From Lama glama (taxonomy: Eukaryota), in the NCBI GenBank assembly GCA_028534125.1, contig CM052837.1:37262001-37326000 (forward strand): a stretch of 64,000 nt of DNA, read 5' to 3'. Made by a program: the position numbers and the translations under genes. Under the pieces are notes generated by a model. It was not told the DNA's origin. It ran no database searches and worked only from the letters and a program-made list of their open reading frames with translations. Positions 1 to 64,000 of the stretch are shown here, piece by piece; within the stretch, counting starts at the first letter, position 1; each line of letters opens with the position of its first letter.

Positions 1-200
1 TCGCCCCGCCCCCCGTTAACCCCTGCGCCGCCGTGCGGGCCCCAGGAAGAAAAGGGCGGGAGGAGAGGGAAGAGAGATGAGGGAAGCGGACCCCTTTCCG
101 CTCCCCGGACACCTGTGCCCTGACGGGGGAATCGGCCCCCTGGTCTCACCTGGGGTGAGCAGGACCGGGCAAGCACACTGCCTGAGCAGAACCCCTAGCT
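1..200 (-). promoter_or_regulatory. Edge of a CpG island with GC boxes; probable KCNQ2 promoter region (gene lies left of the window)
   Basis: CpG-rich start with GC boxes (CGCCCCGCCCCC). The KCNQ2 assignment rests only on conserved synteny (KCNQ2-EEF1A2); no KCNQ2 coding sequence is present. Confidence 0.45.
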
Positions 201-960
201 CTCTCTGGCTCCCCAAGCGGTACCAGGGCCCAAGCCCTGTTGAATTCTTACCAGCTGGGCCCTGGGACTGGACACCTTGGAGTGGGGCAGGTACCGGCTC
301 TTGCCAGGCTATGACCCAGCCGCCTGGGGACAATATGCTCTTGGCCTCTGGATGAACCAGGCATGAGGACCCCCAAGACCCCAGCCCCCTGGGTGTGCAG
401 AGAGGTGCCTGGGGAGAACCTAAGAGGTAGCCTGAACTGGGCCTTGAGGAAGGCATCTTGGGCAGGGGCAAGGCGGGCATTTGCAGAGGTCTCTTGGCAG
501 GGAGAGGGGCAAGGATGGTCAGAAAGGCGAGGCCTGAGAGACTCACCCCTGGAGGACCTCGAAGTCTTTGTTCTACAGACCCCAGAGGGGCCTGCCACAG
601 GAGCAGGGGATTGAGGGTGGGTCTCAGGCAAGGCCTAGGCCTGAGGCCAGTAGGGACGCTGGTGCCACAGTACAGGACAAAGGAGGGCAAGCTCTGGACA
701 CAGACGGCAGGCTGTCCCCTTAAAGGAGACTCGGCAGAGTTGGCCTCCTCTAGCCATGGGTGTCCTGAGGGGTCGCTCTGGACCCTGCTGCTGGAAGGCC
801 AAAGGACCCTTTCCTCAGCCCCTGAGGGGTCCCTGCACACTTGATGCTGTCAGTGCCTCCCCTGTGCCCACGGGAGCCTCCCTCTGCACACCTGGGATGG
901 TGCTGCCGGCAGGTGCCCCTCCTGATGACATTCAGCCCCTCCCACATCCATCCGGCGTGG

Positions 961-996
961 TGGGGTCTACCGTGGGGTCTACCGTGGGGTCTACCG
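961..996. repeat. Tandem repeat, 12-bp unit TGGGGTCTACCG x3
   Basis: Three exact copies read directly from the sequence. Confidence 0.9.
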
Positions 997-2341
997 AGAG
1001 AAAGGCCCTGCTGAGCACCTGGTGCTGCCCCCTCAAGTAACTCAGCCGCTAAAACAGTAGGCCCCCTGGCTCCAGGGCAGCTGTGTTGTTTGCCCTTTGG
1101 GTTCCAAAGCCAGTGGCCTGGGCTTTTTTTTTAATTGGGCAGAAAACATAATGGTCAATGCAGGTCATCTAGAAGGTTGGAGATGGACTGCAGCTCATGC
1201 CACACACATACTTGTGCACACAGGTTCGTCCTGGGGCCACACCTCTGACCCCCAACTGCCTGCCTCCATGCCTGGTCACTAGCTATGATCATCAGCATTA
1301 GGTAGGTTTGCCCCAAGTGGTTGCAGGCACCCCCACTGAGCCCAGGCTGAGGAAGGAGGCGCCAACCTGGTCAGTTCAAGGGGCGGAGGTGGACCTGGGT
1401 TACAAAAGGAAAGAAGGGACCACTGGGTCCCCACACATGCTAGGTCTACATGGGGAGGGGGCGCATCTGGGGGACACTCACATTCAGTCCTCAGAAACCG
1501 GACATGCAGATGCCACAAGGTTTGGGCCACCTTGTCGTACTGAGGAGGAGCCTTCCAGACCCCGGGGTTCCACCTGAGCTGGGCATGGTACCTTCTGGAC
1601 CGTGAGAGCCCCTCCCCAGGGTAGGATGGGAGAGCAAAGTGGGCCCATGGTTAGAGTGGTTCACAGAGGATGAAGGTGTCACTTTAGCTGGTACGTTGAG
1701 ACAGGAGCAAGGTTTGGGCTCTGCGTTCTAGGGCGCTGAGCAGGAAGAAAGAGGAGTGGGTGTCCTTGAAGACTGAGGGGCCCCTGGCTATCTTCAAGAT
1801 CTCCTGGGGGAGGCAGTGCTGAAAGGGACCCCTCACCCAAAGGCTGGAAGGGGACCAGGCTCAGGTGCAGGTGGCCTCTGCCTCCCTGAGCCCCCGCTCG
1901 CTTGTCCCCAGTGGCCTTGGCACCAACAATTTTGCCACATCTCTCAGGGGTTCTGGAAGGCGAACCTGCATCAAAGTTTGGAAACCTCTTCCTCTATTTA
2001 GGGCATCTTTTCCATGATCACTGACGCTCTCAGCTTTGTGTCTTGCACACCATAGACAGTGTGCCATCAGCGTCCTGGTCACCACTGCCCCCACCCCTGC
2101 AACCCAGGCAAAGCAGGTCCGTTGAAGACAGTCAGTTGGAGCTGAATTTCATGCAAGCGAGAAGAACTCCATTTATTTAAAAATAGATGGGAAGAGCTTT
2201 CAGGCTCAAGCCATCTTTGCCAAGACTGCACTGACAGGATCCAGAGAAGAGGAGTGGAAAAATTCAGATGCACATGACACCCAATTCCAGTTTGGGAAGA
2301 ACGCTTTCACCGGAACTTTGGGGCAGCAGACGCCCAAGCCG

Positions 2342-2361
2342 GGCGCTGTCCTTTCAGCACC
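2342..2361. promoter_or_regulatory. Non-canonical RE1/NRSE (REST) site with inverted half-sites
   Basis: GGCGCTGTCC (reverse complement of right half GGACAGCGCC) at 2342-2351, 1 nt from left half TTCAGCACC at 2353-2361. Confidence 0.5.
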
Positions 2362-4184
2362 ACCGGCACCGCGCGCTCTCCCCTGAACCTTCCGAGCCAA
2401 ACACCCTCTTCTTTCGCCCTCTCCCCATGGCCTTCTCCTCCTGACTGGCACGTCACTAAGCAGCCAGAATGGAATATTGAGCTGACAAAACTGATGTTGG
2501 CCACTGTCACATCAGAGGCCAGCTCAGGGTCTCACAAATCCCCTCCCCAAGTATTACTGTGCTTTCTTTTCCCATGGGGAGCTCATCCCGCAGGGCTGTG
2601 ACCCTGCCTCTCCTGTCCTGGCTCCCCTGCCTTTGTGTGCCTCTCACCCACCATCGTGTCCCCCCGAGCCTGTCACAGACAGGACCCACGATGTAGTCCG
2701 GGGATGTCACAGCTGCTGTTGGCAGAGGCCATCGGGAAATATACCTGGATTATCCCATCTTTGGGGAACCTACAATGGTGACCCTCCCCATGGCGGTGAA
2801 GCTGAGACAGTGGGCTCAGCACCTCCCGGGAACCCACTTCTCCGCAATGCCGGTGGCTCATGTCTCTAGTTCCACACACTCAACCTTGGACGGTGGGGCC
2901 AGAAGGGAAGACATCAGAGCAGAAGAGAGTCAGTGGGGAAGAAGCCAGCTTCCACCGGCTGCCCATCCTGGCCAAGGGCCATCAGCTGCGAGGGCGTGCA
3001 GGCCACTCTAGTGGAGGGGGAGGTGGCTCCAGCACCTTGCTGCGGGGGCCCTTTTGGCACAGCCCCATGGGATGCTCTGCTGAGACCCTGCAGCCACAAA
3101 GAAGATCCTTACATCCCGCTCGTGGCCAGTGACCACAAGGACACGGGGGACCAACGCTGAAAAGCAGCATCTCCCGTCCCATCCCCTCCCCGCTTCCTCC
3201 CAGCAGGGAAGGAGCAAGCTCCTTCTTCAGTCATGGTGCCTTCAGGAAAGCAGACGACCACACGGCACCCAGAGAGAAAGCTCTGCCAGACAGAGATCAA
3301 GACTTCATTTGGGGAATGAGAAGAGCCAGGTTCTCGGTCGTGTAACCTGGGTCAGGGCTGCTGTTGCCCTCGCCCTGTGGTTTGGGCAGCAGGAAGTGCC
3401 TACCAGACAGAAAGTCCCGGCCCTCCCTGCCAAGGAATTTTCCGTTATTAGGGAGAAGGGCTGTGCTATTTATCCAACTTATGGGGGAACAGGGAAGTGA
3501 GGAAAGTATTTAAGACATGAAAGCACTGATTTTTTAAGTCATCTTACGCTAAAGTCAATATAAATTTAGTTTATAGTTTTTTCAAGATTGGGACTCTCAG
3601 CAAGCTCTCCAGCCCCTGGCAAACCAGCCAGTTGTGTGAGAGGGAATTTCTCACCCACCAGTAACACCTTGACACCAGGAGCCCACGGTCGCCCGTGGCA
3701 GCAGAAACAGGCCAGGCGAGGGTGGCCCTGGATGTGTCTAGAGGGCAGAAATCAACTTGTAGATTCTGGACCGTCCAGGGAGCCCCTAGACTGGCACTCT
3801 GCCTCGAGGTGCCCCCACCCCACACCCCAGCTTCTAGGAGCAGGGGCTGTTTGGGAGGCTGTGCGTTTTGTCCTCATCAGTCCATGGCTTCTGTACAAGG
3901 TATCTCACCCTCCCCTTTCCACACCTCTGGGCAAATGTGGAGTCTGCGACACTCATCCTCATTCCGTGAGAGAGAAAACAGGGCTCAGAGCTCACACATT
4001 CTGGCTCTGAGGTGTGACCCAGGCCCCACTTAGGTTCTCAACTTGCCGTCTCTCCCAAGGCAAGTTGAGGACATCCACTTTCCTCGCCACAGACTCTTCA
4101 CCTCTGTGATCCAGCCCTGCAGCTCACAGACCACCCCGTCCTCACCCCACCTCCCTACCTCCCACCTCCCTACCCTGGGCACAT

Positions 4185-4580
4185 GACAGCTGCAAGGACC
4201 CTCAAGCAGGAGCCTTCACATGTACTGTTCCCTCTGCCAAGAATGCTTTTCCCTTCACTAGCACCAGAAGTTCCCTTCATGAGCACCAGAAGGTCCCTGT
4301 GTTTCTTCTCAGGGAGGCCCTGCTTGTGGGTCTCCCCTGAGGTGGGACTCCAGCCCTCCCTCTCAGCTCCAGTTCCTCATCACAACCTGAGACTCTGTTA
4401 CTTACTTTCTCTCTCCTGTTCATCCGCTACCCTGACTAGACAGGAAGCTCAAGAGGAGAGCAGTGCACACACTCACACCCGTGCACTCACAGCCCCATGC
4501 TCACACTCCCTCCCCGTGCACACGGCCACTGGCCCAGCCCACAGAAGCTGCTCATCAGCCTTCCTTGTATGAGTGAACAC
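4185..4580 (-). mobile_element. Degraded LINE-2 3' fragment
   Basis: L2-like blocks: ccttcacatgtactgttccctctgccaagaatgct, ttctcagggaggccc, ctagacaggaagctc, ending tgtatgagtgaa. Confidence 0.5.
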
Positions 4581-5401
4581 CATGTTCTAGGGCTGGATGT
4601 CACTTGGAGTCTCTAGCCAGGATGCACCCTTGATGACTCGCCTTGGGCTGGTATGGGGCAGCAGCTGCTGGGATAGACCAGGGAGGATGTGAGCCAGAGC
4701 TCAATTCCGTGGAGACAAGCTCCCCAGCAACAGAGCGGTCAGCCGCCCTGCCCACACACAGGCTGTTGGCATCTAGGCCCTGGCTGCCCGCCCACTGCCA
4801 GCCCAGGCTCGCTTGAGTGCTTGCTTGCTTGCTTGCTTGGCCAGATGTCCATTAGGCATTGGGCAGAACTGTCCAGCCTGGGGCAGAGCCCATGGGCTGT
4901 GAGAGTCCCCCCTCCCTTCACCCCCTCACCCAGGACAAGGTCACCACACACTAAGCCAGGGAGATGGGACAGAAAAGGTGGACTCCTGGACCAGCACACC
5001 AGGACACATCAGCCTAGGAGGAGCTGCAGCCGTTGGCCAGCACCAGGGGCCCTGCTGGGGTGGCCACTGAAGAACCACAGCACTGGCAAACAGGAGCTCA
5101 CCTCGCGGCAGTGCAGAAGGCCGGGGGCAGCTCCTCACTGGTCAGGCAGAGGGAGATGGTCCCACTTCATGAGGCTGCCCGGTGCTAAATGGAGATGATC
5201 CTGTAGAGCAGCACCCAGGACAGGGAAGTGCCCAGGAAAGAGCAGGGAGATGCACGGTGACCCCCATCCCAGCTTAGAAGCCCCTGCTTCCTTGGTTTCC
5301 TGCAGACCCTCCCATGGGGGAGGACTCCCAGCTCAGACCTGCTGACACACCACCCCTGCCTCCTCCCGGCGTCTAATCACAGAGATAAGATCCGCTTAAG
5401 C

Positions 5402-5603
5402 CAGTCACTCTCACGCGGGGCAGCTCTGTCCCCCAGGGGACATCTGTAATGTCTGGAGATATTTTGATTGATTGGTATGATGGGAGCAGGGACTATTGGC
5501 ATCTAATGGGTAGAGGCTTCCAAGAGTGCACAGGACAGGCTTCCCACCCCTACAGAGAATTGTTTCTCCCTGGATGATGAGAGTACTGAGGTTAAGACAC
5601 CAT
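5402..5603 (+). mobile_element. MER20 (hAT-Charlie DNA transposon fossil)
   Basis: Matches remembered MER20 consensus: cccccaggggacatctgtaatgtctggagatatttt ... ggcatctaatgggtagaggc ... tgcacaggacag ... gtactgaggttaagacacc. Confidence 0.8.
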
Positions 5604-5949
5604 GATTTGGTTAACAAGTGTTCTTTCTTAAACGGCAAATATTTCTGATATGTTAGCCATTCACACCTTAGTATGCCAACAAATGAATTTTCTCCCTAAA
5701 GCTCCTAAGGATACCTAAGCCAAGGGAGGAGAGCTTTCACAGGCAAGGAGGAAGGAGTCTGGGGTGTTGGGAAGGAGAGCAACTCCCCCCACTCCAGGAA
5801 AGGCTTTGGGTGGTGAGTATCTGCCAAATGGCGACAGGATAGCTCCTCACCGGAGTTCAACAAAGTAACCCTAGGTTTTTCCACGTTGCTATTTTCTAGC
5901 CTGATGACAACATCTACCTTTATACCATCACAGAACAAGGAATCTCTGC

Positions 5950-6130
5950 TTCTGCTTCCCAGCTCACTGGCTTACTCTAAGTGCATCACTAGGCCAGCTG
6001 TGAGACTCTCTGTCCCTCCATCCCTCAGCCTGTACATGGTGGGGTGATGCTGCTAAAGATGTCACGGGAGTGTAATGACAGTGCACAGCACCTAGAACAA
6101 TTCCTGGCATGAGTAAGCGTTACATAAGCT
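5950..6130 (+). mobile_element. Degraded MIR SINE
   Basis: MIR core/3'-like motifs: ctgtacatggtggggtgatg ... gcacctagaacaattcctggcatgagtaagcg. Confidence 0.5.
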
Positions 6131-7419
6131 TCAAAGTAAAAATAAATGAATCGATTCCAGGGCCGGCTCTGAGTGATCACATTTCCAACGTGTACCCCCT
6201 TCTTCGACACCGGGGCTGTGGATCCTGGGTGTTGGGAGACACACAGTAAAGGAAGGGCTGAGAGGACACCAGAGGCACCTAGTGTCCCCAGAGCCTGCCC
6301 CTACCCCAGCAGAGGCCGCTGCAGCCTTCCTTCTGAGAGAGCTGGGGCACAGGCAGCAGCCCTGGTCTCACCCAGACCCCAGGCCTAAAGGTGCATAGAG
6401 CCCCTATTCAGGCCCTTCCCACTCCGAGGAGCAGGAAGTTTGCTCAGAGACCTGAGACGGAAGGGGAAATTTTATAAAACCCCACTGTGGGATTCAGGAG
6501 CACGGCCCCACCCCTCTCCTCTCCCTCTGCCTGTCCTCCAAGCCCCCATGGCTCAGCACTGTGTCTTACTCTCTGGACAGCTGAGGCCTGGACCCCAGGA
6601 CCCCAGCCGGCAATACAGGCCCAGCTTCAAACAGCAGCTGGTATGATGCTCATTGCCAGAGCCTGGGGTGGGCTCCCTGGGCCAGGGAGCTGGGCCCATC
6701 AGGCACTCGGGGCTGGCACAAGCCCAGGGCACAGCCCCCAGCCCCCAGCCCCCATGGGGCTGCCAGTGTGCCTGGCAAGACGGCTTTCAGAGGCTGGGGC
6801 CACTTCGCCAAGCATCTTTAGAGACGGCCCAGAGCGTATGATCTGGTCCCTGCTCCACTGACCCTTCCAGGCCGCCTACTCTACCCAGAGTGGACACAAG
6901 ACAAGCAGGGCCTGGACAACCTCTTGCCTCCTCCTGGTCTTGGCGCCTTGCTCACTGCTACCTCAGGCCCTCTCAGCCCATGTGCAGGCCAGGCCCTGGT
7001 GTGAGGCTGACTGGACCGCCATTCTGGTAGCAACCTTGGCTGGACTCCCAGCTGATGAGCCCACATTTGAGCTGTTTTTCTCCTCGTGCAGTCATGGCCA
7101 CCCCCAGCCCTTCTCTGCCTCCTCCCCACCTGACCCCCACAGAGAGACACCAAGAGCAGGAAATAAAGCCAGGAAAGGAGGCAGCTCCCCCTTTCATGAG
7201 CTCCATCCCTCCACGACCCAGCCCAGCGGAGTCAGGAGCAGCGTGGACTCATACTCTACCCAACAAGTGTGACTGCCTGGCTGGCTTCTCCCAACATGGC
7301 TGCTGGGCCAGGAGAGCTGCCCAGTGCTGCCCTCATGCAGCCAGCCATGGGCACCCCCAGGGGTGCAGTCCTGACTCCAGGCAGCCAGCCATCAGCGCAG
7401 GTGGAGCCGAGACACAGTT

Positions 7420-7680
7420 GGTGTGTGCTCACACACAGTCATGCTCAGGTACTCATATGTGCATGCACACACATGCTCTCCTGAGCACGCACAAGATGCA
7501 CATGTATACACACACGCACACACACCTGCACACATTCACTGCCCCAGCTCCCAAGGACTCCGGTTCACTCCACCACGTTCTGCCCACACTCTACACAGCA
7601 ACACGCAGATGTGCACAGTTCTCACACAGGTCTGTACGGCTGGGTACACACCCCTGGGGCACATGTGTAGTCTGACATAC
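7420..7680. repeat. CA-rich low-complexity tract
   Basis: Degenerate (CA)n / CACATG runs. Confidence 0.65.
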
Positions 7681-9818
7681 CTACGGTCCCACTCAGAGAC
7701 ATGCTAGGGCACCCAGGAGGAGACACACCCACAGCCACCCACGAAATTAGAAACCCTGGGGTCCCGTCACTGGAGTCTGAGGTCCCTGTTCAGACACAAA
7801 ACTGTTACCACCAGGGTCACCCCAACCCCTGGAGGAGGGAGGGAAGGTGCTTCCTGCCTTCAGGGAAGGGCGCTGGGAATCCTGGGGAGACAAGGGCAGG
7901 AGAGCCAACCAATTTGCCCAGCTCAGCAGGACCCTGCAGCTCCACGGACTCATTAATTTTTCAGAGGCACCAAAAGTGCAGATTGAAGTTGCCAATCCGG
8001 TCATGGCGGGTCCTGCTTTAAATTATTCACCAGACCAGCAGAGCGGGAGAGACCTGGCCCCAGGCCCCAGGCCCCAGGTTCCAGCTTCAGGGGCCACTCG
8101 CCCTGCCTGGGCTTGGCACCAGCTCTGTGGCTTCGGAGAGGGCAGCCCCCTGGGCCCCTACGTCCTCCTTGGCAGCCCAGGCTTTCAAGCTGGGTGTGAG
8201 CACTGGTCTGTGTCCCCTGTTTGGGCCCCGACCCTGAGGCTGTACCACTGCCCCCACCCCAGGGTTCACTGTCCGGGCTCTGGTGGCCCACCCCATCCAC
8301 CCGCCGCCCCGCCCCCAGGCTCGGTGGACTCCGCCCCCTACCCTGCTCCTCTGCCCCAGCCTGCGATGGGAAAGCCCGCTGGACCAAAGGGAGGGCCCCC
8401 CACTCCAAACATTTCACCGCGCGGCCTCAGCCCGGACTCCAGGGCCCGCGCTGGGAGCTGGACAGCGGCAGGGGCAGTTGGGAGGCCACTGCGCAGTGCC
8501 AGCGAGCACCTGACCGCAGCGGCTCCTTCCACCCTCCACCTGCTCCATCCGCGCGCGCGCGTTGGGCGTCCGGGGAGCCTATGCCGGAACCTGCACCCTT
8601 GCTTCCTGCACTGCGGTTCTTAAAGTTCAGTCCAGGCACCCCAGGGCCCAAGAACCTTCCAGAAGGCCCTCAAGGTCAAAGCTGTTTTCACAGCAATACC
8701 GAGGCCTGGTCTCTGTCCAGCCTGCTCTCCCTCCTACAGTGGGGTATTCGGGGCCACGTGCTGTGTGATCTTGTGCTTCATGCATTTCTGATTTTATTTC
8801 CTGGGCACAAAACCCATGGCTACGACCCCAGTGGTGTTTGACACTGAGGGTTTGACAACCGGCACCCGGAGTGATGAAGGGCTCAGCTGTCCCACCCAGC
8901 CCTCCCCTCCCGACTGGGGCACATCTTCCCGCTATCAGGCCCCAGATGTGGCCAGAGCCCACCCTTCCCCAGAAGCCCCTCCGGAACAGCCCAGAGACCC
9001 TGGCTTCTGCCCACCCCCATCTCTGCAGGGTACTGGTGGTAGGGGAGCTCCAACCCGGAGGTCAGCGGGAAAATCCTGGGAGAAGTGCTGTGTGTGCTGC
9101 CCCCGCGTGGACACTGGGAGCTACTGCATGTCCTCACCAGCTAGGACCCAATTTCTCCTCCGCCCCCGCGAACTCCACTTTGAGAAAGGCACCAGGGGCG
9201 CAGCGAGGTACGGATCCCTACCAGGCAACAGAGTAGGAGCCTGTACCTTCCTGGGCCTGGCTTTATTACTCCATCCCCAAAGGGGCCCGAGGCGCCCAGA
9301 TCCTCCTGAGATACCCCACCCTCCACCGCTGTGGGGACCCCCGTCTGCTTCAGATTACGCTGGGCACCAGGAAACGCTTCCACTTCTGTCCTCATGCCAT
9401 CTTGGGAGTCCATGGGCCTGGAAGTATCTGTGCCCCCACACCAGAAACACGCCGACCAGAGGGGCGGGCAGTGTGACCCCAAGGGCAGCCCTCTGGTGGG
9501 CAGGACAGGTTGACATTGCTCTGCCCATGACATCTCGATGGTCAGAATTTGCTGGGACCAGAGAGTGAGTAAGGGTCCCCTCAGGGACCACACAGGGGGC
9601 TTCCTTGGACCCCAGCTGGTTTCACTCTTACCTTGTCTCAGGTTGGCAAGTTTCTCTGGCTTGACCCTAATTCTAACTGGGCCAAAATGTGTCAGAACAG
9701 CTTCCTGGGGCACAGCCTGTAGGATCACACCAGGTTCCTCTCACCAGCAATGGTGGCTCAAGGAGGCCCAGGACTGCCAGGGCTCCGGAGAGCTGCAGGA
9801 GGCCCCCAGTTTCCTTGG

Positions 9819-9970
9819 GTAGGGCCACCAGATAAAACACATAGTCCACTTTGAATCTCAGGTAAGCGACAAATACTTTTTCAGTGCAAATATCGTATGG
9901 GACATATTTACATTGAAAAGTTATCCACCATTTATCTGAAATCCAAATTTGACTGGGGATTCTGTGTCTG
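9819..9970. mobile_element. MER53 palindromic hAT MITE fossil
   Basis: tagggccaccagataaaa ... tttgaatctcaggtaagc ... tgggacatattta ... tttatctgaaatccaaatttgactggg resembles the remembered MER53 consensus; AT-rich island in GC-rich DNA. Confidence 0.7.
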
Positions 9971-10270
9971 TGTTTGCTGACTCAAGCTGCCTTCCTTGGA
10001 GGCCTCTGTGGGTCAGCTCCGACCCTTCCTGGCTACCAGCACGACCCTGGGAAGGGCGTCCTGACCCACTTTCTGCCTGGCCAATTCAGCTGTCCTTTTC
10101 CTGGTCCTCTCCCTGCGTGCAGCCCATCCCCACTCCAAGAGGCCCGTCCCCACTTTGGGACTGGGTGGGGAGACACCAGCAGCCCCTCCATGGGCTTAAC
10201 CCTGAACCACGTGCACCCTCCTCTCCTGGCTGGCCCCTTGTTTGCCTGCACAACTCCCATCCCCACCTAG

Positions 10271-10705
10271 TGTGGTGAGCTGGTTATGCTCCCAAAGACT
10301 TCAGGCCCAACCCTGGAACCTGTGACATGTGGCAAGAAAGCGTTTTGCAGAAGTGACTGAATCAAGGGTCTTGAGATGAGATTATCTGGGATTGGTCAGG
10401 TGGGCCCTCGGTGCCCTCATATCTGTCCTTGTAGGAGGGAGGCAGAGGAGACTTGACCCAGAGAACAGGAGGCCATGGGACCATGCAGACAGATTAGGGG
10501 CATGCGGTCACAGGCCAAGGAAGCTTAGCAACCACCAGAAGCTGCAGGAGACATGGGATGGACCCTTCCCGAGAGCCAGTGCAGGGCGCGGGCCTGCCCA
10601 CACTGGATCTAGTCCCAGTGGTGCTGACTGTGGACTGAGAGTTCATTGCTGCTGTGTTAAGCTGCCAGCTTGAGGTCCATTTGCTGCCGCAGCCCCAGGG
10701 GTCTC
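10271..10705 (+). mobile_element. MLT1-family (ERVL-MaLR) solo LTR
   Basis: TGTGGT start; ccctggaacctgtga; ttttgcagaagtga; tcttgagatgagattatctggga; ccaccagaagctg; tgctgtgttaagc ... gcagcccc end. Confidence 0.75.
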
Positions 10706-11132
10706 ACACTAGGGTGCCCTGCGATTGGCCCAGTGCTCACCCTGGAGGGGAGCCTGCACCCTGCAGCCCAGTTCCCGCTGAAGGCAGACAAGTCTGCACT
10801 GTGCACACTGTCAGGGAATCTGCTCACCCCCACCCTGAGCTCGGTCTGCAGCACCAACACCTGGCACAGTCTGGCTGTGTTCTGGGAGCAGAAGTGGCTG
10901 AGATGGGAGTGGTCCTGCTGCTCCACCCCCTACTCCCACCCCCACACCCTGTGCTCACTGACCAAGGTCAGGGCTTGCTCTGGGGTTCCTGGGGCTGGAG
11001 TTCCTGGGTGTGCCAAGGGCCCCGATGCGAAGCAGGATGGATAGGAAGCTGTCTCCAGCCACAAGTGACCGGCTGGCAAGGACAGTAAGACAGGGCTTCC
11101 AAGGGCGTGGGAGCTGGAAAATCCGGGTTTTC

Positions 11133-11158
11133 TGTGTGTGTGTGTGTGTGTGTGTGTG
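11133..11158. repeat. (TG)n microsatellite
   Basis: About 13 TG units read directly. Confidence 0.95.
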
Positions 11159-11525
11159 AGACAATCACGCGTGGGGGAGGAGCCCTCAGCCCATCTGTCC
11201 TTGGAGAGAGCCCAAGAACACTCAACCCCCTTCTGCGGGTCCGAAGTGGCTTTGTCCTGGAAGCCCCCACAGGGGGAACGCCAAAGCCCCCTCACCAGCT
11301 GGACTCGGGATCCAGCGCCCCACGGCCCACCCCAGGTAGCCCAGGAGGACACTGGTCAAGGCGCCGGCAGGGCTGGTGGACCCCGGGCGGGACGCCGAGC
11401 GGGGAGAGGCCACCAGCTTGGTCGGGGACCTGGAAGGGGCCCTAACAAGCACCCTCCTGCAGGACAGGCCGCCCCGCCCCACCCCACCCCCAGCAGCAGG
11501 CGCACACGGCTCCGGGGTCGCTCAG

Positions 11526-11531
11526 TTTATT
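11526..11531 (-). terminator. EEF1A2: EEF1A2 polyadenylation signal AATAAA
   Basis: tttatt on the + strand, about 250 nt downstream of the EEF1A2 stop codon. Confidence 0.85.
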
Positions 11532-11784
11532 GGTAAAACGGGCACTGAGCGTGGTGAAGGCTGGACGCGGAAGCCGGGGCGGCAGGGGCGCTTTTCCTCT
11601 TAAAGAACTTCCACTGGACCTTGATGGCGAGCATCCAGTCGCTGACGGAGAGCCTCTTACAAGCGGAGGTGCAGACATGCGCCTGGAGGGGGGGCGGGGC
11701 TCCGGGGCCGCGCCGGGGGTGGGGCCGGGGGCGGGGGCGGGGCGCGGCGCCGCCGGGGAGGGTCGCGCCGCGGGCGCCCGTGCT

Positions 11785-18708
<6,924 letters not shown>

Positions 18709-19429
18709 TCACCCTGCCCTGTCCCCAGGACTTGCTCCCCCACCCGGAGTCCTGGGCCAGGACACTGCACCCGACCCCACCCCACCCCCACCCGCAGAGC
18801 TGCCACCAAGGAGAGACGGTCAGCGTTTCCCACTCCCCATCCCGAGCAGGGACAGCGCCATCTTCCTCTCATCCCTGCCCGGCTGGCTGGCACCAGGGGA
18901 GACAGGCTGGATCAGAGCTCAGGCACGGTGATGCGATGCCCAGATGAGGGGCCCAGAATAGCTCAGGCCCTCCCGGGATCTGGACGGGGGCAGACAGTAG
19001 GGCGGGGGGGGGGGTCTCTGCTCTGTCCAGAGGAGGGAGAATCTGGCCCCAACAGCCAAGCTCAGCAGACGCCAGACAGATGCCTCAGCCTGGTGGAATA
19101 AGGGGCCATCCCCTCCTCCTTCCCTCTGGTCACAGGGTCACAGCCCCTGCCCCATTCTGGAGGTTAGTGAAGAAACCTAGGCAGGCCAGGAGGGGACAGG
19201 TGGCTGGGGGAGGGAAAGAGAGCGAAAACCGTGCACCCTAGGGTGGGGACACTGGGTGGACATGCCGGCATGGCAGGGGGCAGGGTGGCAAGGACCCCTC
19301 AGGTCTCACTGCCTCCCTCTTCCCACTCCGTCGACAGGGCACCCCCAGCGCCCACCTTTACCAGCCCCAGCGCTGACGACCCTGCCCCAACCCCGCAGGG
19401 CCCCAGGTGGTCCCAAGGTCACAGCTCCA

Positions 19430-20060
19430 GGGTGATCGCAGCAGCCCAGGAGACCAGCCCCCGCGGCAGCTGCCGCGTAAATAAGCGCCCTCGCTGTGCC
19501 CCTACCCCACGCCCGGGGACTGACCGCCCGCGCCGGGTCCGGGAGTGCGAGGCCGGCGGCCGATCTCCGCGGTGAGCAGCGCAGCCTCGCCAGGCGCCGA
19601 GCCTGGCCCCTCTCTGCCCCTAGGGCCAGTCCCCAGGGAAAGGACCCTCTGCGGAAAGCTGGGCGCGGGGGCGGGGACCCGGAGGCCCAGCGTCCTTACC
19701 CAGAGCCGAGGTCTCAGCCAGAGGGACTGGCAGCACCGGCGCCGGCGGTTTTATCTCTCCAGGAGGGGGTCCACCTATTGACGGAGCAGGCGCAATGCAC
19801 TGCGCCCCTGCAGTACGGCAATGCGGTACCCGCGCGGGCGGGGCCGGGGGGCGGGGACGCAGGGATGCAGGGATGCAGGGATGCAGGGAAGGCGGCCCGC
19901 GGACGCTTGCGAGAGCGGCAGGGGCGTGAGAAGGGGATGCGGCGAGGGAGCGAGCTACAGAGGCAGAGAAGAGCCCCCGAGGAAGGGCGGCGCGTGGAGA
20001 CAAACACCCGCGGAGGCAGGGGAGGGGTGGGGACCCGGAGAGGGAGACAGAGGGAGGGAG
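19430..20060 (-). promoter_or_regulatory. EEF1A2: EEF1A2 CpG-island promoter with TATA-like GATAAAA (19749-19755) and GC boxes
   Basis: CpG-dense; GATAAAA about 25 nt upstream of exon 1; 8-bp repeat (GCAGGGAT)x4 at 19859-19890. Confidence 0.8.
19700..19728 (-). other. EEF1A2: EEF1A2 non-coding exon 1 (5' UTR)
   Basis: AGTCCCTCTGGCTGAGACCTCGGCTCTGG followed by a GTAAGG donor; resembles the remembered human mRNA 5' end. The exon 2 acceptor is at 18409-18411. Confidence 0.8.
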
Positions 20061-22009
20061 GGGCGGAGATGGAGAGAGGCACCGGAGAGACACACAGCCA
20101 GAGGCAGAGGACAGATAAAGCGGAGACTGAGGCACCAGGCTCAGGCGCGTGGAGACAGGAGCAGTGGGCCCCACACAAGACAGAAAGACATTTTAATCAT
20201 AAAAGGAGGCCCAAGGATGAGGCTGGTCCAGGGAGGGGGCAGGTGGGGCAGGGGAAGAACCGGTCAGGTCTGGGAGGGGGTTGCTGAGGTCGGGGGTCTG
20301 GACAGCTGTCCTGCCTGCGTCTCCCAGGGCCAGGGCTGGCCCTGCATGTCCTTGGTGCCTAATTTTCAAATGGAGCTGTGTTCTGAGACTTCTCCCGGAG
20401 GTGGCCTGGGGGTTCAGGCCATCCTGGTGAGACCCCAGAATCAGCTTGTTTCCAGCACCCCTGCCTCAACGTACCTGCCGCACGGGCTCACCTCAACAGG
20501 CCCTCAAAGCCAGGTTCTCCCTATCTGCCCCATGATTTGGCCCTGAACAGGGACCTCCAGGGTCCCCTCAGCTGGCCACGTGGCCTGAGGCGCCATCAGC
20601 AGGCCCAGTCAGACCACCTCCCTCAGAGGCCCCTGGAAAGAACTGTTTTCCACCCGGGGCCCCCCTGAGTGCAGGGAATACTTTAAGTCCACCCCGAGGG
20701 CCCACCGAAGTCTTCAAGGGCTGCGCTAGTCTGCACGCATAGGCGAGGGTTCCCAGGGAAGCAGAGTTTGCCAGTGAAACAATCAGTTCCCAGATAGAGT
20801 TCCAGGCTGTGGCCCCTCGGCCTCCCTCACTCCTGGCCCTGGTGGGGTCACAGTGCCGAACCACAGCCAGTCTGTCAGAAGTGCGATGGTCACTGAGGAT
20901 CCTGGTCATACCAGCGTAGTGGCCAAAACAGACCTTGAGGAGGAGAATGGGGTAGCGAAGACCAAGGTTGTGGGCCTCTACCAGGGACCTCTGATCTTGT
21001 CAGTTCACCCATGACTGCATCTCCCCGTGGCCACCCCTCCTGTCTGCCTCAGATGCGGAGGACGCTTGCATCTTTTCCAGCTTTGTAACCACAGGGTCCA
21101 GGAGAGGGTTAGGCAGGGTTTAAAAAAATGTGTGTTGAGTGGGTGAGAGCGGAGGCCTTGTGCCTAGCACCTTCTGATGGGCAGTGCCCATGGAGAGCCC
21201 CAGAGATGGGACCTCCACCAGGTCAGCAGGTAAAGACGGGCCCGGGGCAGTGGCTGGGGCCGAGCAGGTCTCCCCAGCCCATGGGGAGGGTCTCTCAGGG
21301 AGGGGAGGGGCCCTCCTTCCGGACTGTCCCAGAGTCTGCCTCACAGAACAGGCAGGGAGCAGCTTGCAAGGACCCAGCCCTTCCAAGTGCTGCTGATACC
21401 ACCAAACGGGAGCCAGGGATTAAAAATAAACGCCTGCAGAGAAGGCGTGACCCGCCCCACCCTGCCCAGCTGGCCTCTATATTTACCACGTCCCCTCTTG
21501 CTGAAGGTTAGGCAGGATTTGGGAGTTGCTGTGACTGGCTGAGGCTGGGATGGGACAGACCAAGAGGGCAGGAGGCCTGGGTCCCTGTGGATGCCACCCC
21601 AACTCCCCCCAAGGGACCACCAGCTGCCTGCAGCCTCAGAGGGTGTCTATCAGACACCCCCTACACAGGTCTGAGCCTCGCCTCTCCACCCCCTCACCCA
21701 CAGCTGGCAGTTGGCAGGAATCAAACCGCAGTGGGGTGCCCGTGCCAGGGGCTAGTCTGTGCTGGGAGGCCCGGCTGCCCAGAGCAGTGGCCACTGCTGG
21801 TGGAATGCAGTGTACTCCCTCGCTGGCCCTGGCAAGGGGTCTCCAGTGGTTTCTCCAAAGGGCCTCTGTGTCCCCAGGACGTGCCCATCAGCTGGACTGC
21901 CTCCGGGGCCCCGGGAGTCCAGGCCGCTGGGCCATCTGGAGACACTTGGGCTCATGCAGGCAGTGAGACTAAGGAAGGTATGATGCTAAATACTGACACA
22001 CCAGCAGTG

Positions 22010-22260
22010 CTCACCTACTAACCGAGGCATGGCACAAGTAACTGGTCAGCAGCTCCTAACCACTGCGTCATATAAATAACTAGCAGGCAGCTGCCACCAC
22101 TGCGTGGTGCAAATAACTGCTAAACAGCTACTAACTACGAAGTAGCACTTGATGTCTACTAGCGACTGATTCGTACTTAGTAACTAGTGAATAGTACTAA
22201 CTTACTGCTAGTCACTAACTAGTACTGAATAACTACTAACTACTAAGCAATACCGCTTAC
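22010..22260. repeat. AT-rich low-complexity tract enriched in TACTAAC/ACTAG
   Basis: TACTAAC at 22016, 22129, 22195 and 22234; CACTAAC at 22213; TACTAAG at 22241. Confidence 0.8.
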
Positions 22261-24289
22261 TGCGTCAGGTACTGAATTGCCACGGTCACCAAGCCTTGCA
22301 AGTTCGCCGAGTGCCGGGGGGTCCCCCAGGCAGCCTGAGGACCCGTGGGCCAAGAGCCAGCTGGACACAGAGAGGCAAAGCACAGCGCCCAAGGCCACAG
22401 AGCAAGGAGGCCGGGCTTGCAGCTGGCTCGGAGGGCCTGAGCCAGGCCCCTGTTACTTCCAAACGAGCCCTCCAGGGACCCACCCGGGCTCTGCCCCTCC
22501 CCAAGGTCAGGCTCCGCCACCCCAGCCACAGCGGCTTTCTCCCACGTCTGAGCCAATGGTCACAGCGGCCCCAAGCAGCCCAGGGCACGGGCGGTGGAAT
22601 GGGGGGGGGGGTCCAGCCAACCAGGCTAGGGCAGCCTCCCAGCACGAAGGGTGCAGGCCCCGCCCCACCTCCTTGGCCCCGCCCCGGTAGCTCCCAGGCC
22701 CAGCCGCGAGCGGTTAGGGGCAACACAGGCAGCCCCCTCTTGGCTGGACTGCGGGGGTTTCACGAGCCTGGGGAAAGAAGATCCAGCTAAAATTAACCGT
22801 TATCAAGCTGTCAGCCCTGGAAATAAACCCGCCTTCCATTGGCTACGAGTGATGTCACCGCGGACCAGGTTAATAATAACCTGCCAATGCAGAGCTTTCT
22901 ACCTGTGCCGCCTTCCTGGGGGCCGTGGCCAGCAGGTGGGGCTTGGGGGCGGGGTGTCTCAGAATGACCTCACCTCTGGCCTTGGGCCGCGGGCTGCCCT
23001 CTGACCCCTAAGCATCAGGTGCACATCCTCACATGTGGGTCAGTCTCCCAGCCTGCCTGGGCAGCAGGATCTCAGATGGCCTCAGAGGCACGTTCCCTGC
23101 CCCCAGCTCTCCAGCCCAGGGGTCTGAGCTGCCCTTGAGGCAGAAAATTAAGTGGTCTCCATGGCAAAGAAGAGCTCTTGGCTATAGAGCTGCCCTCAGA
23201 AAAGCGAGGTCACGACCCCTAATCAGAGAAGGGGGGCTGGGCTGGGTGGGGCGGGGCCATGTGCACACTAGCTGGACCCAAGGCCAGTCAAGGCTGCACA
23301 GCCTGCCGGCGCTGTGCTCAGTCCCTGGACCAAATGAAATGGGGAGTTGGGGTGACTTACTGGACAATCCAGGCTCCCAAATACTCCACCCTCCCAGACA
23401 CAGTGTCTGGGAGGGTATGAGGCCGACCTGAGTCACCTAGGGAAGGAGGCCTGGAGAGGGGCTCACAGCTCCTCAGAGAGGGGGAGGGGCTGCCTGGCCT
23501 GCCCCACCCCCAGCCGCGCTGGGGCCACCTGTACCTGCAGTGCTGAAGGAGTAGGTGGCCCCTGCGGGCTCCTCCCCAGGCCCTCACCCCACAGGAGCCC
23601 TCAGATGTCTGAGTGCAGCCCTGCTCACAACCACAGGCCGCCACCGGCTTCTAGGGAGCAGAGAGGGGGTCTGGTGGGCCGGCGCCCAGGGCCAGGGGCT
23701 CCAGCCTGGAGCTAAGAGGAAGGAGCGGCCAGGCTCCCCATTTGGTCCATTGCAGGCTGGGAGGCCAACCAGAGGTGGGGGTGGGGGTGGGGATCAGCCT
23801 CAGGGGCCAAGAAGGGACAGGCGAGCTCCTCCTGCGGCTGGATCCAGATGCCCTGGCACTGGCACCGCCCTGGAGCCCTGGAGTGGGGGAGGCGAGGCCT
23901 CAGCACTCAGCCAGCCTCCCCACCCCCAAGTTCAAGGGGTGCATCTCCAGGCAGGAGTTGCCCAGGGGAACGTGAAGCTCGTTAGCATCTCCCAGCCCGT
24001 GTTTTCTCCTCTCTGAACGGAGCTCCCCTCAACTGGGCATTTGGGAATAACCCGGCCTGGGGAGCCCCACAGACGCTGGGGCCTCTTGGGATGGGCTGAT
24101 GCCAGAGATGGCGGGCGGGGCAAAGGATGGGAGGGAGACTGAGGGGGACAGTGCCCCAGCTTGTCCCTGAACAGACCTAGAGACCTACAAATGTGCCCCG
24201 CCCCCAAGTCGGGAAACAGCCCCGCCCTCCCGCCCTTGAGAGCACCGCTACCTTGGCTCCTGCCGCGCAGACAGCGCCGCCTGCTTGAG

Positions 24290-26790
24290 CGCTGCGGGGA
24301 TAGTGTGCATGGTGTGTATCCTCTGGGCGGTTTCCCTCACCTGCCATCATGCTGACGGCTGTGCCCAGGCTGCTGCGCTGGGGAGCTGTTAGTTTATTTT
24401 TGCTGCTGGGTGTCATTCCACTTCCAGCTTGGGGCTACAGCCAATAAAGCTGCTCGGAACCTCCCTGCGTCCCACCTGTGTGCGTATTTCCATTTGCCGC
24501 ACACACAGCTGTATGTACATCACGCCAGTCTGCCATTCACTGCCTCTTGGCTGTAAGATCCCCCTGTGATACCTGGTCAGTGACACCGAACAAAGTCATG
24601 GTGGGCATTCCTCCTTTACAGCGAGCAGGTCTGTTTTCGCAGAGCAGGCAATGACAGGTGAATTTGCAGCCAAGAGGAAACGGATAGCTGGTGTTCTTCC
24701 TCGACAAAGAGGAAATTGTCCTATTGTTTTGCATGTCTGACGATTTGGGGCTGCATACTGAGCATCCTGTGAAGACCCCGGTCCCGACTCCTCCGGACTC
24801 CTTGGGAGACCGCTGCTTCGCGTCCCAGCGGCTGTTTGTGCTCATGCGCTGCTGCTGACCTGGGAACCTCGAAGTGCCTCCCAGGCCCTCGACTCGGTGA
24901 CACTCAGACTCCAGTCTCTGCCCCCGCAAAGCTCTCTGCGGGACTCAGCTGTAACTTTCTTCGGTCGGGCCCGGGGTAGGCGTTGCTCTGGGTTGTAGCC
25001 TTTGCTCCTAAGAAGTAAGCAAGCAGGTCTCTCCCCTCTGGCTGGGCCCGAGCGTGCGGGCTGCCGCGTACGCGTCGTCGTTCGGTTGTACCACCGTCTC
25101 GTCACCACTTTCCAGTTGATGGGCATTCGAGTCGTTTCTGCTTTTTAGCTAGGAGGGACGGTGCTGCCACGCCAGTCCTGTCCGAGCTTTCTCGCTGGGT
25201 ATCTGTTCGTCTTTCCCGGGTGGACATCTAGGAACAAAACTCCTGGGTCTTTTGGTGCCTGTGACCTTTCAAGAAACTGCCAGACGGCTTCCCACAGCGG
25301 CTGCACCTTTTCACGTCCCCGGCGGCCGGGCGGGAGGGCTCCAGCACCTCCACAGCCTCACCGGCACTCGCGACTGGTCTGTGCTTTTGATCAGAGTTCG
25401 TCTGTGAGTGTGAAGTGGCGTCTCGCTGTGGTTTGATCTGCATTTCCCTGAAGACTGACGATGCTGAGCGTCGTTCCGCACGTGTGGCCATCTGTGTACC
25501 TCCTCTGGAGAAGCGTCCGTTCGGACCCTTAGCCCGATTCTAAGTGGCTTGCTTATTCTCTCAGCACTGAGCTTTGAGGGCTCTTTGTGTCTTCCGGATA
25601 CAAGTCCTTTGCAAGTATTTTCTCCCCGTCTGTGGCTTGTCTTTTTATTTACTTAACAGCCATTCATAGTACCAAAGCTTTCAATTTTGATGAAGTCCGA
25701 TGCACCCACCTTTTTTCTTGCGTGGGATGATCCACTGACACTGGCAAACCCCCAGGTTTAGGACCTACGGCTTCAAAAATTTCGCTGAGATTTTTATCAA
25801 AACTGTATGAAATCTGGACGTCAGTTTGGAGGGAACGGGTGTCTGTTCTGCTGTGTTTCCACTCACTTAGGCCTTCTTTGATTTCTTTCATTAGCAGTTA
25901 GTTCTCGGCGTGCGGACCCTAGACATGTTTTGTTAGGTTTATACTTAAGTGTTTCATAGCAGAGGGTAGCCATTATAAACGGTATTTTTAAAATTTCTGC
26001 TTCTCACTGTAAATCACTAGTGTGTAAGGACACGGTTGGTTTTTGTGTGCTGACTTTGTATCTTGCTAATCTCATTTGCTCAGTTAGTCTTTTTGTGGGT
26101 TCCTTGATGACGGGCCACCATGTTGTCTGTGAAGAGGCACAGTTTCGTTCCTCACTTTTGATCTATGTGCCCCCTGTGTCTTTCTCTTGCCCCACCGTAC
26201 TGCCTAAGGCTTCCGGGGGGTGCTGGGTAAGCCTAGCGAGAGAGCCCCGCCCCGGGGAGGGAGCCTGTCTTTCTCCTTCAAGCACACGTGGCCTTGCTCA
26301 CTGGGAGCTGGCTGGTGTGAGCTCTCCACTGACGCTCTTTACAAGATCGAGGACGCCCTTTTCCCTTCCTGGCTTGCTGAGTTTTCATCGTGAGTGGGCC
26401 TACCAAAGCTCATTGCCCATCATTTGACAGGCGTGCTCACGGCTGCCAGCTGGTGCATTTCCACAAGCACTGCTTTAAAGCCTCCGTCGGGTCCCCGCAG
26501 CGTCAGGGTTCGTCCCTCCAGTGCCACTTCCTGGGGTTTTCCTGGTGCTTTTATGCCGAGCGATTTAGCTCTTATCCCGAAGTTCAGTGTTTCTGAAGAG
26601 TGAACACTTTGTGGTTTGCTGTACACCTTGAGCTGAATTCCAGGGCACTGAGATGCTCGTTTCTGACGGTTTCTCCAAGGCTCCTATTTGCTTTTCGGAG
26701 AGGGAGTTTTTTGACCTCCTCACTCCTTCGTGCTGGGAATCTGTAGTATCCCTTACTACACGACTCACCTTTTCCTGCTCAGGGCTGATC
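24290..26790 (-). mobile_element. Ancient, fragmented L1M (L1MC/ME-like) LINE-1 remnants
   Basis: Antisense L1 hallmarks: gtggcgtctcgctgtggtttgatctgcatttccctga, ccatctgtgtacctcctctggagaag, ggatacaagtcctttg, ttttgtgtgctgactttgtatcttgc. No ORF. Confidence 0.75.
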
Positions 26791-29700
26791 TCCCTTAGCC
26801 ACTGGGGACGCAGTGGGTCCAAGCCTGGCTCTCACAGATTTGACTAAACCAGCAGGAAAACCGTGAGGTCACCGCTGGTGGGAACAGCGCTGCAGCTGGT
26901 GACCACACCTGACCTCCACGGAGCACCTGCTTTGAGCTGGGCCCTGGTCTACGCATCCACACCAAGCCCCACGAGTCACGCGCGTCCTGTCTCACAGACG
27001 AGGAAACTGTGGAGTGGCGGGGCCAGCTGCGGCTCCCCGAGGAACCTTCTGGCCGCACAAAGCGACCCCCGCGATGAGCTCTCATCAAGTACTAGTCAGT
27101 AGCTTCATTTCTTCTGAGAACAGTGACATCACCGACAGAGGCTCAGCTCCTGCTCGAGGGCCCAGCCGCGGCTGTCACCCAGGGAGGCATCTTCTGACCC
27201 GAAGGTAGGGCGGGGCTGGGTGCCATCCTGATGGGAAACATCTCTGGCCCTCCCAAGGGTTTTCCTGTCCCCACTTCCCAGGTGGCTGGAGGCTCAGGTG
27301 CTACGTCCTGACCCCGGGCCCAGCCCTGCCCACCTTGAACCCCAGACAAGCCTCCAAGCACGCGGGCCACCATCCCTTCGGGGCCGGTGGAAGGCAAGGG
27401 CTGACCTCTCTCCCCTGAGCTCAGCCCGTGCCAGACCTTGTCGTTACCGCCCACTCTGAAGTAGCCCCCCTGAGGCGGGGCAGCCAGCGTGGGCAGGCGG
27501 GTTCCAGCCCAGGCCTCAGGGCTCCAGAGCCCGTCTTCCCCCAGGGCTAGAGCCATTCCTAGGAGAGCCAGCAAGACAGCGTCCCCGAGGTCAACTCAGC
27601 AACTCTGAGGACGCCAGACGGGTGTGTGGCCACCTTGGGGTCATCCCAGATGGTCCACACACAGGCTGGGGATGGACAAAGGGAACCTGAGACCCCGAAA
27701 CCCCACCCCTTTCCCCACTCTCACCAGGACGTGCCCCCATCCCTCTCAAGACCGCTGACCCAGCTCTGGGGAGGGACTGGCAGAGCCCCCACCTTCCTAG
27801 CTTAGTACACGCAGCTTTTACATGTTCACTTAAAAAACCCTCTCTTCAGGTTGCCTGTTATTGAAGTCACCATCGGTGAGGCTGAGAGTGGGGGGGACTG
27901 GGGCAGGCTGGCCAAGCAGGCAGCTGGAAGGTGGCCTGGGAAGGTGGGAGACACACTCATCAGTGCGCCTTCAGGGAAGGTGTCCAGCCGGGAATGGTCT
28001 GCAGACGGCCCCACTGCCGGCTCCTTTAGGGCAGGCCTTGGCCACAGAGCCACCGTGCCCAGGGCTGCTTCCCCAGGGGGCCACATGGGGCCTCACGCAG
28101 GTCACCCCCGACGGCGGGCCAGCACCCAAGCTGACATGTCCCCCGACTGAGCCCTTTCCCAGGTGTGGGTCACCAACACACATCCTGCATCCCAGCCTCT
28201 GTCCCAGCCTCTGCTCCCAAGACCTCAGCTTGTGACACTTGTGCAAGCAGGAGTCCCAGACGGGAAGTGGCCACGGGGGGTCACAGCCGAGTGCCCTGCC
28301 CGCCCAGGCTCCCTGACCGGGCCTGCCACAGGGTGACCCCGGCCTTGCCCTCAGCCCCGAGCACAGGCTCACTGGCTCTGCCCAGTGCTCAGACCCAGCA
28401 CATGTCCGCGCCCAGCGCGGGGTGTCACGTGGCCTCAACAGGCTGGGGGAGCCCTGCCGGCTGGAGCCAGGGGAACTGGAGTGGAGAGAACAGAACTGAA
28501 TTGAGGCGTGCCATGCTCTGAGCATGGAAGAGGCAGCAACTGTCCCCAGGAAGTGTCAGCTCCCGGGGAGGAGAGGACAGCCTGAGAACTCCTTCAGGTC
28601 TCTCTCACGAGGGTCCGAAGCTTCCAGTCCACCCAGGAGGTGAGCTCTGCCCAGGGCAGGGGCAGCAGGTGGAGAGGGCTCCATGGTTTCCTGAAGAACG
28701 GAGGAGGGGTGTCAGGATCCCAGCCACCCAGCACTTCCCTTCTCCCCAGCTGACCAGGCCTGAGCCAGGCCCAGGGAAGTGCCAGGAGGCAAGGCCTGGG
28801 TCCCACGAGGAGCAGGCGCTGGCTGTGGCTGCGTCAGTGTTGTCCCAGGGGCCCAGCACTGTTCATGAGCCCTGTGGGAGGAGAGGCTGCCGAGGCCCCA
28901 GGGGCAGGACCACCAGGCTGTGAGGCCCGCATGAGTGACTAGGGTGTCACAAGCTCACCCACCCCTGGGGAGCCACTGAGACATCTCCTCTGCTCCCTGC
29001 CAGCAGAGAGCGCCTGACTTCAACCTCCCCACACCCACAGCCCAGTGCACCAGGGCTCTCTCCAGTCCCAAGCCCCTCCCAGCAGAAGCCCTGGTGGCCC
29101 TCCTGCCCTGGTCAGGGGGTGCTAAGCTGACCCTGTTCTCCAGGGCAGACCCATGTCCCTGCTCTCTGTTCAGACCCTGCCATAGGATAAGTCTGCCCCA
29201 GGGGTCCCACCCCATCTGGGATCTCACCTCCCATATTGCTGCTCCCCACTCCCCCCAGGGTACACTGCATCCGTCCCGCGGGCCCTCAGGAATGGCACCC
29301 GCCCTCATTTCCTGAGCTGTGCCCCATCCTGAGCAACCACGAGGCCAAGGATTCTGAGCAGACACCTCACCAAACCTTGCTTCCTGACAATATGAGCTGT
29401 CCATGGTCCTGGGCAGGCGCCTCACGCCGGCCTCTCCAGCTCCAGGCCCCGGAACCCCAGTCCTGTTGGAGGCACCAGCAAGGGGCATACCACAAGATGC
29501 CCACACACCTGGCCGCCAGCCACGGGGACACGGGAGTCCAGGGAAGGGGTAGAGCCCTGTGGCTAAGGGTTCTTCAGAGCGAGACAAGACTAGAACATTC
29601 TTGCCAGAATGTCCCATCCTCCTGCTGTCAATTGCACTGACCAGTCTGCCTTATCAATGACCCCTCAGGGCCCCAGTGAGGAGGCCTGACTACCTGCCTG

Positions 29701-32059
29701 TCCAGCACACCTGCCGCCCTGCCCTTGCCCAGCTCTGAGCACTGGGTCTCAGAGTGTCTGTGCTGGCCCTGTCCCAGCGCCTCCTTGCTTGGCCCTCAGC
29801 TTAAGCCTGACACCCCGCCTCCTGTCCCTGCTCACCAAGGAGGGGCCCTGCCCTCTGGTCTGGCCCCTCTGCCAGAAGGAGCCCCCATCTGACTCCCCAA
29901 GCCACCCCCATGCCTGGCTGAGCTACACATACACAGAAGGTGCCTTGCCAACCCGAGGGCTGAGTGAACAGTGTGGTGCACGGTCCACGCAGGCCCAGTT
30001 TCACCCAGAGGCCCCCTTCAGTGCCCCTGCCTGGCTCTCCTGTCCTCACCACGAACTCACAAAGGCAGGTGCCGTTGGCCTCAGTGTCCTCAGCCTGGGG
30101 CGCACAACTGGTACCCAACCACCCCAATCACCTTCGTGAACCACAAAACACGGAACCCAATCATGCTGCAAGCCCACTGGGGGCTGCCCCTCTCTGGGGG
30201 AGGGGTCTGATGCCCAGCATCTTGGGGGGGGGCATGAGGGGAAGATACTCGGGTACCAGGCAATTTGTCAGCTGAGGGGAGGGTGCCCTGTTGCCCATCC
30301 CAGGCAAGCATGTGGTCAGGGGCCGGCTGAGAGCTAAGACCAGAGGGGAGAGGCCACTCCACACAGCGGGCAGCTCTATGAGGCCCCGAGTAGAGTTGAC
30401 GGCTGGAGCTAGCGTGAACCCAAATGGCCAATAACCCAGCCACATGGCCCTGGTGCATCTCATCCACTACCAAGCTCAGGGTTTGGTGAGTGTACGGGGG
30501 CAGGGGAGGGCAAATGGCAAGTGGTAAGAATTAAACTTGATTTTAAATTTAAGTAAAGTCATGATCCAGAACTAATGCCCTGGAGGGGCAGGAAGCCGGC
30601 CAGGGCACGGCTGTGGGTGACTCTGGGAAGCGAAGGTCTCTGGCTGTGAAGTGGGGTTGAGGTGGGAGCAGTGGGGGGCCATGTGCCTCTCCTCTGAGGT
30701 CTGGCCTCACTTGAATGGGCCACATCTCTCGCCGTGAGCACAGTTATCTTGGAGGCCCACGAAAGGCCCAGCTGGACAGGTGGCAGGGAGAGCCCCTGGA
30801 ACTGTCCTTTTCCCTGTGACCAGCCAGGGTCCAGTCCGTGGGGACGCCAGGAAGAGATGGAGGACCAAAACTCACCTAGGCCAGGTAGCTCTCCTCTGAG
30901 GGTCCTCCCAGCCCCGCTGCTGCCCAAGGCAGGTCACAGTTAGAAGTCAGCAGCCTTGACCCACCACCCAGACCAATAAAGGGCCACATCCAGGGGCACC
31001 CAGATCCCTCCCCTCCTGGGGCCTTGGTTTTTTCGTCTGCTGAGTGAAAAGTCGGACTGAGGTGTGAAGTTATATAGAGACCAGCCAAGAGGATTATGGG
31101 CTCTTCCTGGTGGCCCCCCTGAAGCCCCCACAGATCTCCCGAGACCTTCCCGACCACCAGGGCCGAGACTGCCCAGCCAGGGCCTAGCGACAAAGAGCCA
31201 GGGAGAGTGCAGGGAGACTTCCCCCCCTGCAGAGGGAGGCTGGGGCCTGGAGGAGGTTGTGCGGTGGAGGGGGTAAGCTGGTTTCCACACTGAAAAGGAA
31301 ATCCTCCTCCTGACTGAAGAGGCAGGGTGTGGCAGGGCCCAAGCACAACAGGGAACATTCTGGGGTTGCCCAAACCAGAGGGCCTTACCTCCAGCTACTG
31401 GAGGCTTCTCCAGACAGCAGCTCTTTACCTCATCCACTGAAATAAGCCCCACTTTGCCTGCCCTGATTTCCACTCTCCCTCCCTCCCCCACGCCCCACGA
31501 GCAGCTGGATGCAGGCTGGAGCTGAGAACTGGGAGTGGGTTCCAGAACCCCCAGGGCTGTGAGGGGTCATGGGTGGTGGGTTCCGCAGCTTCCCACCCGC
31601 GGTGAAGTCCCTGAAGGGCTGGAAAGCTCAAGGCATGCAGCCTGTTCTGGGTACCACCGTGTGCCCGCGGGGGCTCACGTCTGGTTGGAGGGCTGAGCAT
31701 GCAGAAGCAAAAACCCCCAACCTGTCTTGGGTGAGAAGGGGCGGGCCCCATCCTCAGCGGAGAAGGCCAGAGCAGAGGGGCACTGCGGGGCCTCGGCCTG
31801 AAGGGCTCAGCCCAGGGCTGTGACAGCAGCAGAAAGGGACCAGAAACGCAGGGGCCATCGTCCAGCTGCTCGCCGCCCCCACAGAGCTGGAAAGGTGGGG
31901 GCAGGCTAGACCAGCTGGGGGCCAGGGCCCAAAGCAATGGCCAGAGCCCGGGAAGGGGGGTCCAGGAGGTGGGAGGGAGACAGGCTGTGCTCTAGGACTG
32001 GGGCGAGGGTCATTGAACTACTCCAACTCCAGGCCACGCCAGGGGGCGCTGCCTCGGAA

Positions 32060-32900
32060 GCCCAGGTCTGACCGACGCCGCAGGACTGAACTTCCGCCGG
32101 CGCAGGCCGGCGAGAGCCAGGCCAAGGGGGCGGGGCAGGGAGGTGCTTGGGGCGGGGCCGAGCCGAGGCCTCGCAGGGGTCCTGGGCGGGGCCTGGATCG
32201 AGGCGGGGCCTGGGGGCCAGCTCGTCCCGCCCCCCGTGACGAGACTGCGGCGCCGCCGTATAAGGAGACGCGTCCGCGCGTGCGCGCCCCGCGCGTCTGG
32301 GTCGTGGAGCTGTAGCTCGCGGTCGCTTCTGTAGATGGGCTCCGTGGCCTAGCGTCCCCGTCCCCGCCACCTGTGATCGTGCGCCGAGGCCCACGAGGGG
32401 TCGCCGCCGAGGTGAGGAGCTGGGGCGGCGCGAGGGTGGGGTCGAGCGGCCCTCATGGGCGGCGCGGGCCGGCCCGTGCGCGACGGTGGCGGGGCGGGTC
32501 GCACGGCGGCCGAGAGGACGGAAGGGCGGGCGGGGTCGGGGCCGCGGGCGGGCAGGGGCGGCGGGCCGGGCCCGGGACGCGGAGCTAGGGGCGCGCTGGC
32601 CGCTTCCACGAGCCCCAGGCCTGCGGCCCCGCGCACAAAGCGCCTTTGTTACCCCGCGCGGCCGGTTCGGGCTGGTTGGAACCGCCCGCGCGGAGAGGGC
32701 GGGCCGGGAGTTCCCGAGCCCCGCCTCGGTTGGGTAAACAAACCCAGCCTTTGTGCCCCGCCCCGGAGCCCGCGGGGCTGAGCCTGGCGTCCCGACCGGG
32801 CGGCTCAGCTCGGGTGGGGAGCGTCCCTCTCGACGGGCAGCGGTGACCAAAGGGGTTCCCCGACGGCGCCTTTGCAGGTTTCCACCAGCCCAAGCAAGAT
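32060..32900 (+). promoter_or_regulatory. PPDPF: PPDPF CpG-island promoter, TATA box (32259-32264) and non-coding exon 1 (~32290-32411)
   Basis: Several GGGGCGGGG boxes, then TATAAG; donor GAG|GTGAGG at 32412; acceptor TTTGCAG before 32878. Confidence 0.75.
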
Positions 32901-32901
32901 C

Positions 32902-33618
32902 ATGGCAGCCATCCCCTCCAGCGGCTCGCTCGTGGCCACCCACGACTACTACCGGCGTAAGTAAGCCCCTTGCTCGCCCCCTCCCCAGGTCTCACCCAGC
33001 CCGTGGCGGCAGCTCCAGTGTCTTGAGAACCCTTATCTGGGTGGGGAGTGAGCTGCTAAAGATCCCTGGCACTGGCCCTGTGCTGCCAGCAAAGCCAGCA
33101 TTTGGCCTGGTGGGCAAGGGGCTCAGTACCCTGCAGAGCTGACTGGGCCTCTTCTCTCCAGGCCGCCTGGGCTCCACTTCCAGTAACAGCTCCTGCGGAA
33201 GTGCAGAGTACCCTGGGGAAGCCATCCCCCACCACCCGGGTGAGTGGAGGTCCTGTTCCCATCTGTCCCCAGGGGCCCTCTGGAAGGAGCCAGCTGCAGC
33301 ATCCTGACTTCACTTTGCTTCCTTCAGGTCTCCCCAAAGCCGACCTGGGACACTGGTGGGCTAGCTTCTTTTTCGGGAAGTCCACTCTCCCATTCATGGC
33401 CACAGTGTTGGAGTCCCCAGAGCAGTGAGTCCACTTTCCTGGGGGGCAGTGACGGGGGTGGGCAGGTGGAAGCAACCTCTGACCACACGCTCTCCCCCAG
33501 CTCGGAATCGCCCCAGACTTCCACCAGCGCGATCACCTGTGACCTGGTTCGGGAAGCCGTGGGGAAGCAGCAGCCTGGCAGCCAGCCTGGCAAAACCAAC
33601 TCCAGGCCCCCGTCCTGA
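32902..33618 (+). CDS. PPDPF: Pancreatic progenitor cell differentiation and proliferation factor (115 aa, 4 coding exons)
   Basis: Exons 32902-32956, 33162-33239, 33328-33424, 33501-33618; GT-AG; 348 nt. MAAIPSSGSLVATHDYYRRRLGSTSSNSS...GLPKADLGHWWASFFFGKSTLPFMATVLES...RPPS*. Confidence 0.96.
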
Positions 33619-33858
33619 GTGGCTGCCACCAGGTGCCAGGCTTCCTTCCAAGGCGCTAGGCTCATAAGAGCCCTCCCCCTCCCCTTCCCTCCCCTCCCTG
33701 AGACGAAGCAGGCTACAGCCAACAGAAACAGTTGGGTTCTTTAATATCAAAACAGCAAAACGCCAAAAAGGAAGTTAAGAGAACCACGCTCTTTACTGTC
33801 CAAGCCACACGAGAGCCTTCCTGACACTTAATAACCCCGTGCCTTGCACCAAGTAGAA

Positions 33859-33864
33859 AGTAAA
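33859..33864 (+). terminator. PPDPF: Probable PPDPF polyA signal (variant AGTAAA)
   Basis: AGTAAA followed about 17 nt later by GU-rich GGTGTGTGTG; no AATAAA nearby. Confidence 0.5.
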
Positions 33865-35453
33865 CTCCAGGCAGCCTGATGGTGTGTGTGAGCTGTGTGC
33901 CCCCCCGCCGTGGGAGAAGTCACCCATACTCTCATCCTTCTCACTTCCTGGGCGGTGGGGAACTGGCCTTGCTCCCTGGGCCTTCCTGGGGCCCCTCCCT
34001 AGGCGGCCACCCCCAAGGTCTGGCCCAGGTGCACATGGGGAGGCAGCTCTGGTGAGCATGGAGCCTCGCATCTGAGAAGGGGTAGGGTGCCTTGCTATGT
34101 TGGGGAGCTGGGGAGAGCAGGCAGCCCAGGAGCTGGACTGGAGGCCTCCAGGGCAGCCACTGAGGTCAGGGCCCTCTGTGACTGCACCCCTTGTCCCTGC
34201 CACTAATGCTGGGGGCTGGGCCTCTGGCTCTGGATTCAGGAGCCCCAGCTAGAGGGGCCCAGTGCCCCTTGAAGGACCTTGAGGAGGCCGTCCTCAAGCT
34301 GGTGTCGGGTGGTTCATGTGCCACGTCTTCCCAGGTGCCTTCTGGTAAGGGGTCACCTCTTCTAGCCTCTTGAAAGATGCTCTCTCGACAGGATTCCCCC
34401 AACCCTGGGGGCGTGGCCCCAGGCACCCAAAACTAAGGCTGAGGAGTAGGAGGTGTAGGACTGCCCTAGAGGGGCCCTGCCACCAGGGACAGCCCAGCTC
34501 TGGGTAAAGTCCAATTCCAGGGGCTCTGTGTATGGTGGTGAGGTGTGGCTCATCCTCTGCTGGCCTCCTGGTGGTTGGCTGGTGGTGTCCAGCAGAGGTG
34601 GACGGGGGGAGTGGAGGGAGGCTTGGTGGGAGGTTAATGGGCTGGGCTCAGCAGGCCCTTGAAGGAGCCCATCCTCTGACCTCCCCATCTGCACTCTGCC
34701 TCATTCGCACAGGTCCATTCCAAGGCACTTGGATGGCTAGTGGCCTCCAAAGGCTGCACCCTCTGTCCTGCCTGCCCTCAGTGTGTCCAGACAGACTGCA
34801 GGGTTGGGGGATGAGCTCCCCTGTGGTCCAAAGGCTGGTAGACAGTGATGAGCCAGGGGGAGGGGGCATACCTCCAAGGCTGGCCTGAGACCCACCCAGT
34901 CTTTTTGGCCACAGTGTCCAGATGAAGCCCCCACATCCCCTGGTGGCAGCTGCTGATTGCTGAGGCAGGTGGCCAGGGACAGCCGCCTCGCACCAGGTAG
35001 CAGGCATCAGGGCCCCTGTCAATGCAGAGTGCTGGAAAGTCCATGCCCCCTCAAGTTCAGGGGTCAGGCAGGGCCAGGTGGCAGAGGGAGTGCAGCCGAA
35101 GCCTAAATCCCCACCGTGCACAGCCAGGGAGGCTCAGTCCTGTCCTGACAGCCAGTGGGCTTCGGGTCAGGACCAGGGACAGGTCCCCTCCCTTAGTTCC
35201 AGAGCAGGCGTGGGCTCCGGAGGGCCTGGCACTTTCCAGAGCTGGTGTCTTGAGGAGTAGGTGGGAAGAAGGGGTAGTCTGAGCCCCAGACTGCACTGGG
35301 TGAGCTCTCCTGCCCCGGGACAGGGCGGGCCCAGTGCTGCCGGGGCCCCTACCTGGGAGTGTCCAGTTGGTTCAGGAGCTGTAGCCTTAGCACAAATCCT
35401 CAGTAACTCAAGGTCAGCCCACATCCTTGATCCGCGGTTGCTCAGGCCCTTCC

Positions 35454-41853
<6,400 letters not shown>

Positions 41854-42520
41854 GGCCGGTACAGCGGCAGAACTGGGCCTCCTGGCCTCGCCGCCTTCAC
41901 TGGCCCAGCTCAGACACCGCTGGCTAGGAGCAGTGTGTGGGCAGGGCTGACGCTGACAGGCCAGCCCGCCCCACTGGGCCACTGCCCACTTCCCTGACAA
42001 GGTGGCGGGGCTGGCCACACCTGTGCCACCAGGACGGCCTCCCCCAGGCCTCCCCAAGCACCCTGGACTCCTCCCTGAGGGCCCCAGCAGCTGCCCCCCA
42101 TTCTCCTACCCCTGGGCCAGATCAGTCTGGGCACTCATCTTGCCTCCCTGCTGTGGGGAACCTGCCCACCAAGCAGCCACTCAGGTGTCCCTGGCCACAC
42201 GGCCGGACCTGAGCACCAGGGGAGGGAGGGTGGGGTAGCTGATCGAGCCAGGGCGCTCCCTTCCCAAACCTCCCAGGGCTGCTGGGACTGAGCCAGGACA
42301 CAGCATCAGGCAACTCTCAGCAGAGTGGCTGCTGGAAGCCCCGGTGGGCACTGCGTCTCTCCCCACGACCGAAGGGTCTTCAAGTGCCAGGTGCCTCCTC
42401 CTCACCACGGAGCCCGCGCAGTTCCTGAGCCCAGCAGGGAAACCCTGCCATGACAGGACGGCGGTGAGGACGAGGACCAGGAGAAATCACACTCTAACCC
42501 TACTTCCTGGCACTTTCGCT

Positions 42521-42526
42521 TTTATT
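42521..42526 (-). terminator. SRMS: SRMS polyA signal AATAAA
   Basis: First tttatt I found downstream of the SRMS stop; about 670 nt upstream of the PTK6 ATG. Confidence 0.65.
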
Positions 42527-44329
42527 GAGACGAGACTGGGACCACTCGCTTCACTGAAACCAAGTCCAAGTGTCGTTTCCCAAGTTCGTGAGCACACAGA
42601 GCAGCCCGCTCAGTTCTGAGCAAGGAGGGGCCAGTCCCGGGGGCAGGGACCCAGGGCTGGGCGGTGAGCTGCTCGGCTCCCCTGGGCTCCAAGGCCCCAC
42701 CCCGCACGCCCACCCCTCACCGCTGCCGGGACACCTGGGCGCCGCGTCCAGGGCCTCGGCCGGCTGTGCGGGGGGTTTCCCGGGGCCACACCGGGATGTG
42801 GCCGCGGGAGGGCTCTGAGGTGGAGATTCTGGTCCCTCCCTAGGCACCACCACCAGACCTGTTTGGCTTGTGCTGAAGAGATGCCCCAGGGATGTGCCAG
42901 TGACCCCAACCCTGAGCACACCCGCCTCCCCGGTCACCGCCCAGCACAGCCCTCCAGCCACAGTACACCTGCCAGCCCCGCTCCCCACATGCCACAGTTT
43001 CCCGGAAACAAAGTGGGTGAGCCCTCCAGCGTGGCCAGAGCCCTGAACCCCTCGCCACTTTATCTGGGAACCACCCAGAGCCGGGTCAGGGGCTGCAGAC
43101 CAAGGCAGACCCCCTAGCTGCCTGCGGTCCCAAAAGGCTCAGGCCAAACCCACCTGCCCCTACCGTCTGCCTGGGTCGGGAGGACGGTGTCCCAGGCTCT
43201 GACCCACAGCCAGGCCGACTGGGGCCCTGAAGTGGCCTGTTCCTACCTCCTACCTAGTCCTTTGGGCTGCCTCTGCCCACAGTGCCCACCTCTCCCCTCT
43301 GGGAAGGCTCCAGTCCCCGCCCTCCACTGTCTGCCTCTTGGAGACCAAAGCCATCAGGGTGAGCTGGAACCAATGTGATGTCCTGCCCAGTCCACATTTG
43401 GTGACACTCTGATGTGGCTTGAAACCAGCCCTGTGGGAAGTCGCATCCTGGAAACTGGCTGCTTCCTTTCCCAGGGGAGCTGGTCATCACCCAGGTGCCC
43501 AGACGACATGGCCTCTGCCCCACCCCCTCCTGCACAGCCAGGCCAGCACCCAGCCCCACGCCTGAGGCACTCTGCCTCCCTGACCTTTGTCCCACCCCCA
43601 GAGAACCGACCCCCAGCATAACTTAGTCACCTTCCAGTGGCCTGACCCATCCCACCCCCCTCCCCAGCCCTCTCTGCTCCAGCCCCAGGGAGATGGAAAG
43701 GGCTGTTCGTACAGCTTCTGCAGCCTCAGCCGGTTCCTGCCAACAGCCCAGGAGTCGTGCTGCCCCTGGGTCCCTGGTTCTGGGCGCAAAGATGCTCGCG
43801 GGTGGGGACCAGCTCTTCCTCCGCTGTGGTAAGCCAGCTAGGGGACCATGCATCAGCTCCAGCTCCTGCTCTGATCTAGGGGCTGATGTGTGTGCTGATG
43901 GCCGCGCCCCGCCTGTGCTATGTGGGGCCAGCGCCCCGATTCCACCAGAGAGCCCCAGCACTGCCGCTTCAGCAAGGCCACAGCAGGACTTTGGAGACAC
44001 TGGGAAGCCCACCTCTCACTCTTGACTCTGAGAGAGCTGAGGGGGCTCCATCTGGCCTTCTCTGCAGAGATCCTTATCCCACCAGGGACACCAGTCACAC
44101 CAGGAGAGGACCCCAGCCCCTCCTCTGTCTGAGCAGGTGTCTGCATATGTATGCCTTGCATGCACATGCAAATGTCAGAGCGTGTCAGGGCGTGTGGCCC
44201 AGGGCCAGAGGCTGCGCGGGCTGGCAACAGTTTTGGGGCACCAGAGACCCCTGTGTGTGTTGACCTGTCCTGTGGGTTGGGAGGCTCCTCGGCAAGCGGG
44301 TGGCCCTGGCCAGGTGTCTGGGGCCCGAG

Positions 44330-47300
44330 TCACGTGAGGGCGGGGTGGCGGCGCCTGCCAACGGCACCCAGCTTCTCCTGCAGGGTGGCGAAGTCCGGCC
44401 GCTCCTCAGGGCTCCCCTGCCAGCACTGCAGCATGAGCGCATAGACCTCGGCGGGGCAAGCAGCCGGGCGCGGCAGCCGGTACCCTCGCATAATCTGCTG
44501 CAGAGTCTCCTGGTTGCTCATTCCTGGGGAGGGGGATAAGGGGCTGGGTGGGGGCTGCCTCGCCTCTGCCTGGGGTCACCGTGGAGACCTCCCCCCAGCC
44601 ATCGGCCAGACCCTGCCAAGCAGGCAGCCTTGAGGCCTGGAGCCCCTTCCAGGGTCAGTGACCCCCGGGACAGGGGCACCTCTTGCTTCGGGCTGGCTCC
44701 CGCGCTTCCTCCCTCAGACTACGCCTCGCCTCTGGCCTTGAGGCCCACCTTCGTAGGGACACTGGCCGTAGGTGAAGACTTCATAGAGCAGAACCCCGAA
44801 GGACCAGACATCCGACTTCTGGGAGTACAGGCAGTAGTGGGCTGCCTCAGGTGCCGTCCACTTGACAGGGATCTTGGAGCCACTGCTCGGGGAGTAGATG
44901 TCGTCCTGGGTGAGGCAAGACCAGCCAGGCAGTGGGCAGAGTGGCACCCTCCCCTCCCAGCCGCTCGGCCGCCCCACCGTGGTCCACGGCCAGAGCTCAC
45001 CCTGACCTTGAGCAGCCGGGCCAGGCCAAAGTCAGCCACCTTGCAGGCCAGGTTGTCGCCCACGAGCACGTTCCTGGCAGCCAGGTCCCTGTGCACGATG
45101 CGCCGCTCCTCCAGGTAGCTCATGCCCTCGGCCACCTGGCAGGCAAAGGTCAGCAGGAGAGGCGGGCTCAGGGCCTGGCCTTCGGGGCCTGCAGGCAGGG
45201 CCGACAGTCAGGGCGCAGGCATCTGCCCGTCACTTCCCTCCATGCGCCAGTCTAAGACGGGGCGGAACAGCACTGCCCACCGAGGCTGCTGAGGGCTCTG
45301 TGCTGCCGCAGTGACCCCACGGGCAGTGGCCACTTGGAGCAGGCGGCTCTGTGGCAGCCTGGCCTGGGTCAAGAAACGGACCAACATTGGGAGGGGGCGC
45401 CCAGGGCTGGGCGGGGCCCCCGCTGACATTGTCCAGGGCTGGTGACATGGAGGCCCGCCCCATCTGCATCCCACCCAGCCCAGAACACAGTGCCCAGACC
45501 CCAGCCCGACCTCGCACGTGGCCAGAGCCCACCACGGCCATCCGAGCCTCAGACGATCGAGCGTCCAGGATAGAGGCCTGGAGCGCAGTCAAAGGCAGGC
45601 ACGAGCCCAGGCTGGAGTCCTCGTCCCCTCCGCAGACACTCACTACCCAGGAAGGCCTGCAGGCTGCCCCTACGCATGAGCTCAGTGACGACGTACACCG
45701 GCGCGCCCACGGAGCACACCGCATGTAGCCGGATGAGGCGCTGGTGCCTCAGGCTCTTGAGCGTCCGGATCTCCTGGGCGAGATCGGTGAGCTTCATGTC
45801 GGCTGCAGGACAGAGCAGAGCTCCAGGACCCACCCCTCCCTCCCCTGACCCCCCACCCCAGGCTCCAGGGGCACCACCCCTCCCCCATGCTCTCCCACCC
45901 CAGGCTCTGGGGGGCCCCCGCTCCTCCCCTGTGCCCCCCCACCCCAGGCTCCGGGGGCCCCATCCACCTGGTTTGATGACCTTGATCGCCACTGGCACAG
46001 AGCCCAGCCACAGGCCTTCCCACACCTCCCCAAAGTAGCCTTCGCCCAGCTTCCTCTGCAGGGTGAACTCAGAACGTGGCCGCTCCCACTCGTCCTGCTC
46101 GGGGGTGGGGGGCACTCAGCACCTCTGCACGTGGCTCCTGGGCAGAGTGGGCACTTCCTCCCAGGGTGCCAGGTCTCCCACCCTCTGCCCCTGCATCCCA
46201 GCTCAACCCTGGTCTTGGGTGGGGTAAGTGGCCCAGCTGCTGACCTCCCCAGGCTTGGCCCTAATTGCTTCCGGACCAAAGTGGCACCTTTGCTGGCGGT
46301 AGGCATCAGCTCACAAACACTCATCACCACCCGTCTTGGCTGTCATTAAGAGACCAGAGGAACCAGATCGCCGCCTGGCCCCTGGCAGGACTGCTCGCCC
46401 AGGATGGTTGCAGAGACACTGTGGCCCCAGTGCAGGTGTGGCATGGTCCCTCCCGCATCCCCCACAGCCTCCGCATTGGCCTGGGGCTGCTGTGGGCACC
46501 TTCCCCAGACTTGTCCCTGCCCTCCTGGTGCTCTACTGCAGAGCTGGGCAGTGGGAGAGGGCACCCTACAGGCCTCCTCTCCCCCTATGCCAGGGATCCC
46601 CTGAGATGGTGAGAGCAGACCCAGCCCCAGGGCAAGGCCCCAGCCAGAGTGTGGAGGAGGCAGTGGGACACCTGAGCAGCACCTGGCCCAGGCCAGGCCA
46701 GCCGGATGTGCTCCGGGCAGCATCTCAGGCCTGGCGAGGGGCAGCCTGGCAGGTGGGTGGTCAGTGGGCTTACCTGGGGCACACAGGGCTGGATCAGCTG
46801 CCAGTGGACCTTGTAATAGGCCAGGAGCTCCTCCAGGCTGGGGAAGAGCTGGTCCTTCTGCAGGTAGAGGCTGCCGTCGGCTGCCGTGGAGATGCGGTAG
46901 TGGTGGACTTTGGCCTGGGCCCGGACTTGGGGGCACAGAGAAGGAGGCTGTGTCTTGGCTGCAGCCCGCCCTAGGCTGTCCCAGCACCCCAACCAGATGA
47001 CCCACCCAACCCTCCTCGGGGCCCGGCTCAGCCCCCGCCTTGCGGCCCTGAGATGACTGCAGCTGCGTGGAGGCCACAGGGGCAGTGGGAGGGCCGGGGG
47101 GTCCCTGCTGACAGTGTGCACAGAGCAGGTGCTCAGTGGATACTCGGGGGACAAACGAGTCCACATGTGGGTGGAGGAGCGGGGGAGCGGCAGGGTGAGT
47201 GAATCGAGGTGAAGGGACCAGTCCAGGGGTGAACGGGTGGGCAAGCACGTGAGTGAGTGGTGACGGGAGAATGGGTGAGTGTGTAAGTGAAGAAACACAT

Positions 47301-50300
47301 GCGTGCGGGGGCGGGGGATGGGTTCGCCAGGCCCGTGGTGGCTTAGGGGCTGCCCTGCCTGGGCAGCAGCCACCCAACAGCCGGGGCAGTCAGCCTGGCG
47401 GGAGCTGGGCGCGGGGCCTCAGGGCAGGGACACGGTACCTGACAGCGAGAAGTCCCCATGGCTGCTCTCACTCGGCCGGACGAGGAAGGCGCCTGGCGCG
47501 TTGCCAGGGGCCAGGAGCAGCTGCTGGGCCCCAGCCCGGCTGATGCCACTGAAGTACCAGCTGCAAAGGGTGAGCACAGCGGTCCTCACTCAGGCCCCAC
47601 GTGGGTCCGAGGCCCTGGAGGCCCACCCTGTGCAGATAGCAGAGCCGAGGCCCGAGGCCCTGCAGTCTCTCGGGGAGAAGATGCACACAGTACCCGAGGC
47701 TGGTGGCCCAACCCAGGGTCTTGCACCTGCCCCAGCCCCCAGGGCTCAGCCTCTGGGGTCGTCAGGGACCAGACGGGAGGACCACTGGGCTGGCAGAGGA
47801 GTGACACAGCCACTAGCAGTGGCCTGTGTCAGGTGACTGTCCACCACCTCAGCCATAGGCTCTCCTGCTCGTAAAATGACCACGAGCCCAGGCCACAGGC
47901 TTAACCCACTGAAGTCCAAGGCTGCAGAGTGGAGGACTGCAAAGGGAAGGGGTCCACCAGGGACCAGGGGGCCCTGATGAGCTGCCCCCTGTGTGGGAGG
48001 GGCTGCAGTTGTGGCAAGGAGGACCAGCGCACCACCCGGCTGGACGCAGCCCGCACACCTTGGGAGGCGGACAAGTGAAGTGAGAGAAACAGGCCTCGCC
48101 CTGGAGTGGCTGGAGAGGCTGTGGAGAAGCTGGGGGAGGCCAGAAGCATCGCATGTCCGCCCCTGAGGGGCCGTGCCCAGCGCAGGCCCCCGCCCCCAGC
48201 CCTCTGCACACACAGAGGTGCTTCCTCTGTGAAGCCAGGTGTGCTGAGGTGGCTCTGAACACCAGGGCGGCAGGGGCTCCCAGGCACCCACTCCCCGGTC
48301 TGTGTAGGATGCTCAGACACCGGGAGCTCAGATACCTGAGCACAGAACAAGAGCAAGGGCCTGCCTGGGGCTCCCCCATCTGTCACCCCATCCAGGCCGA
48401 CTGGCTACCTAAGTGCAGCTCCCTGGTTCCACATTCTGGGGAGGAAAATGGAAAAGCCCCTAGCCCCACTCCATGGCCTGTGCCTGCTAGCCGAGGCCCA
48501 GAGTGGGGACCCCACCCCTGAATCAGCAGCTTCCTTCCTGGAGCCTCCTGCTTCTGGATGCCTGCCCCCCGGGGTAGGGGGCACTGCTGCCCAGGGACAG
48601 TTTGGAGAACACAGCCCCTCATCCATCCTGATGGGGGGACGGCAGAGGGATCTGGGGACTGTGGAGGTGGGGCAGCTCTCAGACCACTGTGGGGTGGGCA
48701 GAATCAGCAGGGGCCCTGGAGGACCCAAAGCATGATTCAGTAAGTCAACACAAGGTGGGGGTGTCCCCAGACGAGGGGACGAGGTAAGCAAAGCTGGCTG
48801 TCCTGGGCAGGTGGGCACCGCTGGAGCCTGGGGTGAAGTTGGGGCCTGGTAGGACAGGAGCCTGTGCCCACCCTGGGGAGATATGGGGCTAGGCTGAGGC
48901 TGGAGGGAGCGGAAAGCTGGAGACAGGAAGAGGTAGGGCAATGGGGGCGGAGAGGCAGAGGCCTGGGTACATTAGGAGCTAAAATCAGCAGACACAAGAG
49001 GAAGGGTTAAGAACTTGAGGACGTGGGACCACAGAGACCAGACCTGGCTGGGCAGTAGGCTCAGGGAAAGCCGACACATTTTTGGGTCACTTTGATTCGG
49101 GAGCAGGAGGTGCAGACGTGAGGCCGCTGGGCTTCGTCCACCAAGGGCCTCCACAGCCAGGCCTTGCCCTCCTTCCGGGGTCCTCGAGCCAGGAGAGCCT
49201 CCCCCACCGTGAAGGGGCTACAGGGGCCCTTCCCAGGCCTGCCGTGCTTCCCAGCCCCCAGCCCGCCCCGGACCCACAGCAGGGCCGGGAGCAGGCTGAG
49301 CCTCTGTGCACACCCGACTTCGGCGATGTTCTCAGAGTGGCTCCCCCTGCCCAGCTGACCCAGGGGCTAATGACACTGTGGGTGTAGTCAGCCCTTTCAT
49401 CCCAGCAGAGGCAAACAGTCATTAGCTCTTCCTCCCAGCAGCCCCTCCCCTCCCCCCGGAACCCTACCATCACCTCCAGGAGCTGTTCATGGGATCTGTC
49501 CTCCACCTGGAGTGACTGTAGGCCCCTCCGCACCAGAATGGCTGGGCACGGTTGGGGCTAGAGTCCCCTCAGAAGGCACCTTCCTGTGATTCAGGCTTTC
49601 CCCCAGTTGCAAATCCCCCAGGAGACTGTGGGAGCACCGAGGGGCCCCAGGAGGCTGGAGGTAGCTGGAGTGAAGCTGAGAACGGATGCTGATCTGCACA
49701 GGCCTAGCTTGGTGCGGGACCAGGGGCCCATGTCAGGGCGAGAACTGGGCGGTGGGCCTAGCTTTGCTAGCCCTGTCCACCAACCAGCTTCTGGCCTCTT
49801 CTCAGCCAGTACGTCACCCCTCTGCAGGCTGGGGCCGGGCAGAGGCATCTCCGCCCCGAGGGTTCTCTGGCCGGGGCCCCATCCGCCTGAAGTCAGGGAT
49901 TACAGGGCCACGCATCCAGAGGAGACAGGTAGGGGCCACGCCCAGGCTTTGGGTCAAACGCTTGAGGCCCACGTACCATGTCCACAGCCATATGGCGGGG
50001 CCGTGCTCAGAGCCGGCACACAGCTGTGCCAGGAGGCTACCCTGTCCTGAGTGCAGACCCTGACCCTGGGCAGAGAGGTCACCTCCTCTGAGGAGCCCTC
50101 TGGGAGAGTGCCCCACTCTGCTTCCCTCCATGATCACAGACTGGCATGCAAATAGCCAAGTGTCTGTGCCAGCCGCTGCCTTCCTGTGGACTGCCCTGGC
50201 CCCAGGGGCCTTGAGGACTCGGGGGAAATGGGCAGGTTCCCCCAGCTGTATCCACCCCCCCCCAAACAAGCCTCCTTGGGAGCAATCCCAAAGGCCAGGG

Positions 50301-51233
50301 CCATGCCTGCCCCAAAGCTAGCCCAGCACAGGAGGCGGGGGCACTGCGGGAAGGTGGACAGGTGAGAGGGGCAGGTGAATGCCTCTCTCTGACCCACCTT
50401 ATCACCCCTTCCACCCCGGGGTCACCACCTGACCCCTCACAGCATAAGGATGGCCTCTCCGCTGATTCATGTCCTCACTCTCAGTCAGAACTGCATCTGA
50501 GATCGTAGCCCCTGGCCCTCTAAGCAGCGGCCACTCAGCAAACACTGCTCAGTCCCTGTGTGAGAGCAGGAGGACCTGGCCAGCAGGGCAGGGCCCTAGA
50601 GTGACAACCATGCCGGGTGCCTGGCCAGCAGCACACACACACACCATGCAGCTGACCCCTGGCGCCACCTAGCCACTCCTGCCAGACGGCGTCCTTGCCG
50701 CCTTCCCTCCCAGGGGTACCGGGCTCGGCTTGAGGTCACAGGCTGTCTGTGCCCCAAGCCTGTGTGCTTGTTCAGCTCCGAGGGGCAGGGCCTGGAGGCG
50801 TATCCCTGGACGGGCAGCCCCCCGACTCCATCCTGTGATTATTCCTGACTCCCCCGAGCGGTGGTACTCACGGTTGGTCCGAGAACGCCTCAGGGGTGAC
50901 CCTGGTCACGCACGTGATGGGCACCAGCCCGGTTCTGGGCGGGCAGGAGAGCCTGCGGGCGAAGATGTAGCCGCCCTGCTCCCTGAGGGCGTAGAGCCTG
51001 TCCCCGCGGCCGACGCTCAGCTCCTCCGCGCTCCGCGCCCTGAACTCGCACAGCACCCTGAAGAGCTGCGCTGGCGCCGGGGGGCTGCAGGGCTCCGCGG
51101 AGGGGGGCTCCACCGCCGCGGGCTCAGGCTCGAGGTCGGCATCGGGGTCCAGGAACCCCGGCGCGCCCGCCGGCCAGATCTTGTCCCAGAAGAAGGACAG
51201 GAAGGTCAGCCGCTTCCTGAGGAAGGGCTCCAT
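44330..51233 (-). CDS. SRMS: Src-related kinase lacking C-terminal regulatory tyrosine and N-myristoylation (~484 aa, 8 exons)
   Basis: Exons 50872-51233, 47439-47560, 46774-46925, 45968-46094 (or 46097), 45644-45802, 45007-45188, 44749-44905, 44330-44523. [22 protein letters not shown]-terminus, [25 protein letters not shown]. The exon-4 acceptor is inferred. Confidence 0.93.
45820..45962. repeat. Imperfect ~42-bp tandem repeat (~3.5 copies) filling most of SRMS intron 4
   Basis: Recurring CCCACCCCAGGCTC(C/T)(A/G)GGG units. Confidence 0.6.
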
Positions 51234-51660
51234 GCCCCGCGACGCGCCAGGCCCCGCGGGGCACCCCGACGGGACACCAGAGGGGCGGTGGGATGGCGAG
51301 CGGCGGGGCCTCGCTGCGCGGGGCCTCAGCTGGCGCGCGGTGCTGGGGGACGGTCTCCCCAGGGGCTCCCGGCCAAGCGCGCAGAGCCCCCGCCCGCTCC
51401 CGGCGGTGCGCAGACCAGCGCAGGGGCCCCCAGCCCCGCATACACGACGGCGGCTCCTCTCCCCGGCCTCGAGGGTGTCTCGCGGGCCAGACTGGCCCGC
51501 GACTGCTCTGATCCGGCTGCGGCTGGGGTGGGAGCCGCCGCAGAAGCGGAGTCGAGGCGGCCTGGAAGAGGGTGTCCCAAAACCGGCGTCGGGGCGGGGC
51601 TACGGGGCGGGGCCTGGTGGGTGGGGTCTCGTGGGCCGTAAAAGGCGGAGAGGGGAAGTC
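50850..51660 (-). promoter_or_regulatory. SRMS: CpG island over SRMS exon 1 and promoter
   Basis: CpG-dense; GC boxes at about 51590-51612. Confidence 0.65.
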
Positions 51661-51712
51661 CCTCTGGGGAAGGAGTCGCCAGCGTCTCGGCTGTGCCAGG
51701 GTCACTCTGCCG

Positions 51713-51848
51713 GTGTGACCTTGTAGGACAGTTCTGCAAGGTGTTTCCCTTCGGGGAAACTGGCAAAGGGTACTTGGGATCTGTGTTATTTCTTACAGCT
51801 GCAGATGAATCTACAATTATCTCAAAATGAAAGTTTAATTTTAAAAAA
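51713..51848 (+). mobile_element. L1MC-type 3' end fragment
   Basis: ggggaaactggcaaagggtacttgggatctgtgttatttcttacagctgcagatgaatctacaattatctcaaaatgaaagtttaa followed by an A-rich tail. Confidence 0.75.
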
Positions 51849-52479
51849 TTAGCTGAGGAATGAGAAATGGGGAAAAAAGAAGATCGGAGCTGGCAGAGGT
51901 CCAGGACATGCCTGGCCCAGAGGAGAAAGGAAGGCTGCGCTGCCCCTCCACCCCCTCTCTGTGGGTGGGCCGCAGGTCTGGGCCTTCCTCCCACTACTTT
52001 TCATTCCCCCCCCTACTTTCCAGGTGCCAGGCACCCCTCGACCTTCAGACAGCACCTCCGTTTCCACATAATCCAACTCTTGCCCCTCGGACCTCTAAGT
52101 AACCATAACAATGACAGACCGTAATTACTGAGTAAGCGCCCAGGTCTCTCCTTCCCAGGCACGACCTGCGGGGGCTTCGACGCTCAGGCCTGGACCCAGA
52201 GGACAGGCTGACTGGGGCTTAGCCTCCTCCCAAGAGTGAGGTCAGTAGGAGGGATGGGGGTGCCGAGGGGAGGCTCTGCCGCGGAACAGCCTGGGCGGGG
52301 AGCCAGGCGCAGACACGCCATGCTGGAAGGGTTCCCGCCACTGACCTCCCAGTAGTTGGAGGCAGAGGCGTCCCTTGCCTTGAGGAGGCTCCCGGGTCGT
52401 GACGCCCCAGGTTCCCAGGGAAGGGAGTCAAGTCTCTGGACGGTTCGTCCAAGCTGAGACCAGGAGGCGGGCCCAGGGC

Positions 52480-52850
52480 TGAAGATTCGGCTGGGAAGAG
52501 AGGTTCCCTCCATCGGGGTCCTGGGACCCGGGACCGCGCGGCGCGCTATCTTGCCGCAGCCCCTCCAGCCACGGGGACCAGGTCCCCACGCCTTGGGCTC
52601 TCCGCCCACCCTGCCTCCACCCCCGGGAGGGCGGGGCGTCACAGAGGCCGGCGATCCCCATGGCAACCGGCTGGACGCCGAGCGCGCGAGGCTGGGCGCC
52701 GGTGGCTCTGCGCACAGTGGGCGGCACTGCTCGGCGCTCTCCGGGAGGCAGGGCAAGTGGGCGGGCGCGGGGAGGCTGGAGGCTCGAGGCGGTGGGGAGG
52801 CGGGCTGGGGGTGCAGGCGGAGGTGGGCAGGCAGGCGCGAGTGGAAGTTG
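52480..52850 (+). promoter_or_regulatory. FNDC11: Probable FNDC11 CpG promoter with GC box, CRE half-site and RFX X-box
   Basis: GGGCGGGGCGTCA (52629-52641) and CCATGGCAAC (52658-52667), about 1.7 kb upstream of the coding exon. Confidence 0.5.
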
Positions 52851-54332
52851 ATTTAGGGGCAGTGGGCTTGGGGTCAGGGGTATGAAGTTGGAGGTGGAGT
52901 AGAATGTAGGTCTGGGAAGGCCCGCCAGGGCAGGCAGCTTCTTTCCCAGAGTTCACCAGCAGCCCCTCGACAGTTTTCCAACTGAGGCCGCTGGCAAATG
53001 AACACACTTCTGTCCCGTAGCCGGATCTGGAGAAAGAGTTCCCTCCAGAGGTGGCCTGAATCTGCCACAGCCTCTGGCCACCATGGGACTTGGAGTCCTG
53101 GGTCCTAGTCTCTGTTTGCACCTCACCCTGATACCCTCTCTGCAGCACCAAGGCTGGTCTGCCTCTGCCCCAGGAAGTTCAAGGCCTGGCCTTTGCCGGT
53201 GGGGCAGGGGGGAGGGGGCAACGGAGGGTGGGGGGACCAGCTTGAGTCCCAGCCTCACTTTGCACTTAGCAGTGCAGACTTGGGCGGGTCCCTTAGCCTC
53301 TCAGCTCCCATTTGTAATTCATCCAAACTTCAGGGGATTGGGACAACCTGAGATCTCCCAAGTGAAACCACTGGGTCTGTCTCACTGAGCTTGGAAGTGG
53401 CTGGGACCTGGGACAACAGCCAGGGATGCTGGCTCCTTCTCCAAGGAGCCCCAGCCTTGTGGCCACGGCCTGCCAGGCCTGGGGGGTGCACTGGCCCCCT
53501 CCCACTGACACACAGAGCTGGGAACCCACATGGGGGAGGGTGCAAAAGGAGACCCAGGCTCTGGGGTCCCTGCTGGGCTCAAAGCCCTGACTGAGAGCAA
53601 GCAGCAAAGTGTCCTGGCCTCAGGCACCCGCCCTGTGAGGCAGCGTGATGACACCTCACCACTTAGGGGCCTTTCTCCTGGAGTCAGTGAGCTCTCCAAG
53701 TTATACCTGAGACCCCAGGACACACCCTCAGCCATCAGGAGCTGGCACGATTACTCCTCAGAGCTGAGGCCTCGGCCAGCCTGCCCCCCGATCTGGCCCC
53801 ATCCCCAGCTGCCTTGTCTCTCAGAGACCTTGGTCCTCTGCTCTGTGCCTGCAGTGAGGCATGGAGGGTCTGCAGGACAGTGGTGTCCCCCACTGAGGTC
53901 TGGTGCTACTCAGACAGGATCACACTGAGTCCTCTCAGCTGCTCCAGAGGGGCACCGCAACCCCATCCAGATGTGGCTGCACCACTGGTCAATGGCTGGG
54001 CTCTGCACGGGCTGTTCTGGCCCCAAGCGCAGTCTCAGCCCTGCTCTATGCCATCAGAGCCAACAACCAGTAGTGTTGGCCCCTCAACGTCCACTTGCAC
54101 CCAGATCTGCAGCCTGCCCGCCTGGCCCTCCAAGCAGCCTCTTTCCAGAGAGTTGAGCCCTCCTCCCCCGGCCCCCGGGGAGGGCAGAGGGCCCAGCAGT
54201 GGGAGGGGAAGTGGGCCTGAAGTCACCCACACACAAACACTGCCCCCAGCGAGCCCTCAGGTGGGTGGCAGAAGCCCGTACGATGGTTCTAGCTCATGCC
54301 CTCCCCCCTCCCCCTTCCCCAGCTCCCAGACC

Positions 54333-55334
54333 ATGAATTTCCAGGTGACAGGCCTGGGCCTGGACAAAATGAAGCTGGACAGCCCCCAGTCCTTCCTGGA
54401 CCAGGAGGAGGCAGAGGAGGCTGAGGACAGGCAGCTGCTGGAGCCCGAGGCCTGGCGGACCTACGTGGAGCGCCGCAACGCTCTGCGTGAGTTCCTGACC
54501 TCAGACCTGAGCCCCCAGTTGCTCAAGCGCCACCATGCCCGCATGGAGCTCCTCAGAAAGTGCTCCTACTACATCGAGATCCTCCCCAAGCCCCTGGCCC
54601 TGGGTGACCAGAACCCGCTGGTGCTGCCCAGCACCGTGTTCCAGCTCATCGACCCCTGGAAGTTCCAGCGCATGAAGAAGGTGGGCACAGCCCAGACCCA
54701 GATCCAGCTACTGCTGCTTGGGGACCTGCTGGAGCAGCTGGACCACGGCCGCGCTGCACTGGACTCCCTGCTTGAGTCGCCCGACCCTCGGCCCTTCCTG
54801 GCTGGCTGGGGGCTCGTGGAGCGGCGGCTGGCGGACCTGTCGGCCGTCATGGACAGCTTCCTGGCCATGATGGTGCCGGGGCGTCTGCACATCAAGCACC
54901 GCCTGGTGTCCGACGTTGGCGCCACCAAGATCCCGCACATCCGGCTCATGTTGAGCACCAAGATGCCCGTCATGTTCGACCGCAAGGAGTCGGTGGCCTA
55001 CCAGGACTGGGTCAGCCTGCGCTGGTTCGTCACCATCCAGCCAGCCGTGCCCGAGCAGTTTGAGCTGCGCTTCAAGCTGCTGGACCCACGGACACAGCAG
55101 GAGTGCCTGCAGTGCGGCATCATCCCCGTGGCCGCCTGCACCTTCGACGTCCGGAACCTGCTGCCCAACCGCTCCTACAGGTTCACCGTCAAGCGGGCCG
55201 AGAGCTACACGCTGGTGTACGAGCCCTGGCGGGACAGCCTCACCCTGCAGACCAGGCCAGGGCCCCCCGAAGGGCCAGCCCCCAGTCGGCTGGGCAAGCC
55301 AGGCCTGCCCCTGACCACACCTTCCGAGAGATGA
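54333..55334 (+). CDS. FNDC11: Fibronectin type III domain containing 11 (C20orf195), single coding exon, 333 aa
   Basis: ACCATG at 54333 just after acceptor CCCCAG (54322). [53 protein letters not shown]. Confidence 0.93.
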
Positions 55335-55354
55335 TTTTCTGATATTTATCCACT

Positions 55355-55372
55355 AATAAAGAGGAAAATAAA
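55355..55372 (+). terminator. FNDC11: Tandem AATAAA polyA signals of FNDC11
   Basis: AATAAA at 55355-55360 and 55367-55372, 20 nt after the stop. Confidence 0.8.
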
Positions 55373-55740
55373 CACATGCACACAATGAGAGAGACCAACC
55401 TGCTCACGCTTGAAAGGCGGCAGCAGCTGTGAGAGTCTTTCCTGACCCAACCCAGCCCACCCTCAAGCCCCAGGCCTCCAGCTCCTGCACCTTTTCCAGG
55501 GAGAGCCCCGGCCAATCTTTCCAGGACACTGACCCCTGGAGCGAGAAGCTTCAGCCCAGCATGTGGCTGCCCCGAGGGCTCCACCCCTGGGCCCCAGCCC
55601 CTCCCACATCTCCCCCACCCACCCCCTCCATGACCAGCTGTGGGCCCAGCACAGGCTCCGCTCTTTCCCGCCTCCTGGGCTGGGATTCCCCAAGGGAAGA
55701 CAATACCCCCAGGCCCTGCCCAGGCCCCACTGGGGGCCGT

Positions 55741-56059
55741 CACCGCCCTGTTACCACCGCCCCAGTTCCACTGCCCCCAGTACCCCCGCCCCAGTTCCAC
55801 CGCCCCAGTTCCACCGCCCCCAGTTCCACCGCCCCCAGTACCACCGCCCCCAGTTCCACTGCCCCCAGTTCCACCGCCCACAGTACCTCTGCCCCAGTAC
55901 CACCGCCCCCAGTACCACCGCCCCAAGTACCTCTGCCCCCAGTACCACCGCCCCAGTACCACCGCCCCCAGTACCACCGCCCCAAGTACCTCTGCCCCCA
56001 GTACCCCCGCCCCAGTTCCACCGCCCCAGTTCCACCGCCCCAGTACCACCGCCCCCAGC
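55741..56059. repeat. Minisatellite/VNTR, 14-15-bp unit CCACCGCCCCCAGT(A/T), ~21 copies
   Basis: Directly visible array with variant units (CCTCTG, CCCCCG, CCAAGT). Confidence 0.95.
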
Positions 56060-57113
56060 TTCACCGGAGACACGGGGCCCATGGCCAAGAGGACATTTCT
56101 TTTAACGAAAATTAAAGTCTTATCTTCTCCCCAAACGAAGCTGAAGTTCACTGCAGCCCCACCCAGGGTGACGCCCACCCGGGGTGGCCGAGGTCCCAGT
56201 AAGGGAGCCTGGCCAGGTCTTGTTTGGGTGGTCCTCCCTGCAGTTCGTCAGCGCTTCCCACCAACTTCCAGCGTCCAGCCCGTGTGGGTGACCTGGGGAG
56301 TCTGTCCTCGTCCTCTGTGGTCGTGTCACCCCCCAGATCGGCCAGCAGCTCGCTCCCTCCCCGCACACACGTCCACTTCTGGAAGGCGATGTGGCCGTTG
56401 CGTCCATGGGTCCAGGAGGGACAGCCCTGGCTGTGCTGTGTGCCCCGGCTATGGCTGAGGAGGACTGTCAGTGGGAAGAGGCCCAGAACCACCCCCAGTA
56501 CACTGATAACTAGCTTTCCGCCCCTCACCACAGACACTATGGTGGTCACCACGACAGACCTCTGAGAAGAGAAGGTGTGGCCAGGAAGACAGCCCCCCCC
56601 ACTGACACGTGGCTGGTTGAGGGGCCCCCAGCTGTGCCAGGAAGGCCCAGCAACCCCCTCCCCGGCTGTGGACAGTGCACTGCAGGGTTGGGGCGGTCTA
56701 GCCTGGGGCCCCCTCCGAGGCCTCTTCAGCCTCTGACGCACTCATGGTGCTGTGTGCTGGCCAGGGGCTAAGCCATACTGTCACACGCTCTGCGGCATCA
56801 CACGGCAGGACACAGACACGGCCTGAGGGGCAGATCCAGGTCCTCAGTACTGCAAAGAAACGCAGATCCAGCTGGGTGGCCCTGCCCTGGGAGCAGGCCC
56901 GAAGCTGCGAGGGGGCTGCGGAGCTCAGAGTAGAGCCCCATGTCCACAAGGGGCTTGTCACCTGGTTCCCCTGCCTGAAGGACACAGGGGTGTGGGTCTG
57001 AGTTAGATGGCGCACTGATGGCCGAGAAAAGGCCCTGTCTTCCCTCCGGGGAGGCCTCCCTGCCTTGAGTTTGGGCTGAGGACCCTGCTCCAGTAAGAGA
57101 CGCTAGCTTTTGG

Positions 57114-57119
57114 TTTATT
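57114..57119 (-). terminator. Retained polyA signal of the HELZ2 locus
   Basis: tttatt about 410 nt downstream of the inferred ancestral stop (57532-57534). Confidence 0.55.
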
Positions 57120-60100
57120 TGAAACTAGAGAATGAATCGAGCCCCACAGACCACACCCAGTGTAGTCAGAGACGGTCCAAGAACAGCCCCGACGGGGTTC
57201 CCGTCCTGACCCCAAACCTTCCCAGTGACACTAGAACCACTCCAACCCGAGATGCTCCCTGCCACCAAGTGCCCCAGTGCAGCAGCTCAGGAGGGTGGAG
57301 CGCAGACTCGTCCCCTTTCCTCCCAAGTCTGCACACAAGGCGAGGCTGGCCTGCTCCCAGCCTGGGTGGTAACTGTGCACTGCCACAGCTGGCCCCCCGC
57401 GACCCCTGCTCAGTCTGGCAGTGACCACTGAAGGCCCGTGGGTCCTGCTGAGAGGGGCCCGCCAAGGCGGTGGTAGAAGAGGGCTCTGGACTCTCCCGTG
57501 CTGTCCTGGAAGCCTGAGGGCAGTGAGGTCTTCAGGGAGAGTGTGACTTCCCATAGACTTTCACCTCCGAGGCGGGGCCAGGCTCTGCTGGGCCTCACAG
57601 AGGTCCAGGAGTCAGGACCAGACCGGGCAGCAGCGCAGAAGGTGGTGGTCTCCTGCGAGGGGAAGCAGGAGTCAGAGGTAGCCCTGCCTGCAGGAGGAGC
57701 GGCCCCAGCCCTCCGTCCCTGACCAGCTCTCACCGAGACACAGAGCCCCTCCTGGGCCCGGGCGAGGGCCATGGTCACTTGGATGGGGTCCGCAGTGATG
57801 CCCAGGGCGTTTTTCAGCCAGTTCTTAGTCGGTCGCGGGTCTATGTCACTCTTGTCACAGGTGCGGACCATGCTCACTATAACATAGTGCCACTGGCTCC
57901 CGTGGAGGCGAGGCGAGTCTGGTGAGGCCCCTGCCACCCACCCACCTGACCCCTCGCGCACAGGCCTCCCGCCTAGTGCCAGCCCCACCCTGACTCTTGG
58001 TGATGGAACACACGGTCACTCGTGGAACATCTTCCTGATGCTCAAGTCTCTTGCTGATCTCAGCCAGCTGGGCATTGTAGGGCGTGAGGATGGCAATGTT
58101 CTTGGGGCCCACTGTCCCCCTCAGAGGCAGCTCTCTGGCGATGCAGACCTGAGGGACCAGGGGTGCCGGTGAAGCCAGCCCTGATGTCTGTCCCACCCTG
58201 GGCTCCCTCAGCGACTCTGCCTCCTCCCCCAGGGAGCCCTCCCAAGCAAGGGGTACCAGGGAGGGCCCGGGGGAGGGCCGCCACCACTGCCATCTCCTCA
58301 TCCTTCGCCTTGGAATCCTCACCCTCTTTGTCCGTAGACAGCAGCCGGCTCTTCTGTTTGCTCTGCAAGTGGCCAGAGATGACCGAGCAGCCCTTCTCGT
58401 CAGCGTGGCCCAGGACACTGGGCGGCCTGCCCAGGCCCTGCCAGGTCTTCAGTTCCCTTTCGTAGAACTCCCCTGAGGGGAAGGCACAGATGCGCTCATG
58501 CTGGAAGGCAGGGACAGGAGTCAGGGCCAGGCTGGCCCTCGCCCACCTTGGGCCCAAGAGCTCTGGGCACTCAGCATGTGGTACTGCATGTCCCACAGGC
58601 AGGCACCCCTGAAGTACCTCTGTCACAGATACCGGTCCAGCCCCAGCTTCTGCAGCAGCTCACTCTTGACCACAGGCCGCAGCTGCTTGTGGTCCCCGAG
58701 AAGGACCACCTGGGAGGACAGGCAGGCATGGTCCTGACCCCTCGGCCAGCAGCGCCCCACCCTGGAGCTGCCCACGTATTCCCTGCACCTCTGCACCCCC
58801 AGGGACACACGCCTGGGCTCTCAGCTCCTGCTTTACCCACCTTCTCAGCCTGGGAGAAGTTCACCAGGGGAATGAGGGTCTCTGGCTCCGAGGCCACACC
58901 CGCCTCATCCGCAAGGATCTGCCGGATGTCCAGGTCCCCAAGGCTGGCGGAGCCCGCATGCCAGCACGTGCACAGGACGGTGCAGTGCCGGTCAAGCTCG
59001 AATTTCCAAGCCTGCCCTAGGACTTTCCTGTACCTATGGGGACACCATATGGTCGCCCAGGCTGCACCCCTGCACCCTAGGCCAGGAGGCAGCCCCATGG
59101 CTTCAGCTGCTTACCAGCTGAGGTCCTCCTTGGAGAAGATCTCCCCTTCCTGCAGCCGGGCACCGAGGCCCTGACGTCAGCCGCATGGGCGTTGGAAGAC
59201 TGCCGGACCCGGTGATGCAGGGCGATGCTCCTGCGGCGGGTGGCAGTGAGAAGACCTGTGTGAAGCCGTGTTGGCTCCTGCCCGAGGCAGGGCCAGCTGG
59301 ACAGCCCCCGCCCCTCGCCTCCACCCTGTATAGAACAACAGTGGAGAGGCTGCACCTGAGGGTCTGGCTGGGCCTCCCCACCTGAGGGGTCTTCTTAGGG
59401 GGCCCCTGCTGCCCACACCCGGCACTGGGCACTCAGTGGCCTCCTCCTGCTCCCTGTGCACGCGAAGGGGCTTCAGCTTTGCCCTCCTGCTCAGGAGAAG
59501 TGCTGGGGAAGCCAGGGTGTGAGTGACGGCTCCCGGACCCAGCTCCCCCGGGCAGAGCCCCTCCGGCTGCCCCGGTGCGCCTGCCAGCACGCCACCGACT
59601 GGTTGGAGGGGCTGCAGCACAAGATGGGGGCCCCCACAGCTGGCCACTGTGGGAGCCATAGGCTGGCACCTGCTCCTCGTTTGAGGTGCAAAGCCAGTAG
59701 GCAGTGTGGACACCCAGCACCGTCTTCCCAGAGCCTGTGGGCAGAGCATGGGTTGAGCAGAGCCCCCACCTGCCTGCCTGGGCAGTCTCGCAGCTCCCCC
59801 AAGGTGGGTCCCCCCTGGTGGGCCCCAGATGACCGTGAACTGCTTCTTCAGAGCCTCCCTAACGGCCTTGTTCTGGCTTGGGTTCAGCTTGTGATGGCCT
59901 CCAGGAATGTCGAAGGCTGGTCATCCAGGAAGCTGCTGGGGGTCCCTGAGGAAGGAGGCAGACCTCTGAGGACTGGCCGGGGCAGGGCCGGAGAGGTGAA
60001 GCTGAGGGCTCCCCATCCACCCACCTCTGTGGAGGGGCTGCTGGCTGGCCCTGGGCTATGCTGATGACCCACGGGGATGCACGCTTGAGCCAACGCACAG

Positions 60101-60657
60101 CTTCTTCTTGGCAGCTGGGGCAGGTGGGGGTGAAGATGGATACCAGACACCAGCAGGATCTTCCCGGGCAAGGAGCACTGCCCACGGGCCACCACCCCAG
60201 AAGGAGACGGGGGTTCCCAGCACACCCAGCCCACCCGCCAGCCTCTCCCCGGAAGCCACTCACAGGCCCCGGGCGGTGAAGCGGCCCCAGGCCTCAGCAC
60301 CTCTTCCAGAACCACACCCATGGCCACGTGCTGAAGGAGGAAGGGCACCTGCTTAGGTGCGTCCCGCAGGTTGGCCCAGCCCTCCTTTGGGCTCCAGTCC
60401 TCCGCCAGCCCGGGTGTCACCCAGGTATGTGTGTCGGGGTCATTGTTTCGGACAGGGATGACGCAGCTGGCCGGGGGGCGTGGTGTGGCCAGCAGCCCTT
60501 CGAATCGGATGCACGGGTAGCAGTGGCCAAAGCTGATGTCAATGCCATGCTCCCGGAGGAAGGCGGGCTCCAGGCAGAAGGTGCCCTGCAGCTGCCCCTG
60601 GGGCGTCTGCTCCGCCCCACAGGGTATGGCCACATCCTGCAAAGTCACAGGATCGTT

Positions 60658-60698
60658 CTAAGCCTGGAGTCGGCGCGGGCAGCCGACTCCAGGCTTAG
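60658..60698. repeat. Perfect inverted repeat (17-bp arms, 7-nt loop)
   Basis: CTAAGCCTGGAGTCGGC-GCGGGCA-GCCGACTCCAGGCTTAG. Confidence 0.95.
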
Positions 60699-63600
60699 TC
60701 TTCCACGTCCTGGTGCCAGTCCCGACCCCCCTGGGGCACACAGGGCGAGAAGCCGTCCCCTGGCTGCTCCACGTGCTCCAGGCAAAGGCTGAGGTCAGGC
60801 GCCACAGACCACAGCTGCGGGACTGGCTCCAGGAGCCTACGCTACAGGGCGGCACTGAGCTGGAGCTGTACGTGCAGTGTATCCCCACTACCAGCTCCCG
60901 GGCTGCCTCCACGAAGGGCCGCAGGCGCTCCACCTCGCCTGTCCCGGCTCCTGCTGCTGGGGCTCGAAGCTGGGCTCGCCCCACTGTCCACCCTCGGCTT
61001 CTTCATCAGCCTCAGCAGCTGCTGCCACTGGGTGGCGTCCACAGGCTGGACACATGGGTCAAGCGGGGTGCCGGGCAGTGGGGGGCACCGCCCACCGGCC
61101 TGCGTGGAGTAAGCGTGGTGCCGCCATAGGAGCTGCAGCTGCAGCCACCTGGCCAGCCACAGGAGTGCCTGGCCGGCCGCAGGGGTGCGTAGCCGGCTGC
61201 AGGGGTGCTTGGGTGGCTGCAGGGAGCTGCAGTGCACGGGGTCGAGGTCCAGAAGGGTCTTGTGGCTGGCTGGGAAGAACAGCTTGAAGCAGGTGTCCTC
61301 CGCGGCCACCACAAAGCCCAGCTTGCTTTGCGGTTGGGTCTTGAGCCGGGTGGCCAGGTTCAGGCCGCGAGCCCAGCGCTGGAAGTTCTGGGCGCACCTG
61401 TACTGGCCACTGAAGTCCTGGCAGAGCTCATCAATGTCTCCGGGCGTGCAGGGGGACCCTCCTTGGCCCAGTGCCAGCAGGATCTGCCGCTGCAGCACCA
61501 CATCCAAGTACCTGCAAATGGGTGAGGTGGCCCAGGTGTACCTGTCCACCTGCAGCAGGTAGTGGCCATCCAGCTCCATGTCCTGGCGGCTGAAGACTGT
61601 GCGGCCTTGGGCCCTGCACAAGTCAAGGAGGGCAGGAGCCAGGCAAGGGTGCTCATCGTCCGTGGCGATGAGATCCGCCAGTCAGATGAAGCCCTGGGCG
61701 TGGGCTGCAAGCTGGAGTTACCTCTAGACGGAGACCAGGATGTGGAGCTGCAGGTCTGGGGAGATGTAGGAGCTGAAGCTGCCCAGCCGGTGGTGGCAGA
61801 GGTGTGGGGACAATGGCACCCAGTCCTCCTGGTCCTGGCTCAGGGCTCGGAGCCAGCTGAAGCTGGGCTCGCGCTGCACCCGCAAGGGTGTGACCCCCTT
61901 TGTACCCTCACTGTCCACCAGGAATTTGGCCACCTGGCTGTTGAACTGGACCATGTACTCCTCGACCATCCTGTGGGCCACGCGGAAGCCCAGCACGCTG
62001 TCCCCGTCAGCTGCTTGTAATGACCGTCGCCCCTGAGGCGGCGCTGGCACAGCAGGCGGGAGAAGTAGCACGCGGCTGCCACGCAGGCGTGCACAGAGTC
62101 CAGGCAGGCTGGCAGCTTGAGGCCGGCGCCCCGGTGCCCCCGGTCACCTGCTCCGCCTCCGTACGGGTCAGCTGGTGGTCAGAGCAGATCACAGCGGGTG
62201 CAGAGCACTCGCTCTTGAGCTGGCTGCTGCCCTTCTCGGTCGTCAGGAAGCGGGAGACGGCTAGGTGGTGCTGGCCTGGCAGGAGGCTGGCTGGCAGCAT
62301 GGACCCTGCTCCTGGTCAGGGGCGTAGATGGTGGCCCCCCCCGCCTGCAGGCCTCCAGGCCCAGCGCCCTCATCCCTGGGCATGCAGCTGGCCATGTCAG
62401 CGGTGTGCGTGGCCACCTCATACATGGGGCCCCGGTCCTGGGCGCTGATGGCGCCGTCCAGGTTGCAGGTGAGCGGGGGTCCACGGCGAAGGCCAGGAAG
62501 CTGCTGCAGCCCTCCAGGCAGCTGGGCACCCGGCTGAGCTCAGCGTGGTGCCTGTGCAGCGCCTCGCGGACCGAGGCCGGGTGTGGGGAGGCTCCTTCAG
62601 CCTGCAGGCCAGGTCAAAGATTTGGAGACTGCTCCCAGGTGGTGGCCTCGGGCAGCACCTTTAGGACGCCCAGTGGGTAGTAGAAGTGCTCCCGCCACAG
62701 AAGGACACACACCCAGAAGAGGCGGCAGTGCCGGGCCTCCACCGAGAGCGGCTCGTGCCCCACGCGCTGCACGCGGCCCTGCAGAAGGTGGTGGACAGGC
62801 ACCTGCAGTGGGTCCTGCAGCCCAGCCACGAAGACCTTGGTGGCACAGCCATTGACGGGGGTCATGACGCAGGGGTCCCACTCGTCCACATGGCACACGA
62901 ACGCCAGCTGGCGATGCTCCCTCTGATGAATGCTCAGCACGCAGCCCTGAGGCCACCCGGCCCAGCTGAGGACCTGCACCAGCGCCTCGTCCCCAGGGAA
63001 TGCCATCCCGCAGTGCAGGCGGCCCTTGAGCTGGTTGGGCCCAAACTTCCCATCGTCCAGCGGACGCTCTCACCTCCCGGAGGCTCTCTCGCAGGAAGGC
63101 GCAGCGGCAGTGCTGCTGGGGCCACTTGTGGAGAAGTTTCTGCTGTTTGGCTTCCGGCAGGTTCACATACTGCCACGCCGGCTGGGGAGACAAGGGCCGG
63201 GCGAAGCTGTCCAGCAGCCCATCCTCCTGGACGGTCACTGTCACGTCCCGGCTGTGGTCCAGGAGCTGCTGCGGGCGGGGCTCGTTGCTGCCGAGCTCCC
63301 TGTCAGAAGGCCAAAAGCCCACAGGGCCCTCGGGCTCCCTGATCTCTGGGGCTGACGGTCCTGCCACAGCGCTTCTGGGGACCATGCCCCTCCCACATGT
63401 GCTGTGGCCCACCCCCCACTACCCCCTCCTCTGGAACAGTGTCCTTGGCATCTGCTGCCACAAACCTTTCTGTTTCTTGGGCCGCAGGCTGCCAGCAGCT
63501 GGCCCAGCTCTGCTTCTGGATCTGCTCCAGCGACAGGCCCTCGGGGCAGACGGCGCCGTGCTCCACACACTCACGGAGGAAGCTCCCCCAGAGCTTGCTG

Positions 63601-63817
63601 CAAGCCTTCAGGGAGCAGAGGGCCACAGCGTTGCCCACGCCGCCACCTGGGCCTGCGTGTGGGTCGTGACGGTGCTGAGCACGCGGGCGTCCGTGAAGCA
63701 CCCTGGGGCCGGTGCCCCCGGCTCAGCAGGCTGCGGGTGGTGTGCAGCGCGCCCAGCACCACCACCCGGAAGTCCCGCCTGAGAGGGGGGCAGTTACAGG
63801 GTCAGGCTGGGCCAGAA

Positions 63818-63875
63818 GAGGGAGGGGAAGGGAGGGGGGAGGGGAGGGGGAGGGGACAGGAGGGGAGGGGAGGGG
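63818..63875. repeat. G/A-rich low-complexity tract (GGGGA)n
   Basis: Directly visible, in a short HELZ2 intron. Confidence 0.8.
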
Positions 63876-64000
63876 CCCCGCTTCCCCCAGCACCGATCAC
63901 CCACCTGGCAGATTCTCAAAGCTGCCCACAGACACCTGGCCCAGGTCCCTCTTCCTCAGCTCCTGCCTCAGCGCGCTCACTGGAGACACACCACCAGGTC

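Follow-up and report, generated by a model that had tools for sequence, protein, structure and literature searches.

The llama locus described here is very probably a real, old and apparently unreported unitary pseudogene of HELZ2 in camelids. It was found at the right end of the window, i.e., the 64,000-nucleotide stretch of Lama glama DNA that was analysed (G000:C22:37262001-37326000), which is located on a 37.8-Mb scaffold, some 0.5 Mb short of its end, in an assembly of 2.35 Gb. The locus encoded neither an open HELZ2 frame nor a full set of splice sites, and its decay was largely shared with the available camel gene models.

Results

Identity and structure of the locus

The gene order found was EEF1A2, PPDPF, PTK6, SRMS, FNDC11, HELZ2, and GMEB2, presumably the same order as that of human 20q13.33. 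The 50 kb to the right of the window contained the 5' exons of the same HELZ2 followed by GMEB2. Spliced alignment that allows for frameshifts was used to compare the locus and these 50 kb with a profile of full-length HELZ2 from 16 mammals, and the alignment was repeated against pig, horse and a primate singly (four references in all). Approximately 2,755 codons, of 2,957 profile positions, were colinear from the ATG at L002:4904 to the stop at 57534-57532, including the zinc fingers, helicase 1, RNB and helicase 2, and identity over the aligned codons was 59–62%. Nineteen coding exons were identified: the 3' 13 lay inside the window and the 5' six beyond its edge. All 18 introns were retained at roughly 70–750 bases each, i.e., the locus is unprocessed and not a retrocopy. 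In a quick-search tree of 21 rows, llama HELZ2 grouped with pig (SH-aLRT 100). Its position between FNDC11 and GMEB2, the colinear alignment and the grouping with pig confirmed the locus as the HELZ2 orthologue at the syntenic site FNDC11–HELZ2–GMEB2, as an earlier sequence-only reading had proposed. The main features were:

57532..64000, minus strand: HELZ2 pseudogene, 3' 13 exons (end of helicase 1, OB fold, RNB, helicase 2); spliced alignment
G000:C22:37326204-37330904 (L002 204-4904), beyond the window: HELZ2 5' six exons; spliced alignment
60264..63778, minus strand: large exon (end of helicase 1, OB fold, RNB, post-RNB) with five stops and about 18 frameshifts; alignment, edges read from the sequence
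54336..55334, plus strand: FNDC11, intact downstream neighbour; open frame, Pfam
35460..41853 (lower coordinate approximate), minus strand: PTK6, intact, eight exons; assembled coding frame

Mammalian HELZ2 (PRIC285/PDIP1) consists of zinc fingers, an SF1B helicase 1, an OB fold, an RNB exoribonuclease and helicase 2. The llama locus had the same domain order, neighbourhood and short introns, and over some 2,750 codons it was 62% identical to the proteins of horse, pig and rhino. Unlike mammalian HELZ2, it lacked an open frame, its splice sites were broken and its catalytic residues were altered.

Disabling lesions

Across the whole of HELZ2, 10–11 stops (11 with the primate) and 39–40 frameshifts were counted, depending on the reference, a density of about one lesion per 60 codons. 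Translation from the HELZ2 ATG met its first stop after 72 codons, and the longest unbroken run was 236 codons vs about 2,900 expected for a functional frame. Lesion counts at exon edges (57735, 63776) are underestimates, because an indel there may be hidden by the alignment program in a shifted intron. The window held seven of the stops and 25 of the frameshifts, the most informative lesions and splice sites being:

61682..61726, minus strand: RNB in-frame stops TAG 61726-24, TAA 61720-18, and TGA 61684-82; horse codons 1884, 1886, and 1898, Pfam RNB span 1617–1972
60695..60697, minus strand: TAA stop at the edge of a short local deletion; stop and deletion both missing from the camel models
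59813..59814, minus strand: donor GG for GT, in the intron splitting the helicase-2 Walker A motif; sequence, alignment
59579..59580, minus strand: donor GC, a weak site of the minor class, left out of the lesion count; sequence, alignment
58623..58625, minus strand: TGA stop in helicase 2, Trp in the dromedary model and Phe in the references; alignment, camel comparison
58573..58574, minus strand: donor CT for GT, common to dromedary; sequence, dromedary model
57901..57902, minus strand: acceptor CG for AG before the penultimate exon, an exon skipped in the dromedary model; sequence, dromedary model
57612..57614, minus strand: last-exon TGA stop replacing an Arg codon, in a stretch that dromedary reads in a shifted frame (19/19 identical); alignment

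The six stop codons and four splice dinucleotides listed in the sequence-only reading all read as claimed, the spliced alignment placed the six stops in the HELZ2 frame, and the three assigned to RNB lay within its Pfam span. Of the nine frameshifts claimed, eight were recovered within 10 bases (63722, 63639, 62471, 59915, 59626, 59591, 59400, 59165). Visual inspection showed the ninth, at 57735, as a single-base gap just ahead of the GT donor at 57733-32; the program had absorbed it into a shifted intron. The list was nevertheless incomplete: every site it named was present, but a further stop was located at 60844-42 and the window total was 25 frameshifts. One of its four splice lesions was also set aside. 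GG (59814-13), CT (58574-73), and CG (57902-01) were dead, giving three dead splice sites, while GC at 59580-79 is no lesion by itself.

Missense change was also extensive. Among 1,074 columns invariant in 15 non-artiodactyls, 238 (22%) were changed in llama HELZ2, compared with 0.3–5.8% when each intact non-artiodactyl was left out in turn. Helicase 1 carried a Walker B Glu to Gln change (DE to DQ) and a motif VI Arg to His change; RNB carried one Asp to Gly change (DD to DG) and one Arg to Cys change. In helicase 2, Walker B was retained and Walker A was split by the intron with the dead donor. Mutation of the human residues at equivalent sites (E668, D1355, and R1923) was used, or found, to impair activity, according to the accessible text of PMC9839780 and PMC10516660.

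Word sharing and intact neighbours

Eighteen sequencing runs besides the possible source (8 studies, 4 organism codes) contained 0.93–0.97 of 694 sampled 31-mers. In 57500–64000, 16.2% of the 31-mers touch one of 35 lesion sites, so had the lesions been private to this assembly, other samples could have held at most about 84% of the words. The sharing of 93–97% of words therefore argues against assembly error. The data sets listed as sharing these words included none from RNA, which says nothing about expression. A living HELZ2 whose apparent lesions are errors of sequencing or assembly, the region being GC-rich and subtelomeric, would suit the 65–68% GC found here, the fragmentation of the assembly (1,072,352 pieces) and an alpaca annotation that treats HELZ2 as coding (accessible text of PMC10873959). 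Such errors are refuted for most of the lesions, and extremely unlikely overall, given the observed word sharing, the intact PTK6 and FNDC11 adjoining the locus, and a 22% rate of missense change at invariant sites together with lesions common to camels, which errors do not produce.

PTK6 had a 448-residue open frame over seven GT-AG introns, and the one open frame of FNDC11 spanned both of its Pfam models completely. The earlier statement that five neighbouring genes are free of such lesions held in full for these two; SRMS, EEF1A2, and PPDPF had the expected motifs in single exons, i.e., at the exon level only. Its argument against assembly error was borne out by the words shared with the 18 runs and by the intact PTK6 and FNDC11. 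Word sharing and the camel gene models indicate, indirectly, that the lesions are fixed in other individuals and species. The alpaca study placed HELZ2 on chromosome 19 with a variant p.Cys1440*, hence a coding model no shorter than 1,440 codons (PMC10873959, accessible text), which we infer to be a frame-corrected model.

Copy number

No second HELZ2 was found among the best candidates scored in the assembly (1,072,352 pieces) with two DNA queries, two protein queries and the RNB family. The DNA queries, taken from the RNB exon and the 3' exons, matched this locus alone among the best candidates. Beaver protein queries (N-terminal and post-RNB parts) matched this locus only, plus one DIS3L2-like piece. 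The RNB family was found at three other chromosomal loci, which we take to be DIS3, DIS3L, and DIS3L2. A match on contig C96999 was considered as a second HELZ2 and rejected, its sequence being DIS3L2-like.

The suggestion in the sequence-only reading that this might be a dead tandem paralogue of a live copy outside the window was not upheld: the 50 kb to the right contained 5' exons of the same gene and then GMEB2, and assembly-wide searches, of the kind it had advised, returned no other copy among the best candidates. A dead duplicate whose live counterpart is missing from the assembly would require an incomplete assembly, which is possible. It is highly improbable, however, given that the locus is at the orthologous site with all introns present, that five genome searches yielded no further HELZ2 copy, and that four protein searches yielded no camelid protein beyond dromedary and wild-camel fragments among the matches. 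The locus is thus better read as the single HELZ2 of the llama, decayed in place.

Camelid comparison and age of decay

The best protein match of the longest open piece was a 542-residue dromedary protein named HELZ2, and HMMER over all 50%-identity representatives added a 312-residue wild-camel HELZ2 fragment. The camel comparison consisted of these two predicted proteins, from which the shared lesions were read. In-frame segments of llama and dromedary were 92% identical (31 of 399 residues differed), and dromedary and wild camel were 97% identical (124/127 and 96/99). These values place the host among camelids outside Camelus, and so probably in Lama or Vicugna among living genera; the four organism codes sharing its words and scaffold numbers up to 37, the camelid haploid number, are in keeping with this. 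Both camel models began at a derived ATG at 61579, the start of a residual open frame that also contains a minisatellite:

60842..61579, minus strand: residual 245-codon ORF from derived ATG 61579, ending at TAG 60844-42; translation, camel models
61148..61224, no strand: 20-bp minisatellite, 3.8 copies, within the large exon; repeat search, camel comparison

The dromedary model read through the CT donor, skipped the exon with the CG acceptor and ended in a shifted frame. The CT donor was scored as shared since the 11 residues of the dromedary read-through match those of the llama. The wild-camel model shifted into the true frame at the llama frameshift near 60966. In these predicted proteins, then, the sister-species check that had been advised found both the CT donor and the frameshift near 60966 to be common to camels. 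Both models left the minisatellite out of frame, each in a different frame; camels therefore have breaks of their own. The TAA at 60697-95 and its adjoining deletion were absent from both camel models and are accordingly specific to the llama lineage.

Camel and llama were compared at 170 invariant sites: 28 changes were shared with dromedary (three of them also with pig), six were llama-only, three were camel-only and two sites were changed differently in both. The stem/tip ratio of invariant-site changes was about 4.9 (95% interval 2.4–11). Llama-camel differences fell on 11 of 170 invariant vs 20 of 229 variable sites (p 0.45, a small sample at the protein level), and HELZ2 evolution since the camel-llama split looks neutral at this level. 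The fragmentary camel models with their shared lesions, and the 28 shared invariant-site changes, indicate that most of the decay predates the split. An old lineage-specific loss, as first proposed, is supported by these common lesions and invariant-site changes. The Camelus-Lama split lies at about 16–17 million years, so the decay would span most or all of the camelid stem.

Separate, recent losses in Old World and South American camelids would account for the lineage-specific lesions (TAA 60697-95, TGA 58625-23, and a wild-camel frameshift near 60475). They would not account for what is common to both lineages, namely the CT donor, the frameshift near 60966 and small in-frame indels, nor for shared invariant-site changes about 4.9 times (2.4–11) those of one tip, and have almost no probability beside a single loss on the camelid stem.

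Residual open reading frame

The residual ORF held only the last 33 RNB positions, nine tenths of RNB being missing, and the Arg equivalent to human R1923 was changed to Cys. A remaining role of the locus, either as a non-coding RNA or through a 245–312-residue fragment from 61579, was considered. This frame was open for at least 127 codons in llama, dromedary and wild camel, and one ISRE-like TTTC-A-TTTC was found 2.7 kb upstream of the HELZ2 ATG. Its C-terminus, however, was in a different frame in each of the three species, changes after the split were not depleted at conserved sites, most of RNB was gone, and a 236-codon gap between lesions is unsurprising given about 50 lesions in 2,957 codons. 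A residual role is accordingly very unlikely, and a locus decaying as a whole is preferred.

HELZ2 in pig, ruminants and whales

Full-length protein searches with bat and pig queries each listed 120 matches, the best of 298 and 178, of which 100 and 95 were from mammals. Among the matches listed, full-length HELZ2 came from no artiodactyl other than pig (UniRef F1RMM8 and its cluster of 65 members, the 15 listed being all Sus scrofa). No ruminant or whale HELZ2 was among the matches listed, though birds at 44% were matched; the search was word-seeded with at most 8,000 candidates, and rabbits, xenarthrans, tree shrews and monotremes were also missing by name.

Pig HELZ2 was sister to the llama locus in the tree. 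Unlike that locus, pig gene models were annotated at full length (about 2,900 aa) and kept the RNB residues, Walker A and Walker B, and 10.7% of invariant columns were changed in pig vs 22% in llama (others 0.3–5.8%). Forty-five invariant columns were changed in both pig and llama, to the same residue in 20 of the 45 vs 0–4 for six control species. These 20 identical derived residues included the helicase-1 motif VI Arg to His change (R1162H, horse numbering); pig also lacked the Arg of the helicase-2 QYRM motif (R2734C, horse numbering). Arg was present at the R1162 and R2734 positions in 111/111 and 106/106 other sequences having a residue there. Among 265 HELZ2-like proteins, the 20-residue signature was found in pig entries and the dromedary fragment only, and the rest had at most 2/20; no unnamed match is therefore a hidden ruminant or whale. 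Judged from these substitutions, pig HELZ2 may also be degenerating, perhaps into a nuclease-only form.

Of ten species tested, seven (human, rat, horse, dog, two bats, and chicken) are listed with HELZ2 as interferon-induced; cow, sheep and pig are not (PMC5747502, supplement 7). The pig absence may be an annotation gap, since a study of infected pig gut names HELZ2 as one of its differentially expressed genes (PMC6719071, accessible text). Literature naming both HELZ2 and cattle included no cattle study by title. When metagenome contigs were scanned for HELZ2 DNA from the host, there were 394 pattern matches with none confirmed and, in a second scan, 237 matches with one confirmed. This single match was rejected as HELZ2, being a distant UPF1-like helicase (33%).

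HELZ2 has likely been lost from ruminants and whales as well, as judged from protein absence only. A wider pattern, in which constraint collapsed on the artiodactyl stem, camelids, ruminants and whales were left without a working gene, the pig copy was remodelled, and HELZ2 is thus functionally gone from almost all Artiodactyla, is about as likely to be right as wrong.

Discussion

The course of decay may be reconstructed as follows. Constraint on HELZ2 would first have weakened on the artiodactyl stem, as suggested by the residues common to llama and pig. The frame was then broken before the Camelus split, probably early on the camelid stem, and neutral drift followed. The locus yields no working helicase-exoribonuclease, as a transcript from the conserved ATG stops after 72 codons and every domain is broken, and the transcript would probably be a target of nonsense-mediated decay.

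The cause is less clear than the event. MOV10, ZNFX1, ZAP, and ISG20 are further interferon-induced RNA helicases or nucleases, and redundancy with such proteins is about as likely as not to have caused the loss. HELZ2 also has a role linked to PPAR, and altered PPAR-linked lipid metabolism in herbivores is a second, more doubtful candidate. Extinction of LINE-1 as a cause was unsupported. Among the best 150 LINE-1 ORF1 relics, from 11,355 candidates, 134 had no stop, 12 of these in frames of 300 or more codons; these best matches were far cleaner than HELZ2 with its one lesion per 60 codons. HELZ2 restricts LINE-1 in human cells (PMC9839780, accessible text) and its protein degrades structured RNA (PMC10516660, accessible text). 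Camelids would be a natural knockout in which to ask what HELZ2 is required for, having spent tens of millions of years without HELZ2 while long-frame LINE-1 kept accumulating.

Other interferon-stimulated genes have been lost in single lineages, as in the cetacean IFIT3 deletion and IFIT2 pseudogene and the cat XAF1 deletion (PMC5747502, accessible text), and AQP10 unitary pseudogenes occur in Cetartiodactyla (bioRxiv 10.64898/2026.09.20.752922, accessible text). Like these, the llama locus is a case of single-copy decay in situ within one mammalian clade; unlike these, the gene is otherwise kept from fish to mammals in our protein searches. Unitary pseudogenes are a familiar type of event, here affecting a gene that is new to the list and notable. 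In the literature searched, no mammal was reported to have lost HELZ2, though subscription papers, bioRxiv supplements or TOGA tables may record such a loss. In the accessible text of PMC10516660 its absence is noted only in lineages such as insects, and HELZ2 was not named in the supplements of the mammalian gene-loss screens PMC5865188, PMC6386725, and PMC6760925.

Should HELZ2 prove to be lost in ruminants and whales too, the interferon response of most large livestock and of all whales would lack an effector that is strongly induced in humans, rodents, bats, horses, dogs and chickens, an innate-immunity gap in most livestock. Such a loss may also bear on the root of Artiodactyla. One proposed root is camel-first, and under it an order-wide HELZ2 loss would be a convergent double loss. 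An inactivating indel common to camelids, ruminants and whales and absent in pigs would instead mark a single loss, a rare genomic character for the pig-first root, which is the topology cited in the accessible text of bioRxiv 10.64898/2026.09.20.752922.

The present result also calls for a correction of annotation. Camel databases carry fragments named HELZ2, and the alpaca study ranked a HELZ2 'stop gained' among high-impact variants (PMC10873959, accessible text).

Tandem Repeats and Upstream Region

Two tandem repeats were located in and beside the HELZ2 pseudogene:

61148-61224, minisatellite with a 20-bp unit, within the dead large exon of HELZ2
55752-56058, 15-bp tandem array of 21 copies, between FNDC11 and the 3' end of HELZ2

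The copy number of the 20-bp minisatellite differs between the dromedary, the wild camel, and the window, as implied by models; the number present in the window restores the frame by chance across an older frameshift. On the 50 kb to the right of the window (L002), a single ISRE-like TTTC-A-TTTC, which may be a chance occurrence, was found at position ~7606, preceding the HELZ2 ATG by 2.7 kb. No CpG island was found in the 13 kb upstream of HELZ2.

HELZ2 Variation in Other Mammals

The pig HELZ2 proteins (P0126 and P0195) carried helicase motif changes that were unique to pig among the 112 sequences compared: QGPPG to HGPPG, CGPSN to CSPSS, QYRM to QYCV, and TRAQ to THAQ. With each non-artiodactyl left out in turn, the next highest rate of change at invariant sites after the window and pig belonged to the Suncus shrew HELZ2 (P0200; 5.8%), whose protein was nevertheless full length. 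In suri alpaca, HELZ2 p.Cys1440* is given as a ‘high-impact’ variant (PMC10873959, Table 1); this tabulated variant would be without effect if HELZ2 were already dead there.

RNB-Profile Matches on Small Contigs

The end of the RNB (exoribonuclease domain) profile was matched by ~20 small contigs of the whole assembly (G000; e.g., C96999, C437410, and C984619). C96999, the sole small contig read among these, contained the last exons of DIS3L2. Together with the other small-contig matches, this suggests that the DIS3L2 3' segment is repeated or collapsed.
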